The notes beneath the pieces are model-generated. The model had not been told where the DNA came from, did no database searches, and saw only the letters and a list, made by a program, of their open reading frames with translations. The translations under genes and the position numbers were made by a program. Positions 1 to 64,000 of a stretch of 64,000 nucleotides of DNA are shown in pieces. Source of the DNA: a virus; IMG/VR virus record IMGVR_UViG_3300047994_000087, positions 1 through 64,000 of that record, one strand, 5' to 3'. Positions within the stretch are counted from its first letter, which is position 1, and every line of letters begins with the position of its first letter.

Positions 1-7
1 CCATGAA

Positions 8-424
8 GTGAGATTTCTTGCTGCGCAGACTAAGGACTCTGACAAGAGAAAGGCTGATACAGCTAACAAGCCTAATGACTTTCTCTTTGATGGTGACAAT
101 ATCAAAGGTGGAAGACTTCTAGTTCTGTGCGAAGGCGCATGGGATGCGATCAAGATCAACTCCGCGATGATTCCCGGAGTGTCGGCCACGGCATTGTACG
201 GAAAAGTGCTGATGCCAAAACAAATGACTAAGCTAATTGAAGTGTCTCAGGGCTATGACAAAGTGGCTATTGGTCTGGATAAAGACGCCTATGTAGATTC
301 ATTGAAGTTGCGTGATCGACTGCAATGGTATGTGCCTTCAGTGACTATAGCAACTCCAAATGACAAAGACTGGGGAGTCATGAAGCAATCAGACATAAAG
401 AAGGACTTGGTGGCCGTGTGTTAG
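8..424 (+). CDS. DNA primase, Toprim domain (probably 5'-partial; frame is open to the window edge)
   Basis: LVLCEGAWDAI and AIGLDKDA Toprim motifs; overlaps the DNA polymerase start. Confidence 0.8.
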   Translation: MRFLAAQTKDSDKRKADTANKPNDFLFDGDNIKGGRLLVLCEGAWDAIKINSAMIPGVSATALYGKVLMPKQMTKLIEVSQGYDKVAIGLDKDAYVDSLKLRDRLQWYVPSVTIATPNDKDWGVMKQSDIKKDLVAVC

Positions 425-2898
425 ACGCAATAGAAGAGAGTAATGAAAAGGAAGTGAAGGCTAAGAAGCCTAGAACCAAACGCGCTTCTGCAAAGCCTAA
501 AGAACCTAAGTTGACTGATGATGACTTGCGCCGTTTGCAATGCGAAGCATGCCCCTTTCTGTGTTACAAAACACAAGATGATGACACATCCAATGATGCA
601 CTAGACATCCTCATTGTCTCAGAAAACTACATGCGTCCAATGACGTATGTGTTTGATCAGCATGACGTAAGGGTGAAGCAAACACATTTAATTGAGTGCC
701 TTCCGTATGGCGAGAAAATACCCAAGAAGGACCTGGACAAAGGCAGCACATGCTGCATGGGCAGAAAGCTATCCCTGATAGAAGCACACAAACCCAAGCT
801 GGTTCTGAGCGTTGGCTATGACTGCTACAAACATCTAGAGAAAGGATTAGGCAATACCCCGAGTGGTGTGAGCGACTTTATTTTGATGCCATCGTCCTAT
901 AACGGTCATCTCTTTTGGCACTACTGCATACCTGAGAAAGGGGCTCTTCTGTACGCGCAGGAAAGTGTCAGCACGGTTATAGACGCCCTGGATAAGGTGC
1001 CTTCAGTAGAAGAAGGGAATGATGGCGGCATTGAGTATGTAGTCCTGAGTGAAGACATTGATCCAGCCTTCGATTGGTTCGAGCAACAAGAGATAGTCAC
1101 GTTCGACATAGAAACTACAGGGTTGAATCCTTTTCAGAAGAACGATGCGGGCATAGACCCAACGATCCTTAGTATAGCTATAGGCACAAAAGATCGTGTG
1201 TTTGCTTTCCCCTTGTTCCATCCGCAAACACCGGAATCTTTTGATTCATACAAAGTACTTGAGCGATTATGGGACCTTGCCACAAAGGTTCCTATGATTG
1301 CCCATAACACCCAGTTCGAACTTGACTGGATTGGCAGCATACTTCCTGACTTTGAAATGCTGGGGGTATTCCACGACACTATGGCACAGGTCTATCTGCT
1401 GACTCCGCCCAAAATGCCAAAGTCTCTGGATGCATGCGTGCGCCGCAACTTTGGCTTTGGACTGAAGATAATTTCTGGCATAGACGTAACTAATTTATAC
1501 AACACCCCTCTTGAGCAGGTGTTGGCTTACAACGCCCTAGACGTGAAATATACCCATAAGCTGTATGAAATGCAAGAGGCTCAGCTAGTACTGGAAATGC
1601 TTTGGGACCTATACATATCTCTTCAGCTTCCCTTCATACCAGCCGTCACCAGAATGCGCCGAAAAGGACTACTGGTAGACCAAGAGTTTGCAAAGAAGGT
1701 TGGAGAAGACCTACAGGCACAATACACAGCAGCGGAAGAATCCCTGTTCAACATTCCTGAGGTGGCGAAGTTTATCAAGGATAAGGGCAGCTTCAACCTA
1801 GACTCGACTACTCAGATGCGCGAACTCATGTACAACTATGTGGGAGTACCAACTACACAGACAAGCTTTGACGAAAAAAATCTAGCTAAGATGAAGCATC
1901 CTGTGGCTAAGGCTATAGTTGCGGTACGTAAGATTAACAAGCTTCACTCTACATACATCTTGCCTTATAACAAGGCGGAGGAAGGAGGAGGCCGTGACCT
2001 ATGCGAAGACGGTCTTATCCACAGCTCCATAAGTACGATCAGGACGGTTACAGGGCGGCTGAGCACGTCGCCAAACATTCAGAACTTCCCATCCCGTGGT
2101 GGCAAGAAGAAGTATCGCAGCATAATCAAGGCTCCTCCTGGTCATACCATGGTGGAGATTGATAAATCTCAAATTGAGTACCGCTGCATAGCGTCTATAT
2201 CTGGGGACAAAGAGATGGTACATGCCATCAATAATGGCTTGGATGTTCACATGTATTGGGCAAAACGACTGTCAGAAGAGTTCAAGTATCTGGTGAAGGA
2301 CAGGGATGATCCAAAGCAGATGGACGATTTTAGAAGTGCTGTTAAGAACCAGTGGACATTCCCTCTATGCTATGGCAGCTTGCCCTATAACGTCGCAGGT
2401 AATCTGAAGCTGAAACAGAAGGACAAGAACAGACTTATTGAAATTGTTGAAGATGAATTCTGGAGTCACCATACGGGAGTTAAGCAGTGGCACCAAGACC
2501 TTGAGACATTCCTTAAAGAACATGGATACATTACCTCTGTGTTCGGAAGACGGTTCAGACCACCTCTCAATTTCAACGAAATGATCAATTATGGCATCCA
2601 GAGCGCTGCCCACGATATGGTTGCCGCAGAGTTTACGAGGTTAGCCAGAATGTCATATGAGTTGGACGAGCCCGCACTTTGTCCCATAAACGAGATTCAC
2701 GACGCGCTAGTGTTTGTCATTCCTGAGGAAAAGTTCGACGACCTCATTCCTGTAATCATTGAAGTCATGGTTGATGTACGTAAATACGATTGGGTAAAGG
2801 TTCCAATTGATGTTGAAGTTTCCGTGGGGCCAGCTATGGGATCTTTAGTGAAGTCAGGAACATTCAGCAGCGCAGAGTGGGAGTTTGTTTTGTCATGA
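418..2898 (+). CDS. polA: Family A DNA polymerase with 3'-5' exonuclease and N-terminal degenerate uracil-DNA-glycosylase-like domain
   Basis: ExoI FDIETTG, ExoII AHNTQFE, ExoIII YNALD; TVTGRLS..PNIQN; motif A DKSQIEYR, B RSAVKNQWTFPLCYG, C EIHDAL; N-terminal CEAC..ECLP..CC..KPKLVLSVG as in family-4 UDG/SPO1-type N-domains. Confidence 0.93.
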   Translation: MLDAIEESNEKEVKAKKPRTKRASAKPKEPKLTDDDLRRLQCEACPFLCYKTQDDDTSNDALDILIVSENYMRPMTYVFDQHDVRVKQTHLIECLPYGEKIPKKDLDKGSTCCMGRKLSLIEAHKPKLVLSVGYDCYKHLEKGLGNTPSGVSDFILMPSSYNGHLFWHYCIPEKGALLYAQESVSTVIDALDKVPSVEEGNDGGIEYVVLSEDIDPAFDWFEQQEIVTFDIETTGLNPFQKNDAGIDPTILSIAIGTKDRVFAFPLFHPQTPESFDSYKVLERLWDLATKVPMIAHNTQFELDWIGSILPDFEMLGVFHDTMAQVYLLTPPKMPKSLDACVRRNFGFGLKIISGIDVTNLYNTPLEQVLAYNALDVKYTHKLYEMQEAQLVLEMLWDLYISLQLPFIPAVTRMRRKGLLVDQEFAKKVGEDLQAQYTAAEESLFNIPEVAKFIKDKGSFNLDSTTQMRELMYNYVGVPTTQTSFDEKNLAKMKHPVAKAIVAVRKINKLHSTYILPYNKAEEGGGRDLCEDGLIHSSISTIRTVTGRLSTSPNIQNFPSRGGKKKYRSIIKAPPGHTMVEIDKSQIEYRCIASISGDKEMVHAINNGLDVHMYWAKRLSEEFKYLVKDRDDPKQMDDFRSAVKNQWTFPLCYGSLPYNVAGNLKLKQKDKNRLIEIVEDEFWSHHTGVKQWHQDLETFLKEHGYITSVFGRRFRPPLNFNEMINYGIQSAAHDMVAAEFTRLARMSYELDEPALCPINEIHDALVFVIPEEKFDDLIPVIIEVMVDVRKYDWVKVPIDVEVSVGPAMGSLVKSGTFSSAEWEFVLS

Positions 2899-2922
2899 CT
2901 AACCCCTCGTGGAGAAAGAAAA

Positions 2923-3177
2923 ATGGCATGGAATAAAAAACACCATGGACAATGCTGCGGGGACTGCAACAAATTACACACTCTTCCACAGGATGAGGAA
3001 TCCGCTAAATTCTACTCCATTCTGATTCAGCACCTACCATGTTTAAAGAGTCCAGGAGTCAGAAAGAAGTGTCAGCGTAAAGCAGACATCATTGCTGCAT
3101 GCAAGTGGGCCATTGAAGTTCTGGAGGCAGCGGATCAACCATCTAATGACTCAGATATGCAATCATTGACAGCATAA
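2923..3177 (+). CDS. Hypothetical Cys-rich protein
   Basis: 84-aa ORF with GGAG RBS inside the replication cluster. Confidence 0.55.
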   Translation: MAWNKKHHGQCCGDCNKLHTLPQDEESAKFYSILIQHLPCLKSPGVRKKCQRKADIIAACKWAIEVLEAADQPSNDSDMQSLTA

Positions 3178-3195
3178 ACGCACTCACGCTATTAT
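3166..3195 (+). promoter_or_regulatory. Sigma70-type promoter
   Basis: TTGACA-18 nt-TATTAT, followed by AAGGAG RBS and ATG 3213. Confidence 0.7.
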
Positions 3196-3212
3196 TAAGG
3201 AGTAAGGAATAA

Positions 3213-3647
3213 ATGTCCTTTGACCAAACAAAATACGATTATTTTAAAGCCTTCCTCGACATCGACAAAGACAATATGCCAGTCGACGAAGCAAGCCGTA
3301 AACAGCCCGTATTAAGACAGGAGGTAGGAGAGTTCCAGGCCGCAGCCCATAAGAAAATGGAAGAATCTGCTGCCCTGATCAAACCACTTAAAGCTGCACT
3401 AAATCTTAGCTACAGAGACAATCTTACAACACGTGGTGAGAAGTTCACTGAGTCCAAAATTGAGTCCTTGGTTGAATCTGATCCAGGTTTGGCTGCGGCT
3501 GTACAAGATGCTATCGACACTAAAAATGAATACGAAAGATGGGAAATTTTATACAGTCAGTACGAGTCGAGAGAGCGAACAATAGCTAATAACACTCGAC
3601 TTGTAGAAGGTGCATTCATTGAATACAACCGCGCTGCTGGTCCTTAG
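3213..3647 (+). CDS. UvsY-like recombination mediator
   Basis: 144-aa helical protein with KFTESKIESLVESDP segment; adjacent to SSB and recombinase. Confidence 0.6.
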   Translation: MSFDQTKYDYFKAFLDIDKDNMPVDEASRKQPVLRQEVGEFQAAAHKKMEESAALIKPLKAALNLSYRDNLTTRGEKFTESKIESLVESDPGLAAAVQDAIDTKNEYERWEILYSQYESRERTIANNTRLVEGAFIEYNRAAGP

Positions 3648-3698
3648 AAATAATACAAACTGATAAATGTTAAAACAAATAACTGGAGAAAGAAAATA

Positions 3699-4697
3699 AT
3701 GAGTCTGAAGAGTAAGTACGGGATGATAAGCGGCACCAGCAAAGAGAAGTATGAGGCCAACGATCCTGAAAATAGAAAGAGCAACAAACACACATACCTC
3801 AGAAGTGACATCACTCTCTATAAGCCGCCCGAAGACAAGAAAGACGACACTAGAGTGCGCTTTATAGCTAATCCCGTCAAGGAGTATATCTTTGACGAAA
3901 TACGAGTGCATTTCCTAAGCACTCCTCCATTTGAATCTTTTGTCTGTCCTAAGTGGGCATTCTATTCAGAATATGAACTAGAAGGAGCTGCTGCTCATTG
4001 CCCTCTGTGCAATAAAGCAGACGATATCTATAAGAAGAAAAGAGAGTTGAGCAAGGAAGACTTTGACACGGAGAAGCAATTCAAAGACGCTGGACAGAAG
4101 CTTTCTAAGGAAGCTGGTGAATACAAAGCTACTACCTTGAGCCTTGCATATATTGTAGACCGAGCCAACCCTGATAAGGGCGTGCAGATCTGGGCTATTT
4201 CAGGCACCAAGACACCAGAGCGTTTCCGACTCCTGCATAAGGATTCTGAAAATGCCGGTGGCATCATCAACTTCGAAGATCCAGACGATGGTTATGACGT
4301 GTTTTTCAATCGTGTAAGCAACGATAATGGAACAGGATTCCCTGGTTACACGATCATCAAACTAGCCACTAAGTCTACTCCTCTGTCAGAGAGTGAGAAA
4401 GAGGCAGTAGCTTGGTGGGAATACGTCAAGGCCCATCCTACAAAGGAAATGCTTCGAGTGATGTCTGTCAAAGACATTGAGAAGAGAATGTACGGTGCTC
4501 CTGCGGATACCTCCTCGGATGAAGACGACTCTGACGATGACGACGAAGAAGAGACTGATGACGACACCCCGGTCAAAGAAGTGGAGAAAGAGTCAGCCCC
4601 TAAAACTGAGAAGGCTGCTGAGTCACCTGCTAAACCACAGAACGAAAGGTTGGCTGCTCTGAAAGCAAAACAAGAAGCCCGCAAGGCAGCTAGCTAG
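3699..4697 (+). CDS. gp32-like single-stranded DNA-binding protein
   Basis: VHF..FVCP..HCPLC zinc site, DPDDGYD motif, very acidic C-terminal tract; next to recA. Confidence 0.75.
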   Translation: MSLKSKYGMISGTSKEKYEANDPENRKSNKHTYLRSDITLYKPPEDKKDDTRVRFIANPVKEYIFDEIRVHFLSTPPFESFVCPKWAFYSEYELEGAAAHCPLCNKADDIYKKKRELSKEDFDTEKQFKDAGQKLSKEAGEYKATTLSLAYIVDRANPDKGVQIWAISGTKTPERFRLLHKDSENAGGIINFEDPDDGYDVFFNRVSNDNGTGFPGYTIIKLATKSTPLSESEKEAVAWWEYVKAHPTKEMLRVMSVKDIEKRMYGAPADTSSDEDDSDDDDEEETDDDTPVKEVEKESAPKTEKAAESPAKPQNERLAALKAKQEARKAAS

Positions 4698-4726
4698 TCG
4701 CCCTTTTATAACCATAGGTGTTCAAC

Positions 4727-5761
4727 ATGTCCGACAAACAGAAACCCGCTGCCAAAACTATAGGCAGCGGGGAAAGTGCCGACCGTGATAAAGCGCTCAG
4801 CAGTGCTCTTGACGCAATCAAGAAACAGTTTGGAGAAGGTTCCATTATGAAGCTAGGCGATACTCGCCATGCTGAGATGGAAGTTATACCTACTGGGGCA
4901 CTCACGCTGGACTTGGCCCTAGGAGTTGGAGGTCTGCCAAAGGGAAGAATCATAGAGATCTATGGCCCTGAGTCTTCTGGTAAAACAACTCTGGCTCAAC
5001 ATGTCGCCGCCCACGTTCAGAAGAAAGGCGGAGTAGCTGCTATTGTTGATGCTGAGCACGCTATGGACCCTGTGTATGCTCGTGCGCTTGGAGTGAATGT
5101 AGATGAACTACTGATCTCCCAGCCTGACACCGGAGAACAAGCCCTTGAGATTGTGGAACAGTTGGTACGGAGTGGTGCTGTTGACCTGGTTATTCTTGAC
5201 TCAGTGGCCGCTCTGGTGCCTAAGGCTGAGATAGAAGGAGAGATGGGTGACAGTCTACCAGGCCTACAGGCAAGGCTCATGTCACAGGCGCTCAGGAAGC
5301 TTACAGGCATTGTAAGTAAAACCAATACTATGGTAATTTTCATCAACCAGCTGCGCCAAAAGATTGGTGTTGTTTATGGCAATCCTGAAGTGACCACTGG
5401 CGGCAACGCCCTTAAGTTTTATGCATCCATTCGCCTAGATATCAGGAAGATTGAGAGCCTTAAGAAGGATGGCCTGGACTATGGCAATCGTGTCAAGGTC
5501 AAAGTAGTTAAGAACAAAGTCGCACCACCATTTCGTATAGCTGAATTTGACATTATTTACGGCAAAGGCATCAACTCCATAGGCTGCTTAATTGATGTGG
5601 CCGCAGAGAAGGAAATCATCAAGAAATCTGGGACTTGGTTCAGCTATAAAGAAGAAAAGATGGGACAAGGAAGGGACCAGGCAAAGACTTATTTAGAAGG
5701 TACCCCAGACACTTTAGCTGCTATAGAGAAAGCCGTTAGAGCTGCCATAGAGACCGATTAA
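4727..5761 (+). CDS. recA: RecA recombinase (bacterial type)
   Basis: [52 protein letters not shown]; ATG 4727 preferred over GTG 4718 because of the AGGTG RBS. Confidence 0.98.
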
Positions 5762-5811
5762 TAAACGGTCAGGGTTTTTGCTAGTTGACTAAAACTTTAG
5801 GAGGGCTGAGT

Positions 5812-6798
5812 ATGAAAGTACTCATCGTCAGTGACCTACACTTCAGCAGTCGGTCTCAAGATGAATATTTCTTTGACTTGTTTGACAAGGTGGACATGTT
5901 GATAGACGAACACAAGATTGATGCGGTGTTCGTGCTAGGGGATCTTACAACAGCGAAGGATAACCACAGCAGCAAGCTTGTAAATAGAGTGACCGAAGGA
6001 TTGGTCCAATGGTCAAAGAAGGTGCCTGTAAAAGTGCTTATGGGTAATCATGACCTTCAGACTGCTGGCAACCCGTTCTTTATGTATGTAGGACTATACC
6101 CACGCATAGAGTTCATAGCTACGCCCAAAGTAGATGATGACTTTCTGTTTCTGCCGTTCTCTAAAGATTTAGATGCAGACCTAGATACTTATGACGTTAC
6201 CGGCAAAATAGTGTTTGCACACGTTAGTGTCGAAGGGTCCGTCTATGAGAGTGGAGTGAAGGCGGAGGGAGGAATTGATCCTGCCAGATTCGACAAAGCT
6301 AAGATTGCGTTCTCTGGGGACATACACAGTCCTCAGGAAGTAGGCAGCGTGATCTACGTTGGTTGTCCATACAACATTCGTATGAATGACGTGTTTCAGG
6401 GTAACTGCGTTATTCTTGACACCAAGACTCTTGAGTGGAAGAGAATCCCTATGGACTTCCCCAAAAGACGCACCCTAAACATTAGTTCAGTTGCAAACTT
6501 AAAGGTGCAGCTAGAAGACCTTCGCCCACGCGACCAGGTAAAAATACGCTTACACCTGGATCAGCAAAACATGGGGCTTTGGCGACAGATCAAGGATGAG
6601 TCCATGTCTTTACTGAAAGAGTCAGGCATTGTCCTCAGTGCGTTTGAGACCCCAAGGGATAAGCTGGCCCCAGTTGCCCTTAGTAAGACTTCTGAGGTTC
6701 GGTTCTCGGACTATGACAGTTACACCGCTGCTCAATCAATTAGCCCAGAACTTAAACAGGTAGGGGCCGAGATAATTGCAGAGGTGAGCGCCCGATGA
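5812..6798 (+). CDS. SbcD/Mre11 (gp47-like) nuclease
   Basis: SDLH, LGD, GNHD, FAH, GDIH metallophosphoesterase motifs; AGGAGG RBS before ATG 5812. Confidence 0.9.
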   Translation: MKVLIVSDLHFSSRSQDEYFFDLFDKVDMLIDEHKIDAVFVLGDLTTAKDNHSSKLVNRVTEGLVQWSKKVPVKVLMGNHDLQTAGNPFFMYVGLYPRIEFIATPKVDDDFLFLPFSKDLDADLDTYDVTGKIVFAHVSVEGSVYESGVKAEGGIDPARFDKAKIAFSGDIHSPQEVGSVIYVGCPYNIRMNDVFQGNCVILDTKTLEWKRIPMDFPKRRTLNISSVANLKVQLEDLRPRDQVKIRLHLDQQNMGLWRQIKDESMSLLKESGIVLSAFETPRDKLAPVALSKTSEVRFSDYDSYTAAQSISPELKQVGAEIIAEVSAR

Positions 6799-8600
6799 AT
6801 ATTGTCAAAGTTGAGGCCAGTAACTTTCGTTGCTTTGGTCCTTCATTCTCCACAGACATGCCAACTACAAGAGGGTTACACCTGGTTACCGGAAGGAACC
6901 TGGAGACCCCTGCCTTAGGGGCTAATGGCACGGGTAAGAGTTCGACATTTGCCGCCATATGCTGGGCTTTGTTTAAGAAGACCGCCACCGGTCAAGATTC
7001 AGGCTCCTTGCTTCGAAGAGGAGCTAAGAAAGGGTATTCCGTCACTCTACATATAGTTGATGACGACGGACAGGCAAGGGTCCTGACTAGAACGTGGAAC
7101 CCTATAAGCCTCAAGTTGGATAATCGAGAAATTGCTGAGTATGAACTAACTGATTGGTTAGGACTTACCTATGAGCAATTCCTATATAGTGTTTACTTTC
7201 CTCAGTCTGGAGTAAGCTTTATTGATTTGACTCCAATGAAGAAACTGGCCTTCCTGTCACAGTTATTCAATCTGGACAAATGGGTTTCTTATAGTGAATT
7301 GGCTAAGGAAAAAATTTCAGGTTCCAAGCTAGAGTTGTCTAAGGCGCAGCAATCTAAAACTTTGTTCTTGGCTGAGATTGAGCGAGTACAGCAGCTAATA
7401 GTGTCGACATCGCAGGCATGTGAACAATGGAAAACAGACTACGAAGAAAAGCTTGCGGGCATCAAGATTTCACGAGATAAAGTGAAAGACACTCTGTTAC
7501 AGGTACCTTCCAAGGGCGATCTTCAGGAGCAGCTAAAAGAGATAGAAGAAACAAAAGCAGCCTTTGAGCTAGACAAGAAACGGATACAGGGTCAATTGAA
7601 CGAGCTGTCGGCAAATGAGGGAGTTGTTAAACACAAACTTCAGTCAACAACTGCTAAGTTAGAGAGTATTGCCCAAAAGGAAAACACAGAATGCCCTGCC
7701 TGCTTACAAGTAGTCGGCAAGGCGCATGTAGAGTCTATTTCAGATGGATTGTTTGCAGAGGCAGAACAGCTTGAAGAAGAGCTGGTGAGCGTAGTCAAAG
7801 ACAAACTCGCAATCAAGCTCTCGATTGAAGAGCTGGAAGAGTCTATAAACGATGCTCTTCAATTATCTAGGGACGTATCTAAAGAGCTTTCACAAATAGA
7901 AGCACTAATCAGAATAGAAGACGGCAAAATAAACCAGATCAAGTTTTTCGACGAGCAGCTTGCTAAGACGGAGAAGGAAATCAATCCACACAGTTCTCAG
8001 TTGGATGATTTGCTTAAACGTAACGCTAGTCATGCATCAGACACCAAAACTTTTGATGACGAAATTTTAAGAGTGGAGACCAAGATATCTCAATATGAAT
8101 TTTGGCAGAAGCACTTCCCTCAAGTGCGACTGTCAATATTGGAAGAAGTCACACAGGAGCTAGAGATCCACTTCAATCAAAGCTTTTGCACCATGGGTCT
8201 TTTGGACTGGTCGGTCGAGATTTCCACAGAGAAAGAGCTTAAATCTGGCGCCACAAAAAACGAGCTTACTGTAAAATTGTACAAAGATGGAGTCGACATT
8301 GATATTGACTCACTATCTGGTGGAGAGAAACAACGTCTTCGCGTCTGCACCAACATAGGCATCTCTGATCTGATCAAGGCAAGATGTGGCGTTACCTGTG
8401 ATCTTTTGATGATTGACGAGCCCTGCGCAAGCTTATCACAAGAAGGTATTGATAATTTACTGGGCATGCTGACGGCCCTTGGGGAAACTCAAACAATAAT
8501 GTTGGCTGAACACAGGGTCATGGACTCTGCAAAATTTGATTCAATTTTCACGCTGGTCAAAGGAGTTGATGCAACATCAGTAATGGAAAGAACAGCATGA
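6795..8600 (+). CDS. SbcC/Rad50 (gp46-like) ATPase
   Basis: GANGTGKS Walker A, coiled coil with CPAC zinc hook, LSGGE signature, LMIDE Walker B. Confidence 0.92.
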   Translation: MNIVKVEASNFRCFGPSFSTDMPTTRGLHLVTGRNLETPALGANGTGKSSTFAAICWALFKKTATGQDSGSLLRRGAKKGYSVTLHIVDDDGQARVLTRTWNPISLKLDNREIAEYELTDWLGLTYEQFLYSVYFPQSGVSFIDLTPMKKLAFLSQLFNLDKWVSYSELAKEKISGSKLELSKAQQSKTLFLAEIERVQQLIVSTSQACEQWKTDYEEKLAGIKISRDKVKDTLLQVPSKGDLQEQLKEIEETKAAFELDKKRIQGQLNELSANEGVVKHKLQSTTAKLESIAQKENTECPACLQVVGKAHVESISDGLFAEAEQLEEELVSVVKDKLAIKLSIEELEESINDALQLSRDVSKELSQIEALIRIEDGKINQIKFFDEQLAKTEKEINPHSSQLDDLLKRNASHASDTKTFDDEILRVETKISQYEFWQKHFPQVRLSILEEVTQELEIHFNQSFCTMGLLDWSVEISTEKELKSGATKNELTVKLYKDGVDIDIDSLSGGEKQRLRVCTNIGISDLIKARCGVTCDLLMIDEPCASLSQEGIDNLLGMLTALGETQTIMLAEHRVMDSAKFDSIFTLVKGVDATSVMERTA

Positions 8601-8614
8601 GGGCAGAATAACGA

Positions 8615-8947
8615 ATGCGTATAGACAATATCCACTTTATTGAGTCAATGTTTAGACCAGAATATCGACACCGCATGCCTGTTCTTATCGCTGCGATTGT
8701 GGACAATAAAGAAGAAGAGACGGACGCCATAGTCAGCGAACATGTAAAAGACATTGCTGATCATCATTCCGTTACTCTCGACGTGGATATGCCATCGCTT
8801 AAATGGACAGTAACAAAACTTAGAAAGGCTCTTAGAAATAGAATAAAAGCTTTCAAAGTTGGGAATGGTGTTATTGTCGCACCGGAAGAAGAAATACAGG
8901 ACACCTACGTCGACACTGATGACGATGAGGTGCAGGACGAATATTAG
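8615..8947 (+). CDS. Hypothetical protein
   Basis: 110-aa ORF co-oriented with the cluster; acidic C-terminus. Confidence 0.55.
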   Translation: MRIDNIHFIESMFRPEYRHRMPVLIAAIVDNKEEETDAIVSEHVKDIADHHSVTLDVDMPSLKWTVTKLRKALRNRIKAFKVGNGVIVAPEEEIQDTYVDTDDDEVQDEY

Positions 8948-8996
8948 TCAAAAGTCAAGTTTGTTTTAATCACAGCAACGGGGGCTACTCACCTAC

Positions 8997-9563
8997 ATGG
9001 CAATACACATACCTAGATTTCCAGCACAGATGGCTAAGAACAGGCTGTATCATCACTTACGAGAAACATTTGAGAAAGATTGTATTGATGTCTGGAGCAT
9101 AGATGATCTAATTGATCTCTATGACAAAAAATCGTTGGATGCTGTAATCAATGAAGAATTTTTGGTAATTATGAGTGGGAAGTCCCATGTTCGTATTGCA
9201 TTCAGACAGGTCGGAACAGTGGCAAATCTAATAAGCAACAAAGCTTCTAAAGGTGTGTTCGAATTCCACGAGTTGCTGAGTAAAATGCCTAAGAGTCAGA
9301 AGGTATCTAGCTCCGACATGAAAGACTTTCTATCGTTCCTGATTGACTTTGGGCAGTTGCAGGAGTTTACTCTTCCTGGCTGCGCATTCACATATGTGAC
9401 CAAAGACTCTGATGACGAAGTTACATGGGAGAAGTCCAAGCTTATGTACTATTGGTCATCTAACATGGAGACACGATCTATACATCAAATGTCGACTGAT
9501 GATGGACTGGAAGAGCTGAGAGAAGCAGTTAGAGAAGACGAGAAAGACGGCCAGGCTGCTTAA
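8997..9563 (+). CDS. Hypothetical protein
   Basis: 188-aa ORF, last gene of the + strand block. Confidence 0.6.
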   Translation: MAIHIPRFPAQMAKNRLYHHLRETFEKDCIDVWSIDDLIDLYDKKSLDAVINEEFLVIMSGKSHVRIAFRQVGTVANLISNKASKGVFEFHELLSKMPKSQKVSSSDMKDFLSFLIDFGQLQEFTLPGCAFTYVTKDSDDEVTWEKSKLMYYWSSNMETRSIHQMSTDDGLEELREAVREDEKDGQAA

Positions 9564-9772
9564 ACTAGTTTTCCCTTTAGAAACATCAGGCCACGAAGTC
9601 GTCCTAGCTTTCTGACTAGTCGTGAGTGTCTGACTCCATTATACGGTCTCAGAATACTTTGCTGCGCGTTGACACAGTACTGCCATCGCAGGTTTCTATA
9701 TGTTTGGTCAAGTAGGGCTTCTAGCTCTGCTTCCTGCATTTCTGTGAGGGAGTATTTTTTCTGGTATCGCAC
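9560..9772 (-). CDS. Hypothetical basic protein
   Basis: 70-aa ORF with GAGGTG RBS, convergent with the + block. Confidence 0.45.
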   Translation of the reverse strand: MRYQKKYSLTEMQEAELEALLDQTYRNLRWQYCVNAQQSILRPYNGVRHSRLVRKLGRLRGLMFLKGKLV

Positions 9773-9831
9773 AAAAACACCTCACACAGGTTAGGACCTT
9801 GTATGAGGATAATGGGCCGTGCGAGCTTCTC

Positions 9832-10392
9832 TTAGTTTTCCGTGGTTTTCTTACGCTTCTTACGTGCTCTACGGGCGGCAATTTTGCCAGGTCCTTTGTT
9901 ACTGGCCTCTAGACTCATTACATAGCAACTGCCGCACATACCATTTGTTCTCGCTTCCCTATCTATGTGTGGACAGTTTGTGGCGTAGACTATGGCCCTA
10001 GGCATGGGAGGGGGAGCCGGTTGTAGCCCGTTTACCTTCACAAAGTCGTAGTGGTCTTGGAGGTTCTTTAACAATGATATGCCTTCGTTTGTTGGAAAAT
10101 CTAGTTTATTCTCTACCAATATGTTAATGGCGTCTTCTATGTTTATCGAAGCAGATCGTAGTTTCAAAAGATGCTTTATTCCACGATGTTTTCTGTCTAG
10201 TAGGCCAACTACCTCAAGTATCTTCAAAGCATCATCGAGAGGAAAAGGATGCTTCCCTATTAAGTATCTGTTCAAGGTTTGGTAAGACACACCAGTTTTA
10301 TCAGCCAAGTCCGAATTGCGCCAATAAGGGTCCATGCTGTAGAAAATGGTTTGTAGATCTTCAGCAATGGCATATTTGGGTTTTTTGGGCAT
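9832..10392 (-). CDS. XRE-family HTH regulator with C-terminal Cys/His motif
   Basis: SDLADKTGVSYQTLNRYLIG HTH; CPH..ARTNGMCGSCY; start MPKKPK at 10392 preferred. Confidence 0.7.
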   Translation of the reverse strand: MPKKPKYAIAEDLQTIFYSMDPYWRNSDLADKTGVSYQTLNRYLIGKHPFPLDDALKILEVVGLLDRKHRGIKHLLKLRSASINIEDAINILVENKLDFPTNEGISLLKNLQDHYDFVKVNGLQPAPPPMPRAIVYATNCPHIDREARTNGMCGSCYVMSLEASNKGPGKIAARRARKKRKKTTEN

Positions 10393-10516
10393 AATAAACT
10401 CTCTTGATTTTATACCAACTGTACCGATATTATCACACATGTAGTTATCAGTAAAGCCTAAACACATACGGTGCGAGCATTGCCAGTCATTCACGCAATA
10501 TAGCCATTAGATATGC

Positions 10517-10548
10517 AAAAGCCTCAACCGTATCAGGCCGAGGCTTTT
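10517..10548. terminator. Bidirectional intrinsic terminator at the end of the late cluster
   Basis: AAAAGCCTC...GAGGCTTTT inverted repeat. Confidence 0.65.
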
Positions 10549-10565
10549 CTTAACTACTGGAGCGC

Positions 10566-11432
10566 TTACTTCTGAAAGCCTACGCTTGAGATTTGATGCG
10601 CATCGCTGCTCATTTGAGCATTACATAGAACGGCATCTAGTGGCATCCAGAAGTGTCCTTTCAAGTCTCCATAAACTCCTGTTCCCCAAGAGTTACGAAT
10701 GAGACCCCAATCTTTGATTCCCTGAGTACCCATAGGTCTGTTAAGGGCATAGCCGACTACGTCAGTACAATGACCCCCTATCGACTGCTCCGAGTCTCCT
10801 GGAATCAACATAACGCCACTGTTCATGACGTTCTTGTCCTCGAAGCTAGGGTACACCGTGAAACCGAATGTCACAGGGTTGCCTTGAGCTAGGGTGTTAA
10901 GCAGCGTAATTCTGTCCAGGTTGACTGTGCTGGTCACAAGTGCGCGGTGAAGAATAGCATCGTTGTAACACTGCACAGGCGGTTTCTTCTGGAACTTAGG
11001 AGGGTTTATTATAGGTATGCCATTGGTGTTGTCGTCATAAGTCCACAGCCATGCAGGCGTAGTTCCGTCTGCTTCTGACTCAGGGCACACCCCGAACTTA
11101 TTGATAGCTGTGATCACGTCAGCAATTACAGCGCCAGCATCTTGGTTGACTGTTCCTTCCATAGCGCGAGAGTTGTAGTAGATAAACAATCTGCTGGGAG
11201 TGAATTGCCACTTGTAGTTGTTCTTCATCATGAGATGTTGAATCAACCCGGCAGTACCATTGGCGGTGCATGAACCTAACTGACCCTGATCATAGCAATC
11301 AGGAAACTGACTTCTCAAATCCACTTCCTGAGGTATGTCCATCTCTGAGCGCATGTTGGGTAGGACAAGCCTCGGATAAGCACGTGAAGGCAGCCCGCGC
11401 TTCCAGCCATAGGCTCTTGTGGTAGTATTCAT
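10566..11432 (-). CDS. Papain-like (C1A) cysteine peptidase
   Basis: QGQLGSCTANG (oxyanion Gln, catalytic Cys), GGHC (His), IRNSWG (Asn), SRLFIYYN. Confidence 0.93.
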   Translation of the reverse strand: MNTTTRAYGWKRGLPSRAYPRLVLPNMRSEMDIPQEVDLRSQFPDCYDQGQLGSCTANGTAGLIQHLMMKNNYKWQFTPSRLFIYYNSRAMEGTVNQDAGAVIADVITAINKFGVCPESEADGTTPAWLWTYDDNTNGIPIINPPKFQKKPPVQCYNDAILHRALVTSTVNLDRITLLNTLAQGNPVTFGFTVYPSFEDKNVMNSGVMLIPGDSEQSIGGHCTDVVGYALNRPMGTQGIKDWGLIRNSWGTGVYGDLKGHFWMPLDAVLCNAQMSSDAHQISSVGFQK

Positions 11433-11442
11433 TTAGGACTCC

Positions 11443-11790
11443 TTAGCAGCAGACAGCTGCTGTTGATGCACCACTTGTTGATGTAATGCGTAAAGCATTT
11501 ACAGGTGTCAGTACTTGAGTGATGTCAGCCGACAGAGTTACTGCCTTCCAAATGCCACCATTATTGTTGCCATCGTTATAGATTGTTTGGTCTTTGTTGC
11601 AACAGACTTCTAGCGTGACTTTGGTGTGGTCAGAAAAAATGATAGTTATCGGTTTGAATGTGTTGACACCAGGTGAGATGTAGCAAACACTTTGGTCTCC
11701 AGTATCCGTAAAACTCAGCTCATAAATCTGAGCTATGTAGCGAGAATATTGTGGACGTTGAGAAGGATCGTTGTTAACTGAAAAGGTCAT
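11443..11790 (-). CDS. Hypothetical beta-rich late protein
   Basis: 115 aa, overlaps the upstream late gene by 4 nt. Confidence 0.55.
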   Translation of the reverse strand: MTFSVNNDPSQRPQYSRYIAQIYELSFTDTGDQSVCYISPGVNTFKPITIIFSDHTKVTLEVCCNKDQTIYNDGNNNGGIWKAVTLSADITQVLTPVNALRITSTSGASTAAVCC

Positions 11791-12083
11791 GATACTTGGG
11801 ACTCCTGTAAGGTCTTGAGGCAGGCCATTGAAACTAGGTCTCTGCGGCCTTGGAAGAATTGGACGAGCTTGGTGGGGTCTCTAGGAATCTCTTGCTTGAA
11901 CACGAGATCTTGGAACTCTTTAGCAACTGCCATGCCGCAAGAACTTTGAATCTGCAACAATATGGTGTTCGCTGGAACAACTTGCATGTTCGCCTGGAAC
12001 GTGGCAGCTGCATCAGCGGGATTGAACGAGCTTACTAATTGCTGTTCAGCCATGTTTATAAGGCTCCCTGCTCGACTTTCCAC
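11787..12083 (-). CDS. Small late protein with SRAGSLINMAE N-terminal motif (candidate internal head protein)
   Basis: N-terminus aligns with ORFs starting at 42851 and 43090. Confidence 0.55.
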   Translation of the reverse strand: MESRAGSLINMAEQQLVSSFNPADAAATFQANMQVVPANTILLQIQSSCGMAVAKEFQDLVFKQEIPRDPTKLVQFFQGRRDLVSMACLKTLQESQVS

Positions 12084-12086
12084 ACC

Positions 12087-12326
12087 CTAGTCTTCCTTCT
12101 TAGCTTCATCAGCTTTGGGAGCAACCACAGGCTTAGCAGCTGGTGCTTCTGCCTTTGGAGCTTGAGCTAATTCGTACAGTCTTTTCTTAGCCTTGGACGT
12201 GTGAAGGTTAGACCCTTCGCGCTTACCTTGCGCTTTTACTTCCTTCTTAGCTTGGCCCCAAAGTTCTACTACTTCACCGAAAGTGCGGCCAGTTGCTTTG
12301 GCCAGATTTCTAAGCTCTTCTTGCAT
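12087..12326 (-). CDS. Small basic late protein
   Basis: 79 aa, Lys/Ala-rich, tightly packed in the late cluster. Confidence 0.5.
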   Translation of the reverse strand: MQEELRNLAKATGRTFGEVVELWGQAKKEVKAQGKREGSNLHTSKAKKRLYELAQAPKAEAPAAKPVVAPKADEAKKED

Positions 12327-12328
12327 GG

Positions 12329-12907
12329 TTATTTGATCCCTCGTATTTGTGCTTCTAGGTCGTTGTCTCTTCTAAGCCACCCAGCAAGATCGTGCGCCTG
12401 TGCTGGGTTTTGCTTAACTCTGAAATATCGGTATGCTTTTCTCTGTTCACATATGTTCAATGCAACTCCCAGCTGTTCGCCTGGGCTAAGCGCTTTCAAT
12501 GCTGCGAGCATTTCTCCTGTCATGAAACAAGAAGGACCGAGAAAGAGTGCTTTGGCAACAGCGAAAAGACCAGGCTGTTTCATGGCTAAAGCTTCGGCCA
12601 AGAACTTTCTGAAGGTACCGGGATTGAAATTTACGGCTGTATCAAACAGAGTCATAGACAGCGGTAAGTCACATATGTAGGCATATGAAGGGGACCAGAA
12701 CATGGTCTGATAGATAGTCCGCACTTCGTCTGTGCTGATGTTGTAAACACTTTGGAGAGGAAGTTTATGGTTCTTCCGGTATGTGTTATATGTCGCTTGC
12801 GTTATGCCAAAATCAGTACGCCCACCAGGATCTGTTGGGTCGTTACTTTTGCCGCCTTCCCATTTAAGAGTAAATGCAAGGGCTTTGTAGAATGCTTCCC
12901 TGGACAT
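12329..12907 (-). CDS. Endolysin, glycosyl hydrolase family 108
   Basis: WEGG.SNDPTDPGGRTDFGIT signature; C-terminal GWLRR peptidoglycan-binding motif. Confidence 0.9.
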   Translation of the reverse strand: MSREAFYKALAFTLKWEGGKSNDPTDPGGRTDFGITQATYNTYRKNHKLPLQSVYNISTDEVRTIYQTMFWSPSYAYICDLPLSMTLFDTAVNFNPGTFRKFLAEALAMKQPGLFAVAKALFLGPSCFMTGEMLAALKALSPGEQLGVALNICEQRKAYRYFRVKQNPAQAHDLAGWLRRDNDLEAQIRGIK

Positions 12908-12962
12908 GCGATTACTACCTCTTCATTAGAGATAGTAAGGTTGATTACGAGTGTCACTTATT

Positions 12963-13184
12963 TTATTGGCTGTTTACGATGGGGCACACGACTTGACCCA
13001 CGGCACAAATAATTTTGCCAACAGTGATTGCTATCTGGTAGTAGTCTACGGAAGCCACTTTAGCTTGTGCTGGGTTAGTGAGGAATCCATGTATGAATTC
13101 ATCTGGAGGTGGCAAAATGTTGTTATGCAAAGCCGTTAACTTGAAGTGGTCGATAACCCCTTGTTGTTGCTGCGTATTCATCAT
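12963..13184 (-). CDS. Hypothetical protein downstream of the tail fibre
   Basis: Start MMNTQQQQ at 13184 avoids overlap with the fibre gene. Confidence 0.45.
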   Translation of the reverse strand: MMNTQQQQGVIDHFKLTALHNNILPPPDEFIHGFLTNPAQAKVASVDYYQIAITVGKIICAVGQVVCPIVNSQ

Positions 13185-13201
13185 CGTATAAGAGTTAATC
13201 A

Positions 13202-15304
13202 TTAGACCCACATCTCCACAGATATACCAGGTGATGATCCGTCGTCGAATGTTGAAGACTGCGGACCAGAATAGAATGTCGCTGTATGAGTGCCATCTGT
13301 ATATTCCATGGGGAAGGCCTGACATAGATTTGCGTGTGTAGGAGAAGGACTAATCACAACGTCCTTGTATTCTCTAACTATCGCCTTGGACTCGGTTGTA
13401 AGAGCTACAGCGCCGTAAGGTGACCCAGCTCCAATATAGTTATCTAGAGGCGAATACAAAGACGTAGGAGTTGCTGACCCGATTGTGTTTATTTGAAATC
13501 CGATTCCTGGCATAAAGTTAGCAGTAGTAGGTTTTACTAAAGCAACTACAGTCACTTTTGGCAAAATCGGATCTATGGCATCCACAACGAATGAGCATGA
13601 GTAGCTTCCAGCGGAAGCACCCCCGGTAGCGTGTGGTGAAGTCGCTGTGGCAGTAATGGGAAGAAGCCAGTTTGTAAATGACGGGATAGCTTGGCCTAGG
13701 CTCAATGTTGAACTCTTGAGTCTTTTATTGTAGTGATTTTTTATACAACGAGACTGACCCCAATCATAAGTGCCCGCACTGCTGCCATAGAATGTGCCTA
13801 GATAGGTGTATGCAGGAAATAGTGTGCTGCTTACTTGTCTTATCCTAATGCCGTTAAAGAATACGGGAATGTTAGTGGTAGTCGCTGCTTCGATAAACAA
13901 AGTAGGAGTTCCGCTAGAAAGAAACAAATAAACGTAGTATGTTGCAGGGGTGGCCGACAGGCTGCTCAATGACAAATTAATACCAGACCCAATGTCTACG
14001 ATCTTCGTATATCCGGCAGTCGCATCATACACCGGTACAAACGTGTGTTCTTTGGGTAAATAATATAGAGTTGTTGAACCAGACGACGAACTATCCAGAT
14101 CAGGATTAACTGAGCTTGTGCATAATCGTCCTCCCGGCACCATTAAGGCGGTTGCCCCATAAGTTAGAACTCCCGACCCATTGTTTATTGGTACGGTACC
14201 TGCGGCGCCCTGAGTAGCGGGGAAAGTAGTTGCGCAATTAGGCAGGATAACTGTAGCACCGGTTGCTACAGCAGGAGATTTTAAATTTGTTGCGCCTGAA
14301 GACCCATCCCTAAACTGTAATTGTCCAGCAGAACCTAAAGATCCTACGATTAAGGAGAACGTACCTCCAGATGCAGAGGAAATTAAGTTAGGATTGCCGC
14401 CAACTACTGTCCCGGTGCTAGCAAAATAAGCTAGCTCACCACCTCCTGAGCTTAACACAGTCCCAGAGCCACCTCCGCCGCCACTGATTGAAGCTTGCCA
14501 TTGAGAATATTCAACAGCTTCACCGGCGCCAGTTGCAGGAGCTGTGTTAATAATACCTCCGGTAGCATACTTGACGAACTTGCCAGCAGTTGGAGTTGTA
14601 ACACCTTGAGAGAACTCTACAGCCTGGCCATTGGCTGTAGCAGCGGTAACGTTCACCACTCCCCCTGTGCCATAAAGAACAATGTCTCCAGCTGTTGGAG
14701 TAGAGGTAGGAGTCCCTACAAGAGTGGTCAAATTAGAAACGTTTGTGTTGGTTGTGTCGAGTTGACTTTTGACCACTACAGAAGTGCTTGTGGACCCAGC
14801 ATTAGCATACAAGACGCCTGATCCATCACGTTCAGGCACACTATTATTAGTAACAGTAACAGAAGGAGCGGCTAGACCACCAATGTCTCCTTCTAAAGTG
14901 GTTACCCGTCCAACCAAAGCTGTATAACCGCCGCTTCCTGCCAGAGGAGCATACGTTGCCGCTGCACCTAAGGGAGTCACAGCAGTAGTGTCATCCGTGC
15001 CTGCTATAACTTGAGCGTTTGTTGCTAATTGAACAGCGCCGGGAGTTAAATGTGAAGCTAATGAGTTACTGAAAGAAACCAGTGTCCATGTGGTGCCACC
15101 AACTGTACCATCTGTAGCTGTGCATCTATAGAGGGCTGCGTCCCCAGCTATACTTGTACAAAAAATACCTACCTGCCCAGCAGCCAGGTGTCCTTGGGGG
15201 TTTCCGTTGTAAGTTAAGTTGGCAGCGTTGTCTAACTGCGTCAGCCAAACTCTTGCTAAAACAGTAGGATCACCGTTCAAATTGCTAAGAAGGTAATACG
15301 TCAT
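13202..15304 (-). CDS. Tail fibre / receptor-binding protein
   Basis: GAVQLAT...GTDDTTAVTP T4 gp12/gp34-type fibre repeat; three internal repeats ending VxxSQ; Gly/Thr/Ser-rich. Confidence 0.8.
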   Translation of the reverse strand: MTYYLLSNLNGDPTVLARVWLTQLDNAANLTYNGNPQGHLAAGQVGIFCTSIAGDAALYRCTATDGTVGGTTWTLVSFSNSLASHLTPGAVQLATNAQVIAGTDDTTAVTPLGAAATYAPLAGSGGYTALVGRVTTLEGDIGGLAAPSVTVTNNSVPERDGSGVLYANAGSTSTSVVVKSQLDTTNTNVSNLTTLVGTPTSTPTAGDIVLYGTGGVVNVTAATANGQAVEFSQGVTTPTAGKFVKYATGGIINTAPATGAGEAVEYSQWQASISGGGGGSGTVLSSGGGELAYFASTGTVVGGNPNLISSASGGTFSLIVGSLGSAGQLQFRDGSSGATNLKSPAVATGATVILPNCATTFPATQGAAGTVPINNGSGVLTYGATALMVPGGRLCTSSVNPDLDSSSSGSTTLYYLPKEHTFVPVYDATAGYTKIVDIGSGINLSLSSLSATPATYYVYLFLSSGTPTLFIEAATTTNIPVFFNGIRIRQVSSTLFPAYTYLGTFYGSSAGTYDWGQSRCIKNHYNKRLKSSTLSLGQAIPSFTNWLLPITATATSPHATGGASAGSYSCSFVVDAIDPILPKVTVVALVKPTTANFMPGIGFQINTIGSATPTSLYSPLDNYIGAGSPYGAVALTTESKAIVREYKDVVISPSPTHANLCQAFPMEYTDGTHTATFYSGPQSSTFDDGSSPGISVEMWV

Positions 15305-15507
15305 TGAGATTCCTTCGAAAGCAATGCAAGAGAGGCCTTAAGCTCTTCGTGCATCTTTTCTAACTTATCTATTTTTGCTATCAATTCATTGTTGTTAGGT
15401 TTGACGCTTATCCACGCACCGGACTCAGGGCAACGAACTAACCCTTGGAAGTGGTGCTTGCCATTGTGAAAGTATTTAGGTCTTTGTCCTGGAATATCTC
15501 TGTTCAT
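15301..15507 (-). CDS. Small coiled-coil protein between baseplate and fibre genes
   Basis: 68 aa, overlapping stop/start, C-terminal heptads. Confidence 0.55.
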   Translation of the reverse strand: MNRDIPGQRPKYFHNGKHHFQGLVRCPESGAWISVKPNNNELIAKIDKLEKMHEELKASLALLSKESQ

Positions 15508-15509
15508 GG

Positions 15510-18500
15510 CTAGCTCTCAATAACGCGAACGTTTCTAATCATTGGGGTGAGGAAGGTCTGATCTGACGCCAACACCAACTTCACCTTGACTGTCTGGTGC
15601 AGATCTCCTGACCCAGAGTCGTATTGATAGTGTAGTTGAGTGAAAGTATCGTTTATGAAAAGAGTGTCGGCTGTGATGAGCGACATCCCGCCGGTCGGAT
15701 TGTTGTTTGTTGTTGGTCCAACATAAGACCCACCATCCAATTTGACATACGGAGAAATGCTGCAACCACCGGGTATGGAAGTTTCTACATATACGTCCGT
15801 GTATCTACCGGATGAAGATGGCAATGAAAATGTACGATGCAGATAAGCACCAGATGCCTGGTAGATAAATCCAATCAATTCAGGATTGTCTATCAGAACT
15901 GGGCAAAGAGTACCATCTGCGCTATTGGTCAAGACTACTCTGTACTGAATGGTCTGTTGCGCGAAGCCAAGATCAAGCTCTACGGTAGGCGTGCACGTAT
16001 TCCACGTATTACCAGCGTCAGTGGAGTATTGGAAAATAACTTGCGTGCCATCTCCAAGCTCTTTGAACGGGGCGGAGAACATGAACGTGCATACTGGGGA
16101 GCCAAAATCTTGAGTTCCCAGAGTTACAGTCGCAGTAGGGTTAGTGAACTGTGCATAGTTGATATTGAACTGAAGATCTACACCGGCTAGCACTGACCAA
16201 GACACAGCATCAGGGGACTCTAGGGCCACACCGGTAGCTGGGTTAGTAGTGATAAGAAGGTTAGAATTAACATCCTTGCTTCCTAGTTGTGCAGTCCATA
16301 TGCTTGCAGCATTGTCGTTAGTCAATACAACGAAGGCATACTCAGTCCCACCTTGCAAGTAAATAGGCTTAGGCATTGGAAAGTTGGTAGCTTCTGTGGT
16401 GCTGGTTATGCTGCTGGCTTGCAGCCAACTTGTGCCAAGGTAAGGTCCGGTAGGAACACCAGAAGTAACTTGAGATATTGCAACAGCTACAGGGTTAGCT
16501 GGCAGCACGGCGAAGAATAGATCTACTGAAGACAAATAACCGTCATTTACTGGTGTGAATGTTTGTGCAAGAGGGTCAGTGGTTCCAGTAATGGACGCCA
16601 TGAAGTCTTTCTGTGGGAATCCAAAGTAGCCACTCTGTGCAATTATCAAAGCTGCGTTGGCTGCGATGTCGGTAGAAGAAAGATTGACTGCATTCGCTAT
16701 GTTGGATAGAACAGTGCCGTTGACCACAGTTTGTAGCTCTGTGTATGCAGCATAAACTGAAAGACCAGCAATCAAGTCATCAACCGTAAGGGTGACACCA
16801 TCAAACACTGATTCTGCAATCGCGGAGGCAATAACGTGAGCACATGAAGTAGCTGCCCACTTATTAATGATTACCCAAGTAGCGAAGCTTGGCTTGTAGC
16901 CTTCAACCACAACTTCATCATAAGGACCGTAGTAGACGTTTTCTACCTGAGTACTATTCTTGGAAATTGACGGCAGTCCTAGAGTTTGTGCCAGAGCATA
17001 GATAGGAATTCCTGTTCCAGACAGGCCAGACACAGTTGGTGCTTTAGGAGGTATTGTGACAGTGATGTCTACCTGCTCCATGTTCGGAGAGGCGTTGTAG
17101 ATCACGCTAGCATATGACACAACTCTGTTTGAAGTTGGTAGTGACCCACCTACGTGACCATAGAATTCAACTTGGTTAGAGCCAGGGATTACAGTAGGCG
17201 GAATAACAAATGACGCTGTCCAGTTACCGTTATTATCCGCATTTACGCAGCCAGGGAAGTTTGAATCTGTGCTTGCAGCAGTAGACCCGGTTGGAGTTAA
17301 GGCAACCACTTCTCCGTTGAACGTGCACTGGATTGACTGCTCATTGGCAGTGAACACTGATCCAGAGCAAGTAATGGTACCACCACTAGGAGTGTTGCCT
17401 GTCAGCAGAGTCTGTGTGTTTGTCGTTACTGTAGCCCAGGCATTGTTCTGGGTAGTAGTGTTAGTAGACAATACAGTTGCATTGTTCAGAGGGTTATTGC
17501 CCGTCGAATCTGAAACTGCATCTGTCCAGCCGGTAGGAGTGGCCACCTTAGTGATGAACCAAGGATTGGTTACTGGAACACTGCTAGATGAGCCTAACTG
17601 AGCCGCCACCGGAGTAGTCGGAGTCACGTTAGCTAGAAGCTTAGCGTTTTTAACGTTATTGACTTTCAGCTTGGTGTTTTTGTTTACTGTAGTCAGATTA
17701 ACGTCTTGAACCATCTGGGCCACGAAGGTATGGCTCAATGTAACTTGGCAACGGGTATTTACCGCGCCGTATAGGTTTATGACACGTGCATTACTTGCGA
17801 AGCTTTGCTGAACGGACACTGCTTCTGTGAAGGTCGGCACCCAGGTTCCAGCCATGTTTGTCGCATCAGACGAACTAAAAGAAGGAGACTGGGTAGTCTG
17901 AGTTCTAGGCAGAGAAAACGTTCTAGACAAGAAGTCGAACGTTCCCGCAAAGTCAGGGTCGCCTTCATCAACAAGGTCAGGGGTAGACAGGTTGTCGGCA
18001 AAAATGCCAAGCTTGTCGGTGGGCGTGGGCTGGTTCTGTGCATTTGCAGCAAGCTGGAATTGTGCATCATCGTACAGAAGATTCTGTATGTTCTGGTACA
18101 TGGTGCGTAGATCGGTAGTTAACAGAGTCTGGTTCTGGAAGTTCTCTCTAACAACTTGAGTAGATCTAGCCTCAGCTGGAAGGATGAACTTACAGATAGG
18201 TAGATAGAAGTTAGAAATAGGAGCGGCTGTTGGGTTGGCATCTGGAGTGCCTGGCAGGATAGCGAGTATTCCATCCTGTCCCCAGGCCAGTACGTCTATT
18301 CGTGGCAGAGAAAATGAAAAATCAACGTTGACTTGGCTGGAGTTGACCGGCTGATTACCCCCGACCACGTCAAAGGATATCTGGCTTGTGTAATCTACGG
18401 CCAGGCCTGTCGGAGTCAAAGTAGGCGTGCTGTCAAACAGTTGGTTACCTAATGCAGAGACAAATGAGTCTCTAGACACATAGTCTCCTTCAGTAGTGTG

Positions 18501-20210
18501 CGCCCAGTAGAAGTAATTTGATGTTACTGTCGGAGTACCACCAGCTAACCAAGTAATTTTTCCAGTGTTGTATGCAACAGTGAAATCCGTTCCTTCCACA
18601 TAGGTTGTGCCACCATTCTTAATAGATGTGATTGGAGTCATCACATCAGCATGGGAAAGGGTGAATCCAAAAGTGCTTACAGGAGTGCTTGGAGTAAACA
18701 CTTCAGAACCGGAAGAGGTAGCAGTGTACGTTGTAGCATTAGGAGATGTGCTTACAAGAGTAATGAAGTTGTTGCTTCCCGTGTGGCTAGCAGTCAAGAA
18801 ACCATTTACGGTTGGGTCTGCATTAATTGCAGTGGCAAGATGCCCGGCTAAATTTGAGGCGTTAGTGTCTGGAGTTCCGCCTCCCACTGTTGTATAACTT
18901 GTTGTATGACTTCCACCAAGACCAGAGTTGTGCGTAACAAAAGAAATGGTGTGACCAGAAGCAAATGATCCAGATAGAGTCACAGTGCCGGTACTTGAGA
19001 CTAGTCCGACTGTGTGGGATTCACCAGTTACTGTTGTCTGTGTTCTCACTCCGGGGGTAAGATCGACAGCGTAAATTACTTGAGCTTGGTAGCTTGTGCC
19101 CGTAGCTGGTGCTATTCCTCCGCCAAGCCATTCAATGCCAGCATCATCTACAAGTTCATAATCAACGCCTTCTTCAGCAACATCTGTGCTAGAAGAGAAA
19201 GTAGTGCCGACCTGAGTTACAGAAACTACGCTATGAACGTGTCCTTGTCCTGAAGTAACATAAGGCGCAGGAAAGGTGTCCGTGTCACTGAGGCTTCCAC
19301 GTGACATAGGGATTGTGCCGGATTCAATGTCAGCATTTACTCTCTGCACTGACTGTATGGGCAGAGTTCCTACGTCATATACAAGCTGAGGTAGTGAAGC
19401 ATTAAAGGTAAGCGGGAAGTCAGTTGTAGCCTGTCCTGAAAGAGGACGCGCAATTGACAGGACGGTCTTTAGATTATCGTATCTGACACCATTTACGTAC
19501 CCTACGCCATTGTCGATGGTGCAGGAAATATTCTGCACGTTTGTGCCAGGTGGGTCAGTTAGTGTGATAGTCGGAACGGTGGTAGTGAATGAACCACTTT
19601 GTTCCTTAGTGCGCAGAGCAAGGATTGCTAAAATCTCGTCAAGGAAAGCGTTATTACTTGGTCTCTCGACTAACTGCCCATTGATGAACGTGGCAATAGG
19701 AATTGCGTTTGGATTATTACGAACATATTGAATGTTGTAAGCTCCAGCGTCAGCTGAAGGCACTCCATACGCTTCAGACCCCTGTGCCGGGTCATTGAGG
19801 GCCGGGTCATCAGTCGATTTTATAACTCGGGGAGTTACTTGAAGAGAAAGTGTTTCGGTACCAGTTCCTGTGAATGCATTCGCATCTGGAGCAGCTGGAG
19901 AAGAGTAAGCTCCAACGTTGTGCCACATTCCGAGAGCGTAAACTACACCGGCAGTGATGTTTACTTGCAGCCCTGGATTTAGGAAACCAATGGTGATGTT
20001 GCCACCATTGTAGAATTGACCTTCATTGAAAATCTTACTAGTGCTGGCTTCAACATTAGTCTGAATGATTCGTTGTAAGTCATTGAATTGCGCAGCTTCT
20101 ACCGGAGTCTTCGGATTGAAGAGCATCATGCGCCAAGGATAAGTGACACCACCCAAGTTCGAAGCTAGGGATAAGTCTGTGTAATAATCAGTAGGAGGAG
20201 TGTAAACCAC
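15510..20210 (-). CDS. Large baseplate / fibre-attachment protein (DUF4815-like)
   Basis: MLFNP..PVEAAQFNDLQ N-terminus, GIFADN, DPLAQTF...SSVDLFF segments typical of this myovirus protein; 1566 aa. Confidence 0.75.
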   Translation of the reverse strand: MVYTPPTDYYTDLSLASNLGGVTYPWRMMLFNPKTPVEAAQFNDLQRIIQTNVEASTSKIFNEGQFYNGGNITIGFLNPGLQVNITAGVVYALGMWHNVGAYSSPAAPDANAFTGTGTETLSLQVTPRVIKSTDDPALNDPAQGSEAYGVPSADAGAYNIQYVRNNPNAIPIATFINGQLVERPSNNAFLDEILAILALRTKEQSGSFTTTVPTITLTDPPGTNVQNISCTIDNGVGYVNGVRYDNLKTVLSIARPLSGQATTDFPLTFNASLPQLVYDVGTLPIQSVQRVNADIESGTIPMSRGSLSDTDTFPAPYVTSGQGHVHSVVSVTQVGTTFSSSTDVAEEGVDYELVDDAGIEWLGGGIAPATGTSYQAQVIYAVDLTPGVRTQTTVTGESHTVGLVSSTGTVTLSGSFASGHTISFVTHNSGLGGSHTTSYTTVGGGTPDTNASNLAGHLATAINADPTVNGFLTASHTGSNNFITLVSTSPNATTYTATSSGSEVFTPSTPVSTFGFTLSHADVMTPITSIKNGGTTYVEGTDFTVAYNTGKITWLAGGTPTVTSNYFYWAHTTEGDYVSRDSFVSALGNQLFDSTPTLTPTGLAVDYTSQISFDVVGGNQPVNSSQVNVDFSFSLPRIDVLAWGQDGILAILPGTPDANPTAAPISNFYLPICKFILPAEARSTQVVRENFQNQTLLTTDLRTMYQNIQNLLYDDAQFQLAANAQNQPTPTDKLGIFADNLSTPDLVDEGDPDFAGTFDFLSRTFSLPRTQTTQSPSFSSSDATNMAGTWVPTFTEAVSVQQSFASNARVINLYGAVNTRCQVTLSHTFVAQMVQDVNLTTVNKNTKLKVNNVKNAKLLANVTPTTPVAAQLGSSSSVPVTNPWFITKVATPTGWTDAVSDSTGNNPLNNATVLSTNTTTQNNAWATVTTNTQTLLTGNTPSGGTITCSGSVFTANEQSIQCTFNGEVVALTPTGSTAASTDSNFPGCVNADNNGNWTASFVIPPTVIPGSNQVEFYGHVGGSLPTSNRVVSYASVIYNASPNMEQVDITVTIPPKAPTVSGLSGTGIPIYALAQTLGLPSISKNSTQVENVYYGPYDEVVVEGYKPSFATWVIINKWAATSCAHVIASAIAESVFDGVTLTVDDLIAGLSVYAAYTELQTVVNGTVLSNIANAVNLSSTDIAANAALIIAQSGYFGFPQKDFMASITGTTDPLAQTFTPVNDGYLSSVDLFFAVLPANPVAVAISQVTSGVPTGPYLGTSWLQASSITSTTEATNFPMPKPIYLQGGTEYAFVVLTNDNAASIWTAQLGSKDVNSNLLITTNPATGVALESPDAVSWSVLAGVDLQFNINYAQFTNPTATVTLGTQDFGSPVCTFMFSAPFKELGDGTQVIFQYSTDAGNTWNTCTPTVELDLGFAQQTIQYRVVLTNSADGTLCPVLIDNPELIGFIYQASGAYLHRTFSLPSSSGRYTDVYVETSIPGGCSISPYVKLDGGSYVGPTTNNNPTGGMSLITADTLFINDTFTQLHYQYDSGSGDLHQTVKVKLVLASDQTFLTPMIRNVRVIES
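18681..18996 (-). repeat. Copy of the shared ~100-aa AINAD domain (in the large baseplate protein)
   Basis: STGTVTLSGSFASGHTISF...LATAINADPTVNGFLTA...ITLVSTSPNATTY...GSEVFTPSTP. Confidence 0.85.
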
Positions 20211-20222
20211 GTGAAAGACTCC

Positions 20223-20753
20223 TTAGTATTGAATGACTTCGAAGAAGTCATGCTGAGAACCGACTATTACTGGATAAGGGCGGCGGTATTCTAGGGTTTC
20301 CAGATCTCCGAAATCTGCAATATTTGCCGCAGGAAGGTAGCTGTCTGAACCATGTCCAGAAGTAGGCACCAGGTTTGTAGCGAACCCCAACTGTCGATAT
20401 GCCGTGATAGAAGGATCTATGCTGCCATCAAGAAGAGTTCCTTGAAGTAGAACAAATATGTCTCCACTCCAGGCAAGAACATCAGTTTGAGTAGTCAGCT
20501 CACTAAAGCTTCTTACCGTGTTGTCCGATCCAAGAATAGTGTATATTCCAGCGTCATCCTCTTTGACCCAACGCACAGTTACAGGAACTGCGGCAAAAGC
20601 GTCCGGGATAGAAGTTGTGGTGGGCACAGGCAAAGGAGGCGAAGTGTCATTGTCCCAAGGAACCAGGCCGCCGAAAATCAAGAAGGTAGACGCGCCGTTA
20701 GCGACTTTGAATCTGATAGCGTCCATCAAACGATGAAGGTTGGTCAATATCAT
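20223..20753 (-). CDS. Baseplate wedge protein
   Basis: FGGLVPWDNDTSPPLP and YRQLG motifs; baseplate synteny. Confidence 0.65.
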   Translation of the reverse strand: MILTNLHRLMDAIRFKVANGASTFLIFGGLVPWDNDTSPPLPVPTTTSIPDAFAAVPVTVRWVKEDDAGIYTILGSDNTVRSFSELTTQTDVLAWSGDIFVLLQGTLLDGSIDPSITAYRQLGFATNLVPTSGHGSDSYLPAANIADFGDLETLEYRRPYPVIVGSQHDFFEVIQY

Positions 20754-20834
20754 ATGTGGGACACCTGGACATAAAGACAGAAGACTTGCCTTATCGTAAG
20801 CGCGAATAAATATGCGCTCTAAAATTCAAGAGTA

Positions 20835-22955
20835 TTACGGGGCTATCGACTGAATGATTGTGCAAGTTGGCAGGTCGTAGTACCAGGTTGTTGGAGGGTT
20901 CTGTCCGTCCAGGTCCCATGCGATGTTTTCTAGATCGATCCATGGCATGTTTTCGATAGACTCATATTTAAGAATTGCGAATCCCATGTTTGTAGTCTGG
21001 TTAGAGTACAGATATAGGTCGTGGGTAGCATCAAAACGATTCTGTGGATCTATTACAACGTAGTCATAGAAATAGGTAAATGTTAGGACTGATTCGTCTG
21101 AACCAGTTGGGTCATCGCCATTATAAAGAGCGATCAGGTTACCGTTTGCGTTGATTGCTCTAGATAGACCCCCAGTTACTTGATCTGTAGTTAGATAGTC
21201 CGCGACATGAGCCACGTTCAAGGTGATCTCATAAGGACTTCCCGATATGTTGGAAGCTGAGAAGAAAATGTGCAAGGTGTTTCCAAATGTTTGAGTTCCT
21301 CCAAGAGTAATGTCCTGAGACTCTTGGGTGTTGAGGGTAATATTGAGAGACTCGGTCGCCCCCATGCTCAATGATTCTGTGTATGTTGTGGTGTTAGCCG
21401 ATGTGGAAACCAAGGTTAGTGTTGAACCGATGATAGGCGGCACTGCTGTTACCCCTATTCCAGATAGGTTGCTGTCCCCGTTTATGGCAGCCGCAAGACC
21501 AGCAGCAACAGAGGTTAGCTTATCTCCATTAAGAATGGTGTACGTGACCGACTCTGTTCCTCCTACAAGCCCAGAGTCGTTGACCGTGAGTGTTATCACA
21601 TCACCGGGAGTGATAATTCCCCCGACTTCAGCTGTTGAATATCTAGTGATCAATGATCCTACGGACGATGTGAGCGTAGCTCCCCCGTTCACAGTAGTAG
21701 TGATCGTGGTCGGATATGTGGAGTACATGATTGTAATCACAGGCCCATTTGCAAAGGCCGTAATATTAGCCGCTTGCATGGTGGAGTCACTATTGATGAA
21801 TTGCGCGTAGGTATCTGCCATGTAATTGAATGCAGATTCAACCGTGTAGGTTACAACTTCTTGGCCGCCAGGTAAAGACGGCTCATACACTGTCACTGTT
21901 ATCACATCGCCAGGAGTGGCAGTTCCCCCCACTGTAACAGTAGGCTGTTGACTAACAGGCACAGTGGCTGCGACTGTAATTGTTGCTCCTATACTGGCAG
22001 AAGCCCACACTGTAGTAGGAATGACGTTGTTTATGTTATCTGTAACTCTCGTGAAAACAGCGTTCTCACTTTCCGAAATGCGCGGGTGCATTAAGCTGTC
22101 GCTGACAATTGTGCGCCCACTAAAAGCAAATGCATGATCCCTGGACTCTCTGATGTAGAGAGCGTCGGTCCATCCTAAACCACCCATCTGGTCAAACAGA
22201 GTGTGCACAGAATCGAAATAAACGCCATTGTCGAATCCAGGGAACTGGGTGTCTATGATGCCCGTGTCAATATTATGGACCCACGTTCCAGCTTGAGTCG
22301 ACTCAACTCCCTCATTGAAGTAGTTGCTGTCTACCTCCAAGAATTCCTGGTAGCCAGAAGGGTGAACGTTATTAAGCAACGCCAAAAGGTCGTTGAAGTT
22401 GACTATGTTTTGGGCCTGAAGTACTTTCACTACGTAGGTAAAGTGGGCATAGAAAACACCATCTCTGATGTAGCCTAACTTGGACTCGTCGAAACTCAGT
22501 ATGCCGTTGTCGCTCGCTGCGCCATCCATCAGAGTATCTAGGCTATCGAACATCAAGATCTTCTTTGCTGGTATGTCAATTTCAATTGGAGAGCCAACAA
22601 GCTGTCCAATGAATCTGTATAAACCTTCAGTACCTTTGTGCCCAGCCCACGACTTGGCTTCCCTGATGAATTCCACCAGAGGTATGTCTGTGACAACAGG
22701 AAGCCCCTCCCCCACTTCGGCTTGTAAAAGGTCTAGGTAGGGGGTGGTGTCTATGTCTTTAGTGTCCGGTAAATGACGGACATAGTAACGCTGTAGAGCA
22801 AGCAGAAATGCCAATACATATACATACGGGTCATTGTCATCCACGTACTGGCTCAATCCGACTGCATTAACTATTAGTGTAGTGAGAAGTGCAACATCGT
22901 TAGTAAACTCTTCTGATGTTGTGATTGTTTCAATATCTAACGCAAGTGTTGGCAC
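20835..22955 (-). CDS. Baseplate wedge protein (gp7 / P2 gpI-like N-terminus) with three C-terminal AINAD domains
   Basis: HKGTEGLY...VHPSG motifs; immediately follows the gp6/J-like gene. Confidence 0.7.
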   Translation of the reverse strand: MPTLALDIETITTSEEFTNDVALLTTLIVNAVGLSQYVDDNDPYVYVLAFLLALQRYYVRHLPDTKDIDTTPYLDLLQAEVGEGLPVVTDIPLVEFIREAKSWAGHKGTEGLYRFIGQLVGSPIEIDIPAKKILMFDSLDTLMDGAASDNGILSFDESKLGYIRDGVFYAHFTYVVKVLQAQNIVNFNDLLALLNNVHPSGYQEFLEVDSNYFNEGVESTQAGTWVHNIDTGIIDTQFPGFDNGVYFDSVHTLFDQMGGLGWTDALYIRESRDHAFAFSGRTIVSDSLMHPRISESENAVFTRVTDNINNVIPTTVWASASIGATITVAATVPVSQQPTVTVGGTATPGDVITVTVYEPSLPGGQEVVTYTVESAFNYMADTYAQFINSDSTMQAANITAFANGPVITIMYSTYPTTITTTVNGGATLTSSVGSLITRYSTAEVGGIITPGDVITLTVNDSGLVGGTESVTYTILNGDKLTSVAAGLAAAINGDSNLSGIGVTAVPPIIGSTLTLVSTSANTTTYTESLSMGATESLNITLNTQESQDITLGGTQTFGNTLHIFFSASNISGSPYEITLNVAHVADYLTTDQVTGGLSRAINANGNLIALYNGDDPTGSDESVLTFTYFYDYVVIDPQNRFDATHDLYLYSNQTTNMGFAILKYESIENMPWIDLENIAWDLDGQNPPTTWYYDLPTCTIIQSIAP
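21070..21950 (-). repeat. Three tandem copies of the shared AINAD domain (third more diverged; boundaries approximate)
   Basis: TVGGTATPGDVITVTV..FINSD; EVGGIITPGDVITLTV..AAAINGD; TLGGTQTFGNTL..SRAINAN. Confidence 0.8.
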
Positions 22956-24560
22956 TTAGGACACCACCGTTTGTGCAGTCATAGTCATGTTGGTCAACAC
23001 AACAATCATCTTACCATTGACCAAAACGTCAGGACCTGTGCTCTTGTAGTAGAGAGTGCATTTCTGATCTGACAGCCCTTCAACGGCAAATAGAAAGTTA
23101 CCGTTCGAGACCATAGAAGTTGCATCGCCAGAAAACAGCACGTTGTTGCTACTATCCTTAAGAACAGCATTAGTTAGGTCTGGATTAAGTATGACTGGTA
23201 TGGAAATGGCTCCCGCTGTGGAAAAGGCGAATGTGTCCACTGTTGTGTTTATGTTGCTGTATTCAATCCCATCTATTGCTTCAATGGCAGCAGACTCCTT
23301 CGACTCTCTAAGATTCTGGGCGATAGCCAACTGACTGAAGAAAGAACTGACCACCCCTGTTGCTGAATTGATCCCTAGGGAAGGGTCTCCAAACACTGCA
23401 TCGCTAACGCCTATATCAATTGTTTGCTGAGCTTCAACCACAATCGGGCCACTGACTACATACGTCATGCCGCTCATACCTTTCTGGTCGAGCACGTTTC
23501 CTACTTCAGTCTGTAGGTCACCTGTCAGTTCATAAGGGCTCTGGCCATATACCGTAACAAAGGTGTATCCATACTGGCCAAGCTTTTGTCCGCCAATAGC
23601 AGAGGCACTTTTAATGCCAGGGATGGCTCTTACTATTGCTGCCACGTCTTGCTCAGAAACTGCTCGATCCTGTGTGCCGTAGTATGCAGGAGCATTTTCT
23701 CTTATGGACTCCGTGGACTCTACGTCTGCTCCTCCTAGGGCGGAGGTCAAAGTGGTTCCTGTAAATGCGCCAGTGACAGTAGAGCCGCCTGAATCTCTGA
23801 TAACTGATTGAGGTCTAACGTTCTGACCACTGACAAATATATTGCCAGAGGCGCCCCCAGTAAGAATGGCCGTGACAAGGATTGTGTCCCCTGCTTGAGG
23901 GGTGTTGAGGCCGTTTAGAGGAACTCCAAACTCAACCGTCTGACCACCGACATCTTCATATACCTTGTATGAGTTAGCTTGAGGAACTTCAATGAACGTG
24001 TCTACAGCTGTCCATACTGTGTTATTCACGGATACTTGTATGTTGGCAGCGTTAACTGGCATTACAAGCTTTGCCCATGGAACGCCGGAAGCAGTAGTTG
24101 AGCTATTGTAGGGAGAGCCTTGGGTTAAAAGTACTTGTGTCGACGTAGTGTTGGGAGCTATGACAATAGGGTCTAAGTTCTGGAAGGTCAAAGAGTTAAT
24201 GACCCAACTACTGTTGACTGGAATGGTGAATCCGGTGTCGAAGGAAGGGAAAGAGAGCAACACAGAGACAGTAGCAGGACTTGCTTGTCCAGGAACATAG
24301 CCTAGTTCTTTCGCACGACGTATGACAGACTCGCGCATCATGGCCAAAGACAACATGGTTTCTGCTACCTGTTGGTCACAGAAGAAAGCGTTCATATCGT
24401 ACAAAGCAACGGCAGCTTTTAAAAATGCGTACCCAAGATCATTCTCAGTAAAGTCTGTCCACGCGCCGTTTGTGAAAGCTACAAGGGCGTTTTTGAGAGT
24501 GTTTAGGATCTGGTCCGGGTCTCTCTGTGTGTAATCTAGTACTGGAAGCAATACAGCCAT
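22956..24560 (-). CDS. Baseplate wedge gp6 / J-like protein
   Basis: DYTQRD..WTDF..D.G, AKELGY, GGADVESTESIRENAP, QDRAVSEQD. Confidence 0.9.
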   Translation of the reverse strand: MAVLLPVLDYTQRDPDQILNTLKNALVAFTNGAWTDFTENDLGYAFLKAAVALYDMNAFFCDQQVAETMLSLAMMRESVIRRAKELGYVPGQASPATVSVLLSFPSFDTGFTIPVNSSWVINSLTFQNLDPIVIAPNTTSTQVLLTQGSPYNSSTTASGVPWAKLVMPVNAANIQVSVNNTVWTAVDTFIEVPQANSYKVYEDVGGQTVEFGVPLNGLNTPQAGDTILVTAILTGGASGNIFVSGQNVRPQSVIRDSGGSTVTGAFTGTTLTSALGGADVESTESIRENAPAYYGTQDRAVSEQDVAAIVRAIPGIKSASAIGGQKLGQYGYTFVTVYGQSPYELTGDLQTEVGNVLDQKGMSGMTYVVSGPIVVEAQQTIDIGVSDAVFGDPSLGINSATGVVSSFFSQLAIAQNLRESKESAAIEAIDGIEYSNINTTVDTFAFSTAGAISIPVILNPDLTNAVLKDSSNNVLFSGDATSMVSNGNFLFAVEGLSDQKCTLYYKSTGPDVLVNGKMIVVLTNMTMTAQTVVS

Positions 24561-24575
24561 GTGCGGGATTCCTGG

Positions 24576-25088
24576 TTAGCTTTGTGGGAACAGAGGTTGG
24601 CCACCAATAGTGAGTGTGCCGGGAGGGACCTTTATCTGGTCATTCATGGCCAAGGCGATCTTTATTTGCTGAGGCGCATTCGTTCCATTTATCGTGTACT
24701 GAATTACGAGCATGAGGTAGTTATTGTTGATGTTGGTGGCGTCAATGTTCACCTGACTGACAGTTATCTGAGGAACCCAAGCTGTCAGGGCAGTCTTAGT
24801 TGCGACAATAAGCTCAGTGTTTAGGATGTCTCGGTATGGCTGGAAGATCAAATAAGGCAAGGTTGACCCATAATCCGGCTGCCACAGTCTTCTCCCTACG
24901 GGAGTTGATAGGCAGATGTAGATGTCTTGGGCAACTTTAGCCGGTCCAGATCTAAGTACCCAAGTGTTTGAAATTATTTGAAGAGGAATGGCAAGGCCGG
25001 AACCCAGTTGCGCCGCAAGCTGGTTAGGAACTCCAGTAGTTGCGCGGGGGGTGAGAGGGGTTTGTCTTTGGAAATATTGAAAGCTCAT
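24576..25088 (-). CDS. Baseplate gp25 / GpW-like sheath initiator
   Basis: LSTPVGRRLWQPDYGS...WVPQI motif. Confidence 0.88.
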   Translation of the reverse strand: MSFQYFQRQTPLTPRATTGVPNQLAAQLGSGLAIPLQIISNTWVLRSGPAKVAQDIYICLSTPVGRRLWQPDYGSTLPYLIFQPYRDILNTELIVATKTALTAWVPQITVSQVNIDATNINNNYLMLVIQYTINGTNAPQQIKIALAMNDQIKVPPGTLTIGGQPLFPQS

Positions 25089-25090
25089 AC

Positions 25091-25417
25091 TTATGTGCCC
25101 CCATATACAAAGCCAATCAAGTTATTGATTGTTATAGGGTCAGTAGGGATGGCTAAGTCCATGTCTGTAACTACCTCTGTGAGAGGGTCGTCGATGTTGT
25201 TAGCCAGGGCGATGACTCGCCAGTAAGAGCAGTCAGAAAACCAAATCCAGGCAATGAGATCTAAGCGTCCAGCTTCAGAGTTTTTGACTTTGTGCCACTG
25301 TACGTTCGACCCATCTGCTGCAACTGGGTACTGAAATTCGATATAAGGCAACCCTGATTGATACTGAGTTCCATCAGGTGCTGTGAGTGTGAGACCAAGC
25401 GAAGTGTAAACGCGCAT
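25091..25417 (-). CDS. gp53 / GpX LysM-like baseplate protein
   Basis: RLDLIA...YWRVIALANNIDDP...LAIP. Confidence 0.85.
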   Translation of the reverse strand: MRVYTSLGLTLTAPDGTQYQSGLPYIEFQYPVAADGSNVQWHKVKNSEAGRLDLIAWIWFSDCSYWRVIALANNIDDPLTEVVTDMDLAIPTDPITINNLIGFVYGGT

Positions 25418-26010
25418 TAGGCAAAGCTCCCATTGGAACTCTCGCCACCGGAGATCACAGTGGGACCGCCCGTGCCACCAGACGAACTTTCGAAGCTTAA
25501 ATTTTCGTATGTCGTCATGGCATCGCCAGCAAAATCTGACAAGTCTTGCGCCATTAACTCTATGCCTACGAATGAAAGACTAGCTGTTCCTGTGAATGAA
25601 TCACCTTGTTTGTCATACGTTCCTTCTTGTCCAGAGCCACAGCTGACGTTAGTGAGTAGACACGCATAGTGAGAGAAGACAATTCCAGACCCCCATGTGA
25701 CGTAGCAGATAGGAGGAGGCATAGTGCCACTTTGCTGAGGAAACGTTATAGCAGTCAGCGCTTTCTGAAGCTTCGCAATCTTCTGAGCGTTCCAGGAACC
25801 TGAATCGTGTGCGAACAGATCTAGATTTACTGTTATGTCTATAGCCGAAGAACTTCTGAATGTATAAATGGGAGAAGAACGATTGATGATTTCTTGTGCT
25901 GCGAAGTTCGCTGACTTCCTCCAGGTAATCCCGTTCTTAATTGCTGAGGTGCGTAAGCTAAACCCAGCTGTTGTGGTCATTTCAAATAGGACCTTGTCCT
26001 GATTAACCAC
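25417..26010 (-). CDS. Tail tube initiator / contractile-system tube-like protein
   Basis: PPPICYVTWG..LTNV motif; lies between PAAR and the LysM wedge gene. Confidence 0.6.
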   Translation of the reverse strand: MVNQDKVLFEMTTTAGFSLRTSAIKNGITWRKSANFAAQEIINRSSPIYTFRSSSAIDITVNLDLFAHDSGSWNAQKIAKLQKALTAITFPQQSGTMPPPICYVTWGSGIVFSHYACLLTNVSCGSGQEGTYDKQGDSFTGTASLSFVGIELMAQDLSDFAGDAMTTYENLSFESSSGGTGGPTVISGGESSNGSFA

Positions 26011-26093
26011 AATAGATCACCACATTAAGAGACACCTACCACAAGGATAAGAGCGGGTGGGGATCTGGGTTATTTTTGAGGAGGTTTATTTGA

Positions 26094-26390
26094 CTAAGGC
26101 AGACAGAACGTGTCTTCGTCGCCCAACAAAACTGTGCAGCCACAGCTTGTTGCGTCTCCTATGTGGACAAGCGGAATGCCGTTGATAAATGTGTCAGGAG
26201 ACCCTTGTATAATTACGCCCGCATCATGTGGAGATGGTCCATGAGGAGCAATCAGATCTCCAACTACTGACACTGTCAATCCATCACCATATTGACCTAA
26301 TCCACCTGGACCTAAGATCACGCCAGTTCCGGTGGCGCCAGGTCCTCCACCGCATTGACTTTCTCCAACTATAGCTATAGGAAGAGCCAT
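26094..26390 (-). CDS. PAAR spike-tip protein
   Basis: VVGDLIAPH..PH...GSPDTFINGIPLVHIGDATSCG. Confidence 0.9.
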   Translation of the reverse strand: MALPIAIVGESQCGGGPGATGTGVILGPGGLGQYGDGLTVSVVGDLIAPHGPSPHDAGVIIQGSPDTFINGIPLVHIGDATSCGCTVLLGDEDTFCLP

Positions 26391-27655
26391 TATGGAAGTG
26401 CTACTAGAGCGGTATTCACAGCATCTACGTCAACTTTAATGGAAGTAGCAAGAGCTGCTATGGTCGAATTGGCAGTGGATAAAGTGCTCACCGCATTGGT
26501 GAAATCCGAGTTACTAAGAATGGTTCCGATATCTGTCATAACTGCCTTTAGCTGCGACACAGTTGCAGTGGAGCCAGGTTGACTTAATTGAGCACCAAGG
26601 TCTGCAAGGACCAGGGCTGTGTTCAGAACTCCCATTATGGTGTTTACCGCATCATCATTGTTGGACACAGTCTGAGAAAAGTTAGGCCCGTTAACGTTAG
26701 TAGGAGTTCCGGGCGTATAGGTCTCAGAGCCCCCAGAAGAGGAGCCGGAATAGGTGGTTACTATTCCTGATGTGCTTACTATTTGCACGACTCCAGAAGA
26801 TGGGTTAGTAGCAACCAAAAAACCATTAACTACAGGATCTGAATTTATTGAGTTGAACAGTCCGGTTGCGAACTTGGCTGCGGTTGTGTCCCCAGGAACA
26901 GATAGATAAGTAACGTTGTGTGTTCCACCAGAAAGACTAGCATCAGTAACCGTTAGAGTAACTGTTTGTCCAGATGCAAATCCGCTCCCGGCAACAGTTA
27001 TCTTGGTAGTGCTAGAAGCCAAAAACGCTTTGGTCAAAACGCTTGCGAGATTTTCCAGATTAGTGTGTACGTCTGCATAGGGCGAGATGCCCCCTGAAAA
27101 TAAAGCTGTTGTGGAAAGACTACTAAAGGTCTGGCTTGCTCCAACTAGTTGCTGTATAGCAGCTGTTTGAGTTTGTTGACCACTTTGTAAATCTCCAACT
27201 GATCCACCCCCACTGCTTCCACCGCTCACCATTCCAGATAGACTACTTGCAAGAGAAGAAAACTGTCCTAGACTGCTAGTCAGACTAGTGATGGAGCCAA
27301 GCGAACTTGTGATAGAAGAAATGGACGACAGTGAAGACGTGATTGAACTGAGTCCAGATGTTAAGCTAGAAAGACCGCCGAAGGCTGATGTAACAGAACT
27401 CATCATGTCATTTAGACCTAACATTGAGGCAATACCACTTGGACCACCTGCCAAAAGGTTTTTCACCATACCAATGTGCTGCATGGTCGAACTAAGTAGT
27501 TTGAGACTTGCCGCAGCACTATGAGTTACTGAAGGAGCACTGACTGTGTGTTCTACGCCAGCTGTATTGCCTATGACCGTGCCAGCAGTGCTCTGAATGT
27601 CCTCTGCTGCATCGAAGACGCAACCTCCGGTGACTGATCTTACGTTTACTGTCAT
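26390..27655 (-). CDS. Spike-associated protein (gp5 C-terminal-like beta repeats, Ser-rich repeats, AINAD domain)
   Basis: N-terminal beta-strand repeats; LSS[IL]TSS repeats; directly precedes PAAR. Confidence 0.55.
   Translation of the reverse strand: MTVNVRSVTGGCVFDAAEDIQSTAGTVIGNTAGVEHTVSAPSVTHSAAASLKLLSSTMQHIGMVKNLLAGGPSGIASMLGLNDMMSSVTSAFGGLSSLTSGLSSITSSLSSISSITSSLGSITSLTSSLGQFSSLASSLSGMVSGGSSGGGSVGDLQSGQQTQTAAIQQLVGASQTFSSLSTTALFSGGISPYADVHTNLENLASVLTKAFLASSTTKITVAGSGFASGQTVTLTVTDASLSGGTHNVTYLSVPGDTTAAKFATGLFNSINSDPVVNGFLVATNPSSGVVQIVSTSGIVTTYSGSSSGGSETYTPGTPTNVNGPNFSQTVSNNDDAVNTIMGVLNTALVLADLGAQLSQPGSTATVSQLKAVMTDIGTILSNSDFTNAVSTLSTANSTIAALATSIKVDVDAVNTALVALP
26702..27013 (-). repeat. 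Copy of the shared AINAD domain (in the spike-associated protein)
   Basis: STTKITVAGSGFASGQTVTL...FNSINSDPVVNGFLVA...VSTSG..TTY...GSETYTPGTP. Confidence 0.85.
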
Positions 27656-29424
27656 GGCGTATATCCATCTTGAATGTGTACGTTCATACCGGCCTCTACT
27701 GATACTTCCGCTAAGGTGGCAATTACGTTCACATTATCATTACCGGTGATATCCACATCAGAAGTTGTAGATATTACAGACACCTTGCCGGTCGTGCACT
27801 GAACGGTCATGTCTGTTCCATCATAAAGAACTGACGCGCCTTGCTGGCTCACGTCAAAATTCATGCCACCTGTGTAGCCCTTAGTGTTTGTAATATCTCC
27901 CCCCATTGTGTTAATTACAGAAGGACCGTCGCCTGTGATTGTGCCACCCATGTTTACAATATTGCAGTTAGTGTGGTCCTGGATTGTAGAACCCGTAGTA
28001 ATCAGGATACATGTGTCCGCTGAGGTAAATGTAGAGCCGTTATCAGTGATTGTGCAGTTCTTAGCAGTTATCTTAGATGCCTTATTGGTGTTAGCGGACT
28101 GCACGTCTTCCATGTCTATTTGAGTTATTGTGGACGTGCCATCTGACAAAAACAGTCCTATAGTCTTTGCAGTGCCTTGGTTGATCTGACACCCATCTAG
28201 TTGTACAGTGCCGCATTCTTCGATGTCTAGAGTTGACGGCTTTGCTCCGACCAGTCTCACGTATGAATAACTTTTGATAGTCAGAGATTGGCAGGATGTA
28301 AGGTCGTCAATCAACAAAGTCCCAGTTCCGTCTCCTTCAAGGCTTATAGTCTGTGCTTGTTTACACGACCTAAGAGTAGAAGGGCCAACTAGCTCTGTGC
28401 CGGTTAGAGTTTGGATCTGGTCCCCGGACGAAACGAAGTTACCCCCGGTAATTGTTAACTGTTGGTATGTCGCACCATCGCTATCTAGTGCTCCATCTTT
28501 TGACGTAACGTTACCTGTAAACTTTGCTTTACCAGAGATGCGCATAGCCATCTTTGTAGCAGTCAGTCCTTGAAAGCTGCCATCTACCAGAACCATGCTT
28601 CCAGCATCATCAGCCATAGCAGTGATGTCCCCAGTGCAGGTCAGATTTTTGCCAGTGAAGGACGCATTGTTCAAAGTGATAGAGCCGTTGAAAGTCCCTC
28701 CTGTAATTACAAATGTTCCGTCTTCTAGGTCCGCAGTAGAGGAGAAGGTAGGGTCTTTGAGGACACACGTACCATCCTTAGTTATCGACACTGCCCCTTG
28801 GAACTTAGCAGTTGACATAAGCATGTGTGAGCTAGTAGCGGTTAGCTTCTGGAACTGAGGTTGATCAAGATTGAGCGCTGAACCATCAAGAGTGATGTCG
28901 CCTTGGGCCTTCAGCGTTGGACCGTTGATAGTTGCTCCGTTCTTCATGTCGACGGTTGATGACATAGTGCCTGTGTCTATGTAGTATGTGCCGCCATCAA
29001 GAGAAAGAGCGCCTTGGTACTGATCATTAAAACTATGTAGATTGCTATTTTTAAAAGTTGCAGTTTGAAGCATGCAGTTGAAGAGGTTCGCAGACGAGTC
29101 TTCCAAATTGAGTTGCTGGATCTGACTTGAGTCAGTGTCGAGCTTGGCCGAACTAGCCTTGAGATTTTGAATTTGCTTACTCTTCTCGAAGCGCAGTACT
29201 CCGCTCTTAAAATCAGTGACAGTGACCTGCTGCGCATTGATAAAGTCGGCTTGGTTAGTTCCTTCCGCAGAGTTTATAGTGACGTTTTGGCAGTTTAAGA
29301 ATACGTGACGCATGCCTTGCTTAAGGTCTACAGAGCCTTGCATGTTGGACAAAGTAATGACGCCCATAGGAAGCATGGGATCATTCATCTGTTTGTCAAT
29401 TTCTTGTTGTAGGTCTCCTGCCAT
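27652..29424 (-). CDS. Beta-helix spike/needle-like protein
   Basis: Pervasive short beta-solenoid repeats (FQGAVSI, FNGSITL, FTGNVTS); C-terminal gp5-like repeats. Confidence 0.6.
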   Translation of the reverse strand: MAGDLQQEIDKQMNDPMLPMGVITLSNMQGSVDLKQGMRHVFLNCQNVTINSAEGTNQADFINAQQVTVTDFKSGVLRFEKSKQIQNLKASSAKLDTDSSQIQQLNLEDSSANLFNCMLQTATFKNSNLHSFNDQYQGALSLDGGTYYIDTGTMSSTVDMKNGATINGPTLKAQGDITLDGSALNLDQPQFQKLTATSSHMLMSTAKFQGAVSITKDGTCVLKDPTFSSTADLEDGTFVITGGTFNGSITLNNASFTGKNLTCTGDITAMADDAGSMVLVDGSFQGLTATKMAMRISGKAKFTGNVTSKDGALDSDGATYQQLTITGGNFVSSGDQIQTLTGTELVGPSTLRSCKQAQTISLEGDGTGTLLIDDLTSCQSLTIKSYSYVRLVGAKPSTLDIEECGTVQLDGCQINQGTAKTIGLFLSDGTSTITQIDMEDVQSANTNKASKITAKNCTITDNGSTFTSADTCILITTGSTIQDHTNCNIVNMGGTITGDGPSVINTMGGDITNTKGYTGGMNFDVSQQGASVLYDGTDMTVQCTTGKVSVISTTSDVDITGNDNVNVIATLAEVSVEAGMNVHIQDGYTP

Positions 29425-30321
29425 TTACCAAATCCTTGGGGGTTGATAGAACGACAGAGCTGATATTGCTTCTGCATTCAGGGCAAGCAGACCGTCGACC
29501 ATAGACATACTATTTGTTTCTTGACGTGTGCGGTGCATTTGTCCATTCATACTTTCTTGGCACACGTTAGGAGATCCCTGATCATCATTTTGAAGCATCT
29601 GGTCCAGGGAATATGTGTCCTTGTCCGTAGTCATTAATCGAGTAATGTTGTGGTGACTCAATTCTATTTCACCGGCCACTTTGTCGGCAGCAGTAACACC
29701 GTCGCGCACTCTCTTGGTAGACCCGCTCTGGTTGAGCATCTTGCCTATACCACCGTCGTACTTCTGAAAAGGAGCGTATCCTTGGCACCCAAGGTGGAAG
29801 CTACTTGCTTTGACGATCTTGTCACCAGTGTCGTTCAGTTGAATTACACTTGCTAAGTTTTGTCCTATAAGCTTGTCTTCAGTCCATATGCCATTACCAG
29901 CCCCCGACATAATGACTACATTCACTTCAGGATACAGATCATGATAACGCCATGCTTCAGGTGGTACTTCTGATCCAGTTTTGGACGACCACAGAGTTTT
30001 GTCACCACCCATGGGGCAGGCGTACCAGTTGCCCACCACTATTGGAGCGGACTTATCAGAAGCTTCGAAGGACACCAATACTCGGTCTCCTAACTCACTG
30101 GAAACAAAGCCGCGCATACCGTGGCCTCTCTCACACCAGGGCACTGCTTGTGCATCTATGTTAACCAAGTGTCCTTGGTTAGCGAATATATACACACGAA
30201 CTCTTCCTGTCATTGCAGGATCTCTCACATCTATTACAATGCCCTTCAATATGCCCGACATGGCAGAAGTTTGAAGTTGATTAGGATTACTTAGTATGTG
30301 GTCATAGACATCTTTACCCAC
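29425..30321 (-). CDS. gp5 / VgrG-like spike OB-fold protein
   Basis: GIVIDVRDPAMTGRVRV..PW..GDRVLVSFE..PIVVG; GTG 30321 with GGAGG RBS preferred over 30438. Confidence 0.85.
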   Translation of the reverse strand: MGKDVYDHILSNPNQLQTSAMSGILKGIVIDVRDPAMTGRVRVYIFANQGHLVNIDAQAVPWCERGHGMRGFVSSELGDRVLVSFEASDKSAPIVVGNWYACPMGGDKTLWSSKTGSEVPPEAWRYHDLYPEVNVVIMSGAGNGIWTEDKLIGQNLASVIQLNDTGDKIVKASSFHLGCQGYAPFQKYDGGIGKMLNQSGSTKRVRDGVTAADKVAGEIELSHHNITRLMTTDKDTYSLDQMLQNDDQGSPNVCQESMNGQMHRTRQETNSMSMVDGLLALNAEAISALSFYQPPRIW

Positions 30322-30322
30322 A

Positions 30323-31633
30323 CTATGAGTCCTCCGCGCCTTCAGGGATGTTTGATGCTGCTCTCGACAGTGACAAAGTGGTGCTGTAATTTCCAGCAGA
30401 AATGTGGTGCACAACATCCACAATTTGATAAAGGCCACTTGTATAGTGCAATTGCTTACTTTGCTTCTGTTTGTAGTTAGTTGGCCAGTAGCAGGTTACA
30501 TCACACAGGGCAGTACTTCCTTGTGTGAGAGTTGGAACAACATCAGGATCTCCATCAATTTCCAGGGTGGCTTCATAGCTGGACATCCACTCCCAAAGGT
30601 GAGAGTTCAAGAAAGGATTTATTCCTGCACCACTATCTGTGGACGCTCCTCCTCTAGTTCTACTTGTAGCGTTAGTAATTGCGGGCGGAGCATTAGCAGT
30701 GCCTTGGTATTGTAATTGGGTTGGGTCTTCACTCACTGGAGAAGCTTTGACATCATTCGAGTATGGTAACTCAAACTTTTCTTGCAATGAATCAGTCACA
30801 GCCTGGTTAGCACATGTCGTATTCTCATACCCGGAAAATCGTTGAGTGGCATTTTGTTGTGCGTCATTTTGATTCTTTATTATGCCGTCAAAATTGATTG
30901 AAGGCGACCATGATCGCACTACACTATTCTTGTCTTGGACAATGTACTTGAAATTAGCGCTACCATTTTTAGCTTTGGTTATGCTTAGTGTAGATTGCCC
31001 TTGACCATCATCACTTATGTGCCAGTTGTAACCCCCGCCTCCATTTACATCGCGTGCATATGGCAATATACGTTTCAGAAATGAAATGTCACTATCGTTG
31101 ATTGCCGATGTGTGCACCATCTCACTGGGAGCTGTGCTGTCCACGTCAGTGTAACCTACGCTAGTCATGTGTTCTGTGCCAAAAGGAGGATCTATATTTA
31201 GAGTCATGTTGTTATGATTTTTACAGAACTGATCAAGTACTTCTTTGAGAGTTCCTGTGTATGTGTTAGACGATATCAGTGGGGACATAAGGGTCGTTCC
31301 AACAATGGTGATCATGAAAGCGTTGCCGACAAACGTTGGATGATAGCTAGCGATCTGGAACGTATAATTAGGAGACTTCTTGCCATTCAGATATCCAAAT
31401 TGAAATGTTCCCCCAGGCACCTTAGTCTGAGGGTCACGAGATTGGTATATGGCTGCTTCTACGGAGCCGTCTTCTGAAAATAGAGTAAAGGTAACCTCAG
31501 GGGCTCCGCCGAGCTTTAGGGTAAAATCTACCGGTATTTGAGGACCAACGTAAATCTTACTCAACGGTCCAAGACTGAGGTCAAAGAATATAGCTCTAGG
31601 CTGTAATGGAGCGGTGTCATAAGCATCTGGCAT
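30323..31633 (-). CDS. Baseplate hub (gp27 / P2 gpD-like)
   Basis: SDISFLKR, ATLEIDGDP, SGLYQIVDVVHHISAGNYSTTL. Confidence 0.8.
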   Translation of the reverse strand: MPDAYDTAPLQPRAIFFDLSLGPLSKIYVGPQIPVDFTLKLGGAPEVTFTLFSEDGSVEAAIYQSRDPQTKVPGGTFQFGYLNGKKSPNYTFQIASYHPTFVGNAFMITIVGTTLMSPLISSNTYTGTLKEVLDQFCKNHNNMTLNIDPPFGTEHMTSVGYTDVDSTAPSEMVHTSAINDSDISFLKRILPYARDVNGGGGYNWHISDDGQGQSTLSITKAKNGSANFKYIVQDKNSVVRSWSPSINFDGIIKNQNDAQQNATQRFSGYENTTCANQAVTDSLQEKFELPYSNDVKASPVSEDPTQLQYQGTANAPPAITNATSRTRGGASTDSGAGINPFLNSHLWEWMSSYEATLEIDGDPDVVPTLTQGSTALCDVTCYWPTNYKQKQSKQLHYTSGLYQIVDVVHHISAGNYSTTLSLSRAASNIPEGAEDS

Positions 31634-31687
31634 TCAACCAGAATAATGGTCATTAATCCAATGCTATAGAAGTAAGTGACTTTTGGA

Positions 31688-32242
31688 TTACTTGAGCACT
31701 TTGTGTGGGTTAAACATGGCTATAAAACCAACACTAGCAGGGTCTCCACCTGCGTTTGGAGAAAGCCCAACACATAAGAACATATCACCAAGGTCGTAAT
31801 TGGCAAAAGATTTACCGCCTGCATCCGTCGTCTTATAAACTGGCTCTCCGTATGTTTTAGAAAAACCATTCAACACAGTTGCTATATATGCAGTTGCCGT
31901 TTGCCCAGCAGACAATTTAAAAGTATCACGGTAACGAACCGTTTGCGTGCGGTCAGTTCCGTAAAGCGGATCAAATTTAAGCTCAAAGGTTGCTCCGTGC
32001 AGCATTCCCACGACAGGGAAGGCTTCCTCCGCTTCGTCTGCCTTCCATTCTTCCGCTCTCTGTGCGGGGTTAGAAGAAACCTTCTTCAACGTAAGACCCT
32101 TGCCTCTTGCATAGTCAAACAGGCTCTCCCTGTCCGAGTCTAGAAAGATGACATAGTCGCCGTGACTAAGCATGTGCGCCCAAACGGGAGCAACCGACAA
32201 TACACAAGCAACTAGGGAACTAAATACGTGACGTTTGAGCAT
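31688..32242 (-). CDS. Secreted/periplasmic hypothetical protein (moron-like)
   Basis: Sec signal peptide MLKRHVFSSLVACVLSVAPVWA; AT-rich upstream gap. Confidence 0.6.
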   Translation of the reverse strand: MLKRHVFSSLVACVLSVAPVWAHMLSHGDYVIFLDSDRESLFDYARGKGLTLKKVSSNPAQRAEEWKADEAEEAFPVVGMLHGATFELKFDPLYGTDRTQTVRYRDTFKLSAGQTATAYIATVLNGFSKTYGEPVYKTTDAGGKSFANYDLGDMFLCVGLSPNAGGDPASVGFIAMFNPHKVLK

Positions 32243-32339
32243 AGAATCTTCCTAAGATTAAATATACCAATATCCTCAGTATACTACCAAGTACACATAT
32301 TTTAAGCTTTGTAATAATATAATAGCAATGTCGCTACTG

Positions 32340-35144
32340 TTATAAATGCGCCGCAGCCGCTGCCCTGATCGTACCGCTATTCGGAGCCATGGCTATCTTC
32401 CGCTGGTGGTCTGCCGATTGTTTAACTGCCTGCTTTGTGTCTTCATGGTGCTCATTGGCCTTCGCCAGAAGCTCATTTGTCTTATTTTGAGCAGCTAATT
32501 GTTGCGCTGCCACAACATGCGCTTGCTCTTTGAGGATGTTAGCTGGCAAAGCTGGAGGCTGATAGGCGGCTTGGTTAGCCTTCAAAATAGCCACTTCCGA
32601 AGGTGGCAGCATGTCGACCAGACCACCCCCTGGAGGTGGTGCAGGAACCAGATCAAGGCCTTTAGCTTTACCATTCATTTTGCCAACAGGCTTTCCGGCA
32701 ATAATGGAGCTGTCCATAAGGCGGAAGTGGTGGACTGATCCATAGCCTTCTTTACCAGCGCCTCCGCCCTTACCACGGTAGTCGCTTGTGAAAGTACCGT
32801 CGCCCTGATTGATTTCAGTGTGGCCGTACATTCTCTGGCCTTGAGACTTACCTTTGCCAGGCGTATAAACATCAATGTCTCCGCGCATAGCGATATCGTC
32901 AGGACCCAATTCTCTAAAGCGCTTATCGTGGCTTAGCAACGGCACTAAATCTTTAGCAGCTGGTGTTTTCAGGCCTGTCAGACCTACCTTGTCGAAGGCC
33001 TGCTCAACATACTGAGCACATCTATTTTTTACACCATGAGCAACAGCATCGCTTGCCTGTTCTAGAGAGGCGTCCGCCAATGCGTTACCTGCTGACTTAA
33101 GTCCAGTTGCTATTGTTGGAGCAGCCGCCGCCATCTTTGAGTTGAGGACTGAATCAGGGGTAGAGAATAGCTTTTGCACCTGTGCGGTGGTGCCTCTATT
33201 TTCAAAGTCCTTGTGGTACTGCCCGGAATCAATAGCTTTCTTGTTGGCTGCATCGGAAGCTGCGTCTTGAGCCATTTTTGCTTTTACATCAGCTACCATT
33301 TTTTCTTGCTCTGGTGTGAGCCACTTATGTCCTACAACCTTTGTGGTTAAAAGATCTAAGTTACCAGCAATGTGCTGCACTACTGCATAGAGACTAGTTC
33401 CAGCTGAATCAGCAATAGCTTGCAATGACTTGTTCTGTGTTTTAATCGCATCTTGTAGACTGCCTTCAGGCTCTTTCTTTAGAGAGTCAAGGTTGACCTT
33501 CAGGAAATTATCTACGGACTTGTCTTTGTCCGAGCCGTGTTCGAAGTCTTGGTATTTCAAAGCAAGCTGGTTGAGCTGCGACTCTGGGACATTATAGGCC
33601 TTGGAGAATTGCTCAAGTTGTAGCTTACGACTCAGACCAATCTGATTGATCTGGGCATGCCCCAGCCCCTTCAAGTCGTCTCTGCTCTTTCCAAACTGGG
33701 AGTAAGGGTTACTGAACAGCGCTTTAGCCTGCGCTTCAATATTGTGCTTCTGTGCTTCAGCAGGGTCTATGTACTGCAAGGCCAACTCGTCCTCAGCAGA
33801 GGTGCCTAAAATGGAGGCGGTGGTGATTGCAGCTTTACGTTGTTTCTTTGGGTCTCCAAGCTGGTCTAAGCTGCCCTGGACGTTCTTTACGTCGATGTTG
33901 AATGCCTTGTAAAGGCCCGCAGTCTTAATGACATCATCCTGGACTTGAGACATCGCAGACCCGCTGATGGAGCCAAAGTCCTTAAAAATCTGGTTTCCTT
34001 CGGCAAGCGCAGTTTGAAATTCCTTGATCGTGATATTACCGCGCTGCATATCGTCATATAGACTGCTATATGTCTTCATCATGTCAGCAGCAGTACCACC
34101 AGCAGACATCTGTGTTTTGACGAGCATAGATAACTGCTCATTGGACAGGCCAAAGACCTTGTTCATGTTTTCAGCAGTTACTAGATAATCGTCAGTGCGT
34201 TTGTCAGCCTTAAGTACTTCTATGCCAGCATCCTGGAATGCTTCTGCCAGGTCGATCATTGCATTCTGGCCTTTGCCAGTCGCTATGCCCAGCGCAAGCA
34301 TTCTGTCTGTGAATGCACTTGTAAGCTGTATGTCACCACCAACTTCATTAGCCCACTTAGCCCGAATGGCGTCTATCTTCCACATTTCTGCGAAGATGGC
34401 AGATAGCATTGCTCCTACACCAGCGAATGCTGCGACAGCGGGCATGATCTCAATTAGTGCCGGTGCTATTTTTCCTAGCAAGCCGACCATCTCACCCAGT
34501 CCGCCCTGAATCACGTTAGCCGAAGCACGGGCACTTATCTGGCCCATAATATCTTCAGGTTCGAACGCCTGCATCTTTTGCAGATGCTCAATGTTCTTCA
34601 GGAACGGGTGGTCTTTGAAGTCCTCGCCCTGTTTTCTGCTCTTAGATAGTTCATGACTTTTATCGTGGAGGCTCTGAACCAGCTTTTGTGCTCCCATTAC
34701 ACGAGTGGTCCAGCTGGCAAACAATTCTTTCATGGTTACATCAGACGCAGCCATGCTCACAGACAAAGCCTTCTCTGTGTTCTTGCCCATGCCAATGATA
34801 GTCTGATTGACTTGCTGTGCTGCTTTGGCGTGTAGACCAAACATCTTGCTACTAGTGTCAGCAAGCTGCTCTTGCTTCTTAGACAGCTTCTCTATGTTTT
34901 CAAACGTGTGGTCGTAGAAGTCTTGGCTGCTCTCCCTAGCATTGGCATAGAGCTTCTGATAAGACTTTCTACTGCGCTCATTAACTTCTTGTGTCTTCTC
35001 ACCAGTCTTCGAAGCATTCTCAATCTGCTTCTTTGCCGCTTCCTGACTCGCTTTGATGGTTTCATCAAACGAACCTGGGTTGAGCGGGCTATTGTTTGGC
35101 CCACCACTGAAACCACTATTGCCGCCCTGTATTTCTCCAGCCAT
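32340..35144 (-). CDS. Tape measure protein with C-terminal CHAP/NlpC-P60-like domain
   Basis: Long helical Ala/Gln/Lys-rich body; NRCAQYV...GDIDVY...YGHTEI...SDY. Confidence 0.8.
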   Translation of the reverse strand: MAGEIQGGNSGFSGGPNNSPLNPGSFDETIKASQEAAKKQIENASKTGEKTQEVNERSRKSYQKLYANARESSQDFYDHTFENIEKLSKKQEQLADTSSKMFGLHAKAAQQVNQTIIGMGKNTEKALSVSMAASDVTMKELFASWTTRVMGAQKLVQSLHDKSHELSKSRKQGEDFKDHPFLKNIEHLQKMQAFEPEDIMGQISARASANVIQGGLGEMVGLLGKIAPALIEIMPAVAAFAGVGAMLSAIFAEMWKIDAIRAKWANEVGGDIQLTSAFTDRMLALGIATGKGQNAMIDLAEAFQDAGIEVLKADKRTDDYLVTAENMNKVFGLSNEQLSMLVKTQMSAGGTAADMMKTYSSLYDDMQRGNITIKEFQTALAEGNQIFKDFGSISGSAMSQVQDDVIKTAGLYKAFNIDVKNVQGSLDQLGDPKKQRKAAITTASILGTSAEDELALQYIDPAEAQKHNIEAQAKALFSNPYSQFGKSRDDLKGLGHAQINQIGLSRKLQLEQFSKAYNVPESQLNQLALKYQDFEHGSDKDKSVDNFLKVNLDSLKKEPEGSLQDAIKTQNKSLQAIADSAGTSLYAVVQHIAGNLDLLTTKVVGHKWLTPEQEKMVADVKAKMAQDAASDAANKKAIDSGQYHKDFENRGTTAQVQKLFSTPDSVLNSKMAAAAPTIATGLKSAGNALADASLEQASDAVAHGVKNRCAQYVEQAFDKVGLTGLKTPAAKDLVPLLSHDKRFRELGPDDIAMRGDIDVYTPGKGKSQGQRMYGHTEINQGDGTFTSDYRGKGGGAGKEGYGSVHHFRLMDSSIIAGKPVGKMNGKAKGLDLVPAPPPGGGLVDMLPPSEVAILKANQAAYQPPALPANILKEQAHVVAAQQLAAQNKTNELLAKANEHHEDTKQAVKQSADHQRKIAMAPNSGTIRAAAAAHL

Positions 35145-35151
35145 CTATGTC

Positions 35152-35307
35152 TTATTGCTCCAACATGTTTGGTGGTGCCATTGCTTTTGCTTCTTCTTTC
35201 TTAGCCTTAATGAGCATCTCGTACCACTCACGAAGCTCTACGAAAGTGCAAGTATCAGTATAGCCTGCATCAAATCCTTTGCCTAAATAGGCAAGGATGA
35301 ATTGCAT
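35152..35307 (-). CDS. Small gp51-like hub/tail assembly protein (51 aa, not in the ORF track)
   Basis: Manual translation MQFILAYLGKGFDAGYTDTCTFVELREWYEMLIKAKKEE...; fills the gap between the gp26-like gene and the tape measure. Confidence 0.55.
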   Translation of the reverse strand: MQFILAYLGKGFDAGYTDTCTFVELREWYEMLIKAKKEEAKAMAPPNMLEQ

Positions 35308-35323
35308 GTGTTTGATTATCTGA

Positions 35324-36124
35324 CTATCTTCTGGGTGGGGTGCGAAAGAAATTGGCGTTAACGCCGATCCTCACATTGTTAGCCTTTCCACAATTTGCAT
35401 GATCACAGTCGACTGATACAGCCTGCACTACCCCAATACTTTGTTGGTCAATCTGATAGGACAGCTCGTCCATGTCCATGGGAGAAAGGTTATCAATGAA
35501 CTCCATTTTCTTCTTGAAGAAAGCCTGTGGCTCGCCATCTATTTCATCTATCAGCTGGGCATATCGAACGTACAGTCGGTCAACGAACTCGTTATGAATC
35601 ATCCCAAGCTTAGATAGGTCTTCCATTTTTCGAGTAATAGCCTTCTCGTCTTTGAGTCTAATTGCGTGCACCTTAACAACGTTTTTGCTCAGCTTGATCT
35701 CCAGTGAGGAAGGATTGTAATCTTTCTTCTCATGGGCATTGATAATACTCAGGTCTGAAAGCTTCAATGTTTTTTTTGTTTCCTGCTGGCAGCTGATGCA
35801 GTCAAACGCAATCTCATAGTCTTCCCCAAAACTCATTATGCGGATGATGAATAGAATGGCGTTAACGTCATCCAGGAGAAGATCATCTACTTCTACCTTA
35901 GGCTCTACCACCAACCGCTCAATCATGTTGTAGTACGTTTGGTAATTGTCGCCGCCTTTACCTGAAAGATACCTAGTATCTCCAGTGACAATGGGTCTGA
36001 TCTTTACAGAGTCTCCGTTTATCAGTTGCATCTTACCGTCAGCATAGCTGGCTTGGTTATACGCCTTACCTTCGCTGGGAAGCTTAAAGGTGTTTTCTTT
36101 CAAACTTAAACCGAGATTGCTCAT
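35324..36124 (-). CDS. gp26-like baseplate hub assembly / tail chaperone
   Basis: LPSEGKAY, IRIMSFGEDY, CxxC and CxxxxC, C-terminal NFF. Confidence 0.75.
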   Translation of the reverse strand: MSNLGLSLKENTFKLPSEGKAYNQASYADGKMQLINGDSVKIRPIVTGDTRYLSGKGGDNYQTYYNMIERLVVEPKVEVDDLLLDDVNAILFIIRIMSFGEDYEIAFDCISCQQETKKTLKLSDLSIINAHEKKDYNPSSLEIKLSKNVVKVHAIRLKDEKAITRKMEDLSKLGMIHNEFVDRLYVRYAQLIDEIDGEPQAFFKKKMEFIDNLSPMDMDELSYQIDQQSIGVVQAVSVDCDHANCGKANNVRIGVNANFFRTPPRR

Positions 36125-36156
36125 TTGGGGTCTCCATTAAATATCACTACTAACAA

Positions 36157-36182
36157 TAATGGCCCTCCGAAGAGAGCCATTA
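36157..36182 (-). terminator. Intrinsic terminator after the tail tube gene
   Basis: Minus strand TAATGGCTCTC-TTCG-GAGGGCCATTA, a C(UUCG)G hairpin. Confidence 0.65.
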
Positions 36183-36206
36183 AAATATGTCGATTACACG
36201 AACAAC

Positions 36207-36770
36207 CTAAGCAGCTGTATTCAGACCAGTAAAGGTTGATCCAATCTGACCACCTGTTCCTGTGCCGCCATCTGGGTAGGCTCTATCGCAGGAGAATTGC
36301 ATTCTAAGCATAGAAGGTTCCTGCGATGCATAATCCAATCCATCTGGAGATGGGTGGTTCAAGGGGAAGCATCCATAGCAGTTCCATGTTCTTACAGAGT
36401 TGCCTTTCTGGTCAAGTTGGTCGATGATGATCTGTCTCTTGTAGTCAGACGCATAACCCATTTGACCTGTACGAGGATCGTATCCTTGGGAAGCCCAAGT
36501 TTCTAGGTCGTTGAACACGCTAGGAGCGATAACGTCATAGATTTCAACGGTCAGGTCGCCGCAAGTCGGAGCGCCCATACCCTTAACTTCTTCGTTCATG
36601 TGGTGCATCGTAACTTTGCCATGACTAATGACAGGTACGTTGCAGGACTTCGCTAAAAGCGTTACGTCCAGTCCACCGATAGTGATCGCCCAACACTGCT
36701 TTCTAACAGCTTCATAGTTAGTGCCAGCGCCTTGCGCCCACATGTACTGAGTTCCTAAAGTGTTACCCAT
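36207..36770 (-). CDS. Tail tube protein (gp19-like)
   Basis: DYKRQIIIDQLD..G..VRTW..YGCFP...LDY; follows the sheath gene. Confidence 0.9.
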   Translation of the reverse strand: MGNTLGTQYMWAQGAGTNYEAVRKQCWAITIGGLDVTLLAKSCNVPVISHGKVTMHHMNEEVKGMGAPTCGDLTVEIYDVIAPSVFNDLETWASQGYDPRTGQMGYASDYKRQIIIDQLDQKGNSVRTWNCYGCFPLNHPSPDGLDYASQEPSMLRMQFSCDRAYPDGGTGTGGQIGSTFTGLNTAA

Positions 36771-36789
36771 GATTTAAGGTCTCCTGGTC

Positions 36790-38580
36790 TTACTGACCGA
36801 TTAAACTGCCAGCTATAAGGTCTTCGTTGATAGCGACACCGAACTCAGTGATTTCAAATGTCACAACAATTTGTTCTGCAAATTTCAGAGGTGCAATAAC
36901 ACAGACAGCAGTCATCTGGTTGTTATTTACGTACTGAGGAATGTTGGTTTTGGAGTCGCAGTAGAACTGGGCACCATAGATCTTTCCTTGAGCGGCCAGA
37001 GTGTTCAGGTAGGGCTGAACAAGAGCAACTGCCTGGTTCCAAGTAGATTGCTCGTTTGGCTGGAACAGAAGTGCGTACAGAGCAGTCGTAATAGACTTCT
37101 CTACACGAAGCAACATACGTCTTGCGCCGACTCTGTCGAGTGACGAGGCAATAAGCGTGGCTGTCTTCTGCCCAAGAATTTGAATTCCTAGGCCATTCAG
37201 ATTACCGATAGGATTGATTCTATTGGCACCAAGGAATTGTCTGTCTCCCAGGCTCAAGTGAACGTTAGTATCTAGACAGTTCTGAAGCAGTCCCATCTTA
37301 GGACCGGCAGGAGCTTGCCAGAAGTCGATACCTGCTAATACCTGCGCAATAGCAGCTGTAGGAGGCATTTGATCAATGTCACCAGTGTTGGGGTTGGTAG
37401 CTGTGTACCAAGGGAAGTAGATAGAGGCGTAGTTGGAATCAACCACTCCGTATGCACTGTAAGCGCCAGTAGCATTGGCCCAGTCAGCAACTGTCTGAAC
37501 AGTAGTGTCTGACGGAGGGTCAAGAGGAGTCATGATGTCTTGACGCTGATTGGCAAGCTCAATAAGTGCTTGTCTAACACCAGCAGAGCTAACACCCGGA
37601 ACCATAACTTCATTGACTGCCACACCTGTTCCGAACAGTTGCAGGCCGTCAGAGGTTCCGCCAATGGTGTCACCAATGTAGTTAGCATCAGTCAGATCGT
37701 CGATACCGTCATCACCACCGCTCATGTCGTAAACACCAGCAACAGGGAATGATCCAAATGCAGAAACTGGTGCAAGATACTGAGATCCTGCAAGAGTTGC
37801 TACCATGTTGTCCAAGGTAAGACCGTAGAAGGTTTCCAGAACTTTTATTCTGATAGTGACATCAGATTGGTTCTGCACGGTAATCTGTGTTTGCAGAGTG
37901 AAGGTGGAGAAGTAGTTGAAGGTAGCGGTGTAGTGAATCGTACTAGCGGACGCTCCACTGATAGTGAAAGCAATAGCTCCGGTTGCATAGTTGATGGTTC
38001 CAGCGCTGTACGTTGAGGCATTGGAATTGAATACCAGGTTACCCGCGCCGTCATCAGTAGCAATAGTGCCAGTACCGGTGAGACTCAATCTTAAAGTGTT
38101 AGGAACAACAGGCACACTAGCCAGTGACATAGTGATGCTGTTGGTGCCACTAGTAAGGGTCTTAGCTGTGCTGCCTAGAGTGCCAGCAAGTTGACCGCCA
38201 TAACTGATAGGGAAAGATAATTGATCGAAGAATGTTCCAGTTTCGTTGGCAGTTAGAGTTCCAGGGGAACCGGAGCCAATAAGAGTGATTGAGGCCGAGG
38301 CAGTTGCATCGCCATTAGCGATACGAACTACCCATGCAGTGTTACCACCAGCGTTGAAGAATTCACGAGCAACCAGAGTTCCTGGATGAAGGTCATCTTC
38401 CAATCCGAAAAACGTTTCAAATTGGGTGCGGGTAGTGCATAATGTTAATGTATCTGTAGGGCCTTTTGTGGCCGTTATGACTAACCCAAGGATGGTGTCA
38501 CTTAGATTAGCGATGTACTGCGACAGATCTAACTCTGTGAAGTAGACTCCAGGGGTATTGACTAATGTTGCGTTCGCCAT
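36790..38580 (-). CDS. Tail sheath protein (gp18-like)
   Basis: TPGVYFTELDLS, WQAPAG, INPI, GQKT, RVGARR, FQPNEQSTW. Confidence 0.95.
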   Translation of the reverse strand: MANATLVNTPGVYFTELDLSQYIANLSDTILGLVITATKGPTDTLTLCTTRTQFETFFGLEDDLHPGTLVAREFFNAGGNTAWVVRIANGDATASASITLIGSGSPGTLTANETGTFFDQLSFPISYGGQLAGTLGSTAKTLTSGTNSITMSLASVPVVPNTLRLSLTGTGTIATDDGAGNLVFNSNASTYSAGTINYATGAIAFTISGASASTIHYTATFNYFSTFTLQTQITVQNQSDVTIRIKVLETFYGLTLDNMVATLAGSQYLAPVSAFGSFPVAGVYDMSGGDDGIDDLTDANYIGDTIGGTSDGLQLFGTGVAVNEVMVPGVSSAGVRQALIELANQRQDIMTPLDPPSDTTVQTVADWANATGAYSAYGVVDSNYASIYFPWYTATNPNTGDIDQMPPTAAIAQVLAGIDFWQAPAGPKMGLLQNCLDTNVHLSLGDRQFLGANRINPIGNLNGLGIQILGQKTATLIASSLDRVGARRMLLRVEKSITTALYALLFQPNEQSTWNQAVALVQPYLNTLAAQGKIYGAQFYCDSKTNIPQYVNNNQMTAVCVIAPLKFAEQIVVTFEITEFGVAINEDLIAGSLIGQ

Positions 38581-38677
38581 TTGCGGAGGCTCCTACTAAG
38601 CACGGATCACTTTCCTTGCTATTGTCGAGTCGTTCCTAATGGCGTCGTGAAAATGCGTGAGTTCTAATAACTCGTAT

Positions 38678-39727
38678 CTAAGATTCAGATGGTGGATCTG
38701 AATCTGGAATAGTCGGTAGGATGGTGATATCGTCTAGCAATATAGGCGATCCATTCATCATCTGCTCGTATTTAACTACAATGGATTCGATAGGCGGAAT
38801 GTTAATGGACTTGGCCCACAGTGAGAACACATTCAAACGTTGAGTGCTCTTCAGCCATATGACCGCACCGGTATCAGTGTTTACGTTATACGCGCTTGCA
38901 GGACCGCCATCCCTCAGTATCGGCCACGTGTAGGAAGTGGATTCAACAGTGTCAGTGAACGATGGAATCACTGTGTCTAGAGTTTTATAAATGTCTGAGA
39001 ACCAAGCTTCTCTTTCGAAGAAGTCACGGTCTTTGTATTTCTGAGTGTATGCAGTGAGGATGTACTCAACTTTAACGTGTCGGGCTAGTGTACGATTGTA
39101 CTCACCTGCCACTGACTTATTAACAGTACTTCCTATTGTCAGTATTTCAGTGTTGGACCCTTGTGCGTAGTCATAGCTAGTTGGGTTTAGAGAAGGAGTC
39201 ACTAACTTGAGCACAGCGCCTGTAGAGTATGCAGTAACTTGATTGCTTGCTACCGGGTCGGCATTGATCTGTGCTGCGATACTTAGAGCTAATGTGGGGA
39301 TATCTATGTCAGTCTCCAACACTGTGTACGAGACTGTTTGTGTCAGGGTGTCGCTCAGTACAAACGCAGCACTCGACATGACTATACTTATTATATCGCC
39401 TGTAGTTATTGTGCCGGACAGTGTGATAGGAGTGATGTTTGTGTTGGGGTCTATCGCGCCTTGCTGAAAGCGCCCCATAGGCCACCCTCTATCTCCTTGA
39501 GGAAGGTTGGAGAAGTCAGTGCGCTCGACAGTGCCATTTCTCCAAACACACACTCCAGGAATACCCACGGTGTTATTAGGATTGAGAGTGTTGTTAGCTG
39601 CATTGGCTGCTATGGCTGCGTTTGATAGAACAGAACGCGCCACTTCAGGAGCACCCCAAGCCACTGTATAGTTTGGGAAAAGAGTTTTGATATGCCCAAG
39701 CATAGCCACATCGACATAAGCAATCAT
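38678..39727 (-). CDS. Tail terminator/completion protein (gp15-like position) with inserted AINAD domain
   Basis: Between neck and sheath genes; central insertion of the shared domain. Confidence 0.55.
   Translation of the reverse strand: MIAYVDVAMLGHIKTLFPNYTVAWGAPEVARSVLSNAAIAANAANNTLNPNNTVGIPGVCVWRNGTVERTDFSNLPQGDRGWPMGRFQQGAIDPNTNITPITLSGTITTGDIISIVMSSAAFVLSDTLTQTVSYTVLETDIDIPTLALSIAAQINADPVASNQVTAYSTGAVLKLVTPSLNPTSYDYAQGSNTEILTIGSTVNKSVAGEYNRTLARHVKVEYILTAYTQKYKDRDFFEREAWFSDIYKTLDTVIPSFTDTVESTSYTWPILRDGGPASAYNVNTDTGAVIWLKSTQRLNVFSLWAKSINIPPIESIVVKYEQMMNGSPILLDDITILPTIPDSDPPSES
39122..39436 (-). repeat. Copy of the shared AINAD domain (in the tail terminator)
   Basis: ITLSGTITTGDIISI...VSYTV...IAAQINADP...VTAYSTGAVLKLV...TSY. 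Confidence 0.8.
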
Positions 39728-40155
39728 GTCATCACTCCCTTAAACTTGTAGGCCACTTTGCTCAGAGCTGCATAAGCGAACGTTTCAGTAATACGAATAT
39801 TAAATATGTTGCCATCGGGTGATTTCACAACTACTTGATCATTCACTTGTAGTTTTGCTAGGGTCGTGATTATCAACTCGGAGGTAACGTCCTTAAGTTG
39901 AATGAAGTCGCTCAGAATCAGACCTTCCATAGGTTGACTACAAAGGATCTTGCACTTGCCTGTAGCAACGTTACTAGGGTCGTAGTCATGGGCGTCATCA
40001 AGTTCAGAATAAAGATTCTCAACGAGGACAGCACGATACACGTCTGCATTGAACCCATATAGATGCAGTGCATTAGTGAGGACCATTCGTAGGTGGGCAG
40101 GTACTTCCTGGCCGAGGTCAAGAACTGGCATCAGGGGCGAACTGCCTCCCACCAC
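39724..40155 (-). CDS. Head closure / neck protein (gp14-like position)
   Basis: Synteny; LYG..ADVY N-terminal pattern. Confidence 0.5.
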   Translation of the reverse strand: MVGGSSPLMPVLDLGQEVPAHLRMVLTNALHLYGFNADVYRAVLVENLYSELDDAHDYDPSNVATGKCKILCSQPMEGLILSDFIQLKDVTSELIITTLAKLQVNDQVVVKSPDGNIFNIRITETFAYAALSKVAYKFKGVMT

Positions 40156-41219
40156 TTGTTGGAGGCGTAGAGTTCTTTAAATCCTTCATCGATCTCTCGC
40201 TGTGCTTCCTGCACTAAGCTGTTTGCATCTGTAGCAATTGGCAGATCGTTGTATGTGAAAGCTCTTCGTGAGCGGGAAAGAGAAAGCAGGAACTTGCCAG
40301 ACAATATTTTCAATAGTGAACGACTGTACAGAGAGGAATTTTCAATTCCAACCACTTCTACTTCTGTAATAATTCCTGAGTTGTTGGTAGTTATCACTTT
40401 CTCGTAGTTTTTGTACATAGCTTTTACGTCGATAAAACCAGTCTCACTGGTATACAGATAGGGGAACTTAGATTCTGGTGGGCAGCGGTATTCCCAAATG
40501 TAAGTACGAGGAGTGACCAGACGATTAGGGTCAGAGTAGTCTGTGTAATAATCTGATCGGACAAGCGCTTGTGAAGAGAACAGGGAAGTGGAGAACATAG
40601 GCAACACGCTTGTAACATCCAGAGGAGGCTCTCCTGGAGTACTAGGAATCGTTGTGATGACAGGAGTGTTGAAGGTGTATACTTCAGAGCCATTGGTCGA
40701 CGCACAAGCGTATGAAGTAGCGTTGCCTGATGTGCTCACAAGCGTAATTACCGCACCAGCAGCCGTAGCAGTTAAGAAGCTGTTTACTGTTGTGTCGGCA
40801 TTTATTGCAGCGGCCAGATGGGGAGCTAATGCAGTAGCGCTTGCGTCTCCAGACACTGTGGTGTAAACGGTGTTGTGAGGACTGCTATCTAATTTACCGT
40901 CAGTAGTTCCGAATGTTATTGTTTCGCCGCTGGCAAAGCCCGACCCACTGATTGTTAATGTTCCAGTGCTGTAGGTTACTATTGGAGTGTAATAGGTGTT
41001 GTTTGGATCATAGGTGAAGTCATATACGTTTGAAGGTAATACTTCAATTGAGAATTGCTTAGTGGGTGGACAAAAACCGGTGAATGTGTCGATCTCAGGC
41101 TCAAGAAGAACCCATAACGCTGTGAGATTAAAACCAATGTCTTGAAGTCCATTAGCACCCAGAAGTAGATGCTGTCCATTACGCACGCAGAGATAATAGG
41201 CAAGCTTGCTCAGTAACAT
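40131..41219 (-). CDS. Head-tail adaptor / neck protein (gp13-like position) with inserted AINAD domain
   Basis: C-terminal SRRAF..LP..DANSLVQEAQREI resembles neck-1 proteins; synteny. Confidence 0.6.
   Translation of the reverse strand: MLLSKLAYYLCVRNGQHLLLGANGLQDIGFNLTALWVLLEPEIDTFTGFCPPTKQFSIEVLPSNVYDFTYDPNNTYYTPIVTYSTGTLTISGSGFASGETITFGTTDGKLDSSPHNTVYTTVSGDASATALAPHLAAAINADTTVNSFLTATAAGAVITLVSTSGNATSYACASTNGSEVYTFNTPVITTIPSTPGEPPLDVTSVLPMFSTSLFSSQALVRSDYYTDYSDPNRLVTPRTYIWEYRCPPESKFPYLYTSETGFIDVKAMYKNYEKVITTNNSGIITEVEVVGIENSSLYSRSLLKILSGKFLLSLSRSRRAFTYNDLPIATDANSLVQEAQREIDEGFKELYASNKWWEAVRP
40662..40970 (-). repeat. Copy of the shared AINAD domain (in the neck protein)
   Basis: STGTLTISGSGFASGETITF...LAAAINADTTVNSFLTA...ITLVSTSGNATSY...GSEVYTFNTP. 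Confidence 0.85.
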
Positions 41220-41279
41220 GTGAAAGGGACTCCAGGAACTCTCTGTAATTATCAGAGCGATCAGGAAGGATGATTGAAA

Positions 41280-41888
41280 TTAGGGCAATATCAAGCCCTT
41301 GTCCGCACAAAAACGGGCAAATCTGAGTAAGTGTTTACAGAGAGTGGGGATATGTCCCGGATTCGGACCAGGAGCAGAGCCGAGCGGAAGACCATCCTTA
41401 CGCTTTCCATCCCAGCCATATCTAGGGTCAGGAACCTTATCAGGACCAGCCTGCGATCCGATTTGCATGTTGTAATACCAAGCCGCGAAGTAATAGTCCT
41501 TACACTGACAGTTAACGGCTATAGATGTTTTACTGAAGGAAGGTTTAGACATCCATACGTTCTGACCAGGGAAGATCTCTACCCCAAAAGGGTGCTCTGT
41601 AGTCTTCTGGTATCCCCAACTTAGGCCGTGGAAGACAATAGTGGTTTGATACTTCTCGGGCTTGAACTTGTAGCCGCCACCTGGCACCGGAATACCATTG
41701 TCTGTAAGCGGGGTGAACTCAGCCTGCATGGCCAATGCGTTGCCCAGTAGATTGTTTTCCAGATTGCCATTAGGGTTGGTGCTCTTCCCCAAGATAGGAA
41801 CCGCCCGTGTAGGAACAAAGTTACCAGTTGGGTTTACTTTGGACCTGAACGAGGCGGTACTTAGGAAAAAATCCTTTAGGGTGAGCAT
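41280..41888 (-). CDS. SWIM zinc-finger protein
   Basis: VNCQCKDY...LCKHL. Confidence 0.75.
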   Translation of the reverse strand: MLTLKDFFLSTASFRSKVNPTGNFVPTRAVPILGKSTNPNGNLENNLLGNALAMQAEFTPLTDNGIPVPGGGYKFKPEKYQTTIVFHGLSWGYQKTTEHPFGVEIFPGQNVWMSKPSFSKTSIAVNCQCKDYYFAAWYYNMQIGSQAGPDKVPDPRYGWDGKRKDGLPLGSAPGPNPGHIPTLCKHLLRFARFCADKGLILP

Positions 41889-41936
41889 GAACGCTCCTAC
41901 TTATTCTTCTTTAGAGCACTAAGGATGTCCCCTGCT

Positions 41937-42302
41937 TTACTCATTGATCTTCTCCAGTTTGTCTTCGTTCTTCTTCTCAGTTCCAGCAGGCTTCTTAGGC
42001 TCAGATGAATCGTTCAGCTTCTCTAGCTTCTTAGCTGGCTCTTTCTTCTCGTCTGAGAGATTGGCAAGCTTCTGGGTAGGATCAGGGTCCTGGGACGCTG
42101 GCTCTGCCGTATCATTCAAAGCTTCTAACACTTCAACACCTCTTGCTTGTAGAAGATCTCCGAATAGGTTGAAATCTTCTTCTGACAGATCACTCGCGCC
42201 TGGCTTGACAGTAACACCTTTAGCAAGACGGTTGATATACAAATGGACAGCGCCATCGTGCGGATTATTTACTTTCATTCTTAGAGTCTCCATTGTTAGC
42301 AA
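41937..42302 (-). CDS. Hypothetical late protein with charged tail
   Basis: Packed in the late cluster; start uncertain. Confidence 0.5.
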   Translation of the reverse strand: MLTMETLRMKVNNPHDGAVHLYINRLAKGVTVKPGASDLSEEDFNLFGDLLQARGVEVLEALNDTAEPASQDPDPTQKLANLSDEKKEPAKKLEKLNDSSEPKKPAGTEKKNEDKLEKINE

Positions 42303-42525
42303 CGTGACTGTCTAACAGTCCTTGCAGTAGTCCTTTAAATAGTGTAGCTACCTCATCTGGAGTGCTTCCAGAATCAGCTAGTTCTTTCTCAACTATTGCT
42401 CTACACTTTTGCACTGCGTCCAATACAATCGGAGCACAGGCAAGAATAATTTTGACGGCCAGCATACCGTCCTTAAGTAGTTTGGCCATGTCTACGGCCT
42501 TCAGAATTAGTGCTAGTTCATTCAT
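42265..42525 (-). CDS. Small hydrophobic protein
   Basis: 86 aa with a hydrophobic central helix. Confidence 0.45.
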   Translation of the reverse strand: MNELALILKAVDMAKLLKDGMLAVKIILACAPIVLDAVQKCRAIVEKELADSGSTPDEVATLFKGLLQGLLDSHVANNGDSKNESK

Positions 42526-42851
42526 TATTTGTCACCGGATATTAGTTTATTGAGTGCGTGTCTTACAGGGTGTGCTTTCTTGTCAGCATCATCAGCAGCT
42601 TTGTCGGCTGCATCAGAATCAGCTTTCTTACAGTCCACGCACACAGTAGACTTACGTTCAGGATCATTCATAGGTTTGTGACATTTAGCACAGGGATGAT
42701 TGTCGTTCCTGTGGTCATGTGCAATCTTTTTAACTTCCGCATCGGAAAACTGTGGCTGCGAGCTGCTAGAAGTATCGTTGTAACCGCCAATACCACCATA
42801 GCCGTCGCCGTAGGTCTCCATCCGCTTTAGTAGTTGTCCTGCTCTACTCAC
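42525..42851 (-). CDS. Candidate internal head protein with CxxC..CxxC
   Basis: N-terminal MSRAGQLLKRME; CAKC...CVDC. Confidence 0.55.
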   Translation of the reverse strand: MSRAGQLLKRMETYGDGYGGIGGYNDTSSSSQPQFSDAEVKKIAHDHRNDNHPCAKCHKPMNDPERKSTVCVDCKKADSDAADKAADDADKKAHPVRHALNKLISGDK

Positions 42852-42856
42852 TGCAC

Positions 42857-43090
42857 CTACCCGTTTCTGTTACGTCTGTAATTTAAAACAGTATCAGCAT
42901 CATTGATCTGGTCGAGATATTTACTCTCTTTATCACTGTTACCAATACTTCTCATAGCCTTAGCTGCGTCGTGAGCGTCCTTCCTGATGTACTTAAGCTC
43001 GTTGTCGGTCTTTGAGTGATATGGGTGCCCAGCAAGAGGCATCTTCTCTTTCTTCTCGATCAAGTCGATTAGATCACTAGCTCTGCTCAT
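42857..43090 (-). CDS. Candidate internal head protein
   Basis: ATG 43090 with GAGG RBS; N-terminal MSRASDLIDLIE; first gene after the capsid gene. Confidence 0.6.
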   Translation of the reverse strand: MSRASDLIDLIEKKEKMPLAGHPYHSKTDNELKYIRKDAHDAAKAMRSIGNSDKESKYLDQINDADTVLNYRRNRNG

Positions 43091-43114
43091 GTTCAAAATC
43101 CTCTTTAGTAGAAA

Positions 43115-43135
43115 GGGCCAGGACAATCCCGGCCC
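43115..43135 (-). terminator. Intrinsic terminator after the major capsid gene
   Basis: Minus strand GGGCCGGGA-TTG-TCCTGGCCC followed by TTTCT. Confidence 0.6.
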
Positions 43136-43162
43136 CCTCAATTTCCTTACTTACTGCTCAGC

Positions 43163-44677
43163 TTACGAGAAGCTGAAGTCAGTTTCAGTGATGTTCAGCT
43201 GAGTGCTGAAGTTGCTGATGAGCGGGTCCAAACCAGCCCACGATGCGGCTGCACGTTGGTTCTGGAATGGGTTGAATCCCATCTGCATCGTGTTAGTCAC
43301 GTACAGAGGCATCAGAGGACTGTATACGAGTGGAGCCTCGTAGTTGTTAGGACCCTGATACAGACCGATGATCGTGAGATCGTTGAGAACCGTAGAATAC
43401 GGAACGCGAACAACAACCATGCCATCCAAGTGGCCATAGATGTGGGGACCGAAACTGTTGTCGTCGAACACTTGGACGAATCCGGGAAGTGTTTTCAGGA
43501 TGGCAGCGGCCTTACGACCAGCAACCAAAGTGTTGACAGTTCCACGCCCGGCAGTCTTGACCATCAAGGCAGCATTATCGTTCAATGCATACTTGAGAGT
43601 AGGCAAGTGTTCGAAGTAGCTGATACCATCCGTAGGCATTCTTTCCCACGAGCTGACGTTAGCGCCAGGAATGTTGGAAGTCAGAAGACCGACAGCGGTG
43701 TTCATGATTTCATTGTTGATTGAAACAGTGAGATCCTGGGCCACTTCACCATCCAAGTCCATGTTGTAGCGCTTGCTGTACAGGAACTTTTCAGCAGTAC
43801 CGAAGGTCGCCTTCAGGTGGAAGAAACGAGCCGCGATAGGCTTGGTGACGATCTGCAAGATAGCTGACTGAATGTCAGTATTTGCTTCAGGAATGCTGTT
43901 ATAACTGATCTGAACGAGTGTAGCGTTAGATGTGGTAGACGGTGTCTGCGTGAAGGCCAATGAGGTTACAACACCGGTCTTGAAGTTAACAACACCATGC
44001 ATACCGATCCAAGTGCCAGCAACGTTCACCATCTGTGAGAAGTTTCCGCTACTAGGGTCTGCAATAACGCCGCTGTAAACAGCAGTGCCACCAGAGAACA
44101 CAACAGTAGCGTTCAGAACGCAACGTCTAGGGTCGATAGGACCAACGAAGTCTTGTCCGGCATTTACAGTGAGGTTGGTGTAACTAGCGGTACCACCACC
44201 GTCTGAGACGAGAGTAGACGTAGCGAACGCATCGGTCATGTAACCGTTTCCACCGGCACCGGGGAATACGTCAGGAGCAGCAAGAGTGCTCAAGAGCTTC
44301 TGACCGCTGGTTACGTTACCACGAGTGTTCTGAGCAACCCAGTCTTTGAAGGCCACGAAGCCCTGCAAATCTTCCATAGGTTGAACGGAAGCAATAACGT
44401 TGATAGGCGATGCACCGAAGTTAACGGCAAGGATGTCCTTGGCTACGTTAGGCATCTGACCAAGGTTGGATAGGTTACCGGTGTCTTCGCAGTACTTCTG
44501 GTAGACATCCCACTTCTCGAACATTTGACCAGCATTAACAACGTCAATGGCTGTGACACCATGCGGTCTAACTTTGGCCAAAGGAGACTTGTCCACGATC
44601 TGGTTCATCCATGGACCGTATTCTTTGATATATTCAGCCGCTTTCTTTTGAGCAGCGTTCTCTCTATTCTCTGTCAT
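43163..44677 (-). CDS. Major capsid protein (gp23-like)
   Basis: SVQPM..QG.V, SINNEI, GRGTVN.LV, LVYSPLMPL; follows the protease/scaffold gene. Confidence 0.9.
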   Translation of the reverse strand: MTENRENAAQKKAAEYIKEYGPWMNQIVDKSPLAKVRPHGVTAIDVVNAGQMFEKWDVYQKYCEDTGNLSNLGQMPNVAKDILAVNFGASPINVIASVQPMEDLQGFVAFKDWVAQNTRGNVTSGQKLLSTLAAPDVFPGAGGNGYMTDAFATSTLVSDGGGTASYTNLTVNAGQDFVGPIDPRRCVLNATVVFSGGTAVYSGVIADPSSGNFSQMVNVAGTWIGMHGVVNFKTGVVTSLAFTQTPSTTSNATLVQISYNSIPEANTDIQSAILQIVTKPIAARFFHLKATFGTAEKFLYSKRYNMDLDGEVAQDLTVSINNEIMNTAVGLLTSNIPGANVSSWERMPTDGISYFEHLPTLKYALNDNAALMVKTAGRGTVNTLVAGRKAAAILKTLPGFVQVFDDNSFGPHIYGHLDGMVVVRVPYSTVLNDLTIIGLYQGPNNYEAPLVYSPLMPLYVTNTMQMGFNPFQNQRAAASWAGLDPLISNFSTQLNITETDFSFS

Positions 44678-44713
44678 TTTGGGTTTCCTCTCACTTAAAA
44701 GTGAATACGTGAA

Positions 44714-46222
44714 TTAGAGCGTTGCTCTGGGAGTGGTCAGTTCAGGGACCGGGGTGAGTACTTTTACGTTTTCGAACACAGAAGCCGTGTAGGACGAACC
44801 AGCAAAGGTTGGCGCTTCAGGAATAGTTCCTGAAACTGTTTCTTCGACTTTGTTCAGTTCGGGCACCTTGTATGTTTTGGTGACAGCACTGCTTTCTTTG
44901 ATCTTCTTCAAGCTGTTGATAGTGGCCTCAGAACCCATCTTCTTGACCATTTCAAGGACAGCTTCTTCGTCAACACCAAACTCTTTAGAGATCTTCTGAG
45001 CGGCCAGCTTGCGCTTACCTTCAACAACACGGTCAGTAAGTTTTTGGGCAGCGTCTAGCTTCTCAGAGATAGCAGTCGGTGAGCCGATCTTGATATACTC
45101 TTCAGCCAGTCCAAGAACTTTGTCTAGTTCTTGGATAGAGCCCATTTCCAAATACTGTTCAAAGGCAGCGAACATCTTGTTCAGTTCTTCAAGCGAACCA
45201 AGAGCGGCAAAAGCAGCGTTGGCTTCTTTAACAGCTTTCAGTTCATCAGGAGTGCCAAGAGCTGCATAGGCTTCTGTAAGGCCAAGCATTTTCTTAGTGA
45301 ATGAAGCAGCGTTAGGAGCCGCAGAACTCTGATCCAAAAGACCAGCAGACAAGGCGTAAGCCTTCAAAGGTTCCAGTTCAAGCCACTTGCGTAGACCTTC
45401 AGAAAGTTCCTTGCCAGCTTCCACATGATTAGCAACAGCTTCATGAGCGGCAATAGTCTTTTCCTGATCAGCTGCTTTGGTAGTCAAAGCAATATTGGCT
45501 TGAAGAGCTTCTGTAAGCTGTGCTTGCAGGCCCATTTTTTCTTCTGTAAGTTTGTGGATAAGCTCTAGCTTTTCCTCAAGTTTTTGTAAGTCCATTACGA
45601 CATCCTCATTTTTGGTGGGCGTGAGATTTTCCATAACAGTCACGTATGCGGAGGACACGCCTGGATTCCGCACGAAGTCAAAGGTTTCTAATTGAAAGGA
45701 GTCAGCATCAATGATGTCTTCTCCAAGAGCTGTCTTACCGCTGCTCTTGCCAAAAGCACGAGAAGAGACAGGTAGTGGCATTCCTGCGCGGAGCAAAACA
45801 TTCAACTGCTGTCCGGCATTAGTTCCAAGAATGAGAATCTCTCCCATTCCTACGTTGTTTTCATTGATCCAAAGTTTGATAACTGTGTGTGAGAACTTGC
45901 CTTCCGCAAGTGCCTTCTCATCTAATTCTTGGTCGTGACCTATAGCACCAAATAGGCCCCCATTGTTGAGCTTTTCCTGAACCTTCTTAATAGCGCTTTC
46001 CCAAAGACTCTTAGAATAGAATCTGTTATTAAGAGAGACGCCATCAACCAGGAAGAAAGGTCCTTGCACACGGGCCAGAATGTTGACTCCGTCTACTCTC
46101 GATGCGACTGGCTGACCATGCTCATCTAAGGGCTCTGGCATTACTGTCCAAGTGCGCTGTGATTCACCTATAAAGGTGTCGCGTAACTGAAGTTCTTGCT
46201 TGTTAGTAAGTGCAGCGGTCAA
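44714..46222 (-). CDS. Prohead protease (gp21-like) fused to scaffold (gp22-like)
   Basis: NNRFYS, GAIGH, SH, VSSRAFG, TFDFVRNPG; helical C-terminal half. Confidence 0.88.
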   Translation of the reverse strand: MTAALTNKQELQLRDTFIGESQRTWTVMPEPLDEHGQPVASRVDGVNILARVQGPFFLVDGVSLNNRFYSKSLWESAIKKVQEKLNNGGLFGAIGHDQELDEKALAEGKFSHTVIKLWINENNVGMGEILILGTNAGQQLNVLLRAGMPLPVSSRAFGKSSGKTALGEDIIDADSFQLETFDFVRNPGVSSAYVTVMENLTPTKNEDVVMDLQKLEEKLELIHKLTEEKMGLQAQLTEALQANIALTTKAADQEKTIAAHEAVANHVEAGKELSEGLRKWLELEPLKAYALSAGLLDQSSAAPNAASFTKKMLGLTEAYAALGTPDELKAVKEANAAFAALGSLEELNKMFAAFEQYLEMGSIQELDKVLGLAEEYIKIGSPTAISEKLDAAQKLTDRVVEGKRKLAAQKISKEFGVDEEAVLEMVKKMGSEATINSLKKIKESSAVTKTYKVPELNKVEETVSGTIPEAPTFAGSSYTASVFENVKVLTPVPELTTPRATL

Positions 46223-46276
46223 AATAGGATGCCTCGCGCAAAATCAATTTGCGTGAGTATCGTAAGATGAGAATTA

Positions 46277-46696
46277 CTACTGTCCTGAAAGCAGCTCGAT
46301 TAGTTCCTCTAACAGCAGTTGATCTGGCACAGAAAGATAAAAGCTTAGTTCGTCTTTTAATAATTCAGTCAGTTCTAACGATTCCCTCTTCCCAAACAGC
46401 CCGGCCTTAGGAATGAAGGAGCGAGTAGCTAGCCATCTTCCAAGCTGTCTGTGGTGCTTCTTACCTTCTGCTGATTTGTGATAGTCCCGGACAGCTTGGA
46501 GCATCTTAAATCTATGTCTATTCCATTCACGCTCTGCTGTTTTAGACTTGCGGAAGTTCTTGAACATACTTCCAATCTTTTGTCTGCGCTGAATGAATAG
46601 CTTGTGGTCGTCCTCAGTTATCCGGTCATACAAAGACTTACCGCACTCTAACAAGAACAGCTGCTTGTCGAGTTCCGTGTGGAACTGCACATTCAT
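46277..46696 (-). CDS. Basic prohead core protein (gp68-like position)
   Basis: Arg/Lys-rich; T4-like order 20-67-68-21-22-23. Confidence 0.5.
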   Translation of the reverse strand: MNVQFHTELDKQLFLLECGKSLYDRITEDDHKLFIQRRQKIGSMFKNFRKSKTAEREWNRHRFKMLQAVRDYHKSAEGKKHHRQLGRWLATRSFIPKAGLFGKRESLELTELLKDELSFYLSVPDQLLLEELIELLSGQ

Positions 46697-47019
46697 CTTA
46701 TAGGACTATTAGGCAGGAACTTCACCAATAGTTCTCCGACCACTGTAAGAGACGCAGGAATAACAGTAAGCCAAATACCAAGCATTAATGCTCTTAGTTG
46801 ATTAACCGATTCCAGTTTAAGTTCAAGCTGAAACAACTTCTCTCTAATATTCTTTACGTCACTCAGGGAGCTGGTCAGGCCTTCAATGGATTTTTGCAGC
46901 GCTACAAGAGAAGAGGTAAACGTCTTGTTGTCGTGCTGAGTCTCTTCCATCTGACGTTCTAACTTAGCTACGCGCTTCTCTAGACTCGTGACGCGAGTAT
47001 TGGTGCTGTCTTCAGTCAT
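46693..47019 (-). CDS. Coiled-coil protein with C-terminal transmembrane helix (holin/XhlA-like candidate)
   Basis: RVTSLEKRVAKLE heptads followed by ALMLGIWLTVIPASLTVVG. Confidence 0.5.
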   Translation of the reverse strand: MTEDSTNTRVTSLEKRVAKLERQMEETQHDNKTFTSSLVALQKSIEGLTSSLSDVKNIREKLFQLELKLESVNQLRALMLGIWLTVIPASLTVVGELLVKFLPNSPIR

Positions 47020-47024
47020 GGGAA

Positions 47025-47390
47025 TTACCTCCCTCTGAAGAAGTTGTTAACGAATGAAGTGCTGCCATTGTCGAATGACTCTGTCAGTTCATCGTCTTCC
47101 GTGATTCCTAGTAATGAGTCTATGTTGTCGAGCCCAGCATCTTCACCAAAGCCGAATTCGTCGTCGTCAGCCATAATGGAATCAAGATCGTCATCTGAAC
47201 AGTCTAAGTCGCCATCACAGAAGTCTGCAAATTCGTCCGGGTCAGCATCTTGCATGCATACATCACTTGTGTCTTCACCAGCAATGCCTAGGGCAGCATC
47301 AGGCATAGTCCCAAGACTGCTTATGTCTTCCGTTAGTTTTTCTACGTCCATGGTCCTGGGATTCCTTAAAGTTGGTAGCGATTTATTCAC
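47025..47390 (-). CDS. Highly acidic prohead core protein (gp67-like position)
   Basis: Asp/Glu-rich; directly downstream of the portal gene. Confidence 0.5.
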   Translation of the reverse strand: MNKSLPTLRNPRTMDVEKLTEDISSLGTMPDAALGIAGEDTSDVCMQDADPDEFADFCDGDLDCSDDDLDSIMADDDEFGFGEDAGLDNIDSLLGITEDDELTESFDNGSTSFVNNFFRGR

Positions 47391-47489
47391 GAGTATAGTG
47401 CTGCATCAATTGGCCGCTTATTTTTCAGGCGCTTCCAACGTAGATGCCCCTGAAGCCTTGTGCTCGATAACGTATATTCCTGAAGCCAT
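47391..47489 (-). pseudogene. GIY-YIG homing endonuclease remnant
   Basis: ATG 47489 gives MASGIYVIEHKASG; a shifted frame continues IYVGSA then stop. Confidence 0.6.
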
Positions 47490-47491
47490 AA

Positions 47492-49327
47492 TTATTGTTG
47501 GACCTCATCATCGTCTTCTACTTTATCATCACCAGGCTCTGACATAAATTGATCTAGATCCTTACGATTCGGGTCTACATTAGGGTCAATAGACTGCACT
47601 TGCTGCGCTGTCTGTACTTGCTGATTGAGAGACAATTGCGCCATTACTCGTTTCATAGTTGCAGGGTCTGTTTTGAAGAATACGGCGCCGTCTGCCAGAA
47701 TACTGAACTTATCCTGAATCCATTTTATAAGTTCTACCGGGTCTATAGCAGCTGCAACAAGAGGATTGCTCATTGCTTTTGCCAAAAAATCTAGGCTCCT
47801 TCCACATATTTCCTGTTTTGCATCGTCAAACTCCAGCTTCTCAAGCCCACTTAGGTCGACTAAAGACTGAATAAATTGAATATCAAAGTCCTTGTTAGTG
47901 ACTGTCATTCCTGTATTAACTAGGTGTGCAAGCACGATCTGACGCAATCCCTTGGATAGAGCCTTCTGTATGCTTGCCAGGCGTCTGGTGTACCGGCTGA
48001 ACATTCTTAACTCTTGTACTTTGTCTGTTGTGTTGGAGCCAAAAATAAGAGAAGGAGGTATACCAATAGAAGACATGATGATAGCTCTCAAGCTATTTGT
48101 GGCATTCAAGATATCGTCAATGGGCTGGCTTGCTCTCACGTTGAGAGGGTCCAACCCGCCTTTCTCATCACTGAAGATTGGCACAACACGCAGTCTACCA
48201 AGCACTGTCATAATCTCAGCAAGGGAGATCTGATTGGTGCGGGGATCTATGCCAGTAGGTACGTTCAGTAGTTGTTCATATCGCTTGATAGCAGCAATGA
48301 CTTCATGAGGAGGTGTGTTAGCGGGCATTCTCATGCCTACCAGCTGCGTCTGCGTGATTTGATTCATCTTAGTCGCAGGCATGAGCTTCTCTAATACCTG
48401 GAGTTCTCTGATCTTCTCTATAAGGTTCAGGAACATAGGTGTTCCTATACGAACATAGTCAGGCAGCTTGTCTTTGACTGACTGAGGTATCTTGTCGAAG
48501 CCAGGATCAGTCCAGCCCCTATTCAGCTTGTTCTGGAGACATATACGGTGCTTCTGTGTGCCTATGCAAAAGTGAGCGTAGGCAGTGGCCGGAAGGATCT
48601 TCCACTCACGCCCTTTTAACTGAAGGTATCTGGTAGGAATGCCCTGCTCATAGAAGGCAACCAGGTTTAAGGGGTCTACGTCGTCATGAACTCTAACAAC
48701 CCCTTTGCCATTTTCTATTTCCAGGCGGACAGAGTACTCGCCTAGGTCTATTAAATCTCGTGTTATGTCCTCCAGCAGATTGTTCATGTCCACTGTATCC
48801 ATAAGCTCATCAATGGCTTTCTGGATCTTCTTGTCCTTTGCTGTAATGCGGATGATCTGCCCACGCTCGTTAGAATTAAGCACGTCCTCTTTCATCAGGT
48901 CAAGGATAGTGCCAACTATATAGAATCTGCGCACGTCATCAGTAGTGTTCAGATATTCTTGACGGGAGTTGACTGCGTTAGTCCAGATAGTGATGAGGGA
49001 TGTCCCAAGGTCCCATGCGCCTTTGCCTACAAAGTCCATCAAGTTCTGTTCCTTGGCATAGCCAAGCTTCATGATGTCCGCACCGGAGAAAGATCCAGGA
49101 ACTCCTTCGAATATATTGGTAGGAAAGTTCTGTAAGTCTAGACCAGAAGCAGTGCTAGTGTCCTTCCTGATCTTGAACAAGTTCTCTACTAGTTTTGCCG
49201 ATTCAGGAATGGAGAACCCTTGTCGTTGGAAGTGTTCTATTCCTATTTGAGGACCTATTGACGTAGGCTGTTCGCTGGGATGCGGGCCAGGAGTAAACCA
49301 GGACTTAAACCAATCTTTCCAACTCAT
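47492..49327 (-). CDS. Portal protein (gp20-like)
   Basis: 611 aa heading the head cluster; SSIGIPPSLI, RMFSRYTRRLASIQKALSKGL. Confidence 0.85.
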   Translation of the reverse strand: MSWKDWFKSWFTPGPHPSEQPTSIGPQIGIEHFQRQGFSIPESAKLVENLFKIRKDTSTASGLDLQNFPTNIFEGVPGSFSGADIMKLGYAKEQNLMDFVGKGAWDLGTSLITIWTNAVNSRQEYLNTTDDVRRFYIVGTILDLMKEDVLNSNERGQIIRITAKDKKIQKAIDELMDTVDMNNLLEDITRDLIDLGEYSVRLEIENGKGVVRVHDDVDPLNLVAFYEQGIPTRYLQLKGREWKILPATAYAHFCIGTQKHRICLQNKLNRGWTDPGFDKIPQSVKDKLPDYVRIGTPMFLNLIEKIRELQVLEKLMPATKMNQITQTQLVGMRMPANTPPHEVIAAIKRYEQLLNVPTGIDPRTNQISLAEIMTVLGRLRVVPIFSDEKGGLDPLNVRASQPIDDILNATNSLRAIIMSSIGIPPSLIFGSNTTDKVQELRMFSRYTRRLASIQKALSKGLRQIVLAHLVNTGMTVTNKDFDIQFIQSLVDLSGLEKLEFDDAKQEICGRSLDFLAKAMSNPLVAAAIDPVELIKWIQDKFSILADGAVFFKTDPATMKRVMAQLSLNQQVQTAQQVQSIDPNVDPNRKDLDQFMSEPGDDKVEDDDEVQQ

Positions 49328-49360
49328 TCAGGGTTCCTTAATTGCTCCTTTATAGAGTAG

Positions 49361-49906
49361 GTGCAAACAAGAAGCCGTTATACTTTCACGCAGGTTTTCC
49401 AGAACACATTAACAGTAGGCATATTATGTGGAGAAGATCTACGAATAAGGATGGTTACTTTTATGTCAAATGTAGTTGGCTCATCTAGATGGGGAAACAG
49501 CTCCGATAAAGCCTCTAAGGCAGCCGCTGGATGGTGGTCTGATATAAGCGACACAAGAAAGCGTGTGCTAACGGTCAATAGCGGCATAGACGAAATTACG
49601 CCTGATGTGTTTGCTACGATCAAGAGGGACTTGGAAGACAGGAAGATTACTAGTCTTACAGCTGTGAAGATTCTATCGACCCTAAGTACCATCGCTAACA
49701 AACATGATGCAATCGCATTAGCGAAGTACAAAGAGTTAATAAATGCAGGCACCGAACGTCCTACAGAAACTGAAGCAGCTGCAAAAGGTAAGAAGACTAG
49801 TAAGCTTACCGGGCAAGCTAAGAAGGATGCTCAGAAGGCTATGGAAGGTACTCTGGTCGAGCTTACGCAGTTGGCTATAAAGAAGAAACAAGGCACTGAT
49901 GCTTGA
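49361..49906 (+). CDS. Probable terminase small subunit (true start likely ATG 49451 or 49463)
   Basis: Helical ORF overlapping the terL start; position only. Confidence 0.45.
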   Translation: MQTRSRYTFTQVFQNTLTVGILCGEDLRIRMVTFMSNVVGSSRWGNSSDKASKAAAGWWSDISDTRKRVLTVNSGIDEITPDVFATIKRDLEDRKITSLTAVKILSTLSTIANKHDAIALAKYKELINAGTERPTETEAAAKGKKTSKLTGQAKKDAQKAMEGTLVELTQLAIKKKQGTDA

Positions 49907-51845
49907 TGAGGAATTATTCTCTCAGTTAAGCGAAGAAGCGCAGATAGTAATACGCAACATCTGTCCAAACGCTACCTTTGATGAAGCTATAGAGATACTG
50001 TCCGACATGGCGGAGTTTGAATCTCCTCCCCCGACTATCGATGAGTTCCTGGATCTTCCATATTATCTTGGACATATCGGTCCTGAGATATTTCCGTTCT
50101 GGAGAGAGCAGCTCAGGATAATCCATCCTAGCCCCTACTACAGTCCATTCGAAATAGTGGTTGTGTCAGGCTCTACAGGTGGTGGCAAAAGCTGGTGTTC
50201 AATCATATCTTTGTTATACGAAATCTGCGTGTTCTTACACCGGAGAGATGCTCATGAACATTTTGGCGTAGGGAATGATGGACAAATATATGTTGGGATG
50301 TGTAACAACACACTGACTCTGTCCAAAGATACGCAACTAAAGAACTTCTTTAACATGTTCAATAAGTCACCATTCTTTAAGGACATGCAGGCCCAGAAGG
50401 CAAAGTTAGTTAAGCCTACCAAAGGGCTTCTAGATCTCAACTTACCGTACAACATCAATCTTCTAGCTGGGTCCACAGCGCAGCACTTCATTGGCCGAGC
50501 TGTTATGAATGTACTGGTATCAGAACTTAATGCCATGACCCGGCAAGGTGGTCAACAGGCCTCTAACGTTATATCAGAACTTGAGGCTAGATTGTTCACA
50601 CGTTTCCACCGAGGAACGAAACTGCCTCGCCCCGGTAAGATTTACCTTGACTCATCAAAGAAAGAAACGACTGGCTCCCTGGATAGTTACATTGATAGTA
50701 AGAGGGGGAAGAAAAACGTACATATAATTGAGGCGCCTTTCTGGAAGTTCACTGAAGGTACTGACAAAGATCACAACGACAAGAACCAATTTTTCTATGT
50801 GTTCAAGGGGAGCCGTACTGAAGATCCACGCATGCTTGACTTGAATGACCCTGATGATCAAAATGTACCTGAGTCATTAGTGTTGAAAGTACCCGAAAAT
50901 TTGCGTCCGTTTTTTGAGATGGACGTAGTCAACGCCCTGAGAGACTTGGGCGGTGTGGCCACATCTTCATCAGGTAACTTTATCTCCAGCGCAGAAGCTA
51001 TTGCTGACTCATTGTGCTTACCTAGTCGGTCTAAGAAAGAGGTCATAAAGCTTGATCTCCATGATGACTCAGACAAGCTTATAGACTATGTAGACCTGGC
51101 TGACTTGGACAGGAATGCTGTGTACTACATGCACCTCGATTTATCAAAGAATAGGGACCGCACAGGGATCTGTATGCTCAGAGTCTCGGGCAAGAAACAA
51201 CTTGCACGTTTTGACCGTAGTGAAGGTCTAACCAAGATGTTAGAAGAGAATGTCTACAGTGCGGACGTGTTGCTGGCATTAAAAGCAAAACCAAACCAAC
51301 AGGTTCCTATTTACAAGATTGAGGCATTTATCTATGACCTTATTCACGCAGGTTTCAAGATTGGGGGAGTTACGTTTGACCAATTCGGTAGCTTAGACGT
51401 TATGCAGCGCTTGAACGCCAAGCAAGTGCCAACAGAGTATCTATCAGTAGATAGGCCTAGACAAGCTTATGACACGCTCCGTCAAACACTGATGGAAAGG
51501 CGTATCAAGATTGCTTGCCACCCTCCAGACGATCCAACTCGCGCCTCAATAATTGAGAAAGAGCTTAGGGAGCTTATAGACCTGGGTGACAAGATAAACC
51601 ACCCTGACGAGACTGAGCACAACAAGGGCGAGTGGGTGCGTCCATCAAAAGACTTAGCTGACGCTCTCTGCGGCGCCCTGTGGAACTGCATTAACCTGAC
51701 GACTAACCACACAGTGCATGCAGTAGCTTTAGAGACTTACATGGATGCTCTGGAAGATTTGACACTTCCAACAGATCCCATTATGGACGACATTCTGCGC
51801 GGTGGTTTTTCACATATACAACAACCAGGCAGAGGCACTTGGTAG
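49899..51845 (+). CDS. terL: Terminase large subunit
   Basis: GSTGGGKS Walker A, LDSS coupling motif, MHLDLSKNRDRTG, TFDQF, KINHP, SKDLADA nuclease motifs. Confidence 0.9.
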   Translation: MLDEELFSQLSEEAQIVIRNICPNATFDEAIEILSDMAEFESPPPTIDEFLDLPYYLGHIGPEIFPFWREQLRIIHPSPYYSPFEIVVVSGSTGGGKSWCSIISLLYEICVFLHRRDAHEHFGVGNDGQIYVGMCNNTLTLSKDTQLKNFFNMFNKSPFFKDMQAQKAKLVKPTKGLLDLNLPYNINLLAGSTAQHFIGRAVMNVLVSELNAMTRQGGQQASNVISELEARLFTRFHRGTKLPRPGKIYLDSSKKETTGSLDSYIDSKRGKKNVHIIEAPFWKFTEGTDKDHNDKNQFFYVFKGSRTEDPRMLDLNDPDDQNVPESLVLKVPENLRPFFEMDVVNALRDLGGVATSSSGNFISSAEAIADSLCLPSRSKKEVIKLDLHDDSDKLIDYVDLADLDRNAVYYMHLDLSKNRDRTGICMLRVSGKKQLARFDRSEGLTKMLEENVYSADVLLALKAKPNQQVPIYKIEAFIYDLIHAGFKIGGVTFDQFGSLDVMQRLNAKQVPTEYLSVDRPRQAYDTLRQTLMERRIKIACHPPDDPTRASIIEKELRELIDLGDKINHPDETEHNKGEWVRPSKDLADALCGALWNCINLTTNHTVHAVALETYMDALEDLTLPTDPIMDDILRGGFSHIQQPGRGTW

Positions 51846-51849
51846 AGTT

Positions 51850-51967
51850 ATTTCCTGTTTTGACGTGTTTTCCCATTCGGGAAAATGACATGTTTTAGGA
51901 AATTCCCGTTCGGTAATTTACCTGTATTTACTGCGTGGTAAATATGGCTTGATTACTGAACGGGAAT
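51850..51967. repeat. Four imperfect 14-bp palindromes that also form two long hairpins
   Basis: TTCCCATTCGGGAA (51870), TTCCCGTTCGGTAA (51903), TTACTGCGTGGTAA (51928), TTACTGAACGGGAA (51953). Confidence 0.75.
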
Positions 51968-51976
51968 AAAGCAGAA

Positions 51977-51992
51977 GCCCCCTTTCGGGGGC
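51977..51992 (-). terminator. Intrinsic terminator for the minus-strand nucleotide-metabolism block
   Basis: Minus strand GCCCCC-GAAA-GGGGGC followed by TTCTGCTTTATT. Confidence 0.7.
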
Positions 51993-52204
51993 CTCGCGCA
52001 CCAAGCCGTAGCTATGGTGAAGTTCTGAGTACCTCGTACTCGTTAGGTCTGCTTGAGGGTGCACGTCTCAGAGGCAGGTATGTTTCCCTCAGCTGTCTGA
52101 GTGGCATTGTTATTCTAACAGCTCCACACTGTTCTTCAAATATTTTGATCAACTGAGGCGACATGTTGAATCGAGTGCCTTTGTGTTCAATAGACTTTCT
52201 CAGG

Positions 52205-52537
52205 TTACCGTCCGCATGCCTTCTCCAAGATTAGATCCGACAGTCTGTCCTCGTCATAAACGGTCCAACAATGCGCGTGAGTCTTGTAAGGATCACACAC
52301 CTTCTCATGGGAGCGGACATACTGGTGCGCGACAGCAAGTCTGATGGCCAGCTCTGATACAGGGAGTTCCTGTTCTTGCTCGACCTCAAGTCTTTTGTTC
52401 TCTATGAGCTGAGGAATGTCGAGACCGTATTGCGCGTGGACTTCAGCTTGGCTGAGTGAACCCATACATACCCATCCAAAGTAAACAGCCCATGCTAGAA
52501 CCCAGAAAGTGTCAAAGGTTTTAGAAGTTCTCATCAA
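52205..52537 (-). CDS. Hypothetical protein with N-terminal TM/signal segment
   Basis: FWVLAWAVYFGWVCMG hydrophobic segment. Confidence 0.55.
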   Translation of the reverse strand: MMRTSKTFDTFWVLAWAVYFGWVCMGSLSQAEVHAQYGLDIPQLIENKRLEVEQEQELPVSELAIRLAVAHQYVRSHEKVCDPYKTHAHCWTVYDEDRLSDLILEKACGR

Positions 52538-53247
52538 AGCGCCAACGCCTTGACTACTCGCTCTCTAATCGGCTTGGTGGTCAAATAACCGTCTATAGAA
52601 TGAGGTAGTGGAGGAACATGCCCAACCATTGGGTTAAAGACTATTTCGTCAGATATGACAAATGAGTCGTCGAAGTGCTTGTTCAGAAAATGCTGCGCTG
52701 CAACAGGGTCAAGCCAGTCTGAGTAGTTTGCCCAGCGCTTGATCGACGTTGGAACTGGTAACTCACCTTCCGGTATGTTTTGAACACGTCGAATTTCCGC
52801 CTGTAACCCACCGACGCCCAAAGGGCTTCCCACCGTAATCAATTGAACGCAGTTTAAATCGGGCAGCTTGTCACGCATTTGTAGGAGCACTTCATAAGCA
52901 ATGACTGTGCCAAGGCTGTGTGATAGCAGAACAAAGGGCGTCTTATCGGTAGGCAGTAATTCAATTAGTCGTTGTTGGATTGCAGTGCGTAGTCCAGTGT
53001 TATAGAAATAATGATCGCAATCCAGGAGTAACTTAGGAGCACACACAGTGTGGAAGATTTCACAAAGAAGTTTGTCTTGGAAAGACAGTCCCACCTTCGG
53101 CCCTTCCTGGTAGACAGAAAGGTCAGCCCAGAAAGCAAACACTGATTCAGCGTCAGGACCGCCGAACAGCTTCATGTCCCAATCAAGTTTTAAATCATCC
53201 ACCTTGGAAGTGGACTCATTGATTCCATGGACGTAAATTAACTTCAT
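52534..53247 (-). CDS. Alpha/beta hydrolase (lipase/esterase-like)
   Basis: YVHGI oxyanion motif, SHSLG nucleophile elbow, TVGSPLG, DPVA, PHSIDGYL. Confidence 0.85.
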   Translation of the reverse strand: MKLIYVHGINESTSKVDDLKLDWDMKLFGGPDAESVFAFWADLSVYQEGPKVGLSFQDKLLCEIFHTVCAPKLLLDCDHYFYNTGLRTAIQQRLIELLPTDKTPFVLLSHSLGTVIAYEVLLQMRDKLPDLNCVQLITVGSPLGVGGLQAEIRRVQNIPEGELPVPTSIKRWANYSDWLDPVAAQHFLNKHFDDSFVISDEIVFNPMVGHVPPLPHSIDGYLTTKPIRERVVKALAL

Positions 53248-53392
53248 GACCGTAATGGCCCCTAGAGATGTTTCTAGAGACCATTATCATACTGATTAAT
53301 ACTGTGAGACCTTTTTATGGGCTTATTGCCTTTGCTTAAGCCAAATCTCCCGCTAATTCGGCTTCCAACATTTCAGATTTATTTTACTCATG

Positions 53393-53986
53393 TTACACTG
53401 CTCCTTTGTTGTTTTCGTATGCTTCTACAATCGGAATTATTTTCTCGCTCAATTCTCTGACACTTCCATCGTTTACCACTAAGTGGTCTTCTTTGATTTG
53501 ACTTAGCAGGGACTCGCTTGCGTGCGTTTTGTCCACTCCATTGTCGTACTTAGGTCGGACAATCTTGATGATCAATCCACCCTCGCTACGAACGTATCCT
53601 TCCTCCGCCCCGTCTTCTCCAGCTTGGCCTGGAAATCTGAGGTCACTGATAATGGCTTTATCGTATTTATTTACTTCCTTACGCGCTAAGTCAATCCACA
53701 CGTTGGGACCATAATACTCACGCATAACTTCTGTGCCAAAGTACTGGAGCAGGCGACGTACCTCAGGATGCTTCTTGGCCCCATCCCAGCCTATCTCATC
53801 CACTAGTTTTGCCAGACGGATCAGAGTGCCATCAGGAAGGACCACATATGGGTTGAGTGCATACATCATCTTCTTAAGAGGGTCTGCAAATGCGATCTTC
53901 TTGTAGTAGAACATCTCAGCTATCATCAAACTGACTGTGTCTTTACCGTGCTGAGCTTCACCACAAACTGCAATCAACTTCTTCAC
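53393..53986 (-). CDS. Deoxynucleoside monophosphate kinase
   Basis: GEAQHGKDT, FADPLK, RRLLQYFGTE, ISDLRF, HASE. Confidence 0.92.
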   Translation of the reverse strand: MKKLIAVCGEAQHGKDTVSLMIAEMFYYKKIAFADPLKKMMYALNPYVVLPDGTLIRLAKLVDEIGWDGAKKHPEVRRLLQYFGTEVMREYYGPNVWIDLARKEVNKYDKAIISDLRFPGQAGEDGAEEGYVRSEGGLIIKIVRPKYDNGVDKTHASESLLSQIKEDHLVVNDGSVRELSEKIIPIVEAYENNKGAV

Positions 53987-53987
53987 T

Positions 53988-54776
53988 TTATTTCACCCTC
54001 CGCATAGCAACCATCTCTTTCTCCGTGTCTCGATTAATAGCGGCTTCAGCAGAGAACTTGCCTTTGTAGCGGGCCTCCAGTTTTCTGATGTTGCCCTTCA
54101 ATACTTCCTGGTTGTCCAGGCCGAGCGTCTCATGCAGGAGTGCTATGTACCAGAACAGGTCTCCTGTCTCTTCCTGGAAGTTGATCAAGTCCTCTTCCGT
54201 AAATCCACCAGTGCCGTTGTAGAAACTCTTAAAGAGGTTGTTGGTTAGACGTTCTGCTAGCTCGTTGGACTCAGTCAGAATGCCAAGAATGGCATGGATA
54301 GCTCCCATGTCTGTTGACACGGTTACAGTAGGAGTGTAAGGGTCTGTTGGAGTCTGACCCTGAGAGAATGCCAGCTTCTGTAGCTGTGCAAAGTACTGTT
54401 CCATCTTGTCTTCAGGGATTTCCTTGCCATAGATAAGCTTCCGCTTGTACAGGTCTAACATCGACCCAATGGCTGTGCTCATTCGCAGCAGGCACCACAA
54501 TTTTGCAAAGTCGATCTCAGTATCCTGAGGGGGGTTGCTCAGTGTGGTCAATGCTTGTTTTGTATAATCCTCAAACGACAGATCGTGATCTGCCTTTTGC
54601 TTTTCGCAACGGGTACATTTTTCTGTTTTGGCAAGCAACCGTTTACGTCGTATCTGTTTTTGGTGCCCGCATTCCCTACATTGCACTTGATAGAGATAGT
54701 GTCCGGTATTGTCTATACGACCGAAACACACTACATACCAGTCTCCCTGGAAAGTCCCAGACAAAGTGTCGATCAT
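53988..54776 (-). CDS. MazG-like NTP pyrophosphatase with N-terminal Cys-rich domain
   Basis: LGILTESNEL, EETGDLFWY, NIRKLEARY; N-terminal QCRECG...CTRC. Confidence 0.8.
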   Translation of the reverse strand: MIDTLSGTFQGDWYVVCFGRIDNTGHYLYQVQCRECGHQKQIRRKRLLAKTEKCTRCEKQKADHDLSFEDYTKQALTTLSNPPQDTEIDFAKLWCLLRMSTAIGSMLDLYKRKLIYGKEIPEDKMEQYFAQLQKLAFSQGQTPTDPYTPTVTVSTDMGAIHAILGILTESNELAERLTNNLFKSFYNGTGGFTEEDLINFQEETGDLFWYIALLHETLGLDNQEVLKGNIRKLEARYKGKFSAEAAINRDTEKEMVAMRRVK

Positions 54777-54847
54777 TAGTTATCTCCAAATAGGTGCAAC
54801 AAAACATAGGCCAACAGGTCAGCCAGATCTGAATAGGTTTGTATAAA

Positions 54848-55300
54848 TTAGGTCGTCGATGCGATGAAGTTGTTTACGACGTAGGCATCATTATCTTCAA
54901 GAGTAAGTGTGAACAGCTGTGCACTGGCCATGGGTCTAATTGACACCACCTGAGCCCACCATAGTTTGCTTACCTTCAAACAAGCCAACGACTCACCTAT
55001 CGTTATATCTCGCAGTGTCTTCCATCCAGTTCGGGTCCAGAATCTTTGATCACCGGAACAGATTGCACTGTCTCCAGTCTTAAGTAGAATTTCGTGGACA
55101 TCATGGCTACGGTCCCCACTTACCGTTGCTACCCTCTTAGTCTCTATCTGCTCAGTCTCAGTATTGAATGTGGTGATCAATCTTCCCCATCGCTTATCGA
55201 GGGCTAAGTTTGATAGCTTTCCAAACGTCCAGTGCACGGACGTATCTTTGAATGAGCGTCTGCCTTTTAAGTCGGCATCTATAGAGAATCCTGGGGGCAT
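54848..55300 (-). CDS. Stand-alone degenerate Hint (intein-like) domain protein
   Basis: EILLKTGDSAICSGDQRFWTRTGWKTLRDITIGESL and VVSIRP..LFTLTL..DAYVVNNFIAST follow Hint block B/F/G spacing; catalytic residues absent. Confidence 0.7.
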   Translation of the reverse strand: MPPGFSIDADLKGRRSFKDTSVHWTFGKLSNLALDKRWGRLITTFNTETEQIETKRVATVSGDRSHDVHEILLKTGDSAICSGDQRFWTRTGWKTLRDITIGESLACLKVSKLWWAQVVSIRPMASAQLFTLTLEDNDAYVVNNFIASTT

Positions 55301-55362
55301 AGGGACTGGGTTTCCTGGACAGTGATACCTTTAATGTCCAAGAATAAACCTTAACTATGTGC

Positions 55363-55719
55363 CTAAGTGAAAACCAAGTCGTTCTTGATGTACATGGGCT
55401 GCATGGTTATTGCATCCATGACAAACATTCCTAGTTGTATTGCTACTGCTAGTTCTAGCTTAGCGCCTCTAGACTTCTCCCAACCTGGCAACAATGCTAT
55501 TCCATCACAGTGAAATAATAGTTGCAGGTCTGCTCTTAAATAATCCTCCCATGCTAATGGCCTTGAGTCATTCATTTCGGCTGGATTGATGACATAGTAC
55601 CCGCCGTCCCTCAGCCTTTTAGCTGCCTCCATGAATGATGGGAAGTTGTTGTCAGGCAAATTACTCATTGGACCTGAAAGGTATGTCCGCTTTGGTTTAC
55701 TCAAGTTATGTGCCTCCAC
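55363..55719 (-). CDS. DUF4406 / nucleoside 2-deoxyribosyltransferase-like protein
   Basis: YLSGPMS.LPDNNFPSF, VINPAE, CDGIALLPGWEKSRGAKLE. Confidence 0.88.
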   Translation of the reverse strand: MEAHNLSKPKRTYLSGPMSNLPDNNFPSFMEAAKRLRDGGYYVINPAEMNDSRPLAWEDYLRADLQLLFHCDGIALLPGWEKSRGAKLELAVAIQLGMFVMDAITMQPMYIKNDLVFT

Positions 55720-55991
55720 TGCCTACCAGTTTTGATAGCGCTAATTGTCATCTTATGGACTCCTGTCTTTTTGGTGATTACGTTTGAGGTCTCTCCAAGC
55801 TCAATAGGAGTGATCTTTTCTTTGAACACTCCTCCTATCCATGTCCAGCATCCGTTGTCTTCAACTCTAATACGAGACATAAATCTGGATGTCGCTTCAG
55901 GAAGCTTAAGAGATAACGGAGCGTCCTCTATGTTGGCGCTTTCGGTTATCAACTTACTGAATCTTCCAGTGTGTTTGTTTCTTTCTGACAT
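55701..55991 (-). pseudogene. HNH endonuclease relic lacking the catalytic core
   Basis: RFMSRI..NGCWTWIG joined almost directly to the C-terminal HTH GVHKMTISAIKTGRQW; no H-N-H motif. Confidence 0.6.
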
Positions 55992-56082
55992 CAAGTGGTC
56001 TCTCGATTTACTTCGACTATTCAATGATGCACTAAGAGTTAATGTGGAGGAGAAAACATCGGAGTTTGTTGAAGAACCGATC

Positions 56083-57057
56083 TTATGTCCAACACTCTTC
56101 CCATGTTCCTGAAAGATTGGACTTCGAATAACTAGTCGACCTTGTCTCAAAAAAATTTGCATGTTCCTGTGCGGCCAGCATCTCGTCCATCCATGGGAGA
56201 GGATTGGAAAGCAGATCAGAAAACACAGGAGACAGGCCCATCTCTTGTAGGCGTTTGTTGGTGACGTACCTTATATAGTCCTTTAGTTCTTCCTTGTTGA
56301 GGCCATCCACAGGACCGAGATTGAAAGCTAGGTCAATGAAGTGCTCCTCCAGGCGGACAGCATCAAAGGCAGCCTGCACAATGTAACCGCGCAGCTCTGG
56401 GGTCCAGAACTCTGGGCTCTCTTCCTTCATAGTGTTGAAGATCTTGATCATGAACTGGCAATGCAGGTCCTCGTCCCTTGATATAAAGGTAGTCAACTGC
56501 CCCATGCCGGTCATCAACCCCCGTTTGGCGAAGGACAGGAGGATGGCGAAGGCGCTGAACAGCTGCATTCCCTCCCCGAACCCTGAGCATATGGCGATGT
56601 CCAAAAGCATCTTGGAGCCAGTAGGCAGGCTCTCTGTGCGCTTCTTGGTGATGAATTGGTGTTTCTCCATCATCTCTGGTATGTCTATGAACTCACTGTA
56701 TGACGATTCAGACATACCCAGCGTGTCGATGGTAAGGGCGTAACTCTGCTGGTGGATAGCTTCGATGTTTGCTATGGCCAGGAGGGCTGAGCGGACCTCA
56801 GGAGTTGGAAAGTTTGGGATGTACTTGTCGCAGTAGACGCCTGCCACGTCCGTGTCAGCACTGGCTAGGAACTTTTGCACCTGCTCCAGGAGGTGTTTCT
56901 CTTCTGCTGTTAGCTTGGAACGCCACTGTTGTATGTCTGCTTGTAGAGACACTTCCGCTGGAATCCAGTGGAGCTTGTTCTGGTGTTCAAAGAACTCAAA
57001 AGCCCAAGGGTAGTCGAACGGTTTGTAGGATGTGCGGGTGCCTTGGAATAACGCCAT
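56083..57057 (-). CDS. nrdB: Ribonucleotide reductase class Ia beta subunit
   Basis: ADTDV, EAIHQQSY (radical Tyr), EGMQLFSAF, RDEDLH, NFFE. Confidence 0.95.
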   Translation of the reverse strand: MALFQGTRTSYKPFDYPWAFEFFEHQNKLHWIPAEVSLQADIQQWRSKLTAEEKHLLEQVQKFLASADTDVAGVYCDKYIPNFPTPEVRSALLAIANIEAIHQQSYALTIDTLGMSESSYSEFIDIPEMMEKHQFITKKRTESLPTGSKMLLDIAICSGFGEGMQLFSAFAILLSFAKRGLMTGMGQLTTFISRDEDLHCQFMIKIFNTMKEESPEFWTPELRGYIVQAAFDAVRLEEHFIDLAFNLGPVDGLNKEELKDYIRYVTNKRLQEMGLSPVFSDLLSNPLPWMDEMLAAQEHANFFETRSTSYSKSNLSGTWEECWT

Positions 57058-57075
57058 GTAATTCTCCTGAGAAGA

Positions 57076-59814
57076 TTAACCAGAACAGGACTCACATTCT
57101 GCTGCGGTGTCGAAGGTAACGCTTCGACCTGTTCTGATAGGTATTGTACGCATGTAATAGAGGGTCTTTAGCTTGTTGCGCCATGCCGCTAAGTGCACCT
57201 TATTAACATACTTCCGTGAGGCCTCCGCTGGAAAAAACAGATTCAGTGATTGCGACTGGCACACAAATTGTTGACGGTCAGCAGCCAGTTTGATCAAGTG
57301 CATCTGGTTTATTTCAGCTGCTGTTTTGAATACGTCTTTCTCCCAGTCATCGAGACAGTCCAGGTTCTGCACACTGCCCCCATCGTTTAGGATCTGAGAC
57401 CACCATTCTCTAACATCTCTTTCGCGGTTTGCTGTTCTTACACATACTCCACCACCAGGAAGTAACAGATCTTCTGGATACAGCTCAATGGCCTTCTCCT
57501 GCAACACGATGTCTAGCTGCTTATTCTTCATGGTGAGAGCGCCTGACACTGTCTTCTGTACAAAGATATTGGTCGACCATGGCTCTATGGACGGACTGGT
57601 GCCTGCTATGATCGCCGTGCTTGCGTTCGGAGCAATAGCTAACATATGGCTGAAACGATCTTTCTTCAGTCCCTCAGCTGCCCCTCTTTCAACAGCCAGA
57701 ACTTCATTAGCTCTGATCGAGCATTCCTTTATATAGGAAAACATCTGAAGATTCATTCCAATGGCAGCAGGAGTTCCAACTGGGATCATGTGAGACTGTA
57801 GGTAAGAGTGGAAACCCATGGCCCCCAGTCCTATAGATCGCTCCTGTCTAGCTGAATAGACAGCTTTGGACAGTTGAAGAGGGGCATTGTTTATGAAGTC
57901 TTGTAGGACGTTGTCGAGGAACTCTATAGCGTCTTCTATAAATCCAGGGGTATTCTTCCACTCGTCATACTTCTCCAGGTTGACGCTAGAAAGGCAGCAC
58001 ACAGCTGTTCGGTCTTCATTAGTTGGAAGTGTGATCTCGACGCAGTTACCGGCCAACACACCATTAAATATACCTTTATGCTGAAGAGGTTCATTGAAAC
58101 AATAAGTAGCGTCATAACGCCCTTCATCCGTTATCTTTTTAACTTTAACAAACTGCTCCGCATTTCTATTAGGAACATGCTCTTCTAGTTGAATACGTGT
58201 CGTAGTCATCCCCAACTTTAGGAGCTGCAAAATACCGTTAGCACCAATAAGCAGTCTATGAGATTCCCTACAATCAAAGAGAGCGGACCCCCCGTGCCCA
58301 TCGGGCATTAACCTTCTTCCAGCTTCCTGTCCGTTTGTTACCTTACTGCTGACTCCAAGCGTCTGAAGCATCAAACGAACGTCGTTAATAAAATCTAGAT
58401 TTACAGAATGGATTTGCAAAGCAGGTGTTTTGCCATTGAGGCACAGACAACCATCTGAGTCTAATAAACCTGCGAACCAATCCAACCTAGATTTTATGGA
58501 GTAACGAAAGGGAACAGAGTACTTTTCATAGGGTTTAACCAGCACACGAGTCCTATCTTGCTCCGGTTGGTATGACTGCACAGAGCTTGTTGCCAATCGA
58601 GGCAACACGGATAGCTTGACTCCATATAGGTCTATATGCTTTGATCCTTTGACATTGTCTGAACCATCTCCCGTATAAAAACCTTGTGTGTATGCATCCT
58701 CAAGCTCTTCAGTAAATTCAATGACTGGGTATGTACACTTCTGTAACTTATCCCCTGGTTTAAGGTCTTTAGCATCTACAACATGAAGACCGAGTTTATT
58801 CAAGCCAGTTCCTCTGAAGTAACCGGTTTGAGTGTGGAATTTATGGTACTCAGTGCATTCCAGCGTACTGCCATCGCTAAATTCCACCTTAATGAGTTTT
58901 GCACCATCTGACGTTTTCTCTATTCGGGACTTAGAGAATTGTTGTCCGTTCCATACTTTCATTTGCTTACCGGCAGCATCTGATATTTGAATCCAACCCA
59001 TGTCAGTGAGTATCTTAGTCTCAGGGGCAACGCAAAGATTTGAACCGTTGATCTTCAGTCCTTGCTCCTTTAAATCTGGGTGCATATTGCGGTTGCACTC
59101 ATCAATGAAAACCAGATAGGGCTCTCCTGTTTGTGCACGTGTCTCTAAGATCTCAGACCACAGATCGCGTGCCTGAACCACCTGAGTCACTTCTTTAGAG
59201 TGTGGGTCTATAAGCGCCCATTCGTCTCCAGCTTCTACGGCTTCCATAAAGGCATCGGTTATTACTAGGCCATGGTGCATGTTCAAATTCTTTCTATGCA
59301 CATCACCTCCGGTTGGTTTACGCATGCTGACAAATTCAAAAATTTCAGGGTGCCCAACGTGCAGAAAAGCAGCATGTGCTGCTTGCCTAACTGATCCTTG
59401 GTTGCACGCCAGGGTGTAAGAGTCGTCTACGTGGAGGAACTGAAGTGCACCTGTAGACACTGTGCCACGAGAAGTCTTCTGACCAGCTGAGCGGACATCT
59501 GACCAGTGGCTGCCAACGCCGCCACCGCTTAGGCCCATCCACATAATCTCTTCAAAGTGACTAGCAAGGCCTTCTCTAGAGTCAGGAACATAGGTCAAGA
59601 AACAACTAATAGGAAGTGCGCGATCAGTGCCCCCATTAGCCAAAATTGGAGAGGCTGGTATTAGCCACAAGTCTTCAAAGTACTGGAGTAGTCGTTTGGA
59701 ATGAGAGGGATTACTTCCGTAATACTTAGCGACTCTTCTAAAAATGTCTTCTGGTGTCTCATCTCCGACAGTGTAGCGTCCTTGTAAAACTGTGCGGGAA
59801 TGAAGGTCGAGCAT
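57076..59814 (-). CDS. nrdA: Ribonucleotide reductase class Ia alpha subunit, no ATP cone, intein-containing
   Basis: PISCFL, GGGVG, GSNL|C.EI, AIAPNAS, KTLYY, C-terminal CESCSG. Confidence 0.95.
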   Translation of the reverse strand: MLDLHSRTVLQGRYTVGDETPEDIFRRVAKYYGSNPSHSKRLLQYFEDLWLIPASPILANGGTDRALPISCFLTYVPDSREGLASHFEEIMWMGLSGGGVGSHWSDVRSAGQKTSRGTVSTGALQFLHVDDSYTLACNQGSVRQAAHAAFLHVGHPEIFEFVSMRKPTGGDVHRKNLNMHHGLVITDAFMEAVEAGDEWALIDPHSKEVTQVVQARDLWSEILETRAQTGEPYLVFIDECNRNMHPDLKEQGLKINGSNLCVAPETKILTDMGWIQISDAAGKQMKVWNGQQFSKSRIEKTSDGAKLIKVEFSDGSTLECTEYHKFHTQTGYFRGTGLNKLGLHVVDAKDLKPGDKLQKCTYPVIEFTEELEDAYTQGFYTGDGSDNVKGSKHIDLYGVKLSVLPRLATSSVQSYQPEQDRTRVLVKPYEKYSVPFRYSIKSRLDWFAGLLDSDGCLCLNGKTPALQIHSVNLDFINDVRLMLQTLGVSSKVTNGQEAGRRLMPDGHGGSALFDCRESHRLLIGANGILQLLKLGMTTTRIQLEEHVPNRNAEQFVKVKKITDEGRYDATYCFNEPLQHKGIFNGVLAGNCVEITLPTNEDRTAVCCLSSVNLEKYDEWKNTPGFIEDAIEFLDNVLQDFINNAPLQLSKAVYSARQERSIGLGAMGFHSYLQSHMIPVGTPAAIGMNLQMFSYIKECSIRANEVLAVERGAAEGLKKDRFSHMLAIAPNASTAIIAGTSPSIEPWSTNIFVQKTVSGALTMKNKQLDIVLQEKAIELYPEDLLLPGGGVCVRTANRERDVREWWSQILNDGGSVQNLDCLDDWEKDVFKTAAEINQMHLIKLAADRQQFVCQSQSLNLFFPAEASRKYVNKVHLAAWRNKLKTLYYMRTIPIRTGRSVTFDTAAECESCSG
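58045..59034 (-). mobile_element. Intein (330 aa) with LAGLIDADG homing endonuclease in NrdA
   Basis: Starts CVAPETKILT, block B CTEYHKF, GFYTGDG and AGLLDSDG, ends GVLAGN before extein Cys; removal restores SNLCVEI. Confidence 0.93.
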
Positions 59815-59955
59815 CTGTATAACTCCAAGAGAATAAAAAGCCTGCCCCTAATCGACCGGGACAAACAAGTGGGATATTGCATTGGCGAAGTTGGTCTATT
59901 GTCTCTCCGTGGAGAGGGCCAACTTATAAATCTGAGGGGATCGTTGAAAGGGATC

Positions 59956-60264
59956 TCAGTGATCTACAGACTGTTTAGAAAGCGCCGAGACGGCCACTCT
60001 TTCCACTTCAAAGGTTAACTCTTGGCCGTTCCTTATAAGGGTAATTGTGACCAGTGATCCAGCAGGTCCTTCAGGAAGTAGTGAGGTTATTTTGTCTCCT
60101 CTTCGTATGCCAACACGATCAGCAGGCCCATCTTTATAGACTCGGATCACTGAATGGGTAAAGGCATTCCACGTAAGACCAACACGTCCTGGCTCGTCTG
60201 TTTGACTGACCCCTCCAGAGAGGATGGCAGCTATCCAAAAATTGACTACGTGGTTCCAGATCAT
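59956..60264 (-). CDS. Small PDZ-domain protein with hydrophobic N-terminus
   Basis: GRVGL..VIRVYKDGPADRVGIRRGDKI..G..VTITLIRNG. Confidence 0.8.
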   Translation of the reverse strand: MIWNHVVNFWIAAILSGGVSQTDEPGRVGLTWNAFTHSVIRVYKDGPADRVGIRRGDKITSLLPEGPAGSLVTITLIRNGQELTFEVERVAVSALSKQSVDH

Positions 60265-60403
60265 GTGTCGGTGTTCCTCTTTAGAGACCGACTCAAGTAT
60301 GTGTGCACCGATAAAGACCGATTGGAAAAGTGCAAGTTTTCAAGCATCGGTTGTGGTGGCGTTTACAGTCGTGAGACTTCGCATTCCTTTTGGAGACTTC
60401 GTT

Positions 60404-61189
60404 TTGAGTAACACAGAAACTATTCTGGTGATTCCAGACGCCCATGCAACTCCTGGAATACCAAATGACCGATTCAGACGTCTGGGAAATTACATAGTTC
60501 ACATGAAACCAGACCTAGTTTTGTGCCTGGGAGATTTTGCGCATATGGGCTCATTGAGCGAGTTTGACAAAGGAACCGTGAAAGCGCATGGACAATATTA
60601 TGAGGCGGACATACGAGTCTCCATTGATGCGAATGAACAATTATGGAAACCATTACACCAACACAATAAAGCTTTATTACGAAGTGGAAGCGCTCCCTAT
60701 AATCCACGTAAAGTGATGTTGTATGGCAATCACGAATTCCGCATCATGAGGGCGGCTTCAAAAAATCCAGAGCTTTGGAATTGGATCACTGTCGATGATC
60801 TAGAATACGAAAAGTTTGGATGGGAGACTGTGCCATTCAAAACAATTTTCAACTATAACGACATTCTTTTCGCCCACTTTTTTACTGATGGGTTAAAAGA
60901 CATGTCCATAGGAGGGGTTAACGCAGCTCGTCGTCTAACAATGCAAGATGCTCGTACCAGAATCATGGGGCATTCTCACACACTCCAGTTTTCCTATACT
61001 GGCAGAGGTAGAAAACGCTTTGGCCTGGTTGCAGGTTGTTACTTCGATCATGTGGAAGATTATCTCAGTCCTGAAGCTCAGGAAGATTGGTGGAGAGGAG
61101 TAGTTTGGCTCGACCGGGTAACTAAAGATGGCCAATGCGACCCATACTTTATTCCAATGTCTGCAATTCAAGAAAGGTATGATTTTTAG
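60404..61189 (+). CDS. Calcineurin-like metallophosphoesterase
   Basis: IPDAH, LGDF, YGNHE, FAH, MGHSH; TTG 60404 with GGAG RBS preferred over 60224. Confidence 0.88.
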   Translation: MSNTETILVIPDAHATPGIPNDRFRRLGNYIVHMKPDLVLCLGDFAHMGSLSEFDKGTVKAHGQYYEADIRVSIDANEQLWKPLHQHNKALLRSGSAPYNPRKVMLYGNHEFRIMRAASKNPELWNWITVDDLEYEKFGWETVPFKTIFNYNDILFAHFFTDGLKDMSIGGVNAARRLTMQDARTRIMGHSHTLQFSYTGRGRKRFGLVAGCYFDHVEDYLSPEAQEDWWRGVVWLDRVTKDGQCDPYFIPMSAIQERYDF

Positions 61190-61192
61190 TTC

Positions 61193-61222
61193 TTGACGGC
61201 TTAATCGCTACTCTGCTATTAT
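61193..61222 (+). promoter_or_regulatory. Sigma70 promoter with extended -10, probably leaderless
   Basis: TTGACG-18 nt-TATTAT preceded by TGC; ATG 61229 starts 7 nt after the -10 with no RBS. Confidence 0.55.
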
Positions 61223-61228
61223 CGTAAC

Positions 61229-61641
61229 ATGAGTAAAGAACAAAAGATGCACACACGCATTTAAAAATACATGCTTTGGGTCTTTGTTGGACCTGTTATC
61301 AACGCTACAAGAAAAGCTCAGAGTATGTAAACCTCAGACCACGACAGCCTGAAGTTCCTATTTGTGAGCACAAAAATCGGGCAGTCCGCGCCAAAGGATT
61401 GTGTGGCTCATGCTATGACAAATCAATCTACAAATCAAAGCCTAGAAAACTTATGGTAAACAGTGCATGTGGGCACTTAGTGGCAAAGTCAATTAACGAC
61501 AAAATGACAGAAATTGTTGAGGATCTAAGAGCACTCGGTAAAGACAAATGTTTTGAAATTTTAGACGTATTGTTTATAGATGAAGATTGTTGCTGGTTCA
61601 ATATGTATATTAACCATTGGGGGCGCTTGTCGAATAGTTAA
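61229..61641 (+). pseudogene. Frameshifted Cys/His-motif protein (endonuclease-associated zinc-binding repeats)
   Basis: MSKEQK, RCTH and KIHALGLCWTCY lie in three different frames; intact CEH..AKGLCGSCY in 61276-61641. Confidence 0.45.
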
Positions 61642-61666
61642 AAAACTCAGCATCCCCAACACAACA

Positions 61667-61700
61667 AAGGCTTAGAGACGAGTAATGTCCTCTAAGCCTT
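61667..61700. terminator. Hairpin terminator downstream of the tRNA 3' fragment
   Basis: AAGGCTTAGAG...CTCTAAGCCTT 11-bp inverted repeat. Confidence 0.7.
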
Positions 61701-61733
61701 ATTTCTTATTCAGTTTTGTCGGGCACCGCCGCT

Positions 61734-61754
61734 GGTGTACAAACAAGTGTACAA
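61734..61754 (+). repeat. Candidate integrase arm-type site, left copy
   Basis: GGTGTACAAACAAGTGTACAA, identical to 61982-62002. Confidence 0.75.
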
Positions 61755-61779
61755 AATATCGATGCTGTCCCGAAAGTCT

Positions 61780-61822
61780 TGGGCGGTGAGAGACTCGAAC
61801 TCCCAACCCCCTCGGTGTAAAC
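61780..61822 (-). tRNA. 3' half of tRNA-Val(TAC), interpreted as the att core (not a complete tRNA)
   Basis: Minus strand GTTTACACCGAGGGGGTTGGGAGTTCGAGTCTCTCACCGCCCA: anticodon loop TTTACAC, T-arm GGGAG-TTCGAGT-CTCTC, acceptor 3' strand; 5' half absent. Confidence 0.85.
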
Positions 61823-61981
61823 CAAACGGGCGACTTTTGTCGGTGTTTTCAAGGGTCGCCCTTGCCGGAAAGTAGCATCAAAGCATATCTATTACATATG
61901 CGGAGATAGTGCTTTAGTGGGTAATTCAGAGAGCCAGATTAACAAACAGACATCCTCTTTGCAAGGATCAGTGGTATCACA

Positions 61982-62002
61982 GGTGTACAAACAAGTGTAC
62001 AA
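61982..62002 (+). repeat. Candidate integrase arm-type site, right copy
   Basis: GGTGTACAAACAAGTGTACAA, identical to 61734-61754. Confidence 0.75.
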
Positions 62003-62033
62003 GTCGAAGCCGACCCGCAAGAGAAGGAAGAAA

Positions 62034-63263
62034 GTGAAAGACAACAAGCTAGCCTTCACTCAGGGCTTCATGGAGCGCCTAGAAGCAGATAAGGTCCGCC
62101 AAAAGTTTTGGGACACTAAAGTCAATGGGCTGATGGTTGAAGTGATGCCTTCGGGGTCCAAGATCTTCCGCTTTCGTAGGACTATCAAAGGTAAAATTGA
62201 AACCAGTACGATAGGTCCCTACCCGTCCATCTCCCTGGAGGAAGCTCGTGACGAAGCGGTACGTTTGTCAGCTAAGCTTGTAGACGGAGCATCCTTTATA
62301 AACAATCGGCAGGCTGCACGAGATGAGTTAACCCTTGAGGGTCTGTTCGATCTGTACTTCAACCTTCACGTTGAGGGGGCCTGCGAGACAGCCGATGAGC
62401 TTCGTAAGGAGTCTAAAAGGTATTGGAGTAGACTGTTGCCCTTGAAGCTATCGGCCATATCCTCATTGGATATTCAAGAGCAGAAGGCTAGGTTGGCCAA
62501 AGGCGAAAAGGGTAAGACCCACAAGCACAGGTCTAACAAGGCCCTTGATCTGGTTAAGGCCGCTTTCGCATGGGGCGTTCTTAATGCAGGAGTGAAGGAG
62601 AACCCAGCCAAAGGGGTGAAGAACTTTACTACTCAATCCCGTGAGCGCATCATCGCACCTGAAGAGTATGAGCCTCTCATGAGGGCCATCGCCTGTTATC
62701 CAGATAAACGGATCAGGGACTTCTTCTTTATGTGCCTATACACAGGTGCTCGTTCTGGCAAGGTCATGTCTATGAAGTGGTCTGACATCGACTTCACTCT
62801 GGAACGTTGGTTGATTGGCAAGGATAAGAACAAGGACTCCAATCATGTGCCCTTGTCGGAAGCTGCCCTCTCAATCCTCCGTGCACGTTATAAGGAACGT
62901 GGAGCTATCCAATGGGTCTTTCCTGGAGGGCAAGTGCATCAGCCGACCACTAACCATCTAACAGAACCTAAATCCGCATGGAAGAAGATTCTTAAATGGG
63001 CTTCTGGCGAAGTACCCAACATAACAGACCTACGTATTCACGATCTGCGCAGATCACTTGGTTCGTACATGGCCATGGCAGGGGAGAACACTGCCACCAT
63101 TCAGAAGGTACTGGGACATAAATCACTACAAGCCGCTAGTCGCTATCAGCGAGTGAACAACACAGCTGCTCAAGATGCTACTAACAAGGCAGTCAATTTG
63201 ATGTCCATTATGGCTAACTCCTCACAGCAAGATAAAACCAAAAACAAAGAATCCATATCCTAG
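62034..63263 (+). CDS. int: Tyrosine integrase with N-terminal arm-binding domain
   Basis: WDTKVNGL..V.PSG.K.F..IGPYP.ISLEEAR arm domain; YTGAR, KDKN, HDLRR, LGH, SRY catalytic residues; GTG 62034 preferred over 61917. Confidence 0.93.
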   Translation: MKDNKLAFTQGFMERLEADKVRQKFWDTKVNGLMVEVMPSGSKIFRFRRTIKGKIETSTIGPYPSISLEEARDEAVRLSAKLVDGASFINNRQAARDELTLEGLFDLYFNLHVEGACETADELRKESKRYWSRLLPLKLSAISSLDIQEQKARLAKGEKGKTHKHRSNKALDLVKAAFAWGVLNAGVKENPAKGVKNFTTQSRERIIAPEEYEPLMRAIACYPDKRIRDFFFMCLYTGARSGKVMSMKWSDIDFTLERWLIGKDKNKDSNHVPLSEAALSILRARYKERGAIQWVFPGGQVHQPTTNHLTEPKSAWKKILKWASGEVPNITDLRIHDLRRSLGSYMAMAGENTATIQKVLGHKSLQAASRYQRVNNTAAQDATNKAVNLMSIMANSSQQDKTKNKESIS

Positions 63264-63512
63264 ATATTCATCTCACACGTCTCCCTGCTGACATCTTGTA
63301 ACAATTAGACACATAGCCATTTTTTCACAATATCCCCATAATGGGCGATGTGCGGTGGTTTGGTGTTCACGTAGAGTTCAACTAGAACTGTCTAGATAGA
63401 ATTAAGCGGGAACCTTCACTTAATCTTTCCCTCCCTACAGGTAGTATGCAAAAGCACCCATGTAGCTAATAAGCCACTAGATGTGTATTCGCCACCAACA
63501 CAGGATTAGAGA

Positions 63513-63827
63513 ATGACCAACACTAACAAACAGGCTGGCCCCATTTTGCGGCTAGCCTACAATCCAATCACCAAACAAATATGTGCCCCAGTTCTCCAGA
63601 TGGGTAAGGCCAGTCGCAAGATAGCTCACCGGTTTCCTGAAAACGTTTGGACACTAGAGATGAGTAATCAGATTGTTGTGGAAGAGTTCAACAGCGTTGA
63701 AGACATGGAAGCTTTTATTGAAGAGTTCGAAATAGTGTGCGAGCGTAATGCACATCTACTTGCTGCTTACGCTAGGACTGTAACCCCTCAACCAGTAACA
63801 ACTGGGGATCACCCTTGCGTGGAGTAG
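63513..63827 (+). CDS. Hypothetical protein
   Basis: 104-aa ORF with AGGA RBS. Confidence 0.5.
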   Translation: MTNTNKQAGPILRLAYNPITKQICAPVLQMGKASRKIAHRFPENVWTLEMSNQIVVEEFNSVEDMEAFIEEFEIVCERNAHLLAAYARTVTPQPVTTGDHPCVE

Positions 63828-64000
63828 TCCATGCTTCACACACCCAAATTTTTTCCGATGGCACCCTTGTTACTGTCACATGTTCCAAACGATCTACCGT
63901 ATCCTTAACCAAGTAAGCAGCCTTAAACGCTTGCTTACTTGTTTTGCACACAACGTGCAAGCAGTGTCGGTCCATAGTGGCTTTGGTGTATGAAACCTTT

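Follow-up and report, generated by a model that had tools for sequence, protein, structure and literature searches.

A putative tRNA-Val(TAC) integration module in a 147-kb Gp23-capsid phage assigned to Obscuribacteraceae

The integrase of satellite P4 targets a tRNA gene, and its core site is flanked on either side by repeated arm sites. Anticodon-centred ('A') elements make up 2083 of the 3919 islands in the Islander catalogue (Hudson, Lau & Williams 2015, PMC4383910; Williams 2002 cited therein). In T7-like cyanophages that carry an integrase and an attP site, both were required for integration, which occurred at a low frequency and did not form stable lysogens (Shitrit et al. 2021, PMC8776855). 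The Obscuribacteraceae are uncultured, non-photosynthetic relatives of Cyanobacteria. In the literature that we searched, integrase-bearing Obscuribacter phages were not described, and the phrases 'temperate T4-like' and 'T4-like prophage' did not occur.

We studied a window of 64,000 nucleotides (bases 1-64000) from a 146,741-bp IMG/VR record, IMGVR_UViG_3300047994_000087, which CheckV rates as complete. The first and last 228 nt of the record are 99.6% identical, and this 228-nt end overlap indicates that the contig closes on itself, giving a genome of ~146.5 kb. The original prediction, made from the window, had proposed an attP-like site in tRNA-Val beside an integrase. We consider it likely that the two form an attP/integrase module of the working type, that the module belongs to the phage itself and that it recombines with the tRNA-Val(TAC) gene of Obscuribacteraceae. 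The integration module is real and probably functional; sequence identity, architecture, the integrity of the integrase, a layout kept across the family and the attL/attR products of relatives are shown here.

The attachment core and its arm-type repeats

The core lies on the minus strand at 61780-61822 and consists of the 3' 43 nt of tRNA-Val(TAC), identical at 43/43 bases to positions 30-72 of the 72-nt host gene. From 61822 to 61780 the minus strand reads G-TTTACAC-CGAGG-GGGTT-GGGAG-TTCGAGT-CTCTC-ACCGCCC-A, comprising the last base of the 5' anticodon stem, the loop with TAC, the 3' anticodon stem, the variable loop, the T arm, the 3' acceptor strand and the discriminator A. The bases immediately upstream, TTTGG, are unable to pair with CGAGG, so that the tRNA-Val gene is cut at the anticodon loop, and we place the putative crossover in this loop, TTTACAC (61815-61821). 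The 5' half of tRNA-Val was absent from the whole 146.7-kb genome, where a second copy of the core was likewise not found. CCA is encoded neither in the phage core nor in the host tRNA-Val gene. The locus had been predicted to hold the 3' half of tRNA-Val(TAC), broken at the anticodon loop and without an encoded CCA, and this description was accurate on each count.

ARAGORN and Rfam (E up to 10) did not call the core, which is expected for half a tRNA and is not counter-evidence. The lack of an ARAGORN call could also be read as the mark of a decayed phage tRNA gene lying by chance beside an unrelated recombinase, and tRNA pseudogenes do accumulate in phages with tRNA arrays; a chimeric assembly is a related possibility. 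The phage has such an array, with 19 tRNA genes at 81-86 kb, but the core is 19 kb away from it and the array holds no tRNA-Val. Moreover, the perfect identity to the host covers exactly the portion that integrative elements carry, and in the phage and all relatives alike the sequence is broken at the anticodon loop. We rejected the decayed-tRNA and chimera readings on the 43/43 identity, the loop break, the uniform GC content and the self-closing assembly, and consider them extremely improbable. Taken together, the 43-nt exact match and the perfect 21-nt repeat described below lie far beyond chance.

The repeat, D1 (GGTGTACAAACAAGTGTACAA), is a perfect 21-nt direct repeat with one copy on each side of the core. 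The copy at 61734-61754, the putative P' arm-type site, holds two GTGTACAA units with a 12-nt spacing, which on the tRNA strand read TTGTACAC twice, with offsets of +25 and +37 relative to the 3' end of the tRNA. The second 21-nt copy, at 61982-62002, is the putative P arm-type site; it lies 160-180 nt from the core, overlaps the 5' end of the integrase gene or its upstream region, and carries its two TTGTACAC units at -181 and -169 from the loop. On the repeat-bearing strand, GTGTACAA occurs four times in 146.7 kb, all within the two 21-nt repeats. The region thus has the features of an anticodon-centred tRNA attP: identity from the loop to the 3' end that is able to rebuild the gene, a single copy, an adjacent integrase gene and repeated arm sites on both sides. 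We take 61734-62002 to be a complete P'-O-P arrangement, attP. The presence of a single att copy in a self-closing contig shows the unintegrated state, and the earlier reading of an unintegrated attP is further upheld by the arm repeats and by phage genes and dyads on both sides.

These dyads, TAATAGC-N6-GCTATTA, are promoter-linked; those at 61202 and 64971 flank the module on both sides, and there are five more sites, up to 116 kb. To the right of the integrase gene are the phage-type genes speD and those for a MoxR-like ATPase and a VWA/DUF2201 protein. The phage genes on both flanks, and the dyad that the flanks share, place the integration module within the phage. The integrase gene has a GC3 that exceeds the mean of the other phage genes by ~1.1 sd.

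We also weighed the possibility, named in the original prediction as one that would refute it, that a separate island or satellite was inserted in the phage genome, with the integrase and the tRNA fragment at its edge. Integrases of this family are typically carried by satellites and islands, and the phage's own tRNA array is in principle a possible target for an island. However, an insertion would leave a full tRNA and a displaced fragment, or two repeats, and we saw one fragment; the tRNA-Val 5' half that such an event calls for is nowhere in the genome, including the array. The P and P' repeats lie on two sides of a single core, which is the layout of attP and not of attL/attR, and the phage-wide dyads on the two flanks leave at most ~3 kb that could be foreign. 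We rejected the inserted-island reading as very unlikely.

An inverted repeat (I4) at 61667-61700, on the P' side and 80 nt past the tRNA 3' end, forms a hairpin with an 11-bp stem. It folds with -17.4 kcal/mol (z -4.5) on the + strand and -18.1 (z -2.3) on the - strand, and its U-rich tail is better on the + strand. We regard this hairpin as a candidate bidirectional terminator for the + strand gene at 61276-61641 and possibly for the restored tRNA; it may primarily terminate the former. The terminator hairpin that had been predicted for a restored tRNA transcript therefore exists as a structure, but its assignment to the tRNA is plausible and not specific, given the better U-tail on the + strand. 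A second hairpin, on the integrase side of the core (61828-61861, + strand, -19.7 kcal/mol, z -2.8), may be an insulator or terminator before the integrase gene, or a site for an accessory protein.

The integrase, the host and related islands

The integrase gene (61917-63263, + strand) is an intact ORF for a P4-type tyrosine integrase with an N-terminal arm-binding domain and a catalytic domain. The match to Phage_integrase (PF00589) scored 87.8 bits (cut-off 27.1), identifying a tyrosine recombinase, and the match to Arm-DNA-bind_3 (PF13356, DUF4102) scored 54.7 bits (cut-off 27) over residues 59-133, identifying the P4 type. The residues R257, K282, H353, R356, H379 and Y388, numbered on the 426-aa database call, are invariant in an alignment of 21 sequences of relatives. 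There are three start candidates, at 61917 (448 aa), 61983 (426 aa, the database gene call) and 62034 (409 aa). The GTG at 62034 is the shortest plausible start; it has AAGGAAG upstream, aligns with the shortest homologues and lies 211 nt from the core, in agreement with the complete integrase predicted ~210 bp from the fragment. No other PF00589 gene is present in the phage genome. Identity to the integrases of deposited phages is <30%, and the closest relatives of the protein are P0002 (61%), P0003 (57%) and P0004 (55%). Scans of IMG/VR that took the integrase, P0003 or the capsid protein as a single query did not find close relatives.

We scanned 185,579 prokaryotic species (one genome each) for an exact 42-nt core and obtained five matches, in three MAGs only, each named Candidatus Obscuribacteraceae or Obscuribacterales. 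Two of the five are complete 72-nt tRNA-Val(TAC) genes and three are 3' fragments. The claim that the core identifies the host is borne out by this exact tRNA match, which occurs only in Obscuribacteraceae among the species scanned; the contrary case, a core that matches no host tRNA, did not arise, as all three Obscuribacteraceae MAGs match exactly. The first bases downstream of the host gene, AGCTTTTCGGGGA, resemble those of the phage, AGACTTTCGGGA. When up to 3 mismatches were allowed, the core was present in 71 of the 101 Obscuribacteraceae genomes sampled, with at least two copies in 26 of those 71, which makes tRNA-Val(TAC) a busy integration site in this family. The phage RecA (gene at 4718-5761, Pfam RecA 451 bits) shares 78-85% identity with RecA proteins labelled Obscuribacter, Obscuribacterales, Melainabacteria or 'Cyanobacteria bacterium SZAS'; a few of the best named matches carry the label Oculatellaceae or Trichormus instead. 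The likeness of RecA is a host clue independent of the core, and the GC content agrees, the 46.6% of the phage falling inside the 45-50% range of the host loci. We therefore assign the host to the Obscuribacteraceae (Vampirovibrionia/Melainabacteria), an identification at the family level.

Homologues of the integrase (34-38% identity) adjoin a partial tRNA-Val at three host loci, G001:C237, G002:C26 and G002:C8, in the same orientation as in the phage. The G002:C8 island, 18 kb long, lies between a full tRNA-Val (75767-75838) and a partial copy (93899-93940), and its Toprim/DUF927 primase-helicase, three integrases and HNH endonuclease are the cargo of a P4-like element. G001:C237 holds the full tRNA at 18393-18464 and, 17 kb away, the displaced fragment at 1053-1094. 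We read each of the two loci as a true attL/attR pair. Full and displaced tRNA copies differ at two T-stem positions in G001:C237, and likewise in G003:C9, where the integrase gene is decayed, with five stops. It follows that the intact tRNA gene in G001 and G003 carries a 3' half donated by the element, which puts the crossover on the 5' side of the T stem, at or close to the anticodon loop. Among metagenomic relatives, L034, L036 (47% identity), L061, L087 and L111 (~33-36%) have a tRNA-Val fragment upstream of the integrase gene; all five fragments start exactly at TTTACAC, and none of the five amounts to a full tRNA. In the wider family, nearly all integrase genes have a 3' fragment of some tRNA upstream (Met, Val, Asn, Thr, Lys, Arg and others), most of them at a distance of 200-400 nt.

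The relatives also carry repeats at comparable positions. On the G002:C8 island, GTTGATAC occurs twice beside the full tRNA (attL), at +26 and +37, the +26 copy reading GTTGATACA, and twice on the attR side beside the integrase gene, at -139 and -128; as CGTTGATAC, the latter pair starts at -140 and -129. L111 has CCCCCTACA twice at +26/+37 and again at -152/-131, and the repeat pattern of L087 is analogous to those of the phage, G002:C8 and L111. The integrase relative P0002 encodes VHKQVHK where the phage has VYKQVYK, implying that its repeat sits in the same place with one base changed. The repeats thus co-vary in sequence and hold their positions, as arm-type integrase binding sites should; this co-variation is the strongest evidence in the comparison and marks 61734-62002 as attP.

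We compared all phage ORFs with the host islands and 103 integrase-bearing loci by tblastn and found that they share the integrase, together with one weak polymerase match; besides the integrase, no other phage gene was found in common with the host islands. The module was probably acquired from a pool of P4-like islands that occupy tRNA-Val in Obscuribacteraceae. Such an origin raises the possibility that the module is a captured and disused relic of a P4-like island, carried passively after recombining into the phage. In keeping with this, the host islands where relatives of the integrase reside have Toprim/DUF927 primase-helicase genes, an integrase is missing from all seven capsid relatives checked, and the three small ORFs to the right of the integrase gene are unknowns. 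However, the ORF runs uninterrupted for 448 codons and has every catalytic residue, the core is identical to the host at 43/43 positions and both 21-nt arm repeats are perfect; decay looks different, as the five stops in the G003:C9 integrase gene illustrate. We consider the relic reading unlikely and retain that of a working module.

Virion type and the question of lysogeny

The major capsid protein matches Pfam Gp23 (51.8 bits), and PHROGs matches include sheath, baseplate wedge and head protease. T4_baseplate, GPW_gp25 and BW3TFN are present among the Pfam families, and a gp19-like tube protein was matched below the cut-off. The T4 core virion set (Gp23 capsid, gp21-type protease, gp18, gp19 and gp6/gp25/gp53-type baseplate) is accordingly represented. 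We did not find a gp43-type family B polymerase, the best phage matches of the polymerase being annotated as DNA polymerase I or family A (28-30% identity). The T4-like label of the original prediction is apt for the virion, with its Gp23, gp18, gp19, gp6, gp25 and baseplate families, but does not extend to the polymerase, which is of family A. The candidate ORFs for a gp20 portal and gp17 terminase (47492-49327 and 49899-51845) had no Pfam match, and that at 47492-49327 had no PHROGs match either.

Among cultured phages, Rhizobium phage RHph_TM30 (Kleczkowskaviridae, Cuauhnahuacvirus) has the most similar capsid protein, with 40% identity; P0124, on an 85-kb contig and among the closest capsid relatives of all, is 52% identical. 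A profile scan of IMG/VR for capsid relatives gave distant ones only (<=35%), plus one 8.7-kb fragment at 54%, all of them lacking an integrase, and capsid relatives in a collection of 5.8 billion proteins lie on contigs of <=198 kb. A tyrosine integrase was absent from all seven capsid relatives, namely RHph_TM30, Ralstonia phage RP13 and five distant IMG/VR relatives, four of which are at least 90% complete. Because the capsid relatives are without an integrase, the module is a recent, lineage-specific acquisition, most likely taken from the island pool of the host.

The phage had been predicted to be temperate, and prophage copies in MAGs were the proposed check. Neither 104 Obscuribacteraceae genomes nor 401 genomes of their class contained a capsid homologue (E <= 1e-10); as a positive control, the query recovered itself. 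The attL/attR products of this phage were likewise not found in host genomes, whereas those of related islands were seen. Among 173 ORFs of <=330 aa, Pfam searches did not find excisionase, HTH_17/Xis, CI, Cro or antirepressor families. The sole HTH_3 match is a 220-aa protein (9832-10494) that scored 23.5 bits (cut-off 23) and is encoded 50 kb from the module; its resemblance to the P2 C repressor was insignificant. The virion families stand, but the temperate part of the prediction is not supported, with neither a prophage copy nor an excisionase found in these searches. The evidence on a temperate lifestyle is thin and what exists points the other way, and stable lysogeny of this phage is not supported.

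By analogy with T7-like cyanophages, the module could work in a phage that is not classically temperate, integration being a rare and transient event in an otherwise lytic infection. Those phages need an integrase and attP to integrate, and do so rarely and without stable lysogens (PMC8776855). In addition to the lack of prophage copies and of recognisable immunity or excision genes in the above searches, the gene content is of the large lytic type, with RNR, polymerase, RecA, 19 tRNAs and SAM lyase; the RNR large subunit has a LAGLIDADG intein. On the other hand, prophages are often lost from MAG bins, Pfam often misses the repressors of novel phages, and the dispersed, promoter-overlapping dyad with one XRE-type protein could make an immunity circuit. 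Both sets of arm sites have also been kept perfect, suggesting regulated, directional recombination. We hold the rare-integration account as a serious possibility, though one that falls clearly below an even chance.

A truly temperate 147-kb Gp23-capsid phage that lysogenises Obscuribacteraceae via tRNA-Val(TAC), with the TAATAGC-N6-GCTATTA dyads as operators of an immunity repressor, is likewise a tentative proposal, to which we give not quite even weight. If true, a virion lineage considered strictly lytic would have a lysogenic member, and this sister group of Cyanobacteria, itself uncultured, would gain its first phage-host pair anchored in sequence.

Proposed recombination and comparison with known systems

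We infer that the phage copy of the module is active and that its terminally redundant DNA would circularise first; recombination between the redundant ends is plausible given the RecA gene and a gp46-type gene. The N-terminal domain of the integrase would then bind the GTGTACAA repeat pairs on both arms and the catalytic domain the core, and on these sites together an intasome would form. Strands would be exchanged with the tRNA-Val(TAC) gene of the host at or beside the anticodon loop, where we likewise position the crossover, and the phage 43 nt would substitute for the host 3' half, rebuilding an intact tRNA-Val at attL. The predicted attL would consist of the host 5' half, the phage 43 nt and the P' arm, with the hairpin at 61667-61700 ~80 nt downstream, and attR of the integrase gene, the P arm, the displaced host 3' half and the host flank.

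The results provide a firm, sequence-level host assignment of a complete large phage to Obscuribacteraceae, a lineage without a cultured phage system. They place an intact integration module in a Gp23-capsid myovirus, while 0 of 7 capsid relatives have one, and highlight tRNA-Val(TAC) as an integration hot spot across Obscuribacteraceae. The integrases found there, whose arm sites differ in sequence and keep their positions, are a natural set for the study of arm-site specificity, and the defined attP/integrase pair could be tried as an integration tool for Obscuribacteraceae.

As in the Islander 'A' class, the element carries the 3' part of a tRNA from the anticodon loop, such that integration would regenerate the gene and leave a displaced 3' fragment; unlike that class, the carrier here is a 147-kb Gp23-capsid myovirus and not a small prophage or island, and the host lineage is Obscuribacteraceae. 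The P4-type integrases of satellite P4 and many genomic islands share the Arm-DNA-bind_3/DUF4102 and Phage_integrase domains, the targeting of a tRNA gene and the two-sided arm repeats, and the host relatives of our integrase occur on islands with a P4-like primase-helicase; the GTGTACAA arm site and the tRNA-Val(TAC) target set this phage element apart. RHph_TM30 resembles the phage in its Gp23-family capsid (40% identical), its adjacent head protease gene and its large myovirus genome, but it lacks a tyrosine integrase, has a host of a different phylum and a genome of 207 kb. The T7-like cyanophages P-SSP7 and S-TIP37 are alike in their lytic-type gene content, their integrase gene, a ~40-nt attP identical to a tRNA and a host of the cyanobacterial phylum; they are 45-kb podoviruses of marine picocyanobacteria whose integration, without lysogens being formed, was shown by experiment (PMC8776855). 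The recombination system is a textbook one with no new mechanism, and it is the carrier and the host that are unusual.

Genome ends and other phage genes

The terminal 228-nt stretches of the record (window 1-228 and G000:C1:146514-146741, where G000 is the whole 146,741-bp record) are 99.6% identical, and the contig is therefore a closed or terminally redundant genome. An array at G000 81010-86025 carries 19 tRNA genes for 17 amino acids, from which Val, the tRNA whose 3' half sits at attP, is missing. The ribonucleotide reductase large subunit (window 57076-59814, minus strand) is interrupted by a LAGLIDADG-type intein. The small-ORF region (G000 61.2-139.4 kb) includes genes for S-adenosylmethionine lyase, speD (AdoMet decarboxylase), ThyX, a PLD-like nuclease and ATP-grasp R2K proteins. 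The phage record is listed by IMG/VR as linear, despite its matching ends.

Candidate regulatory elements

A 20-bp dyad, TAATAGC-N6-GCTATTA, recurs with 0-1 mismatch at seven sites in the phage genome (window 61202-61221; G000 64971, 67383, 68516, 77206, 109471 and 116484), each with a TTGAC -35 box at constant spacing. Two copies bracket the module of attP core and tyrosine integrase, and the seven dyads are a candidate operator set for a dimeric regulator. The only HTH_3 (XRE-type) match among 173 ORFs scanned, with a borderline score, was a 220-aa protein (window 9832-10494, minus strand; HTH at residues 61-97), which we consider a candidate regulator or repressor.

tRNA-Val as a repeated target

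The host flank immediately 3' of the displaced tRNA-Val fragment, examined at three loci (L011, L025 and L029), contains tandem TGCAACT/TGCTACT units at about +28 and +39. This flank is conserved in three MAGs and is apparently native, yet its tandem units resemble the P' arm, the side of attP at the tRNA 3' end. The presence of P'-arm-like units in such a flank suggests that it is the fixed relic of an older element, with tandem accretion at tRNA-Val. Two further Obscuribacteraceae genomes, G035 and G095, each hold six copies of the tRNA-Val 3' half, some at contig ends, a pattern that suggests several islands, or islands in tandem, at this tRNA. Beside a full tRNA-Val in the MAG G003, a 4-kb remnant (G003:C9:532489-536765) retains a displaced fragment whose T stem differs, together with a homologue of the integrase that five stop codons disrupt, and exemplifies how a decayed module looks.

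At the attR of the 18-kb P4-like island on host contig G002:C8 (L029 19884-19940), the integrase-side flank perfectly complements the 15 nt that follow the anticodon loop, CTCCCAACCCCCTCG-TTTACAC-CGAGGGGGTTGGGAG, which places the presumed crossover at the centre of a 15-bp inverted repeat. This repeat is perfect in the island but only weakly developed in the phage.
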